Part shown: piece by piece, positions 1 to 52,838 of the stretch
Layout of the letters: the number at the start of each line of letters is the position of its first letter
Numbering within the stretch: position 1 is the stretch's first letter
Assembly (NCBI GenBank): GCA_963745135.1
Contig: CAVUWW010000013.1
Span: 1-52,838 of the forward strand
Length of the DNA stretch: 52,838 nucleotides
Origin: an uncultured bacterium
GTDB lineage: Bacteria > Patescibacteriota > Minisyncoccia > UBA6257 > 2-01-FULL-56-20
Direction: 5' to 3'
The notes under the pieces: model-generated
Told to the model about the DNA's origin: nothing
The model's database searches: none
The model's input: only the letters and a program-made list of their open reading frames with translations
Translations under genes and position numbers: made by a program

Positions 1-279
1 CGCGCACCCCTTGTGGGTCGTCGGGGCGGTGTTGCCGTTTGACGAGCACATGGAAGTGGTGAAGGACGTGCCGTTCGGAAGGCTGCTGGGGAGGGGGGAA
101 CAGCCGAACCCGGTGCTACAGCCGGCGACGGTCTCGTCGGGGCAGTACGGATTGGAGACCCAGCAGCTCGTCTGGACGCCGCAGGCGTCGTCGGCGGAGG
201 CGGGGCGGAATGAGACAACAAAAATTACGCAGGCAATGGCGATGCCCGACACGAAGAACAGCCAGAATGCCCTTCTCAT
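1..279 (-). CDS. secreted protein, 5' part only (gene runs off the window start)
   Basis: ATG at 279..277 and the frame stays open to base 1 (93 codons). The N-terminus MRRAFWLFFVSGIAIACVIFVVSFRPASADDA is signal-peptide-like and resembles the N-terminus of the next gene. Absent from the ORF track because there is no stop in the window. Confidence 0.5.
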   Translation of the reverse strand, partial: MRRAFWLFFVSGIAIACVIFVVSFRPASADDACGVQTSCWVSNPYCPDETVAGCSTGFGCSPLPSSLPNGTSFTTSMCSSNGNTAPTTHKGCA

Positions 280-299
280 GTTGGAGTTATGCGCTCTAA

Positions 300-2756
300 T
301 CATTGCGTCCCTCCCGACCAGACATAATTGCCGGCGGACGAAACCCACCAAAGGTCGTTGCCGTCCACGCTCACACCCGTAACCTCGTTCACGGCCGTGA
401 AAGTTTCGCCGGCAGTGAGGACTTCTGAACCTGCGAGCGATGCCGCCGTATTGGGCGTCGACCGGACGTAGAGCGTTGGGACAGTGACTGTCACTGTGAC
501 GGGGAAATTCGTCGCTGCGGCGGCACCCGCCGCCACCGAGAACGTGATGCCGTTCGAGGCCGCAGTCGGCGCGACGTTCGAAACCGTCCCTCCCGCCAGG
601 GCGTTTTCAATGGCATCGCATACCGTAATAGTCCCCGCGCACGCCCATTCATGCCATGCGCCGACATCGCCGCTTCCGAAAGACCCGGAGAGCGACCATG
701 AGCCGTTCGCGTCCGTCGAGCCGGAGGACGAGCCGCCCAGCTGGCCCGCCGGAGTGCAATCATACAAGTCCGCGGCGGTCGCGCCCGGATGGATGGCGCA
801 AAGGTTGAACGGCGTGTTCGGCAAAGTGGATGTCACGGTCACCGTCCACGGCTGATTCACGGCGAACTGGCCGGTTTGGCTTCCGTTGATGGAAAGCGAG
901 ATAATCGGTGCCCCGCCGCCAGCCGCGGCCGCCAGCATGAAATACGCCGGAGCGGTCGTCGCGCCGCCCGCGGTCGTCACGGTAACCGTGTTTTGGGCTT
1001 GGGACCCTCCGTTGAGCGTCGAGCCGAGGGCGGAAATGGAAACGTTGACCTGGTCCTGGGCGGAGGAGTTCGGGGCGCCGGCCAATCCCTGGTAGGTGAT
1101 GTCGCTTGCGGGCACGGCGCTCCCGTTTATCGCGACCGTGTTGCCCGACGTTCCGAAATTGCCGTAGAGGATGACATAGGTTCCCGGGGTGACGGTCCCG
1201 TCCGTATATATTCCCGTCGCGGGGTCATAACCCTGCACGGTTATGGTCGGGGCCGCTCCGGTTGTCGGCGGCGCGGTGGCCCCTCCCGTCCCGCACGCCG
1301 AGGCGATTTCGGCCTCGATGCCCGCCAACTGCTGGGCATATCCCTGGTAGACCGTTTCCAAAGTGCTCTGGATCTCGAGGGGAATGGCACCGCCCTGCAG
1401 GGCGACATTCAGGCTGTTCAGCGCGCTCGCGAGGGCCGTGAGCTGGCTTTCGATTCCGGTTGCGTCAGAACAGGTGGTTTGGGTCGGGGTGATTACCGTT
1501 CCCGTCGCCGACCCCACCGTGAACGAAATGGCGTTCGACAGCTCGTTCTGCGACGGGAAGCTGGCCCATTCGAGCCACTGCCCGGTGCTCGAGCTCTGGA
1601 ACACACCCGTACCTGTCCAGCCGCCGTTGGCGTTCGTGGTCCCCCACGGCGTGCAGCTCTGGTTGCCGTTATTGTCAACGGCGCACATCGAAAAAGCGGC
1701 GTTCAAGATGCCGGAGGTGAGCGACAGCGTCCAACTCGTGCCGGCCGGATAGGTTCCGCCGGAAGCCGCGCCGTTCAGGGCGAGGCGGGGGGTCGCCGGA
1801 GTGGTGGATACGGTTCCCGCCGATGCGGCGCTGCCTACCGTGACGGTAGCGATCTGGTCGGCGTTCAGCGCGCTGTTGTTCGTGCAATGCAGGACGAACT
1901 GGGTTGTTGTGGCGACAGAGAAAACAGTCCCCGTGCCAACGCTCGCAGTGCCCGAAATGGCCGGCGTCGGATAGCCGAGACCCGGAGAGAACTGCTCAAA
2001 CCCGTTGTACATCCGACCAATCGCGCATGAAAACACATTCTGGCAGCTCCAAGAGAGCGATACCGAGCCGCCGGAGGCAACGGTCGCGGGGTTCGCGGAG
2101 AACGTGCAGCTTGGGTTGGCGGCGTTGCCGGTGACGCCGGTGGAGGAGGTCCCGCCGCCGGGCGATGACGGAGTCGGGAGGTTCTCCTCGGGATCGATGG
2201 CCTGTTGCATCCACCGCGACTCATCGCCGCCGTCCACGTTGACGAGCGTCGAGATGAGGTATCCCGCGTTCACATCAACCCCATTCGGGAGGAGGACTTC
2301 AAAAGTCGGGGGGGCGGTGAACCCTCCAGATTGGATAAAGTCCGCTCCGAAATTCGAGGTGAGCAGCACCGAAACGCCCAGGCAGGCGGCAAGCTCTTGG
2401 GTGGCGGAAGCGGTCGCGTAGTAGGCGTTGTTGTAGTAGGTCGCCGCGCCATTCGGGGCCGTTCCGGCGACGTTCTGCTGGAGATCCAAGGAGAGGTCGG
2501 AGGCGGCGAGGGAACTGCAGGCCGTGGAGCTGGGCGTGCTGGTGGCGCTACTCAAGGACGGCACGGGAGAACAGTAATTCAAGGTCACGGTCGAGCACGG
2601 ATCTGGCGAGGACGTGGCGTCCGCATGGCGGAACGGGACGATAAAAGCCGCGCAGGCAATGGCGATGCCCGAGGCGACGAGGAGGAAAGAAAGCCGGCGG
2701 GATCTGTTCATTAGAATCATGGCCGCTGTTCGGCCGAATTGCATGATTACCTCCAT
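300..2756 (-). CDS. large secreted Thr/Ser/Gly/Ala-rich surface protein with internal repeats
   Basis: 818-aa ORF with a hydrophobic signal segment RRLSFLLVASGIAIACAAFIVPF. Two similar Cys-flanked modules each end in ..W.EWA... The C-terminus is SH3b-like (LYVRSTPN...DLWWVSSAGNYVW). Overlapping ORFs are shadow frames. Confidence 0.7.
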   Translation of the reverse strand: MEVIMQFGRTAAMILMNRSRRLSFLLVASGIAIACAAFIVPFRHADATSSPDPCSTVTLNYCSPVPSLSSATSTPSSTACSSLAASDLSLDLQQNVAGTAPNGAATYYNNAYYATASATQELAACLGVSVLLTSNFGADFIQSGGFTAPPTFEVLLPNGVDVNAGYLISTLVNVDGGDESRWMQQAIDPEENLPTPSSPGGGTSSTGVTGNAANPSCTFSANPATVASGGSVSLSWSCQNVFSCAIGRMYNGFEQFSPGLGYPTPAISGTASVGTGTVFSVATTTQFVLHCTNNSALNADQIATVTVGSAASAGTVSTTPATPRLALNGAASGGTYPAGTSWTLSLTSGILNAAFSMCAVDNNGNQSCTPWGTTNANGGWTGTGVFQSSSTGQWLEWASFPSQNELSNAISFTVGSATGTVITPTQTTCSDATGIESQLTALASALNSLNVALQGGAIPLEIQSTLETVYQGYAQQLAGIEAEIASACGTGGATAPPTTGAAPTITVQGYDPATGIYTDGTVTPGTYVILYGNFGTSGNTVAINGSAVPASDITYQGLAGAPNSSAQDQVNVSISALGSTLNGGSQAQNTVTVTTAGGATTAPAYFMLAAAAGGGAPIISLSINGSQTGQFAVNQPWTVTVTSTLPNTPFNLCAIHPGATAADLYDCTPAGQLGGSSSGSTDANGSWSLSGSFGSGDVGAWHEWACAGTITVCDAIENALAGGTVSNVAPTAASNGITFSVAAGAAAATNFPVTVTVTVPTLYVRSTPNTAASLAGSEVLTAGETFTAVNEVTGVSVDGNDLWWVSSAGNYVWSGGTQ

Positions 2757-2811
2757 TCTACCATGGTCAATCCGCCGGAGGTGTGCATAAGCTGATTCGC
2801 GTCGCTTGACA

Positions 2812-3279
2812 CTAAAATCTTATCAGCTTCTCCAGCGCGTCAATCAGCGTCGGCTGGTAATCGGTTTCCTTGAGGATGGGCTTCAGGTTTTTCTTGGCTT
2901 CCTCGACCAAATGCGCCGGCATCAGGATCTTCACCGGGGTTTTCAATTTCGCCTTGAACGTGAAGATGAGCTCGGCCCACTCGTCATCAAGATGGTCGGC
3001 GCTCCACGCCTCGAGCTGGCCGAGGGGATAGAATTTTTTGCCGTCAATCGCGAGCTCTTTCTCGGTGAGCGAGAAACCGATTTCGCGCGGCGAGCGGTCG
3101 CCCCATGAGACGAAGAGCATCTCGGCGATGACGACGAAAAATCCGAAGAGGAAATTCCGCTCCCAGACGGCGAAGGCGACGATGACGCACGCGAGGATGA
3201 TGGAAATCCAATACCACGAGACCTCCTTCTCGCGGTACTCGAATTCGGGAGCTTGCCACTCGATTGAGAATTGTGCCAT
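2812..3279 (-). CDS. small membrane protein, unknown function
   Basis: 155-aa ORF with two hydrophobic helices (WYWISIILACVIVAFAVW, FLFGFFVVIAEMLFV). A -10 box lies 6 nt upstream of the ATG. Confidence 0.6.
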   Translation of the reverse strand: MAQFSIEWQAPEFEYREKEVSWYWISIILACVIVAFAVWERNFLFGFFVVIAEMLFVSWGDRSPREIGFSLTEKELAIDGKKFYPLGQLEAWSADHLDDEWAELIFTFKAKLKTPVKILMPAHLVEEAKKNLKPILKETDYQPTLIDALEKLIRF

Positions 3280-3285
3280 GTTTGA

Positions 3286-3294
3286 AGTTTAGCA
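3286..3294 (-). promoter_or_regulatory. extended -10 box TGcTAAACT, 6 nt before ATG 3279 (leaderless candidate)
   Basis: The minus strand reads aTGcTAAACTtcaaacATG. Confidence 0.45.
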
Positions 3295-3404
3295 TAGTTT
3301 GTGGTTCTGTCATTGTGGCTTTCACGGACAAGTACGGATTTATGAACGGATTTACACGGATTATCCGTAAAAATCCGTTCTAAGATCCGTATGTATTCGC
3401 GCAC

Positions 3405-4175
3405 TCACGCTTTTGCTGCAGCCACCGCTATGATTCTCCTCGCTCCTGCCGCTTTCAGCGCGCGCGCCGCTTCCAAAAACGTGCTGCCCGAGGTCGTCAC
3501 GTCGTCAATCAACAGGATTTTCTTGCCTTTTACGGCTTCGGGATTTTTGACCGTGAAACAGCCGGACAGATTTTCGCGGCGTTCCTTGATATCTTTCGTT
3601 TCGGTTTGCGGCTTGGTGTGTTTGGTTTTCAATAAAACATCAGTTACGATCGGCAGAGAAATTCTTTCCGTGAGCTTCGCGGCGATCAAGTTGGCTTGGT
3701 TGTAGCCGCGTTCGAGTTGGCGTTGTTTGGAAAGGGGGATGGGGATGATGGTGAAGCCGGAAACGAAGACCGTCTTCTCTAGAAACACGCCATCAGATCC
3801 TCTGCAAGCCCGAGGCGCGTTCGTTGTGGAAGACGGTCTTCGTTTCCGTTCAGCCGTTCCTTCTAAAAACTTTACCATCAGCTCCGCCAACGGCTCCGCG
3901 GCCTCGCGCGCGTTGCGGAACTTCAAGTTATGGATGAGAGCTTTGAGCGCCGGATTGTTATAGGGACCGGCGGCGCCCATGAGGCAGGGGACTTTTGGAT
4001 GGCAGATTTTGAGGGCGATTGGTAATCGCGCGCCGCATTCGCCGCAGAAGAAGGCGGTGTTGATTGGGATGCCCGTGAAGCAGGCGCCGCAAATGACGCC
4101 ATTCTTGATATTTATTCCGCACCCAAGGCAGGTCCGCGGGAAGAAGATTTCGGTGAGAATTGAGGTGAATTTCAT
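3405..4175 (-). CDS. comFC: ComF family protein (phosphoribosyltransferase domain)
   Basis: Start moved to MKFTSIL (ATG 4175). N-terminal Cys clusters CLGCG..CGAC..CGECG and a C-terminal PRT motif KILLIDDVTTSGSTF. Confidence 0.8.
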   Translation of the reverse strand: MKFTSILTEIFFPRTCLGCGINIKNGVICGACFTGIPINTAFFCGECGARLPIALKICHPKVPCLMGAAGPYNNPALKALIHNLKFRNAREAAEPLAELMVKFLEGTAERKRRPSSTTNAPRACRGSDGVFLEKTVFVSGFTIIPIPLSKQRQLERGYNQANLIAAKLTERISLPIVTDVLLKTKHTKPQTETKDIKERRENLSGCFTVKNPEAVKGKKILLIDDVTTSGSTFLEAARALKAAGARRIIAVAAAKA

Positions 4176-4204
4176 GGTATGATTGTGATAATGCAAATCG
4201 GTAT

Positions 4205-4324
4205 AATGCGAATTTGCGAATGTATGCGAATGCCGCAAATGCCGAGGTGCGAATGCCGCGAATGATTCGCAAAATTCGCACCGCATTATTCGCAGCATTC
4301 GCACGCCATTCGCGGATTCGCATT
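4205..4324. repeat. inverted array hairpin, GCGAAT / ATTCGC units
   Basis: The left half holds about 6 GCGAAT-containing units and the right half about 6 ATTCGC units. The centre is gcgaatgattcgc. It lies between divergent comF and pilM. Confidence 0.8.
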
Positions 4325-4365
4325 ACGCTGGCCGATTATAAACCCATACACCAAGCGCCACCACA

Positions 4366-5451
4366 ATGCAATCTTCTTTTAATCTTTTCCGGCGCACGTT
4401 TTCCGGCTCCTGCCTCGGCGTGGACATCGGTACGACTTCCATCAAGATTGTCGAAGTGGCGGGCGGCAAGGAGAAGCCGGCGGTCCTGAACTACGGGCTT
4501 TTGGAATCGAGCGGCTATCTTGCGCGGTCGAACCAGGCGTTCCAGACGAGCAGCTTAAAAATCTTCGAGGCGGAGGTCGCGGAGCTCTTAAGGGCGCTCG
4601 CGCGGTCGGTGCGGGCCGGGACCAAGAACGCGATCGCGTCCCTGCCGGTGTTCTCGGCGTTCACGACCGTGCTCGACTTCCCGCAAATGCCGCCGCAGGA
4701 GATTGAGCAGGCGCTCATTTTCCAGGCGCGGCAGTACGTGCCGTTGCCGCTTTCGGAAGTTTCGCTCGATTGGCTGAAGGTGGGCGAGTACGAGGACGAC
4801 AAGGGTTTCGCGCACCAGAAAATATTCCTGACTTCGATTCCCAACGAGCAGATAAAAAAATACCAGAATATGTTCGCCGCAGCCGGATTGCATCTGGTCG
4901 CGCTCGAGCTCGAAAGCTTGAGTTTGGCGAGATTGTTCGGCAACGATTCCACGCCCACAATCCTCGTGGACATCGGCAGCCGCTCGACGGACATCGTGTT
5001 CCTCGAGTCCGGCAATCTCGTCTGGAACGCGCAGAGCGATTTCGGCGGCGCGTCGCTCACGCAGGCCTTGGCCTCAAGCTTGGGCGTGAACCCGCTGCGC
5101 GCGGAGGAATTGAAGAAGGAGCGCGGCATCCTTGGCACCGGCCCAAGCTATGAGTTGTCCACAATCATGCTTCCGTTCGTGGATGTTATAATAAATGAGG
5201 TGAAGAAAGCCGATTTCGCTTACCGGCAGCAGTTCCCCGCCGCGAAAAAAGCGGAGCGGGTGATGCTCGCTGGCGGCGGCGCGAACTTGCTTGGCATCGA
5301 GAAATATTTCGAGCGCGAGTTCGGCGTCCCTGCAGTGAAGGCCGCGTCCTTCGTCAGGTTCGGCTATCCGCAGGAGATGGAGCCGCTCGTCCCCGAGCTG
5401 AATCCGCTGATGAGCGTGGCACTGGGGTTGGGGATGAGGAATTTCGTGTAG
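4366..5451 (+). CDS. pilM: type IV pilus assembly ATPase-fold protein PilM
   Basis: 361 aa with an actin-like fold signature CLGVDIGTTSIKIVEV and DIGSRSTDIVF. It is the first gene of the pilus operon. Confidence 0.85.
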   Translation: MQSSFNLFRRTFSGSCLGVDIGTTSIKIVEVAGGKEKPAVLNYGLLESSGYLARSNQAFQTSSLKIFEAEVAELLRALARSVRAGTKNAIASLPVFSAFTTVLDFPQMPPQEIEQALIFQARQYVPLPLSEVSLDWLKVGEYEDDKGFAHQKIFLTSIPNEQIKKYQNMFAAAGLHLVALELESLSLARLFGNDSTPTILVDIGSRSTDIVFLESGNLVWNAQSDFGGASLTQALASSLGVNPLRAEELKKERGILGTGPSYELSTIMLPFVDVIINEVKKADFAYRQQFPAAKKAERVMLAGGGANLLGIEKYFEREFGVPAVKAASFVRFGYPQEMEPLVPELNPLMSVALGLGMRNFV

Positions 5452-5549
5452 GCATACGAATGTACGAATCGGTACGAATATACGAATAGGAAATCAAAAA
5501 AATTAATCTCCCATTCGTATATTCGTAAAAATTCGTAAATTCGTATGCC
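5451..5549. repeat. inverted array hairpin, GGCATACGAAT...ATTCGTATGCC family
   Basis: 4 TACGAAT units, a loop, then 4 ATTCGTA units. It starts at the last base of the pilM stop codon and contains the next ATG (5545) in its last 5 nt. Confidence 0.85.
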
Positions 5550-6141
5550 ACTACCGCAACAAGTCGTCGAAAAATTGAGCCGCGAGCCGATTAAGACGCC
5601 CGGATGGTCGGGCGGGGTTTTGTTCTATTCGGGCGTGCTTTTGGCCGTGGTCGTCGTCATTTACGCCGGACTTTCGTTCGTGTACGCGCCAATCCTGAAT
5701 GCGCGCATCGCGGGCGCCGAAAGCAAAATTTCCGCATTGAGCAATACGATTTCCGCGTCGGACGAGCAGCAGCTTGCCACCTATTATTCCCAGATATCGA
5801 ACCTCCGCTTGCTCATACAGAACCACATCGTCCTTTCACCGTTTTTCGCGTGGCTCGAAGGGCACACGGAAGCGAACGTCTCCTATGCCAACTTGAATTT
5901 TTCTGCGGGGAACCAGGTTGCGCTCACGGCGACCGCGCTAACGGAAGCCGACGTGAACCAGCAGGTCGCGATTTTCCAGGCGGCGCCGGAAGTGAAGATG
6001 GTGAATGTTTCCAACCTTTCGTTCGTCGCGACGAACAATATGTGGCAGTTCAGTGTGTCCCTCGTGATGCAGCCGTCAATGTTCACGTGGCAGCCGCAGG
6101 GCGGCGCGGCGACAGGATCGGCGACGTCGAGCGGGCAGTGA
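5545..6141 (+). CDS. PilN-like single-pass pilus assembly protein
   Basis: 198 aa with one N-terminal TM helix (VLFYSGVLLAVVVVIYAGL) followed by a coiled region. It sits directly after pilM. Confidence 0.55.
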   Translation: MPLPQQVVEKLSREPIKTPGWSGGVLFYSGVLLAVVVVIYAGLSFVYAPILNARIAGAESKISALSNTISASDEQQLATYYSQISNLRLLIQNHIVLSPFFAWLEGHTEANVSYANLNFSAGNQVALTATALTEADVNQQVAIFQAAPEVKMVNVSNLSFVATNNMWQFSVSLVMQPSMFTWQPQGGAATGSATSSGQ

Positions 6142-6148
6142 TGAAGAA

Positions 6149-6201
6149 GGGTCTGGGGTCTAGGGTATAGTGAACCCCAAACCCCAAACCCCAAACCCTA
6201 C
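6149..6201. repeat. inverted array hairpin, GGGTCT/GGGTAT vs ACCCCAA units
   Basis: Sequence gggtctggggtctagggtatag-tg-aaccccaaaccccaaaccccaaaccctac. It fills the gap between stop 6141 and ATG 6204. Confidence 0.8.
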
Positions 6202-6203
6202 TA

Positions 6204-6812
6204 ATGAAGCAATCTTCAAAAAGATTAATCAGTATGCTCCTCGCCCTCGTCTTTTTGGTTGCCGCGTTCATCGGTTTTTTTGACTTCATCCAGCCAGCCT
6301 ACGGCAACATCGGGAACCTGCGGGGCGAGGCGTCCGCGGAACAGCAGCTTTTGACGACGCTTACGGCGACCGTGCAGCAGGCGCAGGCACTTCTCAGCTC
6401 GTACGGCAGCCAAAGCTCGAGTACGGCGGGAATTGGCATGGTTCTGCCGGCGGGGACCGACGTGGCTGGCGCGTTGGCGCAGGTGAACGGCATTGCGACG
6501 GCCGACAATCTCACCATTACCTCGATTGCCGTTTCTACGCCGGTGCTCCAGACGCAGCCGGCCACAAGCGTTTCCTCGACTTTAGCGACCGCGAAGCCGG
6601 CGGGCGAGTTCTCGCTGAAGATCGCGGCGACGGGAAGCTATGAGAGTTTCAAAAGCTTCCTGTCGGACATTGAAACAAACATCCGGCTGTTCGACGTGGA
6701 GAGCGTTTCCCTGCAGCCGGTCGCCGCCGCCGCAGCTTCAGGGAAAAGGTCGGTGTCCGTGGACTATTTCACGTATAATATAGTGGCGCAGACGTATTAC
6801 CAGACCCCTTAA
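6204..6812 (+). CDS. PilO-like pilus assembly protein
   Basis: 202 aa with an N-terminal TM helix (LISMLLALVFLVAAFIGFF). Assigned from its position in the pil operon. Confidence 0.5.
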   Translation: MKQSSKRLISMLLALVFLVAAFIGFFDFIQPAYGNIGNLRGEASAEQQLLTTLTATVQQAQALLSSYGSQSSSTAGIGMVLPAGTDVAGALAQVNGIATADNLTITSIAVSTPVLQTQPATSVSSTLATAKPAGEFSLKIAATGSYESFKSFLSDIETNIRLFDVESVSLQPVAAAAASGKRSVSVDYFTYNIVAQTYYQTP

Positions 6813-6816
6813 AGAA

Positions 6817-6902
6817 GGGTATGGGGTATAGGGGATAGGGTATAGTGAAGAAATTCCGTACCCTATACCCTATACCCTATGCCCTATGCCCTATACCCTA
6901 CC
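6817..6902. repeat. inverted array hairpin, GGGTATR / ACCCTAT family
   Basis: Left arm gggtatggggtataggggatagggtatag, loop tgaagaaattccg, right arm (taccctat/gccctat) x6. The ATG at 6904 follows 1 nt later. Confidence 0.85.
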
Positions 6903-6903
6903 A

Positions 6904-7203
6904 ATGGCAATCATTGTCGAAGAGGAAAAAACAAGCTCGGGGATCATCAGCTTTTTGGGCTGGGCGTCCATCATCGCGATCCTCGCCGTTGCGGCGTATT
7001 ACGGGTTCCTTGCGCCCGCGCCTCTGGTGGTCGTAGCCCCTCCCGCCGATTTGAATAACTTGCTTTCCATTTCAAGCGCCGGTTTGAACGCAAACAGTAT
7101 TTTGCAGGGCGCTGAATTCCAATCGCTTGCGCAACACGTGCCGGAGCCCTCCGCCACCGGTCCTGCGGGAGTCGGGAGAACGAATCCGTTTGTGGCTCCG
7201 TAG
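6904..7203 (+). CDS. small membrane protein in the pilus operon
   Basis: Start moved to MAIIVEEEK (ATG 6904), directly after the hairpin. One TM helix (IISFLGWASIIAILAVAAYYGF). Confidence 0.5.
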   Translation: MAIIVEEEKTSSGIISFLGWASIIAILAVAAYYGFLAPAPLVVVAPPADLNNLLSISSAGLNANSILQGAEFQSLAQHVPEPSATGPAGVGRTNPFVAP

Positions 7204-7204
7204 T

Positions 7205-7293
7205 AATCGCGAATATCGCGAATGAGCGCAAATAACGCGAATAAAACAAAACCACCATTCGCATTATTTGCTTTGATTCGCGTTATTCGCGAA
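7205..7293. repeat. inverted array hairpin, CGCGAAT / ATTCGCG units
   Basis: Left arm aatcgcgaatatcgcgaatgagcgcaaataacgcgaat, right arm attcgcattatttgctttgattcgcgttattcgcgaa. The ATG at 7301 is 7 nt downstream. Confidence 0.8.
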
Positions 7294-7300
7294 CACTCCT

Positions 7301-9025
7301 ATGACCGACGACCAACTGCTTGAACAGCTCCAGCGGCAGAACCTGATCACGCCTCCTTTGGTCACGCGGCTCAAACGGGATGCTTTGATCAAGATGCGGC
7401 CGGTCGAATCGCTTATCGAGGACGAGCGCCTGGTGCCGAGCGAGAAGATCGCGGAATTGAAAAGCCAGATCATGAACGTGCCGTACCAGAAAGTGGATCC
7501 GGCGAGCGTGACCGCCGAGCTGCTCGAACTGATTCCCGAAGACACGGCGCGCACGTACGGCGTCTTGCCGCTCGCGTTGCAGGACAACCTGCTCGTGGCG
7601 GGCATGGTGCACCCGGATGATTCAAAGGCGCAGGAAGCATTGAAGTTCCTCGCGCGGCGCGGCCATTACAATCTGGGCGTGTACGTCATTTCCTTCGGCG
7701 ACTGGCAGGCGGTCTTGCGGAAATATTCGCCGTACCGCACGGAGATCGCGCGCGCGGTGCAGTCGCTGAACATCAAGGAGGGATCGGCAATGCAGAAGTC
7801 GGTGAGCCTGGAGGACGCGATGGCGGGTGATGAGGCGCCGGTCATCCGGATCGTCGCGGACACACTGAAGGAAGCGGTGTTCAGCAAGGCGTCGGATGTC
7901 CACATCGAGCCGCAGGAAAATTCCGTGCGCGTTCGGTTCCGCAACGACGGCGACCTGCACCAAGTGGCGTCGCTCCCGCCGGAGCTTGGCCAGCCGGTCA
8001 TCTCGCGGGTGAAGGTGCTCTCCCAAATGAAGATTGACGAGACGCGCACGCCGCAGGACGGCCGCTTCCGCTCGCGCATTCTTGACAAGGACATTGATTT
8101 CCGCGTCTCGACCTTCCCGACGCCGCTCGGCGAGAAAGTGGCGATCCGCGTGCTTGACCCGGCGACGGGGCTGAAGGATTTTTCGAAGTTGCCATTCCTC
8201 TTTAGAAACGCGGAAATCGTGAAGGAGGGGCTCGAGAAACCATACGGGATGATTCTGATCACGGGGCCTACCGGCTCCGGAAAAACGACGACGCTCTATG
8301 CGTTCCTCCAGCAGATGAACAAGGAGGACGTGAATATCGTCTCACTTGAGGATCCGGTGGAATATTTCGTCGCGGGCGTGAACCAGTCGCAGGTGCGGCC
8401 GGAGATCGGCTACGACTTTGCGTCGGGCTTGCGCGAGATTGTGCGGCAGGATCCGGACATCATCATGGTCGGTGAGATTCGCGACGCCGAAACCGCCGGG
8501 CTCGCCGTGCAGGCGGCCTTGACCGGCCACATCGTGCTCTCGACTTTGCATACCAACAACGCCGCCGGCGTCATCCCGCGCCTCACGGATTTAAAAGTGG
8601 AACCATTCCTACTGCCAGTGTCGTTGAATTTAATGATCGCACAGCGCTTGCTTGGCGTTTTGTGCGACAACTGCAAGGCGGCGGACGTGGCGCCGGAAAG
8701 CGTGCAGAAAATAATCAAAAGCGCGCTCGCGAACCTGCCCGAGGAAGTTACCAAGGAATTTCAGGAGCCATACAAGACCTATCATGCGAAGGGTTGCAAT
8801 GTTTGCAAGGGCAAGGGCATTCTCGGCCGGACCGCGATTTACGAGGCGTTCCACATGAGCCCGCAAATGGAGGAGCTGATTGCCGCCGGGACGCCGACAG
8901 TCCAGAAGATCATGGCGGAAGCGAAGCGGCAGGGTATGCTCACGCTGCGGCAGGACGGCGTGATTAAGGCGTTGCGGGGGATCGTGTCGATCGAGGAGGT
9001 GGCTAGGGAAACGGAGGAAGTGTAG
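7301..9025 (+). CDS. pilB: type IV pilus assembly ATPase PilB (GspE family)
   Basis: 574 aa with Walker A GPTGSGKTTT, a GspE N-terminal domain and a tetracysteine motif CDNC...CNVCKGKG. Confidence 0.9.
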   Translation: MTDDQLLEQLQRQNLITPPLVTRLKRDALIKMRPVESLIEDERLVPSEKIAELKSQIMNVPYQKVDPASVTAELLELIPEDTARTYGVLPLALQDNLLVAGMVHPDDSKAQEALKFLARRGHYNLGVYVISFGDWQAVLRKYSPYRTEIARAVQSLNIKEGSAMQKSVSLEDAMAGDEAPVIRIVADTLKEAVFSKASDVHIEPQENSVRVRFRNDGDLHQVASLPPELGQPVISRVKVLSQMKIDETRTPQDGRFRSRILDKDIDFRVSTFPTPLGEKVAIRVLDPATGLKDFSKLPFLFRNAEIVKEGLEKPYGMILITGPTGSGKTTTLYAFLQQMNKEDVNIVSLEDPVEYFVAGVNQSQVRPEIGYDFASGLREIVRQDPDIIMVGEIRDAETAGLAVQAALTGHIVLSTLHTNNAAGVIPRLTDLKVEPFLLPVSLNLMIAQRLLGVLCDNCKAADVAPESVQKIIKSALANLPEEVTKEFQEPYKTYHAKGCNVCKGKGILGRTAIYEAFHMSPQMEELIAAGTPTVQKIMAEAKRQGMLTLRQDGVIKALRGIVSIEEVARETEEV

Positions 9026-9030
9026 GTGGA

Positions 9031-9150
9031 ACCAGCTACCAGCTGCTGGCGACCAGTCACCGATACTCATGGATTTGAGTTTTCATATGATACAATAAGA
9101 GTAATAATTTTGGATTTAGCTGGTAGCTGGTAGCTGGTAGCTGGTAGCTA
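9031..9150. repeat. inverted array hairpin, CCAGCTA / TAGCTGG units with a ~60-nt loop
   Basis: Left arm accagctaccagctgctggcgaccag. Right arm is (tagctgg) x4.7. The ATG at 9160 is 9 nt downstream. Confidence 0.8.
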
Positions 9151-9159
9151 ATCTCATTC

Positions 9160-10234
9160 ATGGACGACTTCAAGCAAAAACTAAACGACCTGCTCACCGC
9201 CACGGCGCGGCAGAACGCTTCCGACCTCCACATCGCCGTCGGCAAGCGGCCGACGTTGCGTATTGACGGGGTTCTCGTGCCGCTCCAGAAGGAGCCGGTC
9301 TTGACGCCCGAGATGGCGGAGGGAATCATCGGCGCGATGATATCGCCCGAGCAGAAAGAGAGGCTTGCGAAGGACCGGCAGGTGGACTTCGCCTACAGCT
9401 TCGAGGACAAGGCGCGGTTCCGCGTGAACGCTTTCTACCAGCGGGGGTATCTGGCTGCGGCATTGCGTTTGGTTCCCGGGCGCGTGAAGGACATTGAAGA
9501 GCTGAACCTGCCGCCGCTCCTGCACGACTTTACGAAACTTTCCCAAGGTTTCATTTTGGTCGTGGGTCCGGCGGGGCATGGCAAATCCACAACGCTCGCC
9601 GCGATGATCGACGAGGTGAACCACACCCGCTCCGACCATATCATCACGATCGAGGATCCGGTGGAATATCTCTTTACGCAGGACAAGTGCATCGTCTCCC
9701 AGCGCGAGGTGGGAAGCGACACCATTGGCTTCCACGCCGCGCTCCGGACCGTCCTGCGGCAGGATCCCGACGTCATCATGATCGGCGAGATGCGCGACGC
9801 GGTCTCGATTGACACTGCGATGACGGCGGCCGAGACCGGCCACTTGGTGCTCGCAACGCTGCATACTAATTCCGCCGCGCAGACAATCGACCGAATCATT
9901 GACTCGTTCCCCGCCGAGCAACAGGGGCAATGTCACTTCGCAATTGGCGGCCACCTTGGTTGCTATAGTTTCAGAGCGGCTTTTGCCGCGCATCTCCGGC
10001 GGCCGCGTGCCTGCGCTCGAGATCATGATTGTGAACCCCGCCATCCGCAACCTGATCCGCGAGCGCAAAGTGTATCAGATTGACTTGGTGATTGAGACCA
10101 GCTTGCAGGAAGGCATGGTAACGCTGAACCGGTCGCTCGCGAATTTGGTGAAGAACAAAGAAGTGACGCTCGAGAACGCAGAGCTGTATTCATTGAATCC
10201 TGCCGAGTTGAGGATTTTGCTGGAGAGGATGTAG
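9160..10234 (+). pseudogene. pilT: twitching-motility ATPase PilT, interrupted by a +1 frame break
   Basis: ORFs 9160..10083 (Walker A GPAGHGKST) and 9899..10234 (RISGGRVPALEIMIVNPAIRNLIRE) are two halves of one PilT. Deleting one G of the GGGG run at 9924..9927 fuses them. Confidence 0.8.
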
Positions 10235-10240
10235 GAGAAA

Positions 10241-10310
10241 GTTATCAGGTTATAAAGTTATCAGGTTATCAGGTAGGAATTTAACTTTAAAAACCTGATA
10301 ACTTGATAAC
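10241..10310. repeat. inverted array hairpin, GTTATCAG / CTGATAAC units
   Basis: Left arm gttatcaggttataaagttatcaggttatcaggt, right arm acctgataacttgataac. The ATG at 10319 is 8 nt downstream. Confidence 0.8.
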
Positions 10311-10318
10311 TTTCAACC

Positions 10319-11530
10319 ATGAAGTTCAAGTATCAGGCCCGAACCAAAGAAGGGGAGCTCCAAGTCGGCATCATTGACGCCGGCTCGCGCGACGCAGCTT
10401 TGCAGATTTTGGCGGGGCACGAGCTTTACACCTTGAGCGTCGAGACGGCAACGGCGCCGCAGTGGTACGACCGGATCGGGGAATTTTTCGGCCGCGTCAG
10501 GCGCCGGGATCTCGTCATCTTTTCGCGCCAGCTTGCGACGCTCCTCGAGGCGCGCCTGCCCTTGAACAACGCCTTGCGCGTGCTCCATGAGCAGACCGTG
10601 AACGCGCGGCTCAAGGAGGGGATTTTGCAGATGTCCCAGGACATTGACGCCGGGCTTTCGTTTTCGCAGGCGCTCGAGCACCAGGGGCGCATGTTCCCTT
10701 CATATTACATGGAGATGGTGCGGGCGGCGGAGGTGACAGGGAATCTTGCCGAGATATCGGGCTTCCTCGCCGATTACACGGAGCGCGAAGGCGACCTCGC
10801 GAGCAAGGCGTCTTCGGCGATGATCTATCCGGGCATCGTCCTTGGGCTTTTTCTCGTCGTCGGTTTCATCCTGCTCACATTCGTCTTTCCGCAGATTAAG
10901 CCGGTCTTCGACCAGAGCGGCGTGACGTTGCCGTGGTACACCGCGTTTTTCTTGGGGGCGGGCACTTTCATGCAGCAATGGTGGCCGGCGATAATTGTGG
11001 CGGCGTTCGTGCTTGGGGTTGTTGTCTTTGATTATTTCCGCACGCCCGAAGGCATTGCGCTGTTCGACGACCTGAAGATCCGCCTGCCGGTTTTGCAGAA
11101 AGTTTTTTTGCCGCTCCTCATGGCGCGGTTCGGGAATTCGGCGGAGCTTCTGATCCATGGCGGCGTCCCGCTCGCGCAAGCGCTCGAGATCATCAGCCAC
11201 ATGATGGGGAATGTCTTGTACGAGGACGTGGTGCACCAGGTTGCGGAGGACGTGCGGCAGGGGAAATTGCTATCGGAAAGTTTGGCGGACTACCCGCGCT
11301 ATTTCCCGATCATGGTGCCGCAGATGGTGTCGGTCGGCGAGACGACAGGAAAGATTGAGGAGATGTTTGGGCGTCTTTCGAAGATCTATACGCGCGAGGC
11401 AAACCAGACGATGGACAACCTGGTGGACCTCATCCAACCCATTCTCATGATTGGCATGGGCGCGATGGTGGGACTTTTGTTCGCATCAATTCTCGTGCCG
11501 CTCTACCAGCTGACGGCGAGCATACATTAA
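10319..11530 (+). CDS. pilC: type IV pilus platform protein PilC (T2SS F family)
   Basis: 403 aa with duplicated T2SSF-type domains and three hydrophobic segments. Confidence 0.9.
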   Translation: MKFKYQARTKEGELQVGIIDAGSRDAALQILAGHELYTLSVETATAPQWYDRIGEFFGRVRRRDLVIFSRQLATLLEARLPLNNALRVLHEQTVNARLKEGILQMSQDIDAGLSFSQALEHQGRMFPSYYMEMVRAAEVTGNLAEISGFLADYTEREGDLASKASSAMIYPGIVLGLFLVVGFILLTFVFPQIKPVFDQSGVTLPWYTAFFLGAGTFMQQWWPAIIVAAFVLGVVVFDYFRTPEGIALFDDLKIRLPVLQKVFLPLLMARFGNSAELLIHGGVPLAQALEIISHMMGNVLYEDVVHQVAEDVRQGKLLSESLADYPRYFPIMVPQMVSVGETTGKIEEMFGRLSKIYTREANQTMDNLVDLIQPILMIGMGAMVGLLFASILVPLYQLTASIH

Positions 11531-11534
11531 AGAA

Positions 11535-11747
11535 GGGTATGGGGGATAGGGTATAGGGTGAAGAGAAGAAAGAAGAATTTGCCCTGTGGATAACAAGAGA
11601 AGTTACGCGGTTTGACAATGATATACTTAAATAAATATCAAAAAGGTCGAGAAAGTTACTGAAAAATCAGATTAAAAAAAGAAAAGGGCTAGGAATTTTG
11701 GGCTTGGATTGAATATCTATACCCTATACCCTATACCCTATACCCTA
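11535..11747. repeat. GGGTATR / ACCCTAT inverted arrays separated by a ~155-nt A/T-rich spacer
   Basis: Left arm 11535..11560 and right arm 11717..11747, which is (ctatacc) x4. The pilin ATG at 11748 abuts the right arm. Confidence 0.75.
11612..11641 (+). promoter_or_regulatory. possible pilin promoter (TTGACA, 17-18 nt spacer, ATATCA/TATCAA)
   Basis: Perfect -35 TTGACA at 11612..11617 inside the spacer of the split hairpin. The -10 box is weak. Confidence 0.3.
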
Positions 11748-12242
11748 ATGCGAAATGGATTTACTTTGATTGAAATTCTCATCGTGGTCGCGATCATCGC
11801 CATTTTGGCGTCAGTCGTGCTCATCGGCCTTGGCCCAACCCAGCAGTCCGGCCGAGACGCGCGGCGGCTTTCCGACCTCCATGAGGTGCAGAACGCCATC
11901 GAGCTGTACTACCAGAAGTGCGGTTTCTATCCGGGCAGCGTAAGCGGTTCTGGTCCCACTGCAACTTGCGTTTCGCTTAACAGCCAAACCTATACTGGCA
12001 TGAGCGCTGCGATTTTGAGCGCCGGCATCGGCATCACGTCTCCCTTGCCGCTTGATCCGACGAACAATGCCACGTATTATTATTTCTACGGGACGAACGG
12101 CGCCACCTATATCCTCGGCGCGACGCTCGAAAACACGAATAACGCGGTGTTCAGCGGTTACCAAAACCCCCTGCCGACTTCGAACGTAACCATGCCCGGC
12201 GGGCAAAACTGCAACAGTCCTGAATATTGCATGTCATTGTAG
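11748..12242 (+). CDS. type IV pilin (prepilin with class III signal peptide)
   Basis: Start moved to MRNG/FTLIEILIVVAIIAILA, the canonical prepilin cleavage/methylation motif. Confidence 0.9.
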   Translation: MRNGFTLIEILIVVAIIAILASVVLIGLGPTQQSGRDARRLSDLHEVQNAIELYYQKCGFYPGSVSGSGPTATCVSLNSQTYTGMSAAILSAGIGITSPLPLDPTNNATYYYFYGTNGATYILGATLENTNNAVFSGYQNPLPTSNVTMPGGQNCNSPEYCMSL

Positions 12243-12271
12243 GATCAGCAGTTCGTTCGCTTCGGTTCCAA

Positions 12272-12295
12272 AGCCGGCAGAGATGCCGGTTTTTG
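12272..12295 (+). terminator. intrinsic terminator after the pilin gene
   Basis: Stem agccggc / gccggtt, loop agagat, then a T-run. Confidence 0.6.
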
Positions 12296-12303
12296 GTTGG
12301 ATT

Positions 12304-12394
12304 TTACGAAAGTACGAATACAGTACGAAAATACGAATATCCATCACAGTGCAGGTTATTCGTATTTTCGTAAATAATTCGTAATTTCGTAAAC
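12304..12394. repeat. inverted array hairpin, TACGAAW / WTTCGTA units
   Basis: Left arm ttacgaaagtacgaatacagtacgaaaatacgaatat, right arm ttattcgtattttcgtaaataattcgtaatttcgtaaa. Confidence 0.8.
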
Positions 12395-12398
12395 TAGG

Positions 12399-12404
12399 TA
12401 TAAT
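12399..12404 (+). promoter_or_regulatory. -10 box TATAAT, 6 nt before ATG 12411 (leaderless pilD candidate)
   Basis: Sequence ggTATAATaaaacaATG. Confidence 0.5.
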
Positions 12405-12410
12405 AAAACA

Positions 12411-13274
12411 ATGCCTTACGTCCTGCTCTTTGCGCTTGGTCTCTGCATCGGCAGCTTTTTGAACGTTGTCGCGCTGCGCTACGACGGCGAGCATTTTGTG
12501 TTCGACCCGAAAGTGATAGGCGGAAGATCCCATTGCCCGAAATGCGATCGCACGCTCCGTTGGTTTGAGTTGATTCCGATCGTGAGTTTCATCATCCAGC
12601 GCGCCAAATGCCGCGCTTGCCAAGCGCGCATCGGTTTGCGATATCCGGCTGTCGAGCTTTTGACCAGCTTGTTGTTTGTGGCGGTTCCGTGGCGCTTGGC
12701 GCAGCTTCCAGCTTCCAGCTTCCAGCTTCCAGTCGACATTCTTTGGATTGTTGCGTTTCTTATTCTCCTTCTTATCGCCTATATCGACATCCGGCTTGGC
12801 ATCATTCCGGATGAACTTGAAATAATGCTCGGCGTTTGCGCTTTTGGTATTGTTTTGATTTCTTCCCTAGCTGCTAGCTACTCGCCCCTCGCCCCTAATT
12901 TCTCCTTTCTCGGCGCTTTCGCGCCGATTTTCGGCTTCCAGCAAAACGTCTGGACTGCACGCATCATTGGCATGATTTTCGCTTTCGCGTTCTTTGAGTT
13001 GCTCGTGCTCGTGACGCGCGGCCGCGGCATGGGCGTGGGCGACGTGAAGCTCGCCCTGCCGCTCGGATTTCTTTTCGGCTGGCCGGATATTTTGATCGCC
13101 ATCATGTCCGCTTTCGTAGTTGGCGCCGCAGTCGGGGTTGTGAGCATCGCGGTCAAGTGGAAAAAAATGGGCGGCAATCTGCCTTTTGGGCCGTTTTTGG
13201 CTGCCGGCGCGGCGTTCGTCTTCTTTTTCGGGCTGCCGGTGGCGCAGTGGTATTTTCATTTGATGGGGATGTGA
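12411..13274 (+). CDS. pilD: prepilin peptidase PilD (A24 family)
   Basis: 287 aa with N-terminal CPKC..CRAC and catalytic Asp contexts GMGVGDVKL and LPFGPFL. Confidence 0.9.
   Translation: MPYVLLFALGLCIGSFLNVVALRYDGEHFVFDPKVIGGRSHCPKCDRTLRWFELIPIVSFIIQRAKCRACQARIGLRYPAVELLTSLLFVAVPWRLAQLPASSFQLPVDILWIVAFLILLLIAYIDIRLGIIPDELEIMLGVCAFGIVLISSLAASYSPLAPNFSFLGAFAPIFGFQQNVWTARIIGMIFAFAFFELLVLVTRGRGMGVGDVKLALPLGFLFGWPDILIAIMSAFVVGAAVGVVSIAVKWKKMGGNLPFGPFLAAGAAFVFFFGLPVAQWYFHLMGM
12703..12732 (+). repeat. intragenic tandem heptamer AGCTTCC x4.3 inside pilD
   Basis: Sequence agcttcc agcttcc agcttcc agcttcc ag, encoding QLPASSFQLP in the linker between the two PilD domains. Confidence 0.9.
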
Positions 13275-13280
13275 AGAAAT

Positions 13281-13374
13281 TTTCAGTTTTCAATTTCCAA
13301 TGGATGTTTCAGCGATGCAATGATGCAAACTTGAAACATTGGCTCATTGCTTCATCTATTGGAAATTGGAAATT
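13281..13374. repeat. nested inverted repeat (AATTTCCAAT / ATTGGAAATT units)
   Basis: Outer arms ttttcaatttccaatgg and tattggaaattggaaatt. Inner arms atgtttca and tgaaacat. Confidence 0.7.
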
Positions 13375-13394
13375 AATCCGTGGCTACCAAATCG

Positions 13395-13403
13395 TGCTAT
13401 GAT
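13395..13403 (+). promoter_or_regulatory. extended -10 box TGcTATGAT
   Basis: gTGcTATGAT is identical to the box at 23152. AAAGGA follows, and the ATG at 13416 is 12 nt downstream. Confidence 0.45.
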
Positions 13404-13415
13404 TAAAGGAAATCC

Positions 13416-13982
13416 ATGAAAAAGGGATTTACCTTGGTCGAAATGCTCATCGTGCTTGCCATTTCCGCGCTCCTTGCGGGCATCGCCTTGAGCTATAACA
13501 GCGCGAGCCGGAAAGAGATTGCGCTCTCGGTGGAGGCGGCAAAGATCTCCCAATTCATCCTGCAGGCGGAATCGCTCTCCATTGCGACCTACGGCGCCAA
13601 TTCCGCGACCCTTGTGTGCGGGTATGGGATGGTCTTCAACGCCGCAGCGCAGACCTACGGTATTTTCGAATACCAGCCGGCTGGCGCGACGACGTGCAGC
13701 GGCGTTGCTTTGCCTCTCGCTTCCATCGCCGCCGGGGAGATGCAACAATACACGCCGGGGACGTGGAACATCCACGTGGCTCCGGAGGTGCGCCTCGTGA
13801 GCGCCTCGACGGACAGCATAGCAGTCGTCCTCTTCTATCCGCCGGCGCCGACGACTTACATCAGCCGCGACGGAAGCAATTTCCTTTCCCCGACCGTGAC
13901 CTCAAAAATTTACCTCACGACGGCGGACGGCAGCGATGCGAGGACGATCAGCGTGAATTCGGAGGGGCAGGTGAGTTTTTGA
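13416..13982 (+). CDS. minor pilin (prepilin-type N-terminal cleavage/methylation domain)
   Basis: N-terminus MKKG/FTLVEMLIVLAISALLAG. Confidence 0.85.
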   Translation: MKKGFTLVEMLIVLAISALLAGIALSYNSASRKEIALSVEAAKISQFILQAESLSIATYGANSATLVCGYGMVFNAAAQTYGIFEYQPAGATTCSGVALPLASIAAGEMQQYTPGTWNIHVAPEVRLVSASTDSIAVVLFYPPAPTTYISRDGSNFLSPTVTSKIYLTTADGSDARTISVNSEGQVSF

Positions 13983-13989
13983 ATTTGAA

Positions 13990-14062
13990 GGGTATAGGGT
14001 ATGGGGTATAGGGTATAGTGAAACCCTAGACCCTAGACCCTAGACCCTAGACCCTAGACCCT
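13990..14062. repeat. inverted array hairpin, GGGTATR x4 / ACCCTAG x6
   Basis: Sequence gggtatagggtatggggtatagggtatag-tg-aaaccctag(accctag)x4 accct. The ATG at 14063 abuts the right arm. Confidence 0.9.
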
Positions 14063-14605
14063 ATGCAAAGTCAATCCTCACAATCCGGGCAATCGTTGAT
14101 CGAGGCCATGATTGCCATCAGTTTGCTCACCGTCGGTTTCATCGGCATCGCGGCGTTGCTCTCGCAGTCGCTCTATCTCACGCGCGTCATTTCCGACCAG
14201 ACGACGGCGACCTATCTTGCGTCCGAAGGCATTGAGCTTGCGAAGAACCTGATTGATCATGACGTGTATATGCACCTTGCGGGATTGGGAACCGGTTGGG
14301 GAACTTGCTTCAATATCAGCAATCCCGGGACGACCGAGATCGAGCTTGATTACACCTCGCTTGATTGCAGCAAGGCCTATTTCGCCGGAGATTTTTTGCA
14401 GTTCGATCCGGTGACCGGACTTTATGGCTACAGCTCTGATCTGCCGGCTGCGGACAATCCCATCCCGACCAAGTTCACGCGTGAGATTGACATTAATTTG
14501 CAGGGCAACGAGATTACCGTGAATTCCAAAGTCAGGTGGAACACCGGCGCGTTCACGTCGCAGAGCGTCAATCTGGAAGATCATTTTTACAATTGGAGGC
14601 AGTAA
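14063..14605 (+). CDS. pilin-like protein (PilV-like minor pilin)
   Basis: N-terminus MQSQSSQSGQSLIEAMIAISLLTVGFIG, a prepilin-type hydrophobic N-terminus. Confidence 0.75.
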   Translation: MQSQSSQSGQSLIEAMIAISLLTVGFIGIAALLSQSLYLTRVISDQTTATYLASEGIELAKNLIDHDVYMHLAGLGTGWGTCFNISNPGTTEIELDYTSLDCSKAYFAGDFLQFDPVTGLYGYSSDLPAADNPIPTKFTREIDINLQGNEITVNSKVRWNTGAFTSQSVNLEDHFYNWRQ

Positions 14606-14612
14606 TTTTTAA

Positions 14613-14671
14613 GGGTATGGGGTATAGGGTATAGTGAAACCCTAAACCCTAAACCCTAAACCCTAAACCCT
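14613..14671. repeat. inverted array hairpin, GGGTATR x3 / ACCCTAA x5
   Basis: Sequence gggtatggggtatagggtatag-tg-aaaccctaa(accctaa)x3 accct. The ATG at 14672 abuts the right arm. Confidence 0.9.
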
Positions 14672-15277
14672 ATGCAACGCCAATCTCCACAATCCGGCCA
14701 GTCCCTCATCGAGCTTCTCGTCGCCATCGGCCTCTTCTCTATCCTCTTTGCCATTGCGGGCGGGGGATTCGTGAACGCGCTCCATGCCCAGAACCAGGTT
14801 TCGGCGGAGATGGCGGCGGAAAGCAACGTCGGCATCGCGATTGAGGAGATGGCGCGGGAGATGCGGACCGGCTACCTTTTCTGCCACGATTTGAACGGCG
14901 TTTCAACGTGCGACACGAGCGATCCCTCGTACAATCGCCACTGCACATTCGATGCGGCAACCCAACTGCTCACCTGCTCCGACCTTGAATATTACGACGC
15001 GAACGGCGAGAAAATCGATTACGTCCTGAAGGGCGGCGTCCTGGAACGCGGAGACAACGATGCGTACCAGCCGATCACGGGGGATAATGTGACCGTGCGC
15101 TCGCTCTCATTCGTCCTTCACGGCAATACGGAAGGCGACCATTGGAACCCGCGGATCACCGTCACGATCGGCATTGCGCCGAACAATTCGGGCGTCTCAT
15201 GGAACACGGTTGACTTCCAGACCACGGTGAGCGCAAGGGAGATTGATTGCACGGCGGGAGCGAGCCCGAGCTGCTGA
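14672..15277 (+). CDS. pilin-like protein (PilW-like minor pilin)
   Basis: N-terminus MQRQSPQSGQSLIELLVAIGLFSILFAI. Confidence 0.75.
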   Translation: MQRQSPQSGQSLIELLVAIGLFSILFAIAGGGFVNALHAQNQVSAEMAAESNVGIAIEEMAREMRTGYLFCHDLNGVSTCDTSDPSYNRHCTFDAATQLLTCSDLEYYDANGEKIDYVLKGGVLERGDNDAYQPITGDNVTVRSLSFVLHGNTEGDHWNPRITVTIGIAPNNSGVSWNTVDFQTTVSAREIDCTAGASPSC

Positions 15278-15363
15278 AATCCTTAATCCTTAATCGTTAA
15301 TCCTTGACTAAAAATTTCGATTCCCTAGCGTTGTAATTGTTTAAGGATTAAAGATTAAGGATT
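15278..15363. repeat. inverted array hairpin, CCTTAAT / ATTAAGG units, between convergent genes
   Basis: Left arm aatccttaatccttaatcgttaatcctt, right arm aaggattaaagattaaggatt. It exactly fills the gap between stop 15277 and stop 15366. Confidence 0.8.
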
Positions 15364-15365
15364 GT

Positions 15366-16478
15366 TCAAATCTCCATCGTCCCATCCGCTTCCAGTTTGT
15401 ATTTTTTCTTTCTTAAAAACGCCATATATCCCGCGGCGCCGATCATGGCGGCGTTGTCGAGGTTGTATTTGAAATCGGGGACGAGAAATTGCACGCCAAT
15501 GAGTCCGGCCATGCGCTCCATGCTTTTTCGGAGTGCCTTATTCGCCGCGACGCCACCGCAGAGGATAATTGATTCCGCCGCGCATTCTTCAGCGGCTCGG
15601 CGTGTTTTCGCGACGAGCACGTCGATGGCGGCCTGTTGGAAGGAAGCGGCAACATCTGAGAGGCGGGAGGCGGGAGAAGGGAGAGGGGAGGAGAAATTCA
15701 TCTTCCGTCTTCCGTCTCCCATCTCCCTTAGGTAATAAAGAACCGCCGTCTTCAATCCCGAAAAACTAAAATCGTAATTCTTCTGGTCCAGCATCGGGCG
15801 CGGGAAAGTGATGGCGAATGGATTGCCTTTTTTCGCGAGTTTTTCGATTTCCGGCCCGCCGGGATAGGGAAGGTCGAGCAACCTCGCCACTTTATCGAAT
15901 GCCTCGCCGGCCGCGTCGTCGCGCGTCTCGCCGAGCCGCTCCCATTTCGAGAACGATTCCATGCGGAGCAAAATCGTGTGTCCGCCGGAGACGATGAGCG
16001 CGATCGCGGGGAACAGGGACGAGGGGCGAGTAGTGAGTAGGGAGGTATAACCCTTTAAGGATCTTGACGGAAGCAAGAAACTGTAAAGATGGCCTTCGAG
16101 ATGGTTCGCGCCGATGAGACGAGGGAGAGGAGAGAGGGGAGAAGGGAGAAGGGATTTCCGTATTTTTTTTGCAAATTCAATTCCTGTCCACAGTGCAGGT
16201 TCTAGCCCTGGTCCTACAGTAACTGCAATAATATCAATTTTTTTCTCCATCCCTCCTCCCTCCTCCCCTCTCAACCTCTCCCAAAGCAATGGCAAATTCT
16301 TCAAATGTTCCCGCTTTGCCAAATTCGGAACCACGCCGCCGAACGGTCGGTGGATCTTGATTTGCGAGGCGACCAGATTTTTTAAAATCTTAAAACGCGG
16401 ATTCTTCAATCCGCCGGAAGCGTCGAGCAAAGCGATGCCCGTCTCGTCGCAGCTCGTTTCGATGGAGAGGATTTTCAT
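15366..16478 (-). CDS. tsaD: tRNA N6-threonylcarbamoyladenosine synthesis protein TsaD
   Basis: 370 aa with KILSIETSCDETGIAL, VGPGLEPAL and NHLEGH. It carries low-complexity inserts encoded by purine/pyrimidine heptamer arrays. Confidence 0.9.
   Translation of the reverse strand: MKILSIETSCDETGIALLDASGGLKNPRFKILKNLVASQIKIHRPFGGVVPNLAKREHLKNLPLLWERLRGEEGGGMEKKIDIIAVTVGPGLEPALWTGIEFAKKIRKSLLPSPLSPLPRLIGANHLEGHLYSFLLPSRSLKGYTSLLTTRPSSLFPAIALIVSGGHTILLRMESFSKWERLGETRDDAAGEAFDKVARLLDLPYPGGPEIEKLAKKGNPFAITFPRPMLDQKNYDFSFSGLKTAVLYYLREMGDGRRKMNFSSPLPSPASRLSDVAASFQQAAIDVLVAKTRRAAEECAAESIILCGGVAANKALRKSMERMAGLIGVQFLVPDFKYNLDNAAMIGAAGYMAFLRKKKYKLEADGTMEI
15661..15728. repeat. intragenic inverted arrays (GGGAGAR / TCTYCCS heptamers) inside tsaD
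   Basis: Left arm aggcgggaggcgggagaagggagaggggaggag, loop aaattca, right arm tcttccgtcttccgtctcccatctccct. Translated in frame as ..GDGRRKMNFSSPLPSPAS... Confidence 0.75.
16121..16282. repeat. intragenic purine array and pyrimidine array flanking the conserved TsaD GPG core
   Basis: Purine array gagggagaggagagaggggagaagggagaaggga at 16121..16154. Pyrimidine array tctccatccctcctccctcctcccctctcaacctctccc at 16244..16282. Confidence 0.65.
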
Positions 16479-16485
16479 AGGGTAT

Positions 16486-16597
16486 AGCCACTAGCCAATA
16501 GCCACTAGTGAATGATTAGCCACTAGTACCTAGCCAATAGTGAGTTTAATTCCTTTTAGAGTTTACGCTAGTCGCCAGTGGCTAACAACTAGTGGCT
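16486..16597. repeat. inverted array hairpin, GCCACTA / TAGTGGC units, upstream of tsaD
   Basis: agccactagccaatagccactagtg and tagccactagtacctagccaatagtg face gctagtcgccagtggctaacaactagtggct. On the tsaD strand the last arm ends 7 nt before ATG 16478. Confidence 0.8.
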
Positions 16598-16812
16598 CTA
16601 TTTTATCCACCGGAAACATTTGACTCGCCGCCTTTGGTTTGCTAACCTAAAAGCAGTAGGCATCCCACCCCGTGCGCGGGGAATCAGGCGACTGCCATTC
16701 ACTCCAGCGGCGATTCGGCGATTTTTCGGAGAAAACGCCTATGATTGTGCTTACGTCCCACGTTCAGGTAAACGGCGCGCCTTAGCGACGAAGAAACAAG
16801 CGCTTCGGCTTA

Positions 16813-16847
16813 GGGGCTCGCCTGCGGAGCCCCTGCAATCATTTTTT
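16813..16847 (+). terminator. terminator-like hairpin 1
   Basis: Stem ggggctc / gagcccc, with a T-run 8 nt downstream. Confidence 0.4.
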
Positions 16848-16865
16848 CTCGTTCATTCAGTTCAA

Positions 16866-16896
16866 AGGCGACCCTCTTGGGTCGCCTCATGTTTTT
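16866..16896 (+). terminator. terminator-like hairpin 2
   Basis: Stem aggcgaccc / gggtcgcct, loop tctt, then catgttttt. Confidence 0.55.
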
Positions 16897-16975
16897 AGCG
16901 TTGCGTTGCAGGTTTTTTGAACCAATCCTTCTTTTTATTATATCGAGCTTGAAAATTTATCCATTTTAGATCACG

Positions 16976-17015
16976 GCGTCCGCCCAGAAGAAATTCCGGC
17001 GGGCGCATTTTTTTT
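16976..17015 (+). terminator. intrinsic terminator abutting the tRNA-Glu 3' end
   Basis: 9-bp stem gcgtccgcc / ggcgggcgc with one G.U pair, then T8. Confidence 0.55.
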
Positions 17016-17016
17016 G

Positions 17017-17091
17017 TACCGCCATCGGGATTCGAACCCGAGTTCCCGCCGTGAAAGGGCGGTGTCCTAGGCCGGGCTAGACGATAGCGGC
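17017..17091 (-). tRNA. tRNA-Glu (anticodon UUC)
   Basis: Hand-folded cloverleaf: acceptor GCCGCUA/UGGCGGU, anticodon stem CCGCC/GGCGG with loop CUUUCAC, T-arm UCGGG-UUCGAAU-CCCGA. CCA is not encoded. Confidence 0.85.
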
Positions 17092-17168
17092 ATCTCGGAA
17101 TTATAGGAACAAATTTTCAATGAGGCAACACGGAGCATTACGCGAAGCTGCGCTTCGCGTCGTCCAGA

Positions 17169-17435
17169 CCCCATTTCCATAATATCTCCAGCCCGCGTTG
17201 CGAGCAATTTTGCCCGAGTGCCAGGCGCGGCGAAGGAGACAATGGCTCACGCCATGGCTCCGAGTCCCAACGCCGCGATTCGGGCGAAATCGCCGCAACC
17301 CTCCGGGATTTGCCCAAACGCCGCAATGGCTGCGTTGCCTTGGGCTCGCGGTACCGAAAGGTACGGCTTCGCCCTCGCGCCTTGCCCTTGCGGCGCTTGG
17401 GTCGAATCGCGGGCGGAGAGATTATGGAAATGAGG
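17169..17435 (+). ncRNA. unclassified structured RNA, copy A (paralog of 23196..23465)
   Basis: 21-bp closing helix (17169..17189 with 17415..17435). At least 5 further helices change compensatorily relative to copy B. G.U pairs favour the plus strand. Confidence 0.7.
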
Positions 17436-17545
17436 TCACCACTAGACGATGGGAGCCGTCTTCAGGAGTTTAATAAATTTCAGGCGTTCCCGCAACTTTT
17501 TTTTATTGTTGGCAGGGCACGAAATTCATAATACAATTGATTTAT

Positions 17546-18314
17546 ATGGCAAGAGTCATCGCGGTTTGCAACCAGAAGGGCGGTGTGGGGAAGACCACGA
17601 CCTGCACTTCACTCGGCGCTTACCTCGCGCTCGCCGGACGACGGGTGCTTTTGATTGACTTTGACCCGCAGGCGAACGCGAGCTCGGCTTTCGGGGCACC
17701 ATTATGCGAACGTGATGAAGAGCATCTATCACGGCATCATCGGTGCGGCGTCGCCCGAGGAGATCACGAAGCCGACCGCGATCTACAATTACCATTTGAT
17801 CCCCGCCGCGCCGCATTTGGCGGGGATGCTCATCGAGCTTGTGGGCGAGCCGGAGCGGGAATACTTTTTGCGGAAGTTCGTGAACCGCGTGCGGCACGAG
17901 TACGATTACATTCTGATTGACCTGCCGCCGAGCTTGAGCTTGCTCACCGTGAACGGGCTTGTCGCCGCGGACGAGGTCATCATCCCGGTTCAGGCGGAGT
18001 ATTACAGCTTGGAGGGCATCGGGCAGCTGCTCGAAACGATTGAGCTTATCAGGAATAATTTGGGGCATCCGATCCGCGTTTCGGGCGCGCTGATTACGAT
18101 GTATAATAAGCGGGAGCACTTGAGCCGCGAAGTGGCGAAGAACCTACGCGACCATTTCCCGCATCGCGTGTTCGAAGTTGAGATTCCGCGCAGCATTGCG
18201 CTCGCTGAAGCCCCAAGCTACGGCATGCCGATCCTGCTCTACCGCCCGGATTCGAACGGTGCGGCGGCGTATAAAAAATTGGCGGAGGAAATTATAAGAG
18301 AAGAAAGGGCATAG
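17546..18314 (+). pseudogene. parA: chromosome partitioning ATPase ParA/Soj, interrupted by a +1 frame break
   Basis: [18 protein letters not shown] (deviant Walker A) is in one frame and [14 protein letters not shown]... to the end is in the +1 frame. Deleting one G of the GGGG run at 17693..17696 fuses them. Confidence 0.8.
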
Positions 18315-18358
18315 GGTGCAGAACTCTTAACCCCAGACCCTAAACCCCAGACCCTAAA
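18307..18358. repeat. inverted array hairpin, GGGCATAGGGTG / ACCCYAR units
   Basis: The loop gcagaactctt is shared with the element at 30484. The left arm overlaps the parA stop and the right arm abuts the parB ATG at 18359. Confidence 0.75.
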
Positions 18359-19414
18359 ATGCTAGGAAAAGGTTTGGAATCATTGATTCCCCAAAAAAGC
18401 GGCGGCAACGGCGACAATAACGACAGTCATGACGACGGGCAGATTTCCGTGCCGCAAGACGTGAATTCAAGTCTGGCGCCTGTGGATGAGCCGGAGGACA
18501 TGGGTCTCGGGTCTAGGGTCTCGGGTCTAGGGGAAGAGAAAAAATCAGAAACCCTAAACCCAAGACCCCAGACCCTAAACCCTAAGCCCGAACAAATTTT
18601 CGGTTCGATATTCCAGATTGAAGTTGACAAGATCTCGCCGAACCCGGACCAGCCGCGGCGGCATTTCGACGAGACGGCTTTGCACGACCTTGCGCGTTCC
18701 ATCCGCGAGTTCGGTTTTCTCCAGCCGCTCGTAGTCTCGAAAATCGAAAAGGAATCGCCGACGGGCATTGACGTCGAATACCAGCTCATCGCCGGCGAAC
18801 GGCGTTTGCTTGCGGCGAAATTGCTTGGCTTGCGGCTCGTGCCTGCCATTATCAGGAACGTCCATCTCGAGCGTGAAAAATTGGAGCTTGCCGTCATCGA
18901 GAACATCCAGCGCGAGGACTTGAATCCCATCGAGACCGCGCACGCGTTCCAGCGGCTGCAGGAAGAGTTTCGCATGACCCAGCGCGAGATTGCGGCGAAG
19001 CTCGGCAAGTCGCGGGAAGTTGTCGCGAATACCGTGCGGCTGCTCGACCTGCCGGAATATATCCAGGAGGCGGTCCAGAAAGGGGATCTGTCCGAAAGCC
19101 ATGCGCGCTTGCTGCTTTCGATCGGCGATCCGGGCGCGCAGAAAAGGTTGTTCGACGACATTTCCCTGAACCGCCTCACGACGCGCGATGTGAAGGAGCG
19201 CGTGAAGCAGATTGCAAAGCCACGCGAGCCGCGCGAAGGAGCGGAAATCTCGCCGGAGCTGAAAGCCATGCAGGAGTCATTGAGTTCAGCCCTCGGTGCG
19301 CCGGTCGAGATCCATAAAGGAGCGAACACCGGAAAGATCACGATTGTATTTTATTCGCAGGAAGAGCTGGAGAACATTTTGCAGAAATTGAAAAGCGGGG
19401 AGGGAAATCAATAA
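18359..19414 (+). CDS. parB: chromosome partitioning protein ParB/Spo0J
   Basis: 351 aa with N-terminal GKGLESLIP, ParB box ISPNPDQPRRHFDE and LIAGERRLLAAK. It carries an in-frame repeat-element insert. Confidence 0.9.
   Translation: MLGKGLESLIPQKSGGNGDNNDSHDDGQISVPQDVNSSLAPVDEPEDMGLGSRVSGLGEEKKSETLNPRPQTLNPKPEQIFGSIFQIEVDKISPNPDQPRRHFDETALHDLARSIREFGFLQPLVVSKIEKESPTGIDVEYQLIAGERRLLAAKLLGLRLVPAIIRNVHLEREKLELAVIENIQREDLNPIETAHAFQRLQEEFRMTQREIAAKLGKSREVVANTVRLLDLPEYIQEAVQKGDLSESHARLLLSIGDPGAQKRLFDDISLNRLTTRDVKERVKQIAKPREPREGAEISPELKAMQESLSSALGAPVEIHKGANTGKITIVFYSQEELENILQKLKSGEGNQ
18502..18589. repeat. GGGTCTM / ACCCTAA-type hairpin element inserted in frame inside parB
   Basis: Left arm gggtctcgggtctagggtctcgggtctagggg, loop, right arm aaaccctaaacccaagaccccagaccctaaaccctaagccc. 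Translated as GLGSRVSGLGEEKKSETLNPRPQTLNPKP. Confidence 0.85.
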
Positions 19415-19481
19415 AAAACCGCGTCCGTCCCGATAGCAGGAAACGAGCGCGGCACCAGTGCTGATGGGCGGCAAACGCAAA

Positions 19482-19679
19482 TCAAAAAAGTCCGTAGACG
19501 CAAAGCCCAAGAGACATTACCGACAGTATTGCACAGAGCCACCAGCTATCGTCTCCCATTTCGCGCGTTAGCGAAAAGTCCGCTCCGTGATGCTCAAAAC
19601 ATCCGGGAGCGAACTCGACGAGTCCCAGAATGCCAACTATGATCCAAAGCATAACTCTCCTTCTTATTCCGAGCGGCAT
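19482..19679 (-). CDS. possible small membrane protein
   Basis: 65-aa ORF with two hydrophobic stretches. No recognisable motif. Confidence 0.3.
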   Translation of the reverse strand: MPLGIRRRVMLWIIVGILGLVEFAPGCFEHHGADFSLTREMGDDSWWLCAILSVMSLGLCVYGLF

Positions 19680-19750
19680 CGAATAGCTGGAGAAAATATA
19701 ATATGCTTAACTATTGATGTCAAGCAAGTAAGTTAATTCAGTTCATTTTT

Positions 19751-19790
19751 TCATTTGCTCATTCGTTCAAATGAACGAATGAGCAAATGA
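19751..19790. repeat. 40-nt near-perfect palindrome TCATTTGCTCATTCGTTCA/TGAACGAATGAGCAAATGA
   Basis: Related copies lie at 38499..38522 and 49427..49460. Confidence 0.85.
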
Positions 19791-19792
19791 AA

Positions 19793-19957
19793 CCTGGATC
19801 CCGGGTCAAGCCCGGGATGACAGAGAAGGGATTCCGCGCGCAAATCGAGGCATTTTCCGAGCAGGCGCGGGATGCTTCATTCGCCAAGTGCTGCCGAGGG
19901 AATGAAGCGCCCGCGCCCGCGCAGGAAAATTCAATGGCCGTTTGGATTTGCGCGCGG
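19793..19957 (-). repeat. 3'-flank element (GCGCGCAAATCC ... GGATTTGCGCGC clamp, inner hairpin, GTCATCCCGG REP end)
   Basis: The reverse complement aligns along its length with 35861..36025. It starts directly after the relA stop. Confidence 0.8.
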
Positions 19958-19958
19958 T

Positions 19959-21680
19959 CTAGATTAATCTGTAGCTCGCTTCCTTCACTCCCCTTATCGC
20001 TTTCAATTTCAAAATCAGCTTTTCGATTTTCGCCTTGTCTGTGGATTGGATCTCGATCTTGTCGAACGGGTAGCGGCTGCCTTTGGCGTTGTCGGAATGG
20101 AAGGCGAGGATGTTCATGTGGCTGCGCGCGATCGTGCTCGAGAGGTCTTTGATGAGCCCGACGCGGTCCTCGACGGCGATTTTCAGTTCACAACGGTTAG
20201 CCACCGGCCACCGGCCACCGGCCACCAGTTTTTTACGCTTTCCCGCCGCCCGAATATGGTCCTTCGCGACGCCCGTTGCGACGAATTTGAGCCAGTCGTT
20301 TGACGGTTTCTTCCCTTTTTGCGTGATGATTTCCACCATGTCGCCGGAGCGGAGCTTATGGTCGAGCGGCACGAGCGTTCCATTCGCTTTCGCGCCCACC
20401 GCCGCATCGCCGATCTCGGAATGGACGTGGTAGGCGAAGTCCACCGGCGTCGAGCCCGCCGGCAGGTCAATCACGTCGCCGTGCGGCGTGATGGCGAAGA
20501 TGCGGTCCTTGAAGAAATCGATCTTCATCGCGCGCACGAACTCGTCCGGGTCGGATGCCGCCTCGTTCCCGACATGGTCTTGCCAATTCTTCAGCTGTTG
20601 CACCCACTCAAGCTCTTTCGCAAGTTTTTTCCCGCTTATTTGATTTCCTCGCCCCTCGCTGCTTGCCCCTTGTCTCTGTTTATACAACCAATGTGCCGCG
20701 ACGCCGTACTCGTTCTCTTCGTGCATCTCCTTTGTGCGGATTTGGAACTCGATGATTTTCTCGTCCGGGCCGATGACGGTCGTGTGCAGGCTGCGGTACG
20801 CGTTCGGCTTCGGCATCGCGATGTAATCCTTGATGCGCCCGGGCAGCGGCGGCCACGCGTCGTGGATCAGGCCCAAGACGGCGTAGCATTCGGGGATGGT
20901 TTCCACGATGACGCGCATCGCGACGAGATCGTAGATTTTCCCGAGGTCCACGCCGTAGCGCAGAAGTTTCTTATATAAGCTGCTGTAGCGTTTCGCGCGG
21001 AAATCGATGGCGAGCGGGCGGATATTGTTTTTTTTGAGCAACGCTTCAACTCCTGGCTTCAATTTTTCCAAGTACGCGAGCCGCTCCCTGTATTGCTCTT
21101 TCGTCGTGTCGAGCAGCCACCGGTATTCTTTGGGGTGCAGGAACGGGAACGCAAGGTCCTGCAGTTCGCCGCTCAAATTTTGCATGCCGAGACGGTAGGC
21201 CAAGGGACCGTAGATCTCGTCGGTCTCGAGCGCAATGCGCTTCTGTTTTGCGGGCGGGAGCGCGGCGAGCGTTCGCATATTATGGAGCCGGTCGGCGAGT
21301 TTAATGAAGACGACGCGCAAGTCCTGGCTTAACGCCAAGATCATCTTTCTCATGTTTTCTGCGATATTTTCTTTCCCGCGATATTTCACGCGGCCGAGCT
21401 TCGTCATGCCGTCCACGAGGAAGGCGATCTCGTCGCCAAATTCTTTTTTCAGATCATCGAGCGAAACGCCGGTGTCCTCTACCGTGTCGTGCAGCAGCCC
21501 CGCCGCGACCGTCGCGTCATCCATGTGCCATCCGCTCAAAATTTCCGCCACAGCGGCCGGGTGGCTGAAGTACGGCTCGCCACTTATGCGCTTCTGCCCG
21601 CGGTGCGCGCGTTCGGCGAAGGCGTAGGCCTTGGCTATGATTCCCGTGGGATTTTGCCTGATGAGGTCTTTCAGGGGCAT
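19959..21680 (-). CDS. relA: bifunctional (p)ppGpp synthetase/hydrolase (RelA/SpoT homolog)
   Basis: 573 aa with an HD domain (HRGQKRISGEPYFSHP, HDTVEDT), a synthetase region, and TGS- and ACT-like C-terminal domains. Confidence 0.9.
   Translation of the reverse strand: MPLKDLIRQNPTGIIAKAYAFAERAHRGQKRISGEPYFSHPAAVAEILSGWHMDDATVAAGLLHDTVEDTGVSLDDLKKEFGDEIAFLVDGMTKLGRVKYRGKENIAENMRKMILALSQDLRVVFIKLADRLHNMRTLAALPPAKQKRIALETDEIYGPLAYRLGMQNLSGELQDLAFPFLHPKEYRWLLDTTKEQYRERLAYLEKLKPGVEALLKKNNIRPLAIDFRAKRYSSLYKKLLRYGVDLGKIYDLVAMRVIVETIPECYAVLGLIHDAWPPLPGRIKDYIAMPKPNAYRSLHTTVIGPDEKIIEFQIRTKEMHEENEYGVAAHWLYKQRQGASSEGRGNQISGKKLAKELEWVQQLKNWQDHVGNEAASDPDEFVRAMKIDFFKDRIFAITPHGDVIDLPAGSTPVDFAYHVHSEIGDAAVGAKANGTLVPLDHKLRSGDMVEIITQKGKKPSNDWLKFVATGVAKDHIRAAGKRKKLVAGGRWPVANRCELKIAVEDRVGLIKDLSSTIARSHMNILAFHSDNAKGSRYPFDKIEIQSTDKAKIEKLILKLKAIRGVKEASYRLI
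20201..20228. repeat. intragenic tandem heptamer CCACCGG x4 inside relA
   Basis: Sequence ccaccgg ccaccgg ccaccgg ccaccag, encoding LVAGGRWPVA on the gene strand. Confidence 0.9.
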
Positions 21681-21697
21681 GAGCTTATCTTATAGCA

Positions 21698-21726
21698 GCC
21701 ACTAGCCACTAGCCAATAGCCACTAG
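21698..21726. repeat. single tandem array GCCACTA x4 upstream of relA
   Basis: Sequence gccacta gccacta gccaata gccacta. Same unit as the tsaD-upstream hairpin, but no inverted partner is seen. Confidence 0.8.
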
Positions 21727-21740
21727 GGGCAAAGGAAAAT

Positions 21741-21790
21741 GAAGGCGGTCCTCAAATCTCCAAAGAAGACCGCCTTCGTTTTCCCTTTTT
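21741..21790 (+). terminator. orphan terminator-like hairpin
   Basis: Stem gaaggcggtcctc / gaagaccgccttc followed by gttttcccttttt. There is no upstream plus-strand gene. Confidence 0.45.
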
Positions 21791-21793
21791 CTG

Positions 21794-21802
21794 TGTTATA
21801 CT
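21794..21802 (+). promoter_or_regulatory. extended -10 box TGtTATACT, 7 nt before ATG 21810 (leaderless candidate)
   Basis: Sequence cTGtTATACTttcatccATG. Confidence 0.5.
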
Positions 21803-21809
21803 TTCATCC

Positions 21810-22061
21810 ATGGAAAACTTCGAACTGTCGCCCGAGGCGAAGGCATTGAAGCCGGGTCGGTATCAGCATTTCAAGGGCGATATTATGGAGGTGATTGGCG
21901 TTGCGTTTCATAGCGAGACATTGGAAGAATTCGTGGTTTATAAACATCTCACGGGCGAGCACGCAGGCGAAGATTACTATTGGGTTCGGCCGTTGAAGAT
22001 GTTCACCGAAGAAGTGGAGCGGGACGGGGAGAAAATGCCGAGGTTCCGGCATATCGGATGA
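21810..22061 (+). CDS. DUF1653-like small protein
   Basis: 83 aa. GRYQHFKGDIMEVIGVAFHSETLEEFVVYKHL...WVRPLKMF matches my recollection of the DUF1653 pattern. Confidence 0.7.
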   Translation: MENFELSPEAKALKPGRYQHFKGDIMEVIGVAFHSETLEEFVVYKHLTGEHAGEDYYWVRPLKMFTEEVERDGEKMPRFRHIG

Positions 22062-22073
22062 GGTAAGACAAGA

Positions 22074-22114
22074 GAAGATTCCCTTCGCCGTGCCGCGCGG
22101 CGAAGGGAATCTTC
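22074..22114 (+). terminator. 17-bp hairpin after the DUF1653 gene (no T-run)
   Basis: Stem gaagattcccttcgccg / cggcgaagggaatcttc with a 7-nt loop. Confidence 0.45.
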
Positions 22115-22201
22115 GAATTCGAAGCAGTATGTTAATCCGCGGTCGCAAATCAACCGATCGCAGTTCAAAAACCCTTATTTTGCAAGGTGTTTTGCAGGTG
22201 C

Positions 22202-22231
22202 TTGACAGAAATATTCCCATAGTGCTATAAT
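22202..22231 (+). promoter_or_regulatory. consensus sigma70-type promoter of the DGR target gene
   Basis: TTGACA (22202..22207), 18-nt spacer ending in TGc, then TATAAT (22226..22231). Confidence 0.65.
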
Positions 22232-22361
22232 AGCTTGGTAGGCAAAAGCTCTTTTATAACAGATATTCCAAGGATTTACTGCTTCGTTGCAGCTTCCAGC
22301 TTGTCGCACAAACGATGCGTTGAAAGCTGCAACCAAGCGGCAGAAAGAAGGAGGAACCGCC

Positions 22362-23063
22362 ATGCTTACTCATGGAACCGCCTCGCAACTTCATGTTGAC
22401 GGGGGATACGTTGAATTTCAACAGGCAGTGCTTCGCGCCCTGCCTCACGACATCGATCCGAACATCGCCGACGGGTGGCGAAACAACACGGGAGCGCTCG
22501 CAAAAGTTTTGCGCGAGGCCCTGCTTCCGCCGGACAATCCCGCAACGGAAGCCGCTCCGGTTCCCAAGCCCGAACCGCAACCGCTCCTCATCCCCGTCTG
22601 CACGGAGAAGGTTTTCCCGAGAGTGGCTTTCACGGCTCGCGACCGCTTCGTCGTAAACACGAAGAAGAACGCACCCGTGAAGATCTCCTATCTGGGAGAC
22701 AACTTCAAGGCGTGGTTCCTCGGCAAAGAGGAGCAACCGTTTGCGGGATCGACCCTCAACTGCAGCAAGCTCTCGCGCTACTCCGTCGACGGCCCGATTA
22801 TCAAGGAACTCGGCGGCGAGGAAAAGGCCGAGACCACGCTCGCCGAACTCTTTTCGCTCATGGAAATGCAGAAGAACGGCGAAAGCGGTGCGCTGCTCAC
22901 AAACGGATACGCCAATATCTTTTACATCAAGGATACGGCCGGCGGTCTCCGGACGGTGGACGCGCGCTGGGGCGGCGTCGGCTGGCTCGTGCACGCCTTC
23001 GCCGTGGCGCACCCGTACGAGTGGAGCGACGGGTGCCGGGTCTTCTCCCGCGATTCTCGTTAG
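22362..23063 (+). CDS. DGR target protein (variable C-terminus, no signal peptide)
   Basis: Start moved to ATG 22362, preceded by AAGGAGG at -13..-7. The last 38 codons form the VR. The C-terminus ..WGGVGW...YEWSDGCRVFSRDSR is like C-type-lectin-fold DGR targets. Confidence 0.8.
   Translation: MLTHGTASQLHVDGGYVEFQQAVLRALPHDIDPNIADGWRNNTGALAKVLREALLPPDNPATEAAPVPKPEPQPLLIPVCTEKVFPRVAFTARDRFVVNTKKNAPVKISYLGDNFKAWFLGKEEQPFAGSTLNCSKLSRYSVDGPIIKELGGEEKAETTLAELFSLMEMQKNGESGALLTNGYANIFYIKDTAGGLRTVDARWGGVGWLVHAFAVAHPYEWSDGCRVFSRDSR
22939..23052 (+). other. DGR variable repeat (VR)
   Basis: Gap-free alignment to 23667..23780. All 23 mismatches are at adenines of the template copy. Confidence 0.9.
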
Positions 23064-23111
23064 CACTCGGTCGCTTTGCCCTTTTAACCCTTGGACACTC
23101 TGTCCCTTTGA

Positions 23112-23150
23112 CCCCCGCATCTTCTTCGGAAGCGGCGGGGGTTTTCTTTT
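23112..23150 (+). terminator. intrinsic terminator after the DGR target gene
   Basis: Stem cccccgc / gcggggg followed by ttttctttt. Confidence 0.7.
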
Positions 23151-23151
23151 G

Positions 23152-23160
23152 TGCTATGAT
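23152..23160 (+). promoter_or_regulatory. extended -10 box TGcTATGAT upstream of the structured RNA and TR
   Basis: gTGcTATGAT is the same 10-mer as at 13394..13403. Confidence 0.45.
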
Positions 23161-23195
23161 AAATCACGAAGGCAATGAATTCTGCGGAACGGCTA

Positions 23196-23465
23196 GACCC
23201 CTATCTCGAAAATAATTCAGCTCGCGTTGCGAGCGATTTTGTCCGAGAGCTAGGCAGGACAAGGAGGCAATAGTTTTTACTATGGCTCCGCAGTCCTAAC
23301 GACGCGATCGGACAAAATCGCCGCAACCCTCTGGGATCTGGCCAAATGCCACAATGGCTGCGTTGCTTCGGGTTCGCAGTACCATGAGGTACAGCTTCAC
23401 CCTCGCGCCTTGCCCTTGTGGCATTTGGCCGAGATCGCGGGCGAATTATTTTCGAGATAGGGGTC
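23196..23465 (+). ncRNA. unclassified structured RNA, copy B (inside the DGR cassette)
   Basis: Perfect 23-bp closing helix (23196..23218 with 23443..23465) followed by a U-run. Conserved core blocks and covarying helices relative to copy A. Confidence 0.7.
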
Positions 23466-23666
23466 TTGTTTTTCCGCCATGCCTTCGGGAAAACGCTCTG
23501 CCGGAATCACGTCGGGTACGCTTGCCGTGAGTGCGCAGGACGGAGTACTCTTACGCAACATACGAGAATTGGTATCTGCGGCTGGCGGACTTCTACGTCC
23601 CGAATACGATACAGTCCTGAGAGTAATCGAAGGGCAGTGGCGCGGATGGCCGCGGATACGAGACGA

Positions 23667-23780
23667 CCGGCGATCTCCGGACGGTGAACGCGAACTGGAA
23701 CGACGACGGCTGGAACGTGAACGCCAACGCCGTGACGAACCCGAACGAGTGGAACGACGAGAACCAGGTCTTCTCCCGAA
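23667..23780 (+). other. DGR template repeat (TR)
   Basis: In the VR frame it reads TGDLRTVNANWNDDGWNVNANAVTNPNEWNDENQVFSRN. Every Asn codon is AAC. Confidence 0.9.
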
Positions 23781-23791
23781 ACTGTCGTATG

Positions 23792-23825
23792 GCCTCCCGC
23801 TATCTCGCGGGAGGCTTGCTTTTTA
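23792..23825 (+). terminator. hairpin plus U-run directly 3' of TR
   Basis: Stem gcctcccgc / gcgggaggc, then ttgctttttat. The loop contains the avd stop codon on the other strand. Confidence 0.55.
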
Positions 23826-24144
23826 TGCCGTTGATCCAGCCGCCGAGCTGCCTCCCCACCTCGTCGAACTTTTCCGAAAGTAAGATATACTTCTGGTTGT
23901 CGAGCGCTCCCACGTCCCAGAGTATCTGCAAAAAGAACTTCGCCACGTCGAGCCGCACGTTCGCTTTCTGGAGATAGGGCAGCTTCTGCTCCTTGCCCAA
24001 GTAGCTTGCGATGAACAGCAGTTCAGCCGTTTCAACTAACGAGCGATCGATCTTTGTGCCGAGCGAATATCTGAAATCTTTCGGCATGTGCGGCAGGAAC
24101 TCGTGCCAGGCCTTGTATGCGGCCACCAGGTGCTGGATGATCAA
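23800..24144 (-). CDS. avd: Avd-like accessory variability determinant (four-helix bundle); start uncertain
   Basis: ..AYKAWHEFLPHMPKDFRYSLGTKIDRSLVE...LSEKFDEVGRQLGGWINGIK resembles Avd / 23S-IVS four-helix-bundle proteins. The long ORF to 24351 is antisense to the RT, so TTG 24144 is taken as a provisional start. Confidence 0.7.
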   Translation of the reverse strand: MIIQHLVAAYKAWHEFLPHMPKDFRYSLGTKIDRSLVETAELLFIASYLGKEQKLPYLQKANVRLDVAKFFLQILWDVGALDNQKYILLSEKFDEVGRQLGGWINGIKSKPPAR

Positions 24145-24158
24145 AAGCTGGGAACTGC

Positions 24159-24169
24159 GGGGGGGGGGG
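24159..24169. repeat. G11 / C11 homopolymer between avd and RT
   Basis: 11 consecutive G, 19 nt upstream of the RT ATG. Confidence 0.9.
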
Positions 24170-24188
24170 TACGTGAAAATTTGAATCC

Positions 24189-25244
24189 ATGAAGATACAG
24201 TTTGCCGGAAATTTGGAAAAAATCGCGAGCGCCGAAAACCTGCTGGAAGCTTGGCGGGAATTCTTGCCGGGCAAGCGCGGAAAGCATGACGTGCAGGAAT
24301 TCCAACTGCGGCTGATGGATAATATTCTATCACTCCGCGCCGATTTGACAAACGGTACGTACCGCCACGGCGGGTATCAGCATTTCAAAATCGCCGACCC
24401 GAAGCCGCGCGACATCCATAAGGCAACCGTGCGCGACCGCCTCGTCCACCACGCCATTTATCGCCAGCTCTATCCATTCTTCGACAAGACGTTCATCGCC
24501 GACTCCTTTTCCTGCCGCGACGGCAAGGGGACGCATGCGGCGCTGGATCGGTTTTGCGTGTTCGCACGGAAAGCCAGCAAGAACAACACGCGCGCCTGTT
24601 GGATCCTGAAGTGCGACATCCGTAAATTCTTCGCGAACATTGACCATCAAATTTTATTGGAGATTTTGGGAACATATATTCCGGACAAAAAAATTTTGCG
24701 GTTGCTGCGGGAAATCATCGAAAGCTTTTCTTCGACCATGCCCGGCATCGGCTTGCCCCGCCCTTTTGGAGCAAAACCAAAAGAGCGGGGCTTGCCGCTC
24801 GGCAACCTCACTTCGCAATTGTTTGTGAACGTTTACATGAACGAATTTGATCAATTTGCAAAACATACATTGAAGGCAAAATACTATGTCCGCTACGCCG
24901 ACGATTTCGCCGTCTTTTCCCCGAACCGCGATTGGCTCGAAATCATCCTGCCTGAAATCCGGAATTTCCTTTTGAACCGGCTCAAGCTAAATCTACATCC
25001 CGAAAAAGTTTCAATCAGAACCATTGCCTCGGGCGAGGATTTCCTCGGCTGGGTGCATTTTCCCGACCACCGCGTTTTGCGGACGGCGACGAAGCGGCGA
25101 ATGATGAGGAGATTGGCGGACCATCCGAAAGAAGAAACGATCCAGTCTTATCGCGGGCTTTTGGGCCATGGGAATGCGCAGAAGTTGACATCGAGATTAA
25201 AAGGCTTTTGGGTTGCAAACGAAAATGCAACGGATGCCTTTTGA
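24189..25244 (+). CDS. DGR-type reverse transcriptase
   Basis: 351 aa with RT motifs including LPLGNLTSQLFVNVY ([I/L]GxxxSQ) and YVRYADDFAVF. No maturase or endonuclease domains. Confidence 0.9.
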   Translation: MKIQFAGNLEKIASAENLLEAWREFLPGKRGKHDVQEFQLRLMDNILSLRADLTNGTYRHGGYQHFKIADPKPRDIHKATVRDRLVHHAIYRQLYPFFDKTFIADSFSCRDGKGTHAALDRFCVFARKASKNNTRACWILKCDIRKFFANIDHQILLEILGTYIPDKKILRLLREIIESFSSTMPGIGLPRPFGAKPKERGLPLGNLTSQLFVNVYMNEFDQFAKHTLKAKYYVRYADDFAVFSPNRDWLEIILPEIRNFLLNRLKLNLHPEKVSIRTIASGEDFLGWVHFPDHRVLRTATKRRMMRRLADHPKEETIQSYRGLLGHGNAQKLTSRLKGFWVANENATDAF

Positions 25245-25339
25245 GGGGCTCCCGGAGGCGCGAAGGCGCCGAGGGCGAGCGGCCGGCCAGCAGGCCTGAA
25301 CGCTGTACCCTCAAAAGGCATCCGTTGCATTTTCGTTTG
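25216..25339. repeat. perfect 32-bp inverted repeat with a 60-nt GC-rich spacer at the RT 3' end
   Basis: caaacgaaaatgcaacggatgccttttgaggg (25216..25247) pairs with ccctcaaaaggcatccgttgcattttcgtttg (25308..25339). The RT stop codon lies in the left arm. Confidence 0.9.
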
Positions 25340-25360
25340 TCGCTTGATAAACTTTTACCT

Positions 25361-25720
25361 ATGACCTTGGATGAATTCCAGAAAGCCGACTTGCGCGTGG
25401 CTACCATCGTCGCCGCGGAACGGGTCGAGGGGTCGGAGAAATTGTTGAAGCTTCAAATCAATCTCGGAGAGGAATTTCGGCAGATTATTTCGGGAGTGGC
25501 CAAGCAATACGCTCCCGAGGAATTGGTCGGCAAGCAGGTCGTCGTCATCGCAAATTTGGAACCGCGCACTATAATGGGTTTGGAAAGCCACGGGATGCTC
25601 CTCGCGGCGCACGGCGAAAATGGCTCGCCCTCCCAACTTTTGCCGGGCGAAAATCGGGAAGGCGAGCCGGTGATTTTAACGGTCGAGAAGCCGGTTCCGG
25701 CGGGAGCGAAGGTTTCGTGA
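25361..25720 (+). CDS. tRNA-binding domain protein (CsaA / EMAP-II-like OB fold)
   Basis: Start moved to MTLDEFQKADLRVATIVAAERVEGSEKLLKLQINLG, a typical tRNA-binding domain N-terminus. Confidence 0.75.
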   Translation: MTLDEFQKADLRVATIVAAERVEGSEKLLKLQINLGEEFRQIISGVAKQYAPEELVGKQVVVIANLEPRTIMGLESHGMLLAAHGENGSPSQLLPGENREGEPVILTVEKPVPAGAKVS

Positions 25721-25722
25721 TA

Positions 25723-25811
25723 GGCATACGAATGTACGAATTTTTACGAATATACGGACGGGAAACTCAATCTCTTATTCGTATATTCGTACCGATTCGT
25801 AAATTCGCATG
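25723..25811. repeat. GGCATACGAAT...ATTCG hairpin element (near-identical to 27513..27600)
   Basis: Shares both arms and the loop gggaaaYtcaatctc with the copy at 27513. The ATG at 25809 lies in the last arm unit (attcgcATG). Confidence 0.85.
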
Positions 25812-26357
25812 ACCCTCTCAGATAAAACCATGAATAAACCACTATCTATAGCAATTTTCATCATCCTCGTCATTGCGGTCATTGCGGGCGCGGTTTGGTA
25901 CAGCAATAATGTTTTGCAGGGCAATATGGTGAACGGCATCGGGCAAGCGGCAAGCAGCACGGGACAGCCGGCGGGGAATATAAATCAAGCGACAAGCGCT
26001 AACGCTACAACCACAAACATGAACCAAGGCCAATTGCAGATTACGGACCTCGTCGTGGGCACGGGGACGGTGGCGGAGAACGGCGACACGGTGAACGTGC
26101 TTTACACGGGGACGCTCGACGACGGTACTGTGTTCGACGCTTCGTCCATGCACGGCAACCAGCCGTTCAGCTTCACCCTCGGCGCGGGACAGGTCATCAA
26201 GGGATGGGATGAGGGCGTGCTTGGCATGAAGGTTGGCGGCAAGCGCGAGCTCGTCATCCCGCCTTCGCTTGGCTATGGCGCGCAGGGAGCCGGTAATACC
26301 ATCCCGCCGGACGCGACGTTGCATTTTACGGTTCAGCTTTTGTCAGTCGGGCAATAG
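25809..26357 (+). CDS. FKBP-type peptidyl-prolyl cis-trans isomerase with N-terminal membrane anchor
   Basis: Motifs GDTVNVLYTGTLDDGTVFDAS, FTLGAGQVIKGWDEGVLGMKVGGKRELVIPPSLGYG. An alternative start is at 25830. Confidence 0.85.
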   Translation: MTLSDKTMNKPLSIAIFIILVIAVIAGAVWYSNNVLQGNMVNGIGQAASSTGQPAGNINQATSANATTTNMNQGQLQITDLVVGTGTVAENGDTVNVLYTGTLDDGTVFDASSMHGNQPFSFTLGAGQVIKGWDEGVLGMKVGGKRELVIPPSLGYGAQGAGNTIPPDATLHFTVQLLSVGQ

Positions 26358-26468
26358 TTCTCCGTGCGCAAATCTAAATGGCTAACGATGGCCGTCTTCA
26401 AGATTGGGGAAGAAGGCGGCCATCGTTTTTTTCTCGTCCCGCGTCTGTGGGGGTCTGGTTTGCGCGCG
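26358..26468 (+). repeat. 3'-flank element, third member (TTCTCCGTGCGCAAATC ... GGTTTGCGCGCG clamp)
   Basis: Same 5' boundary as 35861 (TTCTCCGYGCGCAAATC). The inner hairpin is the terminator at 26384..26432. Confidence 0.65.
26384..26432 (+). terminator. intrinsic terminator after the FKBP gene
   Basis: Stem aacgatggccgtcttc / gaaggcggccatcgtt, then T7. Confidence 0.75.
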
Positions 26469-26506
26469 AAGCTAAATAAAAATGCCGCCAGAGGGTTGCG
26501 GCTGCT

Positions 26507-27031
26507 TTAGTGATTCGCTTGCGCGAGGAGTAGGTCGCCGTATGACACTGAAATCAAATCGCTTTCGCGGATTTCCAAAAGCGAAAGATATGTTCGGCAT
26601 TGTTTGAGCAGCTGTTCTCGCCCAATGGTTCCGTCGCTGTCAATCGCTTCGATTTCCACGAATGTTCCCAAACTCTCGACGACATCAAGGTGGAATTTTA
26701 CGTTCCCGATGAAATATATCTCCCGCACCTTATCCACCACGACCAGAACGCCCAGGGAGCGGACCAAAATTTCTTTCAGAGAAAATTGAGGATTCGACGC
26801 GAAAAGAATGACGTTCGATTCCTTTGGCCCTTCTTGGTCGGTGCGTTTGTAAAAGACAAGAAAATTCTCAATGTTCCCTTCGCGCAATTTCATCCTGCCG
26901 TCATTCACCCGGAAATACGTGTCGATTTGGCGGTCGGTGCCTTTGAAGTCAGCTCCTTGAGACCTGAGGAAATCCCGAACTTTTTTGTGGCTGCCGCAAC
27001 GAGCTTTGATTTCAACGTTAAGGTGCCTCAT
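26507..27031 (-). CDS. CYTH-domain protein (class IV adenylate cyclase / triphosphatase-like)
   Basis: 174 aa with N-terminal ExExK motif (NVEIKAR), then DTYF, KLREG and FVEIEA strands typical of CyaB/CYTH. Confidence 0.75.
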   Translation of the reverse strand: MRHLNVEIKARCGSHKKVRDFLRSQGADFKGTDRQIDTYFRVNDGRMKLREGNIENFLVFYKRTDQEGPKESNVILFASNPQFSLKEILVRSLGVLVVVDKVREIYFIGNVKFHLDVVESLGTFVEIEAIDSDGTIGREQLLKQCRTYLSLLEIRESDLISVSYGDLLLAQANH

Positions 27032-27116
27032 GGCAGTTCTTTACAAGAATGGTTGCAAAAGAGAATGGGATTGTCAATGGAATACGAATTGCGGCGCTTG
27101 ATGTATAATTGAATAA

Positions 27117-27512
27117 GTGAACCATCGCCACGGTCAAGCATTCCTTTCCGTCGTCCTGCTCATCGGCACCATCGTGATAGTCGTCGGGACAACCATTGCC
27201 TTCGTCACTGTGGCTTTCATTGATAGCAGCTACGGCACGCAGGCATTGCAGGGCGCCGAAGCCACGGCGATGGCGGGCATCAAGGACGCGCAATTGCGCC
27301 TGGCCAGGGGCGACCTTACAAGCGGCGGTGTCTACGCTCTTCCGACCATCGCTGGATCGGCAGCCGTCACGGTCACGCCGCCGAGCGCCGGCCTCGCGAC
27401 GGTCCTTTCCATTGCCACCGTCAACTTCCGCACACGGAAGATCCAAGCCGTGTTTTCAATTGACCCCACGACGGGGAAAGTGACGGAAGTGTCGCAGGTG
27501 GAAATTCAATGA
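27117..27512 (+). CDS. PilX-like pilus-associated protein (GTG start)
   Basis: 131 aa with an N-terminal hydrophobic helix GQAFLSVVLLIGTIVIVVGTTIAFV, then QALQGAEATAMAGIKDA, as in the PilX N-terminal domain. Confidence 0.5.
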   Translation: MNHRHGQAFLSVVLLIGTIVIVVGTTIAFVTVAFIDSSYGTQALQGAEATAMAGIKDAQLRLARGDLTSGGVYALPTIAGSAAVTVTPPSAGLATVLSIATVNFRTRKIQAVFSIDPTTGKVTEVSQVEIQ

Positions 27513-27600
27513 GGCATACGAATGTACGAATAGTTACGAATATACGAATGGGAAATTCAATCTCTTATTCGTATATTCGTACCGATTCGTAAATTCGTAA
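27513..27600. repeat. GGCATACGAAT...ATTCGTAA hairpin element
   Basis: Near-identical to 25723..25811. It starts 1 nt after stop 27512, and ATG 27609 is 8 nt downstream. Confidence 0.85.
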
Positions 27601-27608
27601 CCCTACCA

Positions 27609-29123
27609 ATGACTCTCTCGTCAATCTCTGAAAAACTGCTGGCGCTGTTTCGGATCAAGACCGCGACGGGAGGATTGGAGATCACCGACCAGGTGATGAG
27701 GTTGGGCGTATTCGAGGGATCGGCGTGGCAGTTTTACGCGGTAAGGATGGAACCGGGAATCTTGGAGGGCGGCAAGATAAAAGACAAGCCGAAATTTTTG
27801 GAATACCTCGTGGCGCTCCGCGCAAAGGTGTTCGGTCCCAAAGAAGGGAAGAAAAAGATGCATGTGACAGTGGCGTTGGGCGAGACCGCGATGTTCAATC
27901 AGGTTTTCAGCTTGCCGCTCGTTTCGGGGGAAGGGTTGGAGAGCGCGGCGCGTCTCAACCTGCAGATGTCCTCGCCCGCGGATTTTTCGCAGGTCTATTC
28001 GGGATGGCAGGTCGTGAAGCGTGATATTAGCATGTCGCGGATGGAGCTTCTTGGCGCCTTCGCCGACCGCGCGCTCATTGACGAATTGGTGAACGCGCTC
28101 TTTGATGTGGGTTTCATTGCGATTGCCGTGGAATCGAAGGCGCTCGCGCTCGCGCGGCTTTTGCGGGAAGAGGGCCGCGGACTCGACATCGCGGCGCCGT
28201 ACATCGCGGTCGGCATTGATGACGCGGGCATTGACTTCCTCATCATCCGCAACGGCCAGCTGTACTTCGAGTACGCGAACGTGTGGCGCGACCTTGCCGA
28301 CGAAAAGGGGACGATTTCCGCCGAGAGATTCCAGGAATCGCTCGAGCACAGCTTGCGCCAGGTAATGAATTTTTATCTCCAGCACTGGGAGGGCCGCGTG
28401 GCGGGTGTTATCGTCGCCGCGGCGGTCTTCGTTGACGAGGTGCGGCGCGCCGCAGAGGAGACGCTTTCCCTGCCAATAATCTCGCTCGAGACGATGATGG
28501 AGGGCAGGATAACGCCCGAATGGTTCGTCGCGTTCGGCACGGGGTTGAGAAGCTTATATTCCCGCGGAAAGGATGCCGAGATAACGCTCCTCGGCGAGGG
28601 TGCGCGGGCGACCTACGAGAAAGACCGGATTTTGAACTTCGTGGCGTTCTGGCGCGTCTTCGTCCCGGCGATGTTCGGCGCGCTCATTGTCCTCTTTGGC
28701 CTCGCAAATTTTTTCATGGGGCGCATCGCCGCGGGCTTGCCCTCGCCGTCCGCATCAAGCAGGAACGCGACGCCCGACGCTGCGGACATCGCGAACTTGC
28801 AGTCGCAGGCAGACGCGTTCAACCGTTCCGTCGCGCTCGTCGCGTCGGTCGAGAGCGGGCTGCAGCCGAAGTCGGCCGTTTTGAACGCCGTAGCAGAAAA
28901 CGCTTCGGCGAACAGCATTACCGTAACGCGCCTTTCGTACCCGTCGCCCGGATCGCCGCTCTACCTTGCGGGCACGGCTCCGTCCGAGGACCAGATCCTC
29001 GCGTTCAAGACCGCCATGGCCGCCGAGCCGCAGTTCGCGTCGGTGGACGTTCCGCTTTCGGGGATCCAAAGCGCCGGCGGGACGTATGCGTTCTCAATGA
29101 CGTTTAATTTGGCGGGCAATTAA
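27609..29123 (+). CDS. PilM-like protein fused to a TM segment and PilN/O-like C-terminal region
   Basis: 504 aa. The N-terminal ~330 aa are actin-fold PilM-like (IAVGIDDAGIDFLIIRNGQLYFEY), followed by the TM helix FVAFWRVFVPAMFGALIVLFGLANFF. Confidence 0.6.
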   Translation: MTLSSISEKLLALFRIKTATGGLEITDQVMRLGVFEGSAWQFYAVRMEPGILEGGKIKDKPKFLEYLVALRAKVFGPKEGKKKMHVTVALGETAMFNQVFSLPLVSGEGLESAARLNLQMSSPADFSQVYSGWQVVKRDISMSRMELLGAFADRALIDELVNALFDVGFIAIAVESKALALARLLREEGRGLDIAAPYIAVGIDDAGIDFLIIRNGQLYFEYANVWRDLADEKGTISAERFQESLEHSLRQVMNFYLQHWEGRVAGVIVAAAVFVDEVRRAAEETLSLPIISLETMMEGRITPEWFVAFGTGLRSLYSRGKDAEITLLGEGARATYEKDRILNFVAFWRVFVPAMFGALIVLFGLANFFMGRIAAGLPSPSASSRNATPDAADIANLQSQADAFNRSVALVASVESGLQPKSAVLNAVAENASANSITVTRLSYPSPGSPLYLAGTAPSEDQILAFKTAMAAEPQFASVDVPLSGIQSAGGTYAFSMTFNLAGN

Positions 29124-29130
29124 TTTTTTT

Positions 29131-29204
29131 CTGTCATCCCGAACCTGCCGAGGGATCTTTCCTGCCGTGAAGAAAGGATTCTTCGCTGTCGCTCAGAATG
29201 ACGG
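29131..29204. repeat. pair of GTCATYC...GGATYC REP-like hairpins in inverted orientation
   Basis: ctgtcatcccgaacctgccgagggatc faces aaaggattcttcgctgtcgctcagaatgacgg, between convergent stops. Confidence 0.75.
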
Positions 29205-29766
29205 AAAAAACCCTTTCTAAAATTTTCCTGTCCTTTGGCGTGATTTTATTCAGCACGAAATCCCCGGCTTTTTTTCTTTTTATTTGCGCCTTGCGCCTTG
29301 CGCCTTGCGCCTTGTCCATGGGCCGCACCCCAATCCTTATCCTCTGAAAATCTTTGGTTCCCAAAAAATCGATCACCGACTGCACGCCCTTGTGTCCTGC
29401 CGAGCTTTGGCTGCGGGAGATTTTGAACTCGCCGAGCGGCAGGTCGCTGTCGTCGTGGATTACGGTCAGATCTTCCGGAACGGCATTAAATTTTTTGAGC
29501 GCTTCTTTTGTAGCGAATCCGGATTCGTTCATGAAGGCGAGAGGAACAATGAGCGACATGCGACATGCGACATGCGACATGGACGGATTCACGCAAACAT
29601 AAGAAAATAGCTTTTTATAAGTTTTCCATTTCAAATCGGCGTCATTGGCCAACGAATTTGCCAAATATCGAACCGCCAGCGCGCCCGCGTTGTGGTAGGT
29701 ATTTTCGAATTCCGCGCCAGGGTTGCCGAGGCCGAGGATGATTTTGGAGTTCGCTTTCTCCGGCAT
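29134..29766 (-). CDS. pth: peptidyl-tRNA hydrolase
   Basis: Start moved to MPEKANSKIILGLGNPGAEFENTYHNAG. The C-terminal ~25 aa are read through the REP element. Two heptamer arrays lie inside the gene. Confidence 0.85.
   Translation of the reverse strand: MPEKANSKIILGLGNPGAEFENTYHNAGALAVRYLANSLANDADLKWKTYKKLFSYVCVNPSMSHVACRMSLIVPLAFMNESGFATKEALKKFNAVPEDLTVIHDDSDLPLGEFKISRSQSSAGHKGVQSVIDFLGTKDFQRIRIGVRPMDKAQGARRKAQIKRKKAGDFVLNKITPKDRKILERVFSVILSDSEESFLHGRKDPSAGSG
29284..29311. repeat. intragenic tandem heptamer TTGCGCC x4 inside pth
   Basis: Sequence ttgcgcc x4, then ttgtcc. Confidence 0.9.
29554..29581. repeat. intragenic tandem heptamer CGACATG x4 inside pth
   Basis: Sequence cgacatg x4. 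Confidence 0.9.
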
Positions 29767-29772
29767 TTGCTT

Positions 29773-29778
29773 ATTATA
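29773..29778 (-). promoter_or_regulatory. -10 box TATAAT, 6 nt before pth ATG 29766 (leaderless candidate)
   Basis: The minus strand reads gaTATAATaagcaaATG. Confidence 0.5.
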
Positions 29779-29788
29779 TCTCGAACCG

Positions 29789-29794
29789 TATAAT
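29789..29794 (+). promoter_or_regulatory. -10 box TATAAT upstream of the lepB hairpin leader
   Basis: Sequence ccgTATAATtgtgg. The predicted start is a few nt before hairpin 29807..29929. Confidence 0.4.
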
Positions 29795-29806
29795 TGTGGT
29801 AAGTGG

Positions 29807-29929
29807 GGCATACGAATTTACGAATCGGTACGAATATACTAATAAGATTAGTAGCGGAACCATTCCAAACATTCGTGTACCCATTCTGAATTATTCGTAT
29901 ATTCGTACAAATTCGTACATTCGTATGCC
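29807..29929. repeat. GGCATACGAAT...ATTCGTATGCC hairpin element (long-loop copy)
   Basis: Same termini as 5451..5549. The lepB ATG at 29925 lies inside the terminal ATTCGTATGCC. Confidence 0.85.
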
Positions 29930-30479
29930 CATGCGCAAATTCCTCGCCTCGCTCCTCGAAGTCCTGGAAATCGCGGCAATCGCCGTCGCCGCCGTCTTCA
30001 TCGTGCGCACGTTTCTTGTCCAGCCGTTCTTGGTCAGCGGCACGAGCATGTATCCCACTTTTTCGAACGGCGATTACGTTTTGGTTGACGAGCTGACCTA
30101 CCGCATCCGGCCGCCGGAGCGCGGCGAGGTCATCGTATTCCACGATCCCGAGGATTATTCCACGTATTTCATCAAACGCATCATCGGCCTGCCGGGCGAG
30201 AAAGTGGTTTTGCATAACAGCACCGTCACGGTCTATAACAGCGCGAACCCGAACGGCCTCGTGCTTGACGAATCGTATCTGCCGCCGGGGACGGTTACTT
30301 CGGGAGACCAGACCTACGTGCTTTCTTCAAGCACGTACTTGATGTTCGGCGACAACCGGCCGTTCAGCTACGATTCGCGCAGCTGGGGGCCGCTGCCGAC
30401 GAAGAACATCGTCGGCCTCGTGCGCGTCCGCCTGTGGCCGGTGACCGCGATCACCGCGTTCGCCGCGCCGAAGTATTGA
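29925..30479 (+). CDS. lepB: signal peptidase I
   Basis: Start moved to MPMRKF. Contains the catalytic Ser box SGTSMYPTF, the KRIIGLPGE Lys box and GDNRPFSYDSR. Confidence 0.9.
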   Translation: MPMRKFLASLLEVLEIAAIAVAAVFIVRTFLVQPFLVSGTSMYPTFSNGDYVLVDELTYRIRPPERGEVIVFHDPEDYSTYFIKRIIGLPGEKVVLHNSTVTVYNSANPNGLVLDESYLPPGTVTSGDQTYVLSSSTYLMFGDNRPFSYDSRSWGPLPTKNIVGLVRVRLWPVTAITAFAAPKY

Positions 30480-30483
30480 AGAA

Positions 30484-30560
30484 GGGTATAGGGTTTCGGG
30501 TATAGGGTATAGGGTGCGGAACTCTTGACCCTAGACCCTAGACCCTTGACCCTAGACCCT
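30484..30560. repeat. inverted array hairpin, GGGTATA / ACCCTAG family
   Basis: Left arm gggtatagggtttcgggtatagggtatagggtg, loop cggaactctt, right arm gaccctagaccctagacccttgaccctagaccct. The ATG at 30565 follows 4 nt later. Confidence 0.85.
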
Positions 30561-30564
30561 GCCA

Positions 30565-31878
30565 ATGAACACTAAACTAAACGGGAAGACCGAAAAAAAA
30601 GAAAAGCGAGACAGTTTCCAGGCTCCCCGTGGCATGCACGACCTGATGCCGGCGGACGAGGCGTACTGGGAAAAGATCGAGGGCGTAACGAAATCGCTTG
30701 CGCGGGCGTATTCTTTTGGCCGGCTTGAGCCTCCAATTTTGGAATTCGCCGACCTTTATAGCAAGACGTCAGGCGAGGAGAGCGATGTTGTCCAAAAAGA
30801 GATGTACATTTTGAGGACGAAGGGAGGCGACACGCTCGCGCTGCGCCCCGAATACACGCCAGGCATCTGCCGCGCGTACCTCGAGCACTCGATGGGCCGC
30901 ATGGGCCAGCCGCAGAAGCTCTATTATTTCGGTCCGGTGTTCCGCCATGACCGCCCCCAGCTCGGCCGGTTCCGGCAGTTCAGCCAGCTTGGCTTCGAGG
31001 TCATCGGCGGCGTGAACGACCCGATCTACGACGCGGAAATCATCTCGATGTTTTGGGAACTGCTCCTTGAACTGAAGATCAAGAATTCTTCATTGAAGAT
31101 CAATTCTATCGGCTGCCGCGTGTGCCGGCCGATCTACAAGAAGCAGTTGCAGGCGTACTACAGAAACCACGAGAAGGAACTTTGCGAGGATTGCGTGAAG
31201 CGGATGAAGGAGAACCCGCTGAAGCTTTTTGATTGCAAGGTTCTGCAGTGCCAGCCATTCAAGGAGAAGGCGCCGAATTTTCTGGACAAGCTGTGCTCGA
31301 TGTGCATGGCGCACTTCAAGGCGGTGCTCGAATACATGGAGGAGATTGGCGTCACGTACGAGATTGACCATCATCTGGTGCGCGGGCTTGATTATTACAA
31401 CCGCACGGTCTTCGAAATTTTTGCAGACGGCAAGGAGGCCGAGATCGGCGCACTTGCAGGCGGCGGGCGCTACGACTACCTTATGGAGATGATAGGCGGG
31501 CATCTGACGCCGGCGCTGGGCGGTGCTGCGGGCGTGGAACGGATTATCGCGGTGATGAGGGCGCGCGAAATCGTCCCGAACGGCCGCGCGCAAAAGAAAG
31601 TGTTCCTCACGCACGCGGGCGACACGGCGAAGAAAAAAGCGTTTTCGCTTTTGCACGACCTGCGGAAGGCAGGCATTTCGGTCTCGGAATCGCTCGCAAA
31701 GGAATCGCTGAACGGCCAACTCCGGTCGGCGGACAAGGAAGGCATCGGGTTGGCGCTGATTCTGGGGCAAAAGGAAATCTACGAGCAGAGCATCATCATC
31801 AGGGACTTGAGGACCGGGTTGCAGGAGTCGGTGTTGCTGGAGAAGTTGGTGGATGAAATCAAGAAACGGTTGAAATAA
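30565..31878 (+). CDS. hisS: histidine--tRNA ligase
   Basis: 437 aa with class II motifs (LRPEYTPG, FRHDRPQLGRFRQF, GGGRYD) and an anticodon-binding C-terminus. Confidence 0.9.
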   Translation: MNTKLNGKTEKKEKRDSFQAPRGMHDLMPADEAYWEKIEGVTKSLARAYSFGRLEPPILEFADLYSKTSGEESDVVQKEMYILRTKGGDTLALRPEYTPGICRAYLEHSMGRMGQPQKLYYFGPVFRHDRPQLGRFRQFSQLGFEVIGGVNDPIYDAEIISMFWELLLELKIKNSSLKINSIGCRVCRPIYKKQLQAYYRNHEKELCEDCVKRMKENPLKLFDCKVLQCQPFKEKAPNFLDKLCSMCMAHFKAVLEYMEEIGVTYEIDHHLVRGLDYYNRTVFEIFADGKEAEIGALAGGGRYDYLMEMIGGHLTPALGGAAGVERIIAVMRAREIVPNGRAQKKVFLTHAGDTAKKKAFSLLHDLRKAGISVSESLAKESLNGQLRSADKEGIGLALILGQKEIYEQSIIIRDLRTGLQESVLLEKLVDEIKKRLK

Positions 31879-31883
31879 TATTT

Positions 31884-31960
31884 TGTCATTCTGAGGCGAC
31901 AGCCGAAGAATCCCTGATAATTTTTTGAAGGGATCCTTCGCCTGAAGGCTCAGGATGACA
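31884..31960. repeat. pair of GTCATYCTGAG...GGATCC REP-like hairpins in inverted orientation
   Basis: tgtcattctgaggcgacagccgaagaatccc faces gggatccttcgcctgaaggctcaggatgaca. Confidence 0.75.
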
Positions 31961-31965
31961 TAACT

Positions 31966-32394
31966 ATGGATTCCTGTCTCTTCTGTAAAATAGCCGACAA
32001 ATCAATACCGGCGGCAATCATCTACGAAGACGATAAAACCATCGCCTTCCTCGACATCCATCCGCGGTCGCCGGGGCATGCGGTCGTGATCCCGAAATTC
32101 CACGCGCCGACAATCATTGATCTGCCGGATGCCGAGATTGGTCCGCTCTTCGCCGCGGTGAAAAAAGTGGCGGAGCTCTTGATACACTCTTTAAAGCCGG
32201 ACGGCGTGACGATTGGCATCAATCAAGGCCGTGCGAGCGGCCAGGAAGTGGACCATCTCCACGTCCATCTCATGCCCCGCTGGCACAACGACGGTGGAGG
32301 AGCCGTCCAATCGTTGGTAAACAATAAGCCGAAAGAAACGGTGGAGGAGATGAGGAAAAAGATAGCCAATAGCCACTTGCCACTAGGGGATTAA
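31966..32394 (+). CDS. HIT-family nucleotide hydrolase
   Basis: 142 aa with the histidine triad HLHVHLMPR. Confidence 0.85.
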   Translation: MDSCLFCKIADKSIPAAIIYEDDKTIAFLDIHPRSPGHAVVIPKFHAPTIIDLPDAEIGPLFAAVKKVAELLIHSLKPDGVTIGINQGRASGQEVDHLHVHLMPRWHNDGGGAVQSLVNNKPKETVEEMRKKIANSHLPLGD

Positions 32395-32492
32395 GAGAAA
32401 ATCGCCCCGTGGCGCGATTTCCTGCCATCCCGGCGGAGGCCGGAATCCACGCTTTTAAAAAATGGACACCGCAATTGTTTTTACCTTCTGAA

Positions 32493-33184
32493 TTACCGCA
32501 TCCGGTAAATCACGTCCTTACGCTCAACTACGACTTGCCAGCCGGATTTTTTTGCAGCATCAAATAATTTCTTGTTAGGATTGAAGCAGATCGGCTTGTC
32601 CACTAATTTCAGAAACGGGATGTCGCTCTCGGTGTCTCCTATGCCAATCGAACCACTGAGCGTTACAGACTCCTTTCGAGGATTCGTTCCAAGATTTTCG
32701 CCTTATCCAATATTGGATCATCGCGGCGGGATTCACCGATGAATTTCTTTTTGGAGTCAATTTCATATCGGAATCCATATACCTTATCGAATCCCATCTT
32801 TTCGGCGAACGAACCCACGATAATCCGCGGCGAGTGGGAAATTGCCGCCAAATAGTATCCCTTCCCTTTGAGTTCTTTGACCAGATTGCGCGTGAAGCGG
32901 TAAACGCGGTTTTTGTGCAGCGCAACGACCTCGTTCGCCACGCGGAGGAAGTCGCCGTAGCGTACGCCTTTCAGATTTTTTCTGAACGCTTTCACTACGT
33001 TTGCGATGTACGTTTCGTAATTTCCCTCTCGATCTAGCCATTTCCGCTTGTCACGTTCGTAGATTTTTGCCGCATCCGGTTTGAAAATTCCCTCGTAGAT
33101 CAGCGCGTCCACAAGCTCGATAAGCAAACTTGACCGGAAGACAGTGCCGTCAATGTCGAAAATCGCCAGGCGCTTTTTGGACAT
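32493..33184 (-). pseudogene. HAD-IB family hydrolase, interrupted by a -1 frame break
   Basis: The N-terminal part has AIFDIDGT (DxDxT). The C-terminal part SIGIGDTESDIPFLKLVDKPICFNPN... is in another frame. Adding one base to the T3 run at 32674..32676 fuses them. Confidence 0.7.
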
Positions 33185-33195
33185 ATCTACAGTAT

Positions 33196-33235
33196 AGCTT
33201 GAAGACGGTCTTCCGCTGAAGACGGTCTTCAAGCT
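33196..33235. repeat. two tandem copies of the palindrome GAAGACGGTCTTC inside a larger palindrome
   Basis: Sequence agctt-gaagacggtcttc-cgct-gaagacggtcttc-aagct, 12 nt upstream of the HAD ATG. Confidence 0.8.
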
Positions 33236-33253
33236 GCTTGTGCCGCTTGACAC

Positions 33254-33581
33254 CGGAATGGGGTAGGAATAGGATAGGAAACAGTTATATTTTCTCGTAT
33301 TTACAGAGATTCCAGGCGGGAACGATGATCCTTGGGCATGGGGGATTTCTAGAGTCCCTTTTCTGGGGTGAGCGAACGTTTGGATAGTGGATGGGCCAAG
33401 CTATGATCGGATCCTGTTGGGTAGTATGACGGCTTAGGGGAGTCCCATGAACCCAATGATGCCGTGCGATAGAGTAACCAGGATTCCGGGAGTGGGCAAA
33501 CTCATCCATCCATCGTCGCGGGGAGTAATCCCCGGACGCAATCATAAATCAGGGCACCTTCGGGTGTCCTCGTTATTTTTT
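33254..33581 (+). ncRNA. candidate non-coding transcript ending in an orphan terminator (unclassified)
   Basis: No credible ORF and no upstream plus-strand gene. It ends in a UUCG-tetraloop hairpin plus T6. Confidence 0.25.
33551..33581 (+). terminator. intrinsic terminator (UUCG tetraloop)
   Basis: Stem agggcacc / ggtgtcct, loop ttcg, then cgttatttttt. Confidence 0.65.
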
Positions 33582-33641
33582 GGCTAATCGCTTTCCTTTC
33601 AACTATTGATTTTTCCCTCAATTGCCTTATACTCAATTCCC

Positions 33642-34889
33642 ATGAGGCGCCATCCCGGCCTGTTTCTTGGAATTATCATCATCGTCGCGATCGCGGCGGC
33701 TTTCTTTGTTTATCCGAAGGGCTGGGGCGCCCAGGCCGAGCCGTGGCGCTTGGGGCTTGACCTCGAGGGTGGCGCGCACTTGGTTTACAACATCGACCTT
33801 TCAAAAGTGGCGGCGGCCGACCAGGATTCCGTGGTCGCCGGGCTCCGCGATGTCATCGAGAAGCGCGTAAACCTGTTCGGCGTGAGCGAGCCGCAGGTTT
33901 ACACCGCGCAATCGGGCGGGCAGCAGCAGCTCATCGTGGACCTTGCGGGCGTGAAGAGCGTGACGGACGCGATCAATGAGATCGGCCAGACGCCGCTCCT
34001 CGATTTCCGCGAAGTGGACACCAGCGGCTCGACCACGCAATACGTTTATACGAACCTGACCGGCCAATACATCACGGGCGCACAACTTACCTTCGATCAG
34101 ACGACCGGCGCGCCGCAGGTCTCGATTACCTTCAATACGGACGGCGCGGAAATTTTCGCCAGGATGACGGCCGCGAACGTCGGCAAGCCGCTCGCAATCT
34201 TCCTCGACAACCAGCTCATCGAGGCACCGGTCGTGCAGGAAGCGATCACCGGCGGGAGCGCGCTCATCACCGGCAACTTCACGGTCGCCGACGCGCAGAC
34301 GCTCGTCTCGCGCTTCAACGCGGGCGCGCTGCCGGCGCCAATCACACTCGTGAACCAGCAGACGGTGAGCGCGACCCTGGGCAGCGACTCATTGAAGAAA
34401 GTCATCCTCGCGGGAATCATCGGTGCCCTGCTTGTCATTTTATTCATGCTATTCTATTACCGGCTGTTCGGCCTCTTCGCCGCGTTCGCGCTCGTGATCT
34501 ACATCATTCTCACCCTTGGCGTCTTCAAGCTGATTCCGATTACGATGAGCTTGGCGGGCATCGCGGGCTTCGTGCTCACGATCGGCATGGCGGTGGACGC
34601 GAACATCCTGATTTTTGAGCGCATCAAAGAAGAGAAGAAGCGGGGACTGCCGGACGCGTCGGCCGTCGAGGAAGGGTTCCGCCGCGCGTGGCCGTCCATC
34701 CGCGACTCGAACACGTCCACCATCATCACCGCCGTCATTTTGTATTATTTCACCTCAAGCTTCGTCCAGGGCTTCGCACTCACGCTGCTCTTGGGGGTGC
34801 TGGTGAGCTTGTTCAGCGCCATCACGACCACTCGACTTTTCCTTCGTGTCTTTGCCGGTGGGAGCGCAAAACCAGCAATGAAAATGTAG
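33642..34889 (+). CDS. secD: protein translocase subunit SecD
   Basis: Start moved to MRRHPGLFLG (ATG 33642). Large periplasmic loop followed by a 5-TM block with MAVDANILIFERIKEE. Confidence 0.9.
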   Translation: MRRHPGLFLGIIIIVAIAAAFFVYPKGWGAQAEPWRLGLDLEGGAHLVYNIDLSKVAAADQDSVVAGLRDVIEKRVNLFGVSEPQVYTAQSGGQQQLIVDLAGVKSVTDAINEIGQTPLLDFREVDTSGSTTQYVYTNLTGQYITGAQLTFDQTTGAPQVSITFNTDGAEIFARMTAANVGKPLAIFLDNQLIEAPVVQEAITGGSALITGNFTVADAQTLVSRFNAGALPAPITLVNQQTVSATLGSDSLKKVILAGIIGALLVILFMLFYYRLFGLFAAFALVIYIILTLGVFKLIPITMSLAGIAGFVLTIGMAVDANILIFERIKEEKKRGLPDASAVEEGFRRAWPSIRDSNTSTIITAVILYYFTSSFVQGFALTLLLGVLVSLFSAITTTRLFLRVFAGGSAKPAMKM

Positions 34890-34899
34890 ATTGTTAGAA

Positions 34900-34966
34900 G
34901 GGTATAGGGTCTAGGGTATGGGGTATAGGATACCCTAAACCCTAAACCCTAAACCCTAAACCCTAA
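34900..34966. repeat. inverted array hairpin, GGGTATR x4 / ACCCTAA x5
   Basis: Sequence gggtatagggtctagggtatggggtatagg-a-taccctaa(accctaa)x4. The secF ATG at 34967 abuts the right arm. Confidence 0.9.
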
Positions 34967-35860
34967 ATGTTAAACATCACCGGCAACAAAAAAATATGGT
35001 TCACGCTCTCCGGCATTTTGGTCGGCTTGGCCGTCATTGCGATGGTCGGCTTTGGCTTCAAGGAGAGTGCCGAGTTCAAAGGTGGCACGCTGTGGGAATT
35101 TTCGATCCCGAACGCGAATGTCTCGCTCACGGAAGTGCAGACGTTCTTCGCGCAGAATTTGAACGTCCCGGACGCACAGATCACCTTGGACACATCGAGC
35201 GGCGATTTTATGGCGCGGCTTGACGTGCTTGACGAGGCGACGCACCAGAAATTCGCGAGCATATTGCAGAGCCAATGGCCAACCTTCCAGGAGTTGAGCT
35301 TCCAGTCCATCGGGCCGTCGGTCGGCGCGTCGGTCGAGAAGAATGCGATTATCGCGATTATCCTCGTCATCATCGGCATCTCGCTCTATATCGCCTATGC
35401 GTTCCGCAAGACCTCGCGTCCGGTGAGCTCGTGGAAGTATGGTTGGATCACGCTCTTGACGCTCTTCCATGACGTTTCCATCCCGGCGGGCATGCTCGCG
35501 ATCCTCGGCCACTTTTTGAATGTCCAGATTGACACCAACTTCATCGTCGCGCTTCTCGTCGTGATGGGCTTCTCCGTGCACGACACGATCGTCGTCTTTG
35601 ACCGCATCCGCGAGAACCTGACGCTGAACCGTGGGAAGGAGAAGTTCGAGACGGTCGTGAACACGAGCGTGAACCAAACCCTCGCGCGTTCCATTAACAC
35701 CTCGCTCACGCTGATTCTCGTGCTCATTGCGCTTTATTTTGTCGGTCCCGCCGACCTCCAATATTTCGTCTTGACCTTGCTCGTCGGCGTCACGACCGGC
35801 ATCTACTCGTCCATCTTCATAGCGAGCCCGGCGCTGCTGCTCGTGAGTCCGAAAGAATAG
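34967..35860 (+). CDS. secF: protein translocase subunit SecF
   Basis: 297 aa with six hydrophobic segments and the motif HDTIVVFDRIREN. Confidence 0.9.
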   Translation: MLNITGNKKIWFTLSGILVGLAVIAMVGFGFKESAEFKGGTLWEFSIPNANVSLTEVQTFFAQNLNVPDAQITLDTSSGDFMARLDVLDEATHQKFASILQSQWPTFQELSFQSIGPSVGASVEKNAIIAIILVIIGISLYIAYAFRKTSRPVSSWKYGWITLLTLFHDVSIPAGMLAILGHFLNVQIDTNFIVALLVVMGFSVHDTIVVFDRIRENLTLNRGKEKFETVVNTSVNQTLARSINTSLTLILVLIALYFVGPADLQYFVLTLLVGVTTGIYSSIFIASPALLLVSPKE

Positions 35861-36025
35861 CTTCTCCGCGCGCAAATCCGAACGGCTTTTGAATCGTTCG
35901 GTGTGCGGGCGCTGGCGCTCCATTTCCTCGGTCGCACTCGGCAAATGGAGCATCCCGCGCCTGCTCCCTCCGATACGGTGGATTTGCGCACGGAATCCGC
36001 TCTCTCATTCCGGAATCCGGTCTCC
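35861..36025 (+). repeat. 3'-flank element (GCGCGCAAATCC clamp, inner hairpin, REP-like end)
   Basis: Aligns with the reverse complement of 19793..19957. The inner hairpin covaries (ctccattt/aaatggag versus cttcattc/gaatgaag). Confidence 0.8.
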
Positions 36026-36110
36026 ACAGCCTCATCTGTCTGATGGGCGGCAAAATGCCGGCAATTTATGGCCCGAGCGCGGACACGGCAGAATAATCAT
36101 TTTTCTTTCT

Positions 36111-36135
36111 TTGATATCGCAAATTGCGATATCAA
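36111..36135. repeat. 25-bp palindrome TTGATATCGCAA-A-TTGCGATATCAA
   Basis: 12-bp perfect arms. A related palindrome gtcgccaattgcgac lies at 36165..36179. Both are upstream of the endonuclease gene. Confidence 0.8.
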
Positions 36136-36211
36136 TGAGATATGTGTTTAAGCTTAAATTGGAGGTCGCCAATTGCGACTTCCATTTTTTAATCATTTTT
36201 TAATCTCGATA

Positions 36212-36220
36212 TGCTATAAT
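36212..36220 (+). promoter_or_regulatory. extended -10 box TGcTATAAT
   Basis: aTGcTATAAT, 23 nt before ATG 36244. Confidence 0.5.
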
Positions 36221-36243
36221 TGCGGAAACGCGTTATTCATACC

Positions 36244-36936
36244 ATGAATTGGTGCAGGGGATTTACCAAAGAAACCCATCCGGGCGTTGCAAAAATTTCC
36301 GCGACTATGAAGGCGCGGAAGATTGATAATTTCAAGCAATGGCGCTTGGGCATGATGGAGGCGGGGGAAATAAAGTCAGCATACCCGCCGTTTCCAAAGT
36401 CCGCCATGCTTGCGGAATATATCGGCGTTACGCTCGGCGACGGGCATATAGAGCAATTTCCCCGATGCGAAAGAATTACTATAGCCGGAGATCTTCATAA
36501 GATGGGCTATATCTGGCATTATTTTCAACTCACAAAAAAGCTTTTCGATAAAAAACCGATTGTCGCAAAGGCGAAAAATTCGAACGGTGTTCGGTTGAGT
36601 TTATACGAGAAACATATTTCCGACCGGTTGGGGATACCTGTCGGCAGCCGAAAGAATCTGGATTATAAGCTGCCCGCATGGATTGATGAAAATCCTGATT
36701 ATTTGGTCGGTTTTCTAAAGGACCTTTTTGAAGCGGAGGCATATCTCTCCGTCCATTTGCCGACCTGCACCTATAATTTTGCCTTTGTAAATCTTAACCC
36801 TTATCTTTTGAAGATAGTTGAAAATAGCCTGCGAAAACTTGAATTTCATCCCGAAGTGCGCCATAATGCCATAAGGTTAAGGAAGAAAGCCGAAGTTGAA
36901 AGATTCAGGACGCTCATTTCTTTTCGGGAATATTAA
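36244..36936 (+). CDS. LAGLIDADG-family homing endonuclease (free-standing)
   Basis: Two LAGLIDADG-type motifs: YIGVTLGDGHI and LVGFLKDLFEAEAYL. The gene is visibly more A/T-rich than its flanks. Confidence 0.75.
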   Translation: MNWCRGFTKETHPGVAKISATMKARKIDNFKQWRLGMMEAGEIKSAYPPFPKSAMLAEYIGVTLGDGHIEQFPRCERITIAGDLHKMGYIWHYFQLTKKLFDKKPIVAKAKNSNGVRLSLYEKHISDRLGIPVGSRKNLDYKLPAWIDENPDYLVGFLKDLFEAEAYLSVHLPTCTYNFAFVNLNPYLLKIVENSLRKLEFHPEVRHNAIRLRKKAEVERFRTLISFREY

Positions 36937-36942
36937 CCTGAT

Positions 36943-37016
36943 TGCCGGGTGGTGTAAGGGTAGCACGTCGCGCTCTGGACGCGAAAATCGGGGTCCGATT
37001 CCCTGCCCGGCAGCCA
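36943..37016 (+). tRNA. tRNA-Gln (anticodon CUG), CCA encoded
   Basis: Hand-folded: acceptor UGCCGGG/CCCGGCA (U1-A72), anticodon stem UCGCG/CGCGA with loop CUCUGGA, T-arm CGGGG-UCCGAUU-CCCUG, then GCCA. Confidence 0.85.
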
Positions 37017-37127
37017 TTCGACTCGCTGCGCTCGCTCATGGCTATAGCCGCTGACCCGCAGTGTGGTCTAGAAAGGGGTTCGCCTCTGTATTCTGGTTCT
37101 AACGTCTTCTACGATATCCGGCCGTTT

Positions 37128-37736
37128 TCACAACCTCGCCAAAATTTCTCCTGTCTTTCTCACGCGGCCGATGCGCGGGAAGGTTTTACTGACGGTAAAT
37201 TGGTGCTCTTCCGCCGACGCAGCCGCCATCGCGTCTTCGGCGAAGATTTGATTGTAACCATATTCATAAGCGAACCGCGCGGTGCTCTCGACGCCGATGT
37301 TCGTCGAGATGCCGCAGAGAACCATCGTTGTTATGCCACGCCGCCTGAGTTCCAGATCAAGTTCCGTACCATAAAATGCGCCCCATTGGTGTTTGGTGAT
37401 GACAAAGTCGCCGGGCTTCGGACCTATTTCCGGCACGATGTCCGCCCAATCTGGCTCACGAGTCTGGTTCCATGGTGCCACGTCAGCGATCGGGCGCAAT
37501 GCATCCTTCCCGTCCGGCGACGGCGTCACGTGTACCAAAAATATCGGCATGCCGTTTTTTCTGAAAGCATCCGCAAGCGACGCCGCGTTTATGACGACAT
37601 CAGCCGCCGTGTGTGGGACGGTCTCGCGTCCCACGATGCCTTTCTGGAGATCAATCACGACGAGCGCCGTTTTGGATTTATCGATGGATAGGTTGCCCAT
37701 GCTTCTCATATTGCCACTTTTATAAAGAGATGACAA
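37128..37736 (-). CDS. isochorismatase-family cysteine hydrolase
   Basis: Motifs ALVVIDLQKG and VLCGISTNIGVEST. The start is uncertain (TTG 37736, or ATG 37709 / 37700). Confidence 0.8.
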   Translation of the reverse strand: MSSLYKSGNMRSMGNLSIDKSKTALVVIDLQKGIVGRETVPHTAADVVINAASLADAFRKNGMPIFLVHVTPSPDGKDALRPIADVAPWNQTREPDWADIVPEIGPKPGDFVITKHQWGAFYGTELDLELRRRGITTMVLCGISTNIGVESTARFAYEYGYNQIFAEDAMAAASAEEHQFTVSKTFPRIGRVRKTGEILARL

Positions 37737-37769
37737 GGGATTTCTATTTTGACTTCGTTATTCAGAATT

Positions 37770-37778
37770 TGTTATGAT
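37770..37778 (+). promoter_or_regulatory. extended -10 box TGtTATGAT, 6 nt before ATG 37785 (leaderless candidate)
   Basis: Sequence tTGtTATGATaaaataATG. Confidence 0.5.
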
Positions 37779-37784
37779 AAAATA

Positions 37785-38210
37785 ATGGCAAACAAATTTA
37801 TTTGGCAGGACATATACAGTGTCGGCATCCCGTCAATCGATGCCCAACACAAGGACTTCTTCTCGACGACCAATGAGATCATTGACTTGCTCAACAGGAA
37901 GGAAAGCGCGACTAATGAGCAGCTACTTGCGGAGGTCATGAAACTTGTGAACTATGCCAATACACACTTCAAAACGGAGGAAGGATACTTTGACAAGTTG
38001 CATTATTTTGATGCAGCAACCCATGAGGCCGCCCACAACTCATATCGCAAGCGGGTGGCATATTATTTGGAAGAGTTTGCAAAGCCGGAGGTTGACACGC
38101 CGCGCATGGCGGACGAGATCGCGAGTTATTCGATTTATTGGCTGTCGGATCACATCCTTCAAGTGGACAAACAGTATACGATTTTTTTCAAGGAGCACGG
38201 AGTGAAGTGA
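37785..38210 (+). CDS. bacteriohemerythrin-like metal-binding protein
   Basis: Start moved to MANKFIWQD. His/Glu ligand pattern: IDAQHKDFF, HFKTEEGYF, HEAAH, WLSDHI. Confidence 0.8.
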   Translation: MANKFIWQDIYSVGIPSIDAQHKDFFSTTNEIIDLLNRKESATNEQLLAEVMKLVNYANTHFKTEEGYFDKLHYFDAATHEAAHNSYRKRVAYYLEEFAKPEVDTPRMADEIASYSIYWLSDHILQVDKQYTIFFKEHGVK

Positions 38211-38220
38211 TACAATAACA

Positions 38221-38448
38221 ATGTTGCGGAGAACGCTTTCAATGATCGCGGTTGTGCTCGGAATCGTCTTTGTCATCCTCGCTTTCTTTTACTGGCTCAC
38301 GCCGGCGGGAAATTTGCCGTCGTTCATGCCAGGATTCATCGCCGGGTCTTCGGCGATCCATTTCAAGCACGGCCTGGCGGCGCTCATCGTCGCAATTTTG
38401 CTTTTCATTTACGCATGGTTCGCGGGCGGGAAGAAATCATCTTTATAG
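38221..38448 (+). CDS. small two-TM membrane protein
   Basis: 75 aa with two hydrophobic helices. Confidence 0.55.
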   Translation: MLRRTLSMIAVVLGIVFVILAFFYWLTPAGNLPSFMPGFIAGSSAIHFKHGLAALIVAILLFIYAWFAGGKKSSL

Positions 38449-38498
38449 TTGAGCTTTTCCAAAGCGGTCAAAGAGAGGCAATAAAACAGCGATTGTTT

Positions 38499-38522
38499 TC
38501 ATTCGTTCAAATGAACGAATGA
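38499..38522. repeat. palindrome TCATTCGTTCA-AA-TGAACGAATGA
   Basis: This is the core of the 19751..19790 palindrome. It lies between convergent genes. Confidence 0.8.
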
Positions 38523-38542
38523 AGTTTGTAACACTCTTGCTT

Positions 38543-39403
38543 TCACAGAAAGAGGATCGACGCGATAATTCCGACCGCAATGCAATAAACGGCGAACGGC
38601 CACAACTTTTTTGTTTCGAAATATTTCAATAGGAACTTTACGGAAAGATACGCGAAAATTCCCGCGGCCACTGCGCCCGCCACGGTTTGGCCGAGGAACA
38701 TCGCCTCGCCGGGCGTCGTGAAGAGTTCGGGGATTTTCAAGACCGATGCGGCGCCGATGATGGGCGTGGCAAGGAGAAATGAGAAGCGGGCGGCGTCTTC
38801 GTAGGACAGCTCCGCCAAAAGGCCGCCGGTGATGGTTGAGCCGGTGCGCGAGAATCCGGGCACGAGCGCGAGCACTTGCATGAGGCCGATTTTGACCGTT
38901 TGCCGCCAAGAATTTTTCGCTATACGAATATCACTTTGTTCGCCGACGGTTTCGGTTTCAATTTTCTTTTTCTTGCGCAAAATGTCCGCGCTCCAGAGCA
39001 TAGTGCCGTTTAAGACCAAAACGCCGGCGACGAGGCGCGGCGACGCGAAGAGCTCGGCGAGCGATTGTTGGAATAATAGGCCGAGTATTCCGGCAGGGAT
39101 GGTCGCGACGACGAGCATCCAGCCAAGTTTTGCGTAAGGTCCGCCGGCGTCGATTGCGCGTTCCTTGAGCGAAATCCACATTCCGCGGAAAATTTTCATC
39201 CAGTCGTTCCAGAAAAAGAAGAACAAAACGAGCGCGGTCGCGGTGTGCGTGGCGACGAGAAAGGTCAAAAAAATAGGATTGCTCTGGTTAATGTGCCATC
39301 CGAGAAGCGACGGCAGGATGACGCTGTGCCCCAAGCTTGAAACCGGAAAAAGTTCGGTGATGCCCTGAAAAGCGCCGATCACGAGCGTCTGCAGATAGGT
39401 CAT
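38543..39403 (-). CDS. uppP: undecaprenyl-diphosphate phosphatase
   Basis: 286 aa, polytopic. Contains the GITELFPVSSLGHS motif and FSRTGSTITGG. Confidence 0.9.
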   Translation of the reverse strand: MTYLQTLVIGAFQGITELFPVSSLGHSVILPSLLGWHINQSNPIFLTFLVATHTATALVLFFFFWNDWMKIFRGMWISLKERAIDAGGPYAKLGWMLVVATIPAGILGLLFQQSLAELFASPRLVAGVLVLNGTMLWSADILRKKKKIETETVGEQSDIRIAKNSWRQTVKIGLMQVLALVPGFSRTGSTITGGLLAELSYEDAARFSFLLATPIIGAASVLKIPELFTTPGEAMFLGQTVAGAVAAGIFAYLSVKFLLKYFETKKLWPFAVYCIAVGIIASILFL

Positions 39404-39409
39404 GGATTC

Positions 39410-39418
39410 AATATATCA
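39410..39418 (-). promoter_or_regulatory. extended -10 box TGaTATATT, 6 nt before ATG 39403 (leaderless candidate)
   Basis: The minus strand reads cTGaTATATTgaatccATG. Confidence 0.5.
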
Positions 39419-39469
39419 GACGGCAGGTGGCACCCGTCCAATTTTATTTATGAAAGCTTTCGAGTTAGA

Positions 39470-39814
39470 ATGAGCACTATATTGAAAACGCTCAAATTTC
39501 GGTCTGCATTGGCGAAGCTCATCCTCGACGGCGAGAAGACCACGACGTGGCGGCTTTTTGACGACAAGGATTTGCAGGTTGGCGACGTTGTGGAACTTAT
39601 GAATTGGGAAACGCACGAGATTTTCGGGCGCGCCGTGATTACGGAAGTCGAGGAGAAACCAATCAATTATTTGAACGAAAAGGATTGGGAAGGGCACGAG
39701 CGATTCTTGAGCGACGCCGAGATGTACGCAAAATACCGCGAATATTATCCCGGCCGCGAAGTCGGTTCCAATACGCTCGTGAAAATCATCCATTTCGATC
39801 GCATTGAAAAATGA
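39470..39814 (+). CDS. ASCH-domain protein
   Basis: 114 aa. LKFRSALAKLILDGEKTTTWRLFDDKDLQVGDVVEL is a typical ASCH beta-barrel N-terminus. Confidence 0.7.
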   Translation: MSTILKTLKFRSALAKLILDGEKTTTWRLFDDKDLQVGDVVELMNWETHEIFGRAVITEVEEKPINYLNEKDWEGHERFLSDAEMYAKYREYYPGREVGSNTLVKIIHFDRIEK

Positions 39815-39821
39815 ACCTATT

Positions 39822-40232
39822 TTAATCTGTTTCTGCGAGAAAACCTTGCAATGTCTTATGGATCTCGCCTGCAAGTTTCCGCAACGCTTCGCGGCGCTTC
39901 CAAAATGAATTGTTTTCCGAGAGATCGTTTTTACGGATCAAGCCCAGCTCGCGGATTGCGACGTACCGGTCGTGGCCGAGGTCGTCCGTCGTGCGGATAT
40001 CAATGTCTTCGATGCCCTGATAAACCTGTTTCAGCACTGCGTACTTCGGGGAGATTTCCGCCGCGCGTTTCCCTTTTTTGCCGTCGCTGAAAAAGACGCC
40101 GAACGACGGCGTGGATTCCACATATTCCACGAAATCATGGAGCGTCACGAAAAATCGGTAGCTTGCGGGCGTTTCGCTAACCTTGCCGTATTTTTGGTCT
40201 AAAGCTAATTTTGTCTTGGTTGCCGATGCCAT
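39822..40232 (-). CDS. hypothetical protein
   Basis: 136-aa ORF with no recognised motif. A leaderless-type -10 box lies upstream. Confidence 0.55.
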   Translation of the reverse strand: MASATKTKLALDQKYGKVSETPASYRFFVTLHDFVEYVESTPSFGVFFSDGKKGKRAAEISPKYAVLKQVYQGIEDIDIRTTDDLGHDRYVAIRELGLIRKNDLSENNSFWKRREALRKLAGEIHKTLQGFLAETD

Positions 40233-40238
40233 CGCTCA

Positions 40239-40247
40239 ATGATAGCA
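40239..40247 (-). promoter_or_regulatory. extended -10 box TGcTATCAT, 6 nt before ATG 40232 (leaderless candidate)
   Basis: The minus strand reads aTGcTATCATtgagcgATG. Confidence 0.5.
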
Positions 40248-40281
40248 TGGATTTGGGATAATAGGTATATTTTTTTGCAAT

Positions 40282-41259
40282 ATGCTCATAGACGACGTAG
40301 CCATCAAAATATCGGCGGGACACGGCGGCAAAGGCGCGGCGGTTTTTAATTCGACGCTCATGGCGCTGGGGCCGGCGGGCGGTTCGGGCGGGCGTGGCGG
40401 GAACGTTCTAGCGGTCGGGGTTTCTGATATCAGCGCGCTGAACCAGTTTCGTTTCAAAAAGGAATTTAACGCGGAAAATGGCCGAGACGGACGGGGACAG
40501 TTCCGCGACGGGCATGTCGGAAAAGATTTGGTGATGAAGCTGCCGGTCGGCACGGTGGTATATAAATTGGGACATGGGACAGGGGACATGGGACGGGGTA
40601 TTGAAATCACGCACGTCGGCGAAACGGTTACGCTCGCGAAAGGCGGTCTCGGCGGCAAGGGGAATTTCCAGTTCCGCTCGGCGACGAACACCTCGCCCAC
40701 GCAGTTCCAATCCGGCTTGCCGGGCGAAAGCTTCGATTTGCGGTTGGAGCTGAAGCTCATCGCGGATGTCGGCTTTGTCGGTCTGCCGAACGCCGGCAAG
40801 TCAAGCATGCTGAATATGCTTACGAACGCGTCGAGCAAGGTGGCGAACTATCCGTTCACCACGCTCGAGCCGAATTTGGGCGTCTATTATGAATTGATTC
40901 TCGCCGACATTCCGGGACTTATCGAAGGATCGTCAGCGGGCAAGGGACTTGGCGTAAAATTTCTGCGTCACGTTGAGCGTACGAAAATCCTCTTCCATTT
41001 CGTTTCCGCCGAATCATCCGATCCGGAAAAGGATTACAAAACGATCCGCCGCGAGCTTGGCGCGTATAATAAAGAGCTTCTCGAAAAAACCGAATATCTT
41101 CTCCTCTCGAAAAGCGACCTCGCGGAGAAAAAAGAATTGAAGGAGAAGCTTGAGATCCTCAAAAAATTGAACCCGACCGCAATCGCGGTTTCCGTGAACG
41201 ATCCAGAAAGCGTGAAGAAGGTGGAGAAGATATTAAATCAGATCAAGGTGGAAAAGTGA
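40282..41259 (+). CDS. obg: GTPase Obg/CgtA
   Basis: 325 aa with a Gly-rich Obg fold N-terminus (GHGGKGAA, GGSGGRGG), G1 GLPNAGKSS and G3 DIPGLIEG. Confidence 0.9.
   Translation: MLIDDVAIKISAGHGGKGAAVFNSTLMALGPAGGSGGRGGNVLAVGVSDISALNQFRFKKEFNAENGRDGRGQFRDGHVGKDLVMKLPVGTVVYKLGHGTGDMGRGIEITHVGETVTLAKGGLGGKGNFQFRSATNTSPTQFQSGLPGESFDLRLELKLIADVGFVGLPNAGKSSMLNMLTNASSKVANYPFTTLEPNLGVYYELILADIPGLIEGSSAGKGLGVKFLRHVERTKILFHFVSAESSDPEKDYKTIRRELGAYNKELLEKTEYLLLSKSDLAEKKELKEKLEILKKLNPTAIAVSVNDPESVKKVEKILNQIKVEK
40569..40596 (+). repeat. intragenic tandem heptamer GGGACAK x4 inside obg
   Basis: Sequence gggacat gggacag gggacat gggacgg, encoding LGHGTGDMGRG. It also fits a four-G-run quadruplex pattern. 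Confidence 0.9.
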
Positions 41260-41265
41260 TGAATT

Positions 41266-41274
41266 TGGTATACT
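41266..41274 (+). promoter_or_regulatory. extended -10 box TGgTATACT, 10 nt before ATG 41285
   Basis: Sequence tTGgTATACTtcacagaacaATG. Confidence 0.45.
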
Positions 41275-41284
41275 TCACAGAACA

Positions 41285-43217
41285 ATGGCGAACAGGGCAG
41301 AATTTTTGAATTTGAATCCAAAATCGGCTCGGGAAATTTTATGGAAGACGAACACGGCTTTGCGTTCGGCGGAAAAGGAATTGGCGGCAATCGCGGACGT
41401 ACCGAAAAAAGGGAAGCGCACGGTCGCGAATACTTTCGAGCCGTTAAACCGGGTTTCGATGATTATTGCCGAAGCGCGCAACCGGGCGTCACTTTTTTCC
41501 GCTGCGCATCCGGATTCGAAGATCCGCGCGGCGGCGGAAAAGGCCACGCAGAAGCTCGCGGAATTTTTTCCGAGGATCTATTTGCGGCGCGACATTTATG
41601 AAGCGGTGCAAAGCGTTTCGCCGGAGGGACTTGATGCGGAAGCGAAACGGTTCCGTGAAAAGGAATTGCTGGATTTCAAGCTGACCGGCGTGGACAAGTC
41701 CGCGGACGTGCGGCGTGAAATTCAGCGGCTGACGCGGCGCGGCGTGAAGCTCGGGCAGGCATTCGACCGGAACATCAAAAATGATGTCCGATATGTCGAT
41801 TTGAAGCCAAGCGAACTTGAAGGGCTGCCGGAAGATTATCGGAAAGCGCACGCGCCTAATAAGCACGGCATGGTTCGCCTCTCGACGCAGTATCCGGATT
41901 ATCTGCCGTTCATGCAATACGCGAAGAGCGACGGCGCGCGGCGGCGTTTCAATTTTCTCTTTTTGAACCGTGGCTGGCCGAAGAATGACAAGGTGTTCCG
42001 CGAGCTTTTGGCCGTCCGCCGGCGGCAGGCGCGGCTTTTGGGATTCAAGGATTGGGCGGATTACGCCACGGTGGAAAAGATGACCGGCTCGGCGAAAATC
42101 GTGCAGGCGTTTCTGGATCAAGTTGATCGGCTGACAAAAATACGCGCGGATCGCGACTACCAACTTTTGCTTGCACGAAAACGAAAAGACGACCCAAAAG
42201 CGAAGTCGATCGGCTCATGGGAATCAGTGTATTACGATAATTTGGTTGCGAAAGAAAAAATCGGCTTTGATTCGAAAGAGGTCAGAAATTATTTCCAGTT
42301 CAAAAAAGTGAAAGCGGGGGTTTTGAAAACGGCGGCACGGCTGTTCGGACTGGATTGTCAGCGGGTAAAAGCGTCGGTGTGGCACAAAGATGCCGAGGCA
42401 TTTAACGTGTTTCGCGGAAGAAAGCTTATCGGCCTCTTTTATCTCGATCTCCACCCGCGCACGGGCAAATATGGCCACGCGGCGTGCTTTGACATTCGGC
42501 CGGGCATTCATAGCAAACAGCTTCCCGAGGCGGCGCTGATTTGCAATTTTTCAAAAGAACTGATGAGCCACGACGAGGTCACGACTTTTTTCCACGAGTT
42601 CGGGCATCTTGTCCATTTCATATTGGGCGGCGACCAGCGATGGGCGCGCTACAGCGGTTTTGCGACGGAATGGGATTTCGTCGAGGCGCCGTCGCAGATG
42701 CTCGAGTCGTGGGCGCTTGACTTCGGCACCTTGCGGCAATTTGCTTTCCATCACAAGACCGGAAAGCCGATATCCCGCGATTTGGTCAGCCGCATGCAGA
42801 AAGCCGAAAATTCCGGGAAAGGGATTTGGCAGCGGACAGCAGCTTTTTTACGCGGCGCTGTCGCTGCATTACCACCAGGAACTGTCACCTGCGCGCGCGG
42901 ATTTGCTCGGCATCATGCTGCGCGAGCGGAAAAAATTCAGCCCGTTCGGCTATTTGCCCGGGACGCATCTGCATGCAAGCTTCGGCCATCTGAACGGCTA
43001 CTCGGCGCTTTATTACACCTATACATGGTCGCGCGCCATCGCGGAGGACATCCTGACGCCTTTCCGAAAGAAAGGCATGTATGACCGCGCGACCGCGAAA
43101 AGATATGCCGAGCTGATTCTGGCGCGGGGCGGTTCAAAAGACGCGCGCGAATTGCTGAAGGATTTCCTCGGGCGCGAGTGGAATCTTGAAGCATTCCGGA
43201 GGTGGTTGAAGAAATAG
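41285..43217 (+). pseudogene. M3-family zinc metallopeptidase (oligopeptidase), interrupted by a +1 frame break
   Basis: HEFGHLVH is in ORF 41285..43084. The conserved C-terminus QQLFYAALSLHYHQ...to the end is in ORF 42609..43217. The frames must join between about 42800 and 42840. Confidence 0.75.
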
Positions 43218-43232
43218 GGTTTCATAACAATC

Positions 43233-43258
43233 AAAAACCGCACTTTCGCGCGGTTTTT
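43233..43258. terminator. bidirectional intrinsic terminator
   Basis: Stem aaaaaccgc / gcggttttt with an 8-nt loop, flanked by an A-run and a T-run. Confidence 0.7.
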
Positions 43259-43282
43259 GAACTGGTGGCATAAGGATGCCAC

Positions 43283-43297
43283 GCCAGCCTGTCACCT
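43283..43297 (+). repeat. 15-nt copy of the tRNA-Asp anticodon arm, inverted relative to the gene
   Basis: gccagcctgtcacct is identical to tRNA positions 27-41, including the extra loop base. Confidence 0.8.
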
Positions 43298-43353
43298 TGA
43301 TATTCATAGTACGCGCGTTTTTATGGATGTCAAGCATCCGGAGTCCGCCAACG

Positions 43354-43426
43354 TGGACCGGCGGAGAGTCGAACTCCGATCTGCCAGGTGACAGGCTGGC
43401 CGTGTTACCCTTATCACCACCGGCCC
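43354..43426 (-). tRNA. tRNA-Asp-like (GUC) with an 8-nt anticodon loop
   Basis: Hand-folded: acceptor GGGCCGG/CCGGUCC, T-arm CGGAG-UUCGACU-CUCCG, perfect 5-bp anticodon stem GCCAG/CUGGC enclosing CCUGUCAC (8 nt). Confidence 0.75.
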
Positions 43427-43556
43427 AGCATTTGGCTTTTGAAATATAACATTGCCGATATGAAATTTAGATAAAGAAAAGATAAAAATTTTATGAAGAT
43501 GGCAAAATGACTACAGCCCTCATAAAATAAGCGAAAACAGGTCGTTTAATTTTCGA

Positions 43557-44894
43557 ATGGTATGTGTCCACGCTACTTCGAGGGCGGAATTGCCCTATCA
43601 GCTTTCCCATTTTCGGTTTAATATGGAGTTGATGGAAAAGCCCGAAAATCTGAATACTGGGTCGGCACGGTTTTGGGTCATCGCCGCCGTCGTTTTTTTG
43701 TTCGCCGCTGTGGCGGTTTTTTGGATGGTCCGGTATCCGCGGGTTGCGGTCGTGAAAAGCGGCGTTCCGGTTTCGGCGGCAAGCTCTTCGACTGCCGTGT
43801 TGGGATCTTTAACGGCGAGTTCATCGGTTGCGTTTGGCAATTCTTCAGCGACGGATTCTTTTGGGACAGACGCAAGCGGCGCACCGGAGATTCCGGACAT
43901 TTTATCATTCATCAACACTTCAACGCCGGTGAACACGGCTGCCTATGACGCGAAGATGTTGCAGCTGGCGAATCTGCCGCCGCGCGTCATCAAATACGAG
44001 GTTTCGAGCACCGTCGCGACTTCGGGATTCGTGATGGCGACGCGGACAGTGCCGGGCGTCTCAACGCTGTGGCCGGTATCAACTGCGCGGGCGCCGTATC
44101 CGAACGCTGGCGCGATACTGCCTTTCAATCGCATCGTGGCGTATTACGGAAATTTTTATTCGGCGCAGATGGGCGTGCTTGGCGAGTATCCGCCGGCGCA
44201 AGTTTTGCAAATGCTTGCGAGCACGACGGCGGCTTGGGCGGCGGCCGATCCAACGACGCCGGTGATTCCAGCCATCCAATACATCGCGGTGACGGCACAG
44301 GGGAGTCCGGGGCCGGACGGCAAATACCGGCTGCGGATGCCGGCTGACCAGATCGAGAAGGCGATCAGCATGGCGGCGCAGGTGAACGGGCTCGTGTTCC
44401 TCGACGTGCAGGTCGGTTTGAGCAACGTCGAGACGGAAGTGCCGCTGCTCGCGTCATATCTGAAGTTGCCGCAGGTGGAATTGGCAATTGATCCGGAGTT
44501 CGCAATGCATGACGGCGAGCGGCCAGGAACGGTAATCGGCACGATGGATGCGGCGGATATCAATTGGGCGGCGCAGTATTTGGCGAATATCGTGCATGAC
44601 AACAATCTGCCACCGAAAATTCTCGTCGTCCACCGCTTCACCGAAGACATGGTGACGAATTATAAGAAAATCCAGCCGCTGCCCGAGGTGCAGATTGTTA
44701 TGGACATGGACGGCTTCGGCTTCCCGGCAAAAAAAATAAACACGTATGCGCAAGTGATCGTGCCGGAGCCGGTGCAGTTCACGGGGTTCAAACTTTTTTA
44801 TAAAAACGACATTAAAGGTCCGCTCGGGCACCTCATGACGCCGAGCGAAGTTTTGAAGCTAAGCCCGCAGCCGAGTTATATCCAGTACCAATAA
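43557..44894 (+). CDS. membrane-anchored protein of unknown function
   Basis: 445-aa ORF with a TM helix [20 protein letters not shown]. An alternative start is at 43623. No motif recognised. Confidence 0.6.
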
Positions 44895-44943
44895 TTCGTG
44901 CTACTCCTCACGCAGATTCATTTCCAATTTAAAAGGACAACGG

Positions 44944-44952
44944 TGCTACAAT
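44944..44952 (+). promoter_or_regulatory. extended -10 box TGcTACAAT, 6 nt before ATG 44959 (leaderless candidate)
   Basis: Sequence gTGcTACAATggagctATG. Confidence 0.55.
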
Positions 44953-44958
44953 GGAGCT

Positions 44959-46362
44959 ATGCCAAGAAAAACTGTTAACTTTGGAAACCTAAAATCCCGG
45001 CCGACAGCCGCAGCGCGACTGTTCTGTAGCGAAGTGGTCGACCAGGCGATTGTTGACATCAGCACGGAAATCAAAGACCCGGCCATTCGCCGGATGTTCA
45101 GCCAGTGTTTGCCGAACACGCTTGACACGACGGTGCATTATCGCGAAGACGAGCGCGGCAATCCGGACAGCTTCGTTTCAACCGGCGATATCCCGGCGAT
45201 GTGGCTGCGCGATTCGACCAGCCAGGTCTGGCCGTATCTACGGCTCATCAGCAATGCCCCGGAAATAAAGGATCTTTTTGTCGGCCTCATCATGCGCCAG
45301 GTAAAAAGTATTCTCATTGATCCATACGCAAACGCTTTCACCGATCCTCTCGCCCCGTGCAAAAAAAGAAATCCGTGGTGGCCGAAAGGGGATGCTTGGA
45401 AAAAAGGAGTGTGGGAGCGGAAGTATGAGCTCGACAGCCTTTGCTCATTTTTTCGCCTTGCGGTTGGTTACCATGAAGTGACGAAGGATCTCCTGCCTTT
45501 CAATCGCACTTGGACGAAGGCCGTTGGGAGCGCCATCAAGGTCATACAGCGCGAACAAGAGACGCTTGACAAATCTACAGTGCTCGCTGCCGGCGAAAAA
45601 AGTATGTATAAATTTTTTGGTCCCGACGGGAAACCGCATCCGGCGGTTCGGGTGCGGGGCTATGGCTATCCCGGGAAAAGATCCGGCTTGAGCCGTACGG
45701 TTTTCCGACCGTCCGATGATGAGGCCGTGTTTCCCTATTTGATTCCGGCCAATGCGATGGCGGTGGTTAATTTGCGCGGCGTCGCAAAAATATTGAAGCT
45801 AACCAAGCAGCCGAAACTGGCGAACGTCGCCCTGCGGCTTGCCCAAGAAATCAATGAAGGGATCAAAAAGCATGGCATCGTAAAACGCGAAAAGTTCGGT
45901 AAAGTTTTCGCATTTGAAGCGGATGGCTTTGGTTCGGCGTGTATTATGGATGATCCGAATGTGCCGAGCCTGCTCAGCTTGCCGTATCTGGGATATTGTT
46001 CTGCTGACGACTCTGTTTACGCCGCGACGCGGAAATTGATTTTGAGTGATGCGAATCCGTTTTACGCGAAAGGCCGTGTGGCATCGGGGATGACGAGTCC
46101 GCACACTGGCGTGCTCGACCACATCTGGCCGATTGGGACGATCATGCAGGCGATGACATCGGATGATGAAAGAGAGATTGCCCGCTGCCTGAAAATTCTC
46201 AAGAATACGCACGGAGGAACTTACTTTATTCATGAAAGCGTGAATGTTGATAATCCAAAAGACTATACGCGCCCGTGGTTTGGATGGGCGAATTCGCTCT
46301 TCGGGGAATTGATTCTTGAGCTGCGGGAGAAACATCCGAAGATGCTCACGAAAATATTTTGA
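44959..46362 (+). CDS. glycoside hydrolase family 125 (DUF1237, exo-alpha-1,6-mannosidase-like)
   Basis: 467 aa. The [21 protein letters not shown] signature matches my recollection of GH125. Confidence 0.75.
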
Positions 46363-46367
46363 CGGCG

Positions 46368-46393
46368 CCCGCACTCTTTTGTGCGGGTTTTTT
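46368..46393 (+). terminator. intrinsic terminator
   Basis: Stem cccgcac / gtgcggg, then tttttt. Confidence 0.7.
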
Positions 46394-46421
46394 ATCCAAT
46401 TGCGAATTACTTGCAAATAAC

Positions 46422-46451
46422 TTGACCCACACCATCGGTGGATGGGACAAT
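46422..46451 (+). promoter_or_regulatory. promoter TTGACC, 18 nt spacer, GACAAT, 7 nt before ATG 46459
   Basis: -35 box at 46422..46427 and -10 box at 46446..46451. Confidence 0.45.
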
Positions 46452-46458
46452 GGGAAGT

Positions 46459-47388
46459 ATGAGGAGAGTTATTTTGATCTGGATCGTGGTCGCGGTCATT
46501 GCTGTCGTTGGTCTTGGCTGGCTGGCATTTCGCGGTGGCAGCCCTGTTGCCGGTGCTCCGGCGTCTGGCGGCGTCTTGCAGATCGTCGCCGCCGAAAATT
46601 TTTGGGGTAGCTTGGTTTCGCAGCTCGGCGGCTCGCACGTGCGGGTCTTGAGCGTTGTGTCCGACCCGAACGCCGATCCGCATGAATATGAAAGCGACGC
46701 GAATGACGCGCGCGCGGTTGCTACGGCGAATTACATTATCGAGAATGGCGCGGGGTACGACAGTTGGATGGACAAATTGATCGGCGCTGGCTCGAATCCG
46801 AACCGCACAGTGCTCGACGTAGCGTCGCTTCTCGGAAAAAAGGAAGGCGATAATCCCCATTTTTGGTACAATCCCGATTATGTCAATCAGGTAATCGCGC
46901 AAATGGAGCAGGATCTCATCGCGCTCGATCCGGCAGATTCTTCCTATTATAAGGAGCAGTACGCCGCGCTTCAGGCATCACTCGCGCCGTATCAAACTCG
47001 TATCGCAAGTATCAAGCAGCAGTTCGGCGGCGCGAAAGTCGCGGCGACGGAGGACATTTTCGCTTATCTCGCGGACGCAGCCGGCCTCGATCTTGTTTCG
47101 CCACTGGCGTTCACGCAGGCCGTGGCGGAAGGCAATGACCCGCCGGCCTCGAGCATCGTGGAATTCGAGAATCAGCTCAAGGGCGGCGGCATCCAAATGC
47201 TGGCGTATAATGGACAGACCGTGACGCCGCTCACCGACAGCATGAAAAAGCTTGCCGCAGACCAAGGCATACCCGTCGTCGGCGTCACTGAAACGATCCA
47301 GCCGCCGGATGTTTCATTCCAAGACTGGATGGACGCGCAGCTGATCGAATTGCAAAACGCTTTGAATGCAAAAACACTCGGGCAATGA
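46459..47388 (+). CDS. metal (Zn/Mn-type) ABC transporter substrate-binding protein
   Basis: Start moved to MRRVILIWIVVAVIAVVGLG. TroA/ZnuA-like with DPNADPHEYE. The ORF track starts at GTG 46438. Confidence 0.8.
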   Translation: MRRVILIWIVVAVIAVVGLGWLAFRGGSPVAGAPASGGVLQIVAAENFWGSLVSQLGGSHVRVLSVVSDPNADPHEYESDANDARAVATANYIIENGAGYDSWMDKLIGAGSNPNRTVLDVASLLGKKEGDNPHFWYNPDYVNQVIAQMEQDLIALDPADSSYYKEQYAALQASLAPYQTRIASIKQQFGGAKVAATEDIFAYLADAAGLDLVSPLAFTQAVAEGNDPPASSIVEFENQLKGGGIQMLAYNGQTVTPLTDSMKKLAADQGIPVVGVTETIQPPDVSFQDWMDAQLIELQNALNAKTLGQ

Positions 47389-47398
47389 AAAATAAAAC

Positions 47399-48220
47399 AT
47401 GACCGCTGATTCCGTCATCGCCGCTGAAAATTTGGCGGGAGGATATCCGTCGAACGTCATTTGGAAGGGCGCTGATTTCTCCGTCGGGCAAGGGGAGTTC
47501 GTCGCCGTGCTCGGACCGAACGGCGCTGGCAAGACGACGCTCTTCCGCCTGCTGCTCGGGCTCGCACAGCCGCTCGGTGGCACTTTGAATGTCTTTGGCA
47601 AAGCCCCGCGGCGCGGCAATCCGCGTATCGGCTACGTGCCGCAGCAGCATCCGATAGACAGCGAGACGGGCGTCGAGGCGCTCGAACTCGTGCGGCTCGG
47701 GCTTGACGGGAACCGTTGGGGGATCGGCTCGGCAAAACAGGCGACCGAAGCGGCGCTCGCGGCACTTCGCACTGTCGGCGCGGAAGAATTGGCACATCGC
47801 CCACTCGGCGCGCTCTCGGGCGGGGAGTTGCAGCGCATATTCCTCGCAGAGGCCTTGATCGGAAAGCCGGACCTGCTCCTGCTCGACGAGCCGCTTGCGA
47901 ACCTCGACATGCGCCGCGAGGCGAATCTCGCGCAGCTCATCGCTGGCATCGTTCGTTCGCGCGGCGTTACGGTTCTTTTGATCGCCCACAACATCAATCC
48001 GCTTTTGCCGGTGCTCGACCGCGTCATCTATGTCGCGAACGGCCGGATCATGAACGGCACGCTGTCGGAGGTCATCACTTCAAAGTCGCTCACCGACCTC
48101 TACGGAATTCCAATTGAAGTTTTGAAAGATTCGCGCGGCAGGATTGCCATCATCGGCATGGACGAGGCGCCCGAGCATGAGCACCATATTCATAGCAATC
48201 GCGACATCCCACATCCATGA
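47399..48220 (+). CDS. metal ABC transporter ATP-binding protein
   Basis: Walker A GPNGAGKTTL, signature LSGGELQR and Walker B LLLLDEP. Confidence 0.9.
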   Translation: MTADSVIAAENLAGGYPSNVIWKGADFSVGQGEFVAVLGPNGAGKTTLFRLLLGLAQPLGGTLNVFGKAPRRGNPRIGYVPQQHPIDSETGVEALELVRLGLDGNRWGIGSAKQATEAALAALRTVGAEELAHRPLGALSGGELQRIFLAEALIGKPDLLLLDEPLANLDMRREANLAQLIAGIVRSRGVTVLLIAHNINPLLPVLDRVIYVANGRIMNGTLSEVITSKSLTDLYGIPIEVLKDSRGRIAIIGMDEAPEHEHHIHSNRDIPHP

Positions 48221-49086
48221 TTAGCGCCGCATTCAGCTTTAATATTCTCGCCGACCTGCAATCAATGTGGCAGTACGATTTTATGCGGCATGCGTTCGAG
48301 GCGGGAACGATCGTCGCGATTATTGCCGGGATCATCGGCTACTTCATCGTTTTGCGGCGGTCGTCATTCGCCGCGCACGCGCTGTCGCATATCGGTTTCG
48401 CCGGAGCCGCCGGCGCCGTCCTCCTGGGCGTGAATCCGATCATCGGGCTCCTCGTCTTCACGAGCGGCGGCGGCTTCGCCATGGCGACCTTGGGCCGCAA
48501 AGCCGCGAGCCGCGATGTGCAGATCGGAACCGTGCTGGCGTTTATGCTTGGCCTCGGTGTCCTCTTCATCAGCCTGTATTCCGGCTACGCCACGGAGGCT
48601 TACTCGCTTTTGTTCGGTGAAATTTTGGGGATCAGCAGCGGCGACGTGCTCGTAACGCTCGTCGCGGCGCTCGTTCTTCTCGCAGCAGTCGCGGTTGCGT
48701 ATCGTCCGCTCCTTTTCACATCGCTTGACGAAGACGTCGCGGAAGCGAAAGGCGTGCCGATTTTCTGGATAGGCGTCCTCTTTATGCTGCTCGTCGCCGT
48801 CGCGACCTCCATTGCCGTGCAGGTGGTCGGTGTCCTCTTGATCTTCGCGCTCATGGTTACTCCCGCTGCGGTCGCGCAGCGCCTTGCCCGCCGCCCCGCG
48901 CAGGGGATTCTTGTTTCAGTGCTCATAGCATTGTTCGCCACCTGGTTTGGGCTGTTCATTTCGTTCTACGTGCCGTATCCCGTGAGTTTTTTCATAACAA
49001 CCATAACCTTCGCGGCGTATCTGGCCGTGAGGTTATCGCAGTCGGCGAAAGTTCGCAATGCGCGAGCGGCGGCGCAGCTGTTTTGA
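48217..49086 (+). CDS. metal ABC transporter permease (ABC-3 family)
   Basis: 289 aa, polytopic. It overlaps the ATPase gene by 4 nt. Confidence 0.85.
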   Translation: MISAAFSFNILADLQSMWQYDFMRHAFEAGTIVAIIAGIIGYFIVLRRSSFAAHALSHIGFAGAAGAVLLGVNPIIGLLVFTSGGGFAMATLGRKAASRDVQIGTVLAFMLGLGVLFISLYSGYATEAYSLLFGEILGISSGDVLVTLVAALVLLAAVAVAYRPLLFTSLDEDVAEAKGVPIFWIGVLFMLLVAVATSIAVQVVGVLLIFALMVTPAAVAQRLARRPAQGILVSVLIALFATWFGLFISFYVPYPVSFFITTITFAAYLAVRLSQSAKVRNARAAAQLF

Positions 49087-49104
49087 CGAACCTATCTGGG
49101 GATT

Positions 49105-49362
49105 TTGATCATCGTGCCGTTCCTGACGGACGCGAAAAGCGACCCGTTCGTCAAGTTTCACATAAAGCAGGGCCTCGTGCTCATTATCTTCGAGATCATC
49201 ACGTGGTTTATTGAAATCATTCCGGTCATTGGCTATTTGATCGGATGGATCTTCTGGCTTGTGACGATCATTTTCATCATCGTCGGCGTCATGAATGCGT
49301 CGCAGAAAAAGGAACAGGAATTGCCGCTCATCGGCGGCTATGCGAAGAATTTCAATTTTTAG
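49105..49362 (+). CDS. small membrane protein (DUF4870-like), non-ATG start
   Basis: DPFVKFHIKQGLVLIIFEII followed by two TM helices. The frame is open only from 49087, so the start must be a TTG/CTG/GTG codon. Confidence 0.5.
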   Translation: MIIVPFLTDAKSDPFVKFHIKQGLVLIIFEIITWFIEIIPVIGYLIGWIFWLVTIIFIIVGVMNASQKKEQELPLIGGYAKNFNF

Positions 49363-49387
49363 GATCGGTTTGGTTCGCCGTAATCCG

Positions 49388-49417
49388 AAAGCGTCGATTT
49401 CGAGATCGGCGCTTTTT
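49388..49417 (+). terminator. intrinsic terminator
   Basis: Stem gcgtcgat / atcggcgc flanked by AAA and TTTTT. Confidence 0.65.
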
Positions 49418-49426
49418 GGAATTTTT

Positions 49427-49460
49427 TCATTTGCTCATTCGAACGAATGAACGAATGAGA
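49427..49460. repeat. degenerate copy of the TCATTTGCTCATTCG...CGAATGA palindrome
   Basis: Sequence tcatttgctcattcgaacgaatgaacgaatgaga. Confidence 0.7.
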
Positions 49461-49650
49461 TTTTCGAAAATTCCCCGGGATAGGCGAGTTTAAAGACGGT
49501 CTTCGCCGTGAAAGCTGTCTTCTCGACCCGCAAAAACCAACATTAAATTTTAATGAAGTGAATTATTAAATTTTGATTAAAAGAAACTTGCAAATTGATT
49601 TTTACCTTATACGCTTTAGGAAAGGCCGAAAAAAATATCAAAAATCCGCA

Positions 49651-49812
49651 ATGGACAACAACAACGGCGAGAAAAAGCGGTTTGCGGGGAACTGGAAGTG
49701 CGCGAAGTGCGGGGCGGAGATCACCTCGCTCCCATTCGAGCCGAAAGGCAAGAGCGTGGAGCGCCTGCAGTGCGTGGAGTGTTATAAGAAGAGCAAGGAG
49801 GCGGAGGAATAG
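49651..49812 (+). CDS. small zinc-ribbon protein
   Basis: Start moved to MDNNNGEKKRF (53 aa). Contains CAKCG...17 aa...CVEC. Confidence 0.6.
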   Translation: MDNNNGEKKRFAGNWKCAKCGAEITSLPFEPKGKSVERLQCVECYKKSKEAEE

Positions 49813-49821
49813 GGGATAGAT

Positions 49822-49909
49822 AAAAAGAGCGGGGCGGGCGCAAGAAGACCGTCTTCGCGGAACTCCGCGAAGAGGGTCTTCAAAATCCCGCGCCCGCCCC
49901 GCTCTTTTT
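49822..49909. terminator. bidirectional terminator, 19-bp arms
   Basis: aaaaagagcggggcgggcg pairs with cgcccgccccgctcttttt. The loop contains gaagaccgtcttc. It lies between convergent genes. Confidence 0.75.
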
Positions 49910-49913
49910 ATAG

Positions 49914-51098
49914 TTATTTTCCGTAATTCTTTATCGCTTCGGCATAAATCGCTTCCCATCTTTTTGCTATCTCTGGCGGCGAATAGCGTAAGGCGGTCTT
50001 CCGCCCTCCGGCGCCGAGGGTTTTTTGGAGTTGGGGATTTTTCAGGATTTGGATGATACGTGCGGCAAGGGCTTGGGGGTCATTGGGTTCAACCACAAAA
50101 CCGTTTTCCTTGTTGATATATTCGGGCAACGCACGGGCGTTCACGCCGACGACGGGCACGCCGCACGCCATCGCCTGCATCATGACCATGCTTTGGGTGT
50201 CGGCGGTGCTCGTGATGGCGAAAACTTTTCCGGCGTTCATGATCTCGACCATATGCGGTTGGTCAACGAATCCGGGGAATCTCACCGAGCTTTCAACTTT
50301 GAGCGCTTTTGCGAGGTCGCGTAGCCCTTGTTCATCCGCGCCGCGGCCGGCAATCATCAGTTCCGCCTCCGGGATTTCTTTCTTCACGAATGGCAGTGCG
50401 TGGATGATGACGTCAATGCTGCGTTCTTTGGCCAACCTTCCGGCGTGGATGATGGGACAATTTCCAAGCTTCCATTTTTTTCTCAACGCCGCCCGGTTCC
50501 GGAGCGGCTTGAAAATATCCGTGGCGATGGGGTTTGAGAGTGGGACACCTTTTTTCTTGAAGCCGGTCTCTTCCATCTCTTTGAAGACCGAGCGTGACGG
50601 GCCTGTCACGATCACGCACCGCTCGTAATACCAATTCACGTATTTCAAAATGAGCGCGTCGGTCCATGCGGACTTGAACGGGTTGTAACGCAAAAATTCC
50701 TTCGTTGCGGTGTGGTTCGTGCCGACGAGGGGCTTGTGGAGGAACCGGCTCGCGAGCAGCGCCTCAAAGCCGAGGCCGAAGAACGTTTGGGTATGGATGA
50801 CATCAGGGTTGAATTTTTTCACTTCCAAAAAGCGGAGGCCGTTTGGGATGACGCCGCGACCTTGCCCCGAACCCGTGTTGAAATGGATCCCCGAGAAGCG
50901 CGTGATCTCCACGTTTGGCCCGAGGTCGGGTTCGCGGTGCGGTTCGTTCGAGAGCTTGTAATCGGCTTCGGAATATTTTGGGACGTAAAAATGGATGCGG
51001 TGTCCGCGTTTCGAGAGCTCTTTTGAGAGCGAAATGAGCGAGTCGGAGATGCCGGAGAGTTCAGGGTAAAAATTATCAGAGAACAGTGCAATTTTCAT
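49914..51098 (-). CDS. glycosyltransferase family 4 (GT-B fold)
   Basis: 394 aa. N-terminus MKIALFSDNFYPELSGIS. C-terminal domain with SVRFPGFV and QSMVMMQAMACGVPVVG. Confidence 0.85.
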   Translation of the reverse strand: MKIALFSDNFYPELSGISDSLISLSKELSKRGHRIHFYVPKYSEADYKLSNEPHREPDLGPNVEITRFSGIHFNTGSGQGRGVIPNGLRFLEVKKFNPDVIHTQTFFGLGFEALLASRFLHKPLVGTNHTATKEFLRYNPFKSAWTDALILKYVNWYYERCVIVTGPSRSVFKEMEETGFKKKGVPLSNPIATDIFKPLRNRAALRKKWKLGNCPIIHAGRLAKERSIDVIIHALPFVKKEIPEAELMIAGRGADEQGLRDLAKALKVESSVRFPGFVDQPHMVEIMNAGKVFAITSTADTQSMVMMQAMACGVPVVGVNARALPEYINKENGFVVEPNDPQALAARIIQILKNPQLQKTLGAGGRKTALRYSPPEIAKRWEAIYAEAIKNYGK

Positions 51099-51108
51099 TT
51101 ATTCTTTT

Positions 51109-51187
51109 CTGTCATCCCGGGCTTGACCCGGGATCCAGATTGACTAATTTCAAACCTGGATTCCGGCTCGGTGGCCGGAATGACAAG
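51109..51187. repeat. pair of GTCATYCCGG...GGATYC REP-like hairpins in inverted orientation
   Basis: ctgtcatcccgggcttgacccgggatccag faces cctggattccggctcggtggccggaatgacaag. Confidence 0.75.
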
Positions 51188-51194
51188 CACTCTT

Positions 51195-51797
51195 TCATTC
51201 CTCAAACTCCCTCGCGAATCTTTCTGTGAGCCGCCGCTGGAAGTAGAGCGCGAGGAGGACGATTGCAATCGCGGCGGCGATGATGTAGCCGCCAATATTC
51301 AGGTAATGGACGAGCTGGCTGTAGGCGGCCCCGAAATAGTAGCCGATGAGCAAATAAAGGAGCGAGCTGGGGATGGTGATGATGACGCACCAGAACGCGA
51401 ATTTTTTGATGTCCATCTTCGCGATGCCGGCGGCGACGAGTCCCGGAGTCGCGAGGAGGGGAATGAGCTTGATGGCGATGAGCGATTTGCCGGCATGTTT
51501 GTGGATGGCGCGTTCGGCTTGTTGGATTTTCGGTTTTGTGAGGCCGATAAAGTGTCCGTACTTGTCAACGAACTTTTCGCGGCCCCAGTAGCCGAAAGCG
51601 TAAAGGAAACCGTCAGGGATCAGGTTTCCCAAAATAGAGAGTATGAGCACGGCCCAGACGTTTAGCGCGCCCAACGCGGCACCGAAGGCGGCGGCAGCCG
51701 TCACGACGGGGCCTTCAATGAGCATGGCGATGAAAAGGAGCGTGTAGCTCTGGCCGACGATCCAATGGCCGAGCATTCCGAAGTCAATTGAGGGCAT
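51195..51797 (-). CDS. DedA-family membrane protein
   Basis: 200 aa. EGPVVTAAAAFGAALG and LIPLLATPGLVAAG match the paralog at 52067. Confidence 0.8.
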   Translation of the reverse strand: MPSIDFGMLGHWIVGQSYTLLFIAMLIEGPVVTAAAAFGAALGALNVWAVLILSILGNLIPDGFLYAFGYWGREKFVDKYGHFIGLTKPKIQQAERAIHKHAGKSLIAIKLIPLLATPGLVAAGIAKMDIKKFAFWCVIITIPSSLLYLLIGYYFGAAYSQLVHYLNIGGYIIAAAIAIVLLALYFQRRLTERFAREFEE

Positions 51798-51803
51798 TCC
51801 ATA

Positions 51804-51812
51804 ATTCTAGCA
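51804..51812 (-). promoter_or_regulatory. extended -10 box TGcTAGAAT, 6 nt before ATG 51797 (leaderless candidate)
   Basis: The minus strand reads tTGcTAGAATtatggaATG. Confidence 0.55.
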
Positions 51813-51833
51813 AATGCGTAGCGCATGTTCACT

Positions 51834-52017
51834 GGGCGAAGCGGATACGACGCGCCTTTCGAGGTACGGTGTCGCGTCGTGCTCGCCGCGCACCTGGCCC
51901 TCGGCGCGGGCCGGCTTGTTCGTCCGTGTGCCGATTGAAGGCGCGCACTGCGGGATCGCCTTGAAAGGCACGCCGTATCCGCTTCGCCCAAACCCGACGG
52001 CATCGAATGCCGTCGGG
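51834..52017. repeat. GC-rich long hairpin (16-bp perfect outer arms) plus a second 10-bp hairpin
   Basis: gggcgaagcggatacg (51834..51849) pairs with cgtatccgcttcgccc (51974..51989). A second hairpin cccgacggca/tgccgtcggg lies at 51993..52017. Confidence 0.7.
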
Positions 52018-52049
52018 ATTTCTACTCCCTTCTTATTTGAACCGGCGAA

Positions 52050-52058
52050 TGCTATAGT
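52050..52058 (+). promoter_or_regulatory. extended -10 box TGcTATAGT, 8 nt before ATG 52067
   Basis: Sequence aTGcTATAGTcattaaaaATG. Confidence 0.5.
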
Positions 52059-52066
52059 CATTAAAA

Positions 52067-52786
52067 ATGACACTCAGACCGCAATTTTTGGTGCTTTTGC
52101 TCGTGGTTTGCTTTGTCACGGTTCTTGGATTGCAATTTAACGTTTATCATTATGCGCAGGCGCAGAATTTGGTCGTCGCGGCAAACTTCACTTCTTTTTC
52201 CGGCACTTTGGCTTTTGTGATTGCGGGCGGTTACGTTTTAATGTTCGTCGGGATGCTGATCGAGGGGCCGGTCGTGACGGCTGCCGCCGCCTTCGCCGCC
52301 GCGCTTGGCTATTTCAATATCTGGATCGTGCTCGTGCTCGCGATTCTGGGCGACCTGCTCGCCGACATGATTTACTATGGCATCGGCTACTTTGGCCGCG
52401 TGCACTTCGTTGAAAAATATGGCCACCACATCGGCATCACGACGGCCCGGATGGAGCGTTTGGAATATCTGATCAAGAACCATCCCAAGAAAACGCTTGC
52501 GGCCGTGAAGCTCGCGCCGATGCTGCCCGTGCCCGGTCTCATGATGATCGGCGCGACGCGGATGCCATTCAAGAAATTCAGTACGATGGCGTTCGTCATC
52601 ACGCTCCCCAAAGCGCTGCTTTTCATGGCAATCGGCTATTATTTCGGCCGCGCGTACGATTCCATCGCGCGCTACGTCGAGAACGGGCAGTATTTCATCA
52701 TTGTGGCGCTCGTCGTGATCGTCGCCGCGTTTTACGTTTACAAAAAAATCGCCGCGAGGATTTCGCTGCAATTGGAAGTGATTTGA
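52067..52786 (+). CDS. DedA-family membrane protein (paralog)
   Basis: 239 aa with EGPVVTAAAAFAAALG and KLAPMLPVPGLMMIG. Confidence 0.8.
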   Translation: MTLRPQFLVLLLVVCFVTVLGLQFNVYHYAQAQNLVVAANFTSFSGTLAFVIAGGYVLMFVGMLIEGPVVTAAAAFAAALGYFNIWIVLVLAILGDLLADMIYYGIGYFGRVHFVEKYGHHIGITTARMERLEYLIKNHPKKTLAAVKLAPMLPVPGLMMIGATRMPFKKFSTMAFVITLPKALLFMAIGYYFGRAYDSIARYVENGQYFIIVALVVIVAAFYVYKKIAARISLQLEVI

Positions 52787-52791
52787 GGCGT

Positions 52792-52818
52792 TGTCATTCC
52801 GGCCCCCGAGCCGGAATC
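52792..52818 (+). repeat. single GTCATTCCGG...CCGGAATC REP-like hairpin
   Basis: Sequence tgtcattccggcccccgagccggaatc, directly after stop 52786. Confidence 0.7.
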
Positions 52819-52838
52819 TATGTTTGTAATTTTCAATT

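Follow-up and report, generated by a model that had tools for sequence, protein, structure and literature searches.

The reference for the RNA discussed here is that of the DGR of the Bordetella phage BPP-1. There, a strand of the spacer that lies 3' of the TR forms two duplexes, the template:primer duplex and the cPRT Stop duplex (Handa et al. 2024, bioRxiv 10.1101/2023.10.23.563531). Compensatory mutations in the BPP-1 stop duplex failed to restore activity in that study, and more than base pairing may therefore be involved. Of 278 DGRs that its authors compared, 207 had a 9-bp stem immediately after the TR; upstream of the TR they took in 40 nt of sequence only.

CPR bacteria, which are ultra-small, have DGRs of another design. 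[quoted passage not shown] (2018, NAR 46:11, PMC5758913), and Roux et al. (2021, PMC8144416) confine their DGR clade 2 to Patescibacteria.

The locus we describe lies in the 52,838 nucleotides of contig CAVUWW010000013.1, the whole of which we refer to as the window. A sequence-only reading of this DNA had called the layout of the DGR unusual and had raised the possibility that a large structured RNA, 270 nt long, was part of the DGR RNA. The features themselves are all present as that reading described them, with one correction, the ownership of a U-run. What they amount to is another matter. This is very probably an ordinary CPR-type DGR, its reversed avd being the normal layout and its "structured RNA" a copy of a dispersed repeat that landed in the loop of a template-RNA hairpin. 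The question as first posed carries little weight on this account, since a reversed avd is what the literature already describes as normal in CPR DGRs, and the large RNA is a passenger repeat. Two by-products, on the template RNA and on where it might tolerate insertions, could be of use in DGR research.

The genes of the locus

Coordinates are collected in Table 1. Twenty-five of the 29 mismatches between VR and TR, counted over 131 nt, lie on TR adenines, and 24 of those 25 fall at codon positions 1 and 2 of the target gene. Over the best ungapped stretch, 119 nt in length, adenines account for 22 of 23 mismatches, which argues that the two repeats have not drifted. The target gene itself found no match in Pfam or NCBIfam and has no recognisable domain. 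A hairpin equivalent to the one that closes it also turns up in relatives when the loci are aligned.

The RT combines an RVT_1 fold with the [ILV]GxxxSQ and YxDD motifs, the signature of a DGR-type enzyme. Its relatives number more than 570 in each of two collections, almost all of them labelled CPR. Identity to hundreds of CPR DGR RTs runs from 57 to 79%, and more than 100 such loci have the RT beside a TR/VR pair; a look-up of the exact protein found no identical entry on record. The product of avd scores 46.6 bits against Pfam bAvd (cut-off 40) and 70.7 bits against NCBIfam DivGenRetAVD (E = 1e-19), the latter under the model's cut-off of 80. Its TTG start coincides with the start of the Avd domain. 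The RT, avd and target reading frames are all intact.

Table 1. Positions of the features of the DGR locus in the window, with the second copy of the repeat
Feature	Position	Strand	Remarks
Second copy of the repeat	17166..17437	+	flanked by tRNA-Glu and parA; no link to the DGR
DGR target gene	22287..23063	+	ORF; VR at the C-terminal end
VR	22932..23060	+	repeat match to TR
Terminator-like hairpin and U-run closing the target gene	23112..23150	+	terminator scan; stem 23123..23141, tail TTTTCTTTTG
Extended -10 box TGcTATGAT, likely promoter of the TR-containing RNA	23152..23160	+	family consensus TTTTTnTTnTGnTAnAATA at the same alignment position
P1 5' strand and first half of apical loop (GGCUA)	23184..23195	+	helix 3
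Inserted copy of dispersed, Y-shaped palindromic repeat of ~270 bp	23196..23465	+	exact gap against relatives L027-L048
Rest of P1 loop and P1 3' strand	23466..23476	+	UUGUUUUUCCG; same GGTTTTTCCGCC in element-free L029 and L028
P2 hairpin	23494..23542	+	helices 4-6; loop of CGGnUACGnnU type, as in P1
Clamp strand	23558..23583	+	H8: 23558..23571 with the TR 3' end; H9: 23572..23583 with the 12 nt abutting the TR 5' boundary
P4	23586..23601	+	helix 10; 88% paired in held-out loci
P5	23612..23639	+	helix 11; 94% paired in held-out loci
H9 3' strand	23648..23659	+	all 12 pairs form in the window; the match of TR to VR opens at 23660
TR	23660..23788	+	VR match; last ~10 nt (23779..23788) and 23789..23792 form the H8 3' strand
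Post-TR GC-rich stem-loop and U-run	23791..23826	+	10-bp stem 23791..23816, 6-nt loop, then TGCTTTTTAT
avd	23800..24144	-	TTG start 24144, TAG stop 23802..23800; convergent with TR RNA, divergent from RT
G11 tract	24159..24169	+	within the 44-nt avd-RT spacer (24145..24188)
RT	24189..25244	+	RVT_1 match, E = 5.7e-26; LGNLTSQ and YADD motifs in translation

A layout that is the rule

That avd lies antisense between the TR and the RT is borne out by the coordinates. That this should be unusual is not. A minus-strand avd sits directly upstream of the RT at 148 of the 149 related loci with enough upstream DNA to tell; by set, the counts are 76 of 76 loci from genomes and 71 of 72 from metagenomes. 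The one exception, L133, has no avd to be seen within its 740 nt of upstream DNA. The full order of VR, TR and RT on the plus strand, with avd on the minus strand between TR and RT, is kept in 63 and 44 relatives. With TR and RT on one strand and avd between them on the other, the locus has architecture B3, and we place it in DGR clade 2.

The template RNA, apparently a unit of its own

In this lineage the TR appears to form a non-coding RNA unit of its own. The unit would begin at a conserved extended -10 box just past the terminator of the target gene, continue through a structured leader of about 220 nt (P1, P2, P4, P5 and what we call the clamp strand) into the TR, and close with the GC-rich stem-loop and U-run, which sits at or over the stop codon of the convergent avd. 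The box, the likely promoter of the TR RNA, keeps TAnnnT in 53 of 60 aligned rows and the longer TGnTAnnnT in 39 of 60. A simple promoter scan of the window passed it over, for want of a good -35.

The leader is folded, and its fold is conserved. Its consensus has 74 pairs, of which 65 change on both sides, and 89.7% of cells are paired against 38-51% when slid; none of 500 shuffles reaches the observed values. When 38 held-out loci are put to the same test, pairing of the helices is 88-96%, as opposed to 23-60% when slid. In P1, 7 of the 8 pairs change on both sides and 93% of its cells pair; in P2, 16 of the 17 pairs change on both sides; in the held-out loci P2 is 89% paired against 41-45% slid. 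We found neither the leader nor its covariation described in the papers that our literature search brought up. Rfam at gathering scores recognises three tRNAs in the window and nothing else, and at permissive E-values between 23100 and 23900 it returns chance-level matches only, with both the leader and the 270-nt element unmatched. The largest environmental clade of DGRs thereby gains a secondary structure for its template RNA, one that covariation supports.

The stem-loop beyond the TR had been read as a 9-bp hairpin with a U-run, holding the avd stop in its loop. Hairpin and U-run are there, and the RNA 3' of the TR does overlap the 3' end of avd. In our scan the stem has 10 bp, and the TAG straddles the boundary of stem and loop. 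A hairpin stands about 13 nt after the TR in all 64 loci that were compared (median -15.6 kcal/mol), and in 46 of the 64 at least five of the next ten nucleotides are T. From its sequence the stem-loop looks like an intrinsic terminator; it may bind Avd, or may equally be a terminator and no more.

Were this hairpin mainly a binding site for Avd and not an efficient terminator, RNA from the TR would run on, antisense through avd, to become the RT message, which would make TR and RT a single transcription unit, and avd would feel the effect as transcriptional interference or antisense pairing. Across the family a mere 40 nt or so separate avd from the RT, our scan found no plus-strand promoter for the RT, and 18 of the 64 hairpins are followed by no clear U-run; in the Bordetella phage, moreover, TR, spacer and RT are co-directional. 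We nevertheless think read-through of this kind unlikely. The majority of hairpins do have their U-rich tail, AT-rich segments resembling -10 boxes lie between the G tract and the ATG of the RT, and TR and RT need not be co-transcribed (Wu et al., PMC5758913). Termination of the TR RNA at the U-run seems to us more likely.

A strand predicted to clamp the TR

The clamp strand accounts for helices 7-9 of the consensus. One half of the strand pairs with the 3' end of the TR (H8) and the other with the sequence that abuts the TR's 5' boundary (H9), so the TR is drawn as a loop held at both ends. H9 has 12 pairs, 10 of them covarying, and is 96% paired. In the held-out loci H8 and H9 reach 89% and 96%, with the slid values as given above for the leader helices, and the minimum free energy (MFE) fold of the window's own sequence predicts both. 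Within the strand G23572 is invariant, and A23567, U23569, G23571 and U23573 are nearly so.

This bears on a concern raised earlier. If priming of cDNA synthesis required the segment 3' of the TR, as in the phage, that segment would here be antisense to avd. A conserved 5' leader strand that pairs both TR flanks suggests a way out. We propose, tentatively and by analogy, that the DGRs of CPR bacteria (B3) may use a permuted DGR RNA, in which the strand for priming and for stopping polymerisation lies in the conserved 5' leader, cDNA synthesis is primed where H8 meets H9, by a leader nucleotide near the conserved G23571 and the invariant G23572, and the RNA ends at the post-TR stem-loop. The proposal falls a little short of one we would call probable. 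The functional labels of H8, H9 and the stem-loop, including any likeness of H9 to the cPRT Stop, are drawn from topology. A permuted RNA, if it exists, would explain why a convergent avd can follow directly on the TR. If the clamp holds, this lineage would manage without a 3' spacer of any length, and priming would not call upon RNA antisense to avd. The primer/stop strand would then have moved to the 5' side of the TR.

A repeat in the P1 loop

What, then, of the 270-nt element? It is an extraordinarily stable structure. With its flanks (23184..23480) it folds at -180.2 kcal/mol, z = -16.5 against shuffles. Its paralog near 17169 had been noted as lying away from any DGR, and so it does; 19 compensatory pairs separate the two copies. 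Altogether the 753-kb genome has ten full copies and one truncated, the DGR-borne copy included, and the others, at least ten full or partial copies, occupy unrelated contexts. Several related genera have multiple copies too. The consensus fold of the repeat has 104 pairs, 42 of them with changes on both sides, and 93% of its cells are canonical against 36-42% when slid. Its helices contain 42 G-U and 35 A-C cells, a near balance, which means that the repeat has no strand signal to tell RNA from DNA as the level of its conservation.

The termini are inverted repeats, (TA)GACCCC...GGGGTC(TA). In its many dispersed non-coding copies with such termini the element is a MITE-like interspersed repeat. 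TA is found at the 5' flank of 6 of 10 copies and at the 3' flank of 4 of 10. Comparison of the empty site in relatives with the DGR insertion revealed no clear target-site duplication. We also considered whether the repeat goes generally for hairpin loops and rejected the idea: flank pairing reaches z <= -2 in only 3 of 11 copies, and the DGR copy itself has z = -1.3.

In the alignment of related loci the insertion is a clean gap of 270 nt, between GGCTA and CGGTT of P1. The repeat has gone into the apical loop of this leader hairpin. It stretches the distance from VR to TR to 728 nt, compared with 387-565 nt in relatives (median 465, genome set). Two relatives fall outside this range: L063 has extra DNA upstream of the promoter, outside the leader, and L084 has a second VR. 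The U-run that had been assigned to the element as its own 3' end belongs to the host hairpin, as 23466..23473 is part of the P1 3' strand and is found in relatives that have no element.

Could the element nonetheless be a working part of the DGR RNA, for instance a scaffold standing in for a missing 3' spacer in a layout that is itself out of the ordinary? It lies within the conserved leader, after the likely TR promoter, so that to judge from its position it is probably transcribed with the TR; it is also extremely stable, and its helices covary. We consider this highly improbable all the same. A survey of related DGRs for the same RNA had been suggested beforehand, and none of the 160 loci (852 kb) carries the element, nor does the DGR of a same-genus genome (L027, G001); the earlier reading had itself named such an absence as grounds against it. 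The copies elsewhere in the genome, the absence of strand bias between G-U and A-C cells, a leader that already supplies partners for both TR flanks and a layout that follows the published B3 norm all tell against it. The element is far better taken as a passenger.

The loop that the element splits, GGYUACGGYU, is near-invariant in the family, and the break may matter for function. Extra sequence in the P1 loop also occurs in L058 and L062. In the MFE fold of the window H8, H9, P2, P5 and the post-TR hairpin are the same with or without the element; since the element's own ends pair with one another, the insertion merely lengthens P1, and elsewhere in the RNA the predicted fold stays as it was. 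The DGR may still function with the insertion in place. If so, nature has carried out an experiment for us: 270 nt of foreign structure in the P1 loop shows where this RNA might tolerate insertions, which would be useful to those who engineer DGRs.

A G tract between avd and RT

The short spacer that separates the divergent avd and RT genes holds the longest G/C run in the genome, G11. Of 148 related loci, 143 have a simple repeat here, and its unit varies from locus to locus: G(n), (GT)n or (CTGG)n. Within three pairs of contigs that are otherwise identical over 2.2-4.2 kb, the length of the tract is the only difference.

Length may have consequences for avd. On the minus strand an ATG lies upstream of the tract (24190..24188). 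With G11 it is out of frame with avd and opens a reading frame of 80 amino acids; with G10 it would read into avd. This copy may, for that reason, be impaired or switched off. The wider family gives a mixed picture: at only 28 of 134 loci does the first minus-strand ATG upstream share the frame of avd, and a canonical in-frame avd start lies within 60 nt at 78 of 134, a count not clearly above chance. Among the papers searched, none linked DGRs to homopolymer or slipped-strand switches.

The tract and the insertion can be put together into a gloomier account of the locus, as a DGR that is silent or in decay, with its conserved P1 loop destroyed by the repeat, its avd misframed by G11 and its arrangement without current function. 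The split loop motif speaks for this, as does the fact that G10, and not G11, would join the ATG to avd. Against it stand the intact reading frames, the undrifted, adenine-biased repeats, a TTG start right where the Avd domain begins, the two relatives that also bear extra P1-loop sequence and a predicted fold that the insertion leaves as it was. A silent copy is a possibility we take seriously but doubt. We continue to regard the locus as an ordinary DGR of its clade with a repeat in its leader.

Comparison with known systems

Repeat-mediated phase variation at contingency loci is familiar from poly-G promoter spacers in Neisseria and from the (TA)n tract that separates hifA from hifB in Haemophilus influenzae. 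The spacer here is similar in that a simple repeat occupies the short control region of two divergent genes and differs in length between otherwise identical contigs. It differs in what would be controlled, whether by way of transcription or of the avd reading frame, a hypermutation machine in place of a surface antigen, and in being a putative switch known from sequence alone.

Palindromic interspersed repeats that carry no gene are well known in bacteria: Correia/NEMIS in Neisseria, ERIC/IRU in enterobacteria, and REP/BIME. The 270-nt element resembles them in being multi-copy, non-coding and intergenic, with terminal inverted repeats, a strong fold and probable co-transcription with its neighbours. 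Unlike Correia, ERIC and REP it is Y-shaped, with three long helices, inner parts that covary between copies and termini that vary in sequence.

Among DGRs, the locus is closest to the B3 and clade 2 elements of CPR bacteria. It shares with them the order and strands of target/VR, TR, reversed avd and RT, a CPR host and a target without a recognisable domain. The sole difference is the 270-nt repeat in the leader between VR and TR, which pushes the two 728 nt apart, where about 465 nt is typical.

The likeness to the BPP-1 DGR RNA (Handa et al. 2018, PMC6182149; Handa et al. 2024) is one of topology. In both, required or conserved RNA flanks the TR, and a stem-loop stands just 3' of it, at the position of the Avd-binding element. 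In both, a continuous strand pairs, read in the same 5'-to-3' sense, first with the 3' end of the TR and then with sequence just before it, and the stop-like duplex H9, at 12 bp, is close to the published average of 13 bp. The strand itself lies on the other side. In BPP-1 it belongs to a 140-nt spacer 3' of the TR, whereas here it is part of a non-coding leader and precedes the TR by 77-102 nt; the phage avd is co-directional and upstream, whereas here it is convergent, with some 40 nt after the TR up to the avd stop. With both partners of the TR flanks in the 5' leader, the locus at best works like the BPP-1 RNA, and we do not file the two in the same RNA family: the topology is alike, but permuted.

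A common architecture with a passenger

The window holds a genuine diversity-generating retroelement (DGR). All the features described by the sequence-only reading (the TGcTATGAT box, the 270-nt element, the template repeat or TR, the stem behind it, the accessory gene avd and the reverse transcriptase gene, RT) are there in the sequence, and the table gives their coordinates with those of the leader helices discussed below. There are 29 mismatches between the variable repeat (VR, 22932..23060) and the TR; 25 are at adenines of the TR, and 24 of these 25 lie in codon positions 1 and 2. The avd product scores above the cut-off of the Pfam bAvd model; it also matches NCBIfam DivGenRetAVD (E = 1e-19), under that model's cut-off. 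The target protein matched no Pfam or NCBIfam family, and the targets of CPR (Patescibacteria) clade 2 DGRs likewise lack a recognised family (Roux et al. 2021, PMC8144416). A perfect inverted repeat (25216..25339; 32-bp arms, 60-nt spacer), much longer than the region's other terminators, carries the RT stop codon within its first arm.

Features of the DGR and its leader in the window
Feature	Position	Strand	Basis or remark
Extended -10 box TGcTATGAT	23152..23160	+	sequence
P1 (leader hairpin)	23184..23193 with 23468..23476	+	element in its apical loop
270-nt element	23196..23465	+	sequence
P2 (leader hairpin)	23494..23542	+	consensus mapping
Clamp strand	23558..23583	+	consensus mapping
H8 (clamp helix)	23558..23571 with 23779..23792	+	takes in final 10 nt of TR/VR homology
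H9 (clamp helix)	23572..23583 with 23648..23659	+	12/12 pairs formed; ends 1 base short of TR start
P4 (leader hairpin)	23586..23601	+	consensus mapping
P5 (leader hairpin)	23612..23639	+	consensus mapping
TR	~23660..23788	+	TR/VR homology
GC-rich stem, then TGCTTTTTAT	23791..23816	+	sequence scan
avd	TTG 24144 to TAG 23802..23800	minus	stop at stem/loop boundary of post-TR hairpin
RT	24189..25244	+	RVT_1 match; LGNLTSQ and YADD motifs

The layout had been called unusual, and a survey of related loci had been proposed. Our comparison set was 80 loci from genomes and 80 from metagenomes (RT identity 57-75%), nearly all labelled CPR or Patescibacteria. An Avd homolog on the minus strand, as in the window, lies immediately 5' of RT in 148 of the 161 loci, window included. 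Twelve of the 13 loci without an Avd call have RT less than 100 nt from a contig end; one related locus alone, L133, has no detectable avd beside RT despite 740 nt of upstream DNA. Wherever TR and VR could be called (63 genome and 44 metagenome loci), the order is VR(+), TR(+), avd(-), RT(+) without exception, and in most genome loci the avd stop is about 40 nt or less from the end of TR homology. Far from unusual, this is the architecture already defined as B3, 'TR-(avd)-RT', by Wu et al. 2018 (PMC5758913), who give its share of their CPR set as 90%. The window locus belongs to B3, and a passenger repeat sits in its leader. The original observation is confirmed, its interpretation only partly supported.

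The element is an inserted, dispersed repeat

The passenger is the 270-nt element. It had been considered as a possible part of the DGR RNA, with absence from related DGRs named as the evidence against, and absent it is. The sequence has no match in 852 kb of related DGR loci (591 + 261 kb), and it is missing from locus L027, the DGR of the same-genus genome G001. VR and TR are 728 nt apart in the window, against 387-565 nt in relatives (genome-set median 465); the outliers among relatives are L063, with extra DNA 5' of the promoter, and L084, with a second VR. When the VR-TR interval is aligned with eight relatives, a clean 270-nt gap stands opposite the element. At the junction, TGCGGAACGGCTA runs straight into CGGTTTTTCCGCC in relative L029, and in the window it is followed by the 270 nt and then TTGTTTTTCCGCC. 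The element is thus an insertion into the DGR. The U-run said to end it belongs instead to the DGR leader, since relatives without the element have it too. Two relatives, L058 and L062, carry some 20-25 extra nt, forming a small hairpin, at the matching apical site of P1 (alignment columns 189-214); the P1 apical loop seems tolerant of extra sequence.

The element is also dispersed: by BLAST its own genome (753 kb, 77% complete) has 10 full copies and a truncated one, spread over 9 contigs, and some related genera have multiple copies as well (genomes G001, G002, G017, G019 and G029). At their termini the copies have (TA)GACCCC...GGGGTC(TA) in common. No Rfam family was matched. With its flanks the element has a predicted fold of -180.2 kcal/mol (z = -16.5), and 19 compensatory pairs are seen between it and its paralog at 17166..17437. 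Across the 10 full copies, its 104 consensus pairs are 93% canonical (36-42% with shifted partners), and 42 of them have changed on both sides. G-U and A-C cells are balanced (42 and 35), so these counts do not distinguish which strand is selected, or whether at the RNA or DNA level. The truncated copy (contig C49 of the same genome, 15207..15370) retains only the first ~130 nt; behind them its first ~50 nt recur in inverted orientation, making a shorter hairpin derivative.

A conserved leader structure

We aligned the DNA around the TR of 59 relatives with that of the window, element removed (60 rows). In order, the alignment shows an extended -10 box that is conserved (consensus TGnTAnAAT; TAnnnT in 53/60 rows), about 220 nt of leader, the TR and a conserved post-TR segment, CGCAACTCTCTTCATTTCTC..GGGAGTTTTnTTTT. 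The consensus structure, derived with RNAalifold and scored on the same alignment, has 74 pairs, which are 89.7% paired (38-51% with shifted partners); 65 have changed on both sides. Covariation scores 0.60 (0.11-0.18 for shifted partners), a value reached by none of 500 shuffles. Because the structure came from the very alignment that scored it, we checked it on 38 held-out metagenome loci, unused in the derivation and none a near-duplicate of a training row. Here P1, P2, P4, P5, H8 and H9 are 88-96% paired, against 23-60% with shifted partners. The post-TR stem-loop is 91% paired, but its controls reach 64-83%, so for this stem-loop the check does not discriminate.

A single-sequence minimum-free-energy fold of the window (23167..23826) recovers the consensus helices. 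Removing the element leaves the fold unchanged outside P1, as expected, since the two ends of the element pair as a long stem that extends P1. The apices of P1 and P2 share a conserved motif, CGG(Y)UACG(R)YU, a UNCG-type UACG loop, at 23184..23195 with 23466..23476 (P1, where the element interrupts it) and 23507..23530 (P2). These may be paired protein-binding sites.

A simple repeat between avd and RT

The divergent start codons of avd and RT are typically just 20-50 nt apart, and in 143 of 148 loci this gap holds a simple repeat: G6-14 in 134 (mode G10), (GT)n in 7 and (CTGG)n in 2. The window has a G11 tract (24159..24169), and its genome has no longer G/C run. In three contig pairs, otherwise identical over 2.2, 3.3 and 4.2 kb, only the G-run length differs, and a fourth pair differs by one GT unit; barring homopolymer assembly errors, tract length is therefore unstable. 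The repeat is a likely switch that turns the DGR on and off or tunes it. A minus-strand ATG (24190..24188) would be in frame with avd at G10 and is out of frame with the window's G11; the TTG at 24144 coincides exactly with the start of the Avd domain. Over 134 loci, the closest upstream minus-strand ATG is in the avd frame in 28, and 78 have a canonical in-frame start within 60 nt, a share not clearly above chance. Among the papers searched, none links DGRs to simple repeats of this kind. One Kaiserbacteria MAG (MFLL01) has two B3 DGRs, L041 and L050; between avd and RT these carry near-identical spacers, with G10 and G9.

A scan of 23000..25400 for sigma-70-like promoters gives a single hit, on the minus strand within the RT gene and directed at avd (24351..24324; TTGTCA, 16 nt, TAGAAT, upstream TG). 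It matches at 10/12 positions, and one such hit is near chance expectation (shuffle mean 1.3). Transcription from it, if any, would add a ~170-nt leader to the avd mRNA, and this leader would be antisense to the beginning of RT.

Comparison with the Bordetella phage DGR RNA

The Bordetella phage DGR requires 20 nt 5' of the TR and a 140-nt 3' spacer, Sp, for cDNA synthesis. Directly after the TR, Sp forms an Avd-binding stem-loop; the next strand of Sp pairs with the TR 3' end, terminating at the priming nucleotide A56, and runs on into a duplex with TR-upstream sequence, the cPRT Stop, which halts polymerisation (Handa et al. 2018, PMC6182149; 2024, bioRxiv 10.1101/2023.10.23.563531). In the latter study, the survey around each TR was confined to 40 nt on the upstream side and 100 nt on the downstream side; in B3 elements those 100 nt are mostly antisense avd.

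The CPR loci have a post-TR stem-loop in 64/64 cases, followed in 46/64 by 10 nt that include 5 T or more. The stem-loop may bind Avd, may act as an intrinsic terminator to stop the TR RNA ahead of avd, or may do both. The CPR clamp strand matches the phage strand in order and polarity, its pairing with the TR 3' end preceding that with the TR 5' flank; it lies in the leader, 77-102 nt 5' of the TR, whereas the phage strand lies 3' of it. From this shared order and polarity, and the leader position, we infer that the DGR RNA of this lineage would be a permuted yet topologically equivalent form of the Bordetella phage RNA. If so, the earlier worry that the priming segment must overlap avd would fall away. 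The part worth testing is the covariation-supported model of leader and clamp.

Follow-up and report, generated by a model that had tools for sequence, protein, structure and literature searches.

A bacterial tRNA gene with one base too many in its anticodon loop, and with an inverted copy of its anticodon arm a short distance downstream, raises the question of whether such a gene takes part in decoding at all, and of what the second copy does. We addressed this question for a locus on a 52,838-nt stretch of DNA (the window; contig CAVUWW010000013.1 of assembly GCA_963745135.1) from an uncultured member of the Patescibacteria, for which a sequence-only reading had proposed a tRNA-Asp of the frameshift-suppressor kind, accompanied by a possible small RNA. 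Our analysis favours a different answer: the locus is likely a module of two RNA genes, a tRNA-Ala paralog and a co-evolving antisense small RNA, in which the small RNA most likely unfolds the tRNA look-alike in trans. The features of the locus are as follows (position in the window, strand, description):

43231..43260, both strands, bidirectional intrinsic terminator (13-bp stem, then a T run), common to the convergent M3 peptidase gene
43233..43299, minus, antisense small RNA of ~67 nt, with a predicted start at 43298-43300 and its end in the U run 43233-43237
43265..43282, minus, small-RNA hairpin GUGGCAU-CCUU-AUGCCAC, antisense also to the D arm of the tRNA look-alike
43283..43297, minus, seed AGGUGACAGGCUGGC at the predicted 5' end of the small RNA
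43306..43333, minus, sigma-70-type promoter of the small RNA (TTGACA, 16 nt, TACTAT), from a consensus scan
43347..43352, minus, trailer GTTGGC, pairs with the leader
43354..43426, minus, alanine-type tRNA-like RNA (tRNA-Ala paralog), from the Rfam tRNA model, the ARAGORN cloverleaf and relatives
43386..43400, minus, target segment, tRNA positions 27-41 (5' anticodon-stem strand, loop and 2 nt of the 3' strand)
43432..43436, minus, leader segment GCCAA, pairs with the trailer, from covariation over 29 modules
43443..43451, minus, extended -10 box TGTTATATT of the tRNA-like gene, from sequence reading
43457..43499, minus, A/T-rich upstream promoter element TCTTCATAAAATTTTTATCT...ATCTAAATTTCATATC of the tRNA-like gene, from its recurrence in the genome

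The tRNA look-alike and its identity

The tRNA-like gene lies where it had first been seen (43354..43426, minus strand), with a perfect GCCAG/CUGGC anticodon stem around an 8-nt loop (GCCAG-CCUGUCAC-CUGGC). The Rfam tRNA model (RF00005) matches this segment over the full model with 46.6 bits (cut-off 29) and, as a covariance-model fold, still treats one base of the anticodon loop as an insertion; none of the alternative stem registers yields a 7-nt loop. ARAGORN labels the gene 'tRNA-???', with the amino acid unassigned. The identity first assigned to it, tRNA-Asp, has to be given up. G3:U70, in a GGGCC.. acceptor stem as in canonical bacterial tRNA-Ala, and A73 are alanine marks. In architecture the RNA equals the tRNA-Ala(CGC) that this genome encodes: the short D arm, the T arm and the variable loop of 4 nt all match. 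Unlike tRNA-Ala, the look-alike has a hypervariable anticodon arm, usually an 8-nt loop, no GGC and a dedicated antisense partner, and seven of its copies carry a G1-A72 mismatch. A G73 discriminator is among the identity elements of aspartate. The genome has a canonical tRNA-Asp(GUC) with G73 on contig C26, whereas the window locus has A73 and no GUC in a 7-nt loop.

The alanine marks are shared by the other copies. G3:U70 is conserved in 28 of 29 aligned modules, pairs 5:68 and 7:66 covary, G2:C71 is invariant, and A73 is present in most copies, while an alanine anticodon (NGC), GGC included, is absent from every X-type copy. Alanyl-tRNA synthetase recognises G3:U70 and does not read the anticodon, and charging with alanine is therefore plausible; the look-alike is probably charged with alanine, yet no regular codon reader. 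CCA is not encoded at its 3' end, where only C74 (43353) follows A73, and the canonical tRNAs of this genome likewise encode just the first C beyond the discriminator base. The transcript ends, processing, CCA addition and charging given for the module RNAs are predictions.

Leader and trailer form a helix, 88% paired over the 29 modules, in which three of five pairs have changed on both sides, and a TGnTAnnnT box equivalent to the extended -10 box occurs at equal distance in nearly all 29 aligned modules (A10 and T14 invariant, T9 nearly so). The A/T-rich motif further upstream also precedes a paralog on contig C38 and several unrelated genes and RNAs, each then followed by a TGnTAnnnT box, and is the organism's general strong-promoter layout rather than a module-specific element.

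The antisense small RNA and its pairing with the anticodon arm

The 15-mer gccagcctgtcacct occurs on the plus strand at 43283..43297 and on the minus strand at 43386..43400, giving a perfect 15-bp complement, and the 753-kb genome contains no further copy with at most one mismatch. The inverted copy is thus real, as are the TTGACA-16-TACTAT element (43333..43306), the hairpin (43265..43282) and the terminator (43231..43260) reported around it. The promoter scores 10/12 consensus matches. Each of the 28 scored modules has both the -35 and the -10 box, 16 nt apart, with identities of 0.96 (-35) and 0.83 (-10), and this geometry is universal, mini-type and distant modules included; complementarity to the anticodon arm begins 8 nt past the -10 box at the window locus and 5-8 nt past it in 26/28 modules. 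Such constancy supports the earlier suggestion that a small RNA complementary to the anticodon arm would be transcribed from this promoter. The -35/-10 regions further form an imperfect palindrome, 77% paired with few compensatory changes, which may mean that an RNA hairpin overlaps part of the 'promoter'; the palindrome is absent from mini-type and distant modules. Folded alone (-33.6 kcal/mol, z = -4.9), the small RNA is predicted to leave its 5' seed free, with the hairpin and then the terminator behind it; the C38 paralog carries an equivalent terminator.

Complementarity extends beyond 15 nt. The downstream RNA is imperfectly antisense to tRNA positions ~2-42 (acceptor 5' strand, D arm and anticodon arm), a stretch of ~40 nt that covers the whole 5' half of the look-alike and has the 15-mer as its perfect core; even a copy-specific D-loop variant, AUAAGG, is matched by CCUUAU of the small RNA. 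No Rfam family matches the small RNA above threshold, and Leu leader, RNAI and RsmY were rejected as sub-threshold chance matches driven by the terminator. By eye, the small RNAs show no consistent reading frame or stop codon. A six-frame listing of ORFs of at least 50 aa across 43229..43456 returned only 43019..43282 (minus), 43134..43337 (minus) and 43276..43449 (plus), which run across both RNA genes and the terminator and were judged spurious. A type I toxin-antitoxin system was likewise rejected: the ORFs of this length in the interval include no credible small toxic peptide, and the target is tRNA-like.

The relation between arm and seed was evaluated across copies. The longest helix, with G-U allowed, averages 14.9 nt for cognate pairs, 7.3 nt for non-cognate pairs and 6.6 nt for shuffled sequences (5,800 shuffles of the downstream regions). 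Chance is excluded as the origin of the complementarity. In alignment A1 (29 modules), all 29 anticodon-arm sequences are distinct, yet 94.9% of the cells of the arm/seed helix are paired, 14 of the 15 pairs have changed on both sides, and 93 cells are compensatory. The covariation score of this helix is 0.693, compared with 0.209 for shuffles (0/500 reach 0.693) and at most 0.156 for slid registers, although the shuffle statistics overstate significance because the sequences are related. Extended duplexes have a mean dG of -52 kcal/mol for cognate and -34.7 kcal/mol for non-cognate combinations, and the cognate small RNA ranks first for 24 of 28 tRNA look-alikes. The comparison shows co-evolution of arm and seed, with each copy expected to pair only with its own partner; by shuffles and covariation, the inverted 15-mer appears functional and not accidental.

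Pairwise identity in the anticodon arm (0.57-0.59) is that of the promoter spacer (0.57), whereas the acceptor, D arm and T arm reach 0.82-0.88. To judge from this variation, the anticodon arm is freed from decoding constraint and evolves freely. Loops range from 7 to 9 nt, mostly 8, and the triplets (GUC, GCC, GAC, GCU, ACC and others) differ even among orthologous loci. Relatives thus bear out the 8-nt loop as the usual form, always with a matched partner, but neither a fixed length nor a fixed arm sequence. In the two modules with 7-nt loops (L032 and L035), the partner RNA shows the matching one-base deletion, and the extra base at the window locus, as had been argued from its double occurrence, is no sequencing error.

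These observations bear on the proposal of a +1 frameshift suppressor, in which the enlarged loop of a tRNA-Asp would decode four bases at a time (GACA or similar) and the downstream copy would be its regulator. The 8-nt loop is genuine, dividing it as 2-4-2 places a pyrimidine at 33 and a purine at 37 in most copies, and the M3 peptidase gene, at a distance of 500 nt, contains a +1 frame break. We nevertheless consider this reading very improbable. The identity marks are those of alanine where aspartate uses G73, and a normal tRNA-Asp exists; the drifting loop length (7-9 nt) and 'anticodon', with a triplet or quadruplet that differs among orthologous loci and an arm as variable as a neutral spacer, argue against a frameshift suppressor. 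A link to the peptidase frame break (42803-42830) was rejected, the in-frame quadruplets there being GCCG, GAAA, AATT, TCCG, GGGA and AAAG, with no GACA or AGCA, and GAC falling in the third frame. Frameshift-suppressor tRNAs of the sufD, sufA6 and sufB2 types resemble the look-alike in having one extra anticodon-loop nucleotide; they retain what the parent tRNA had in identity and anticodon, whereas the look-alike combines alanine identity with a drifting 'anticodon' and finds no matching four-base site at the peptidase break. Natural 8-nt-loop tRNAs do exist in yeast mitochondria: according to excerpts of two papers, there is a tRNA-Thr(UAG) of this form, and in Ashbya the tRNA(UAG) is charged with alanine, CUU and CUA codons being reassigned to alanine (PMC3113583, PMC3874161). 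Going by these excerpts, such tRNAs differ from the look-alike in that their anticodon is fixed and the codon reassignment is defined, and in having no antisense partner.

Mismatches in the arm/seed helix are of a telling kind, with 24 G-U cells against 3 A-C cells (binomial p = 5e-5, for copies that are not independent). This excess indicates pairing between RNAs and not in DNA, and bears on a reading of the locus as a DNA-level inverted repeat, at which the tRNA gene would serve for recombination, inversion or integration. The repeat is indeed inverted and flanks ~90 bp, and tRNA anticodon arms are frequent integrase targets. However, the strand-asymmetric mismatches make sense only for RNA of this strand, no inverted arrangement was found in ~40 loci, no integrase lies nearby, and the repeat sequence differs in each copy. 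A DNA palindrome or inversion site is rejected because of this asymmetry and the constant arrangement, and we give this reading next to no chance.

Distribution and decay of the modules

A second module in the same genome, on contig C38, shares the body and promoter of the first and carries the loop AUUGCUGC with the matching seed GGUAGCAAUCUGGC; its tRNA-like gene scores 36.2 bits with the Rfam tRNA model, and its leader/trailer segments read GCCAGTG/CACTGG. In the family (Paceibacterota), ~30 modules were found in 28 of 125 genomes, with up to four per genome; one genus counts 13 carriers among 23. Distant modules of like layout, some of them CCA-encoding, occur in other Patescibacteria families. 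A GTDB-wide pattern scan returned, among the matches listed, mostly ordinary tRNA-Asp and tRNA-Ala of Saccharibacteria. IMG/VR viral contigs gave one convincing module among 85 pattern matches, and there was no match in 50,697 GenBank phage records that would point to a phage origin. The modules occupy conserved chromosomal sites between housekeeping genes rather than mobile DNA.

The two genes of a module do not decay equally. Eight loci (L003, L004, L012, L026, L037, L055, L056 and L058) have a broken or deleted tRNA-like gene and an intact small-RNA unit. These orphan units keep promoter and terminator, the promoter being retained even in the tRNA-less L012 and L058, while none of ~31 intact tRNA-like genes of this subtype is partnerless. 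Two variants in the window genome depart from the common layout. Contig C16 carries an odd alanine-type tRNA-like gene for which the assembly, covering 77% of the genome, shows no partner, and contig C22 carries a related mini module whose partner gene lies upstream on the opposite strand. The mini forms of this genome lack the anticodon arm and keep the partner.

Asymmetric decay of this sort is an indirect hint of an RNA-only poison/antidote pair, akin to an RNA-RNA (type VIII-like) toxin-antitoxin. An alanine-charged look-alike would misread Asp, Gly or Val codons or shift the frame, and the small RNA would cover its anticodon; with a short-lived small RNA, module loss or transcription shut-off (e.g. 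by phage) would free the poison. The tight linkage, the several mutually non-pairing pairs per genome, the eight loci that lost the tRNA-like gene against none of ~31 that kept it alone, the occurrence of the harmless Ala anticodon GGC in no copy, and the combination of normal 7-nt loops, GUC and G3:U70 in L032 and L035 are all in its favour. We regard it as distinctly unlikely even so: the modules sit between housekeeping genes, the seven G1-A72 mismatches and mostly 8-9-nt loops are poor decoding features, mini forms without an anticodon arm still keep a partner, and the C16 gene appears to do without one.

The mini forms also match the tmRNA model weakly (28-34 bits) via their acceptor and T-arm ends. 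A role as a replacement for tmRNA was ruled out, since this genome has its own full-length tmRNA (C49:15094-15569, 104.6 bits), as do 31/31 relatives searched, 29 of which exceed the family cut-off; the window RNA is absent among the tmRNA-model matches listed for this genome. The tRNA-like domain of tmRNA resembles the look-alike in its alanine-type acceptor and T-arm module; unlike tmRNA, which has no separate antisense gene, the look-alike is a full cloverleaf with D and anticodon arms. In E. coli, small-RNA sponges derived from tRNA precursors exist (3'ETS-leuZ). One might accordingly suppose that the small RNA is a working regulator of other targets with the look-alike as its sponge or decoy, or that the pair forms a tmRNA-like two-piece particle on stalled ribosomes. 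In favour of these ideas, besides 3'ETS-leuZ and the weak tmRNA-model matches, are the tmRNA forms without a coding sequence that a tmRNA database paper reports, and a phage form without the tag coding sequence, reported there to inhibit tmRNA (PMC11915505). Both are highly unlikely in our estimate. No other site in the genome lies within one mismatch of either seed, and no canonical tRNA pairs with the seeds over more than 10 bp. The full-length tmRNA here and in the relatives searched, and small RNAs that by eye have no consistent frame or stop codon, also stand against these ideas.

Possible modes of action and their meaning

In the two-RNA-gene module that we consider likely, gene 1 would be a tRNA-Ala paralog that keeps the tRNA fold and recognition by alanyl-tRNA synthetase, with an anticodon arm under no decoding constraint, and gene 2 a ~67-nt RNA from its own promoter, its 5' end exactly complementary to gene 1 positions 27-41 and its remainder a looser match to the acceptor 5' strand and D arm. 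The small RNA would first contact the enlarged loop of the look-alike, then invade the anticodon stem and zip through the D arm to form a ~40-bp duplex, leaving the look-alike unfolded and silenced, or exposed to a double-strand RNase. That pairing has unfolding or silencing as its consequence is a plausible guess. The small RNA would act in trans, possibly also in cis inside a read-through precursor; trans action is favoured by the opposite-strand partner on C22 and by the orphan small-RNA units.

No terminator separates the tRNA-like gene from the small RNA, and a read-through precursor is therefore likely. The predicted lowest-energy fold of this 208-nt RNA is a long cis duplex (-104.8 kcal/mol, z = -8.1), and on this prediction pairing in this subtype could take place mainly in cis. 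Taken to its limit, the module would be a cis-acting precursor switch, a single transcript whose downstream segment folds onto the tRNA 5' half, inactivating it or directing its processing, and in which no separate small RNA matters. Although the absent terminator and the predicted duplex agree with such a switch, and leader/trailer covariation points to a structured precursor, we find it quite unlikely: the small RNA has a canonical promoter of invariant geometry with the seed placed as a transcript 5' end, orphan units retain promoter and terminator after loss of the tRNA, the partner of the related module is divergently encoded on the other strand, and co-transcriptional folding would make the cloverleaf before the antisense segment exists.

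It is also conceivable, if unlikely, that the modules are RNA-only addressable units, in which an alanine-charged tRNA body carries its arm as a freely evolving 'address' read by a private small RNA, working as poison and antidote or as a switch. If the switch version is true, alanyl-tRNA look-alikes would be released under defined conditions for a non-decoding task such as ribosome rescue or cell-wall/lipid alanylation.

The closest analogies to the two-gene module are linked antisense pairs such as RNA I/RNA II (ColE1), hok/sok type I toxin-antitoxin and SdsR/RyeA, which likewise consist of two adjacent RNA genes. By analogy, the module may share with them loop-to-single-strand contact, an extended duplex, private co-evolving specificity and several non-cross-pairing copies. 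Unlike these pairs, it has no peptide toxin gene or replication role and its target is a tRNA paralog; its partner is no opposite-strand transcript of the same DNA but derives from a partial copy, inverted, that is read from the same strand.

No RNA genes are better conserved or better annotated than those for tRNAs, and we know of no tRNA paralog with a dedicated, co-evolving antisense RNA gene. We found no description of the two-RNA unit in Rfam or in the papers covered by full-text searches. The genes are now mis-annotated as odd tRNAs ('tRNA-Asp', 'tRNA-???'), and anyone looking for frameshift suppressors or changes of the genetic code may be misled by them. The module is small, recognisable from sequence, present in several copies per genome and found in several families of a little-understood phylum, the Patescibacteria. 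Should the small RNA control a tRNA mimic charged with alanine, the modules would offer synthetic biology an interesting natural collection of RNA pairs that do not interfere with one another, and tRNA itself would be subject to a new layer of control in these organisms.

The alanine-type identity of the tRNA-like RNA

The genome to which the window belongs comprises 753 kb in 55 contigs and is 77% complete, the window being contig C13. A sequence-only reading had described a tRNA-Asp here, with an 8-nt anticodon loop of the frameshift-suppressor type and an inverted copy of its anticodon arm downstream. The elements that it had located were recovered as follows.

Features of the window module (both genes on the minus strand)
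43354..43426 (-): tRNA-like gene, 46.6 bits on the Rfam tRNA model
43333..43306: promoter, TTGACA-16-TACTAT
43283..43297: inverted copy of the 15-mer GCCAGCCTGTCACCT
43265..43282: hairpin
43231..43260: terminator

Covariance alignment to the Rfam tRNA model places one inserted base in the anticodon loop, in agreement with a length of 8 nt, and the 15-mer occurs in exactly two genome copies, one within the tRNA and one inverted. The assignment to aspartate, however, had to be abandoned. ARAGORN finds the tRNA but can name no amino acid for it; the acceptor stem carries G3:U70, the discriminator base is A73, and the body (7-bp acceptor, short D arm, 4-nt variable loop, and 3' end GGTCCA-C) is that of tRNA-Ala(CGC) on C33, while a canonical tRNA-Asp gene (GUC anticodon, 7-nt loop, G73) is present on C26. 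In a 29-sequence module alignment (A1), 28 copies retain G3:U70 despite covariation at pairs 5:68 and 7:66, an indication that the alanine mark is itself under selection. Sequence comparison thus shows that the modules have kept the fold of a tRNA as well as its alanine marks. Elsewhere in the genome, a high-scoring tRNA-Ile gene with anticodon UAU (C10:11940-12013, minus strand; Rfam 66.8 bits) suggests that AUA is decoded in the absence of lysidine, a situation known from some other reduced genomes.

Private complementarity kept by compensatory change

A paralogous module (L006; G000:C38:7471-7713, minus strand) consists of a tRNA-like gene with the same body and anticodon stem as in the window, the same promoter, a seed (the small-RNA 5' segment complementary to the arm), a hairpin, and the same terminator. 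Its 8-nt loop, AUUGCUGC, is unlike that of the window, and its seed, GGUAGCAAUCUGGC, is complementary to the arm of this same module (one pair is G-U), so that the differences between the two modules in loop and downstream segment compensate each other. In the same family, 28 of the 125 genomes gave BLAST matches, a single genome having as many as 4; carriers made up 13 of 23 genomes in one genus and 5 of 6 in another. About 40 loci were extracted, including 30 intact modules that share one order.

Shared order of elements in the 30 intact modules
1: A/T-rich upstream element and TGnTAnnnT box
2: leader GCCAAC
3: tRNA-like gene
4: trailer C-GTTGGC, pairing with the leader
5: TTGAC(A/G), exactly 16 nt, TAnnnT
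6: gap of 5-8 nt, 8 being commonest
7: 12-18-nt complement of tRNA positions 27 to about 42
8: hairpin, then terminator

The A/T-rich motif (..TTCATAAAATTTTTATCTAAATTTCATATC; window 43457-43499), found ~5 nt before TGnTAnnnT, also occurs upstream of unrelated genes and RNAs (G000:C3:9437, C35:18762, C48:9455, C53:3466, and C16:15491), and with this box apparently forms the strong-promoter layout of the organism. A short promoter-to-terminator unit at G000:C35:18790-18890, a small structured RNA with the core GCGGGC.GGA..ATTTT.G.GATGGGGGCT, is also found directly 5' of modules L003 and L010 (G001:C379, sister genome).

The anticodon-arm sequences of the 29 tRNA-like genes compared are all distinct. 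Mean arm/seed helix length is 14.9 nt for cognate pairs, 7.3 nt for non-cognate pairs, and 6.6 nt for shuffled controls, the rare long non-cognate matches being orthologous loci of sister species. Within A1, 94.9% of the cells of this helix are paired, 14 of its 15 pairs have changed on both sides, and 93 cells are compensatory, giving stronger support than for the anticodon stem, with 89% paired, or for the remaining helices of the locus. The covariation score is 0.693, compared with 0.209 for shuffles, 0 of 500 reaching it; as the sequences are related, such shuffle-based figures overstate independence. Shifting the partner by 1-3 columns lowers the score to at most 0.156. In both of the copies with 7-nt loops, the partner fits the shorter loop; relative to L033, L032 lacks one loop base, and its partner has the same deletion. 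Of the non-Watson-Crick cells, 24 are G-U and 3 are A-C. A DNA palindrome would yield both equally, whereas this excess is consistent with two RNAs of this strand pairing with each other.

Pairwise identity is 0.80-0.88 in the acceptor, D arm, variable loop, and T arm, 0.96 in the -35 box, and 0.83 in the -10 box, compared with 0.57-0.67 in the anticodon arm, 0.57 in the seed, and 0.57 in the unconstrained 16-nt promoter spacer. Since arm and seed lie near the level of the spacer, the arm sequence is free, with only complementarity to the partner being conserved. These comparisons show an anticodon arm relieved of decoding constraint, and two linked genes whose private RNA-RNA complementarity has been kept by compensatory change.

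Directly upstream of the module, a HEFGH-containing M3 peptidase gene (ORFs 41285..43084 and 42609..43217) is broken by +1 within GGGAAAGGGA (window 42800-42830), possibly through a homopolymer error in the assembly or because the gene is a pseudogene. The only in-frame quadruplets at the break are GCCG, GAAA, AATT, TCCG, GGGA, and AAAG, GAC sits in the third frame, and neither 8-nt-loop RNA has a matching four-base codon in frame. This, together with the free-running arm, speaks strongly against the frameshift suppressor proposed earlier. A tmRNA substitute is disfavoured by a 104.6-bit tmRNA on C49 (all 31 relatives searched have a tmRNA-model match, 29 above the family cut-off). Regulation of other genes or canonical tRNAs is likewise disfavoured: the genome contains no further site within 1 mismatch of the seed, and canonical tRNAs pair with it over no more than 10 bp.

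Mini forms and wider occurrence

The same genome has four alanine-type 'mini' tRNA-like genes (~70 nt), in all of which a long hairpin takes the place of the D and anticodon arms. Each has its own predicted promoter-driven small RNA, the 5' end of which is complementary to this hairpin over 15-17 bp.

Mini tRNA-like genes and their partners
C48:10042-10112 (-): partner downstream
C6:1244-1314 (+): partner downstream
C10:33504-33572 (+): partner downstream
C22:20067-20139 (-): partner upstream and divergent, C22:20248-20330 (+)

On C48, C6, and C10, the hairpin has an 8-nt loop, and downstream of each gene lie TTGACA-16-TAnnAT and a matching seed of 15-17 nt. Three mini genes end in ..CCACCG, and the C10 copy as extracted in ..CCAC. 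In a further G3:U70/A73 tRNA-like gene (C16:15538-15610, plus strand; Rfam tRNA 30.8 bits), a stem of 4 bp carries the 9-nt loop CAUCGACAA, leader and trailer pair as GTGCCG/CGGCAC, and the 3' end is overlapped by a terminator. A search of the assembled sequence (77% of the genome) gave no complementary partner for it.

Among the matches listed by a GTDB-wide pattern scan, the same layout in unrelated sequence occurs in other Patescibacteria families (L179, L180, L188, L185, and L127/L154), several of these modules encoding CCA after the discriminator base, so that the distribution is at least this wide. The only convincing module among 85 IMG/VR pattern hits is on a 41-kb viral contig (L263; IMGVR_UViG_3300002220_001342), where a G3:U70/A73 tRNA-like gene is followed by TTGACA-17-TATCAT and, beginning 5 nt past the -10 box, a 14-bp complement of the arm. 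None was found in GenBank phages. The small RNA has no Rfam family, and a full-text literature search found no comparable two-RNA module. The closest published cases are tmRNAs that lack a tag reading frame (PMC11915505) and mitochondrial 8-nt-loop tRNAs, including the Ashbya reassignment to alanine (PMC3113583, PMC3874161), which have the enlarged loop in common with the window RNA.

Extent, mode, and possible consequences of pairing

RNAduplex predicts that tRNA positions about 2-42 pair with the seed and hairpin region of the small RNA, with a mean dG of -52 kcal/mol for cognate pairs (window, -61.6) and -34.7 for non-cognate pairs; for 24 of 28 tRNAs, the best-ranked partner is the cognate one. 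The D loop of the window RNA, AUAAGG, is unusual, and its small RNA contains the matching CCUUAU. With a match extending so far beyond the arm, the small-RNA gene has the appearance of a partial, inverted duplicate of the tRNA 5' half whose complementarity has been maintained ever since.

As no terminator separates the two genes of the window module, a read-through transcript is likely, the predicted fold of which is a long duplex (-104.8 kcal/mol, z = -8.1). A separate, trans-acting RNA is indicated by the invariant promoter geometry across modules, with the seed at the predicted transcript start, by the divergent partner on C22, by the free 5' seed predicted when the small RNA folds alone, and by eight loci (L003, L004, L012, L026, L037, L055, L056, and L058) that retain promoter, small RNA, and terminator intact despite truncation, interruption, or deletion of the tRNA-like gene. 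We take action in trans to be the main mode, with pairing in cis as a possible addition. At L055 (G090:C2:84400-85350), a ~60-nt perfect palindrome (hairpin-type insertion) splits the tRNA-like gene between D-arm region and T arm, the small-RNA unit downstream being intact.

Such one-sided decay, the linkage of both genes, and the mutually non-pairing copies would also suit a harmful tRNA look-alike with the small RNA as its antidote, but we consider this improbable, as the look-alike has poor decoding features, mini forms without an anticodon also keep partners, and the sites are chromosomal and vertically inherited. In the proposed mechanism, first contact would be made between the enlarged loop and the single-stranded 5' seed. 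Continued pairing would then open the anticodon stem by displacing its 3' strand, and the duplex, a potential substrate for a double-strand RNase, could grow across the D arm as far as the acceptor 5' strand. The tRNA-like RNA would thereby be unfolded, preventing its entry into the ribosome and, if unfolding were complete, its charging as well.
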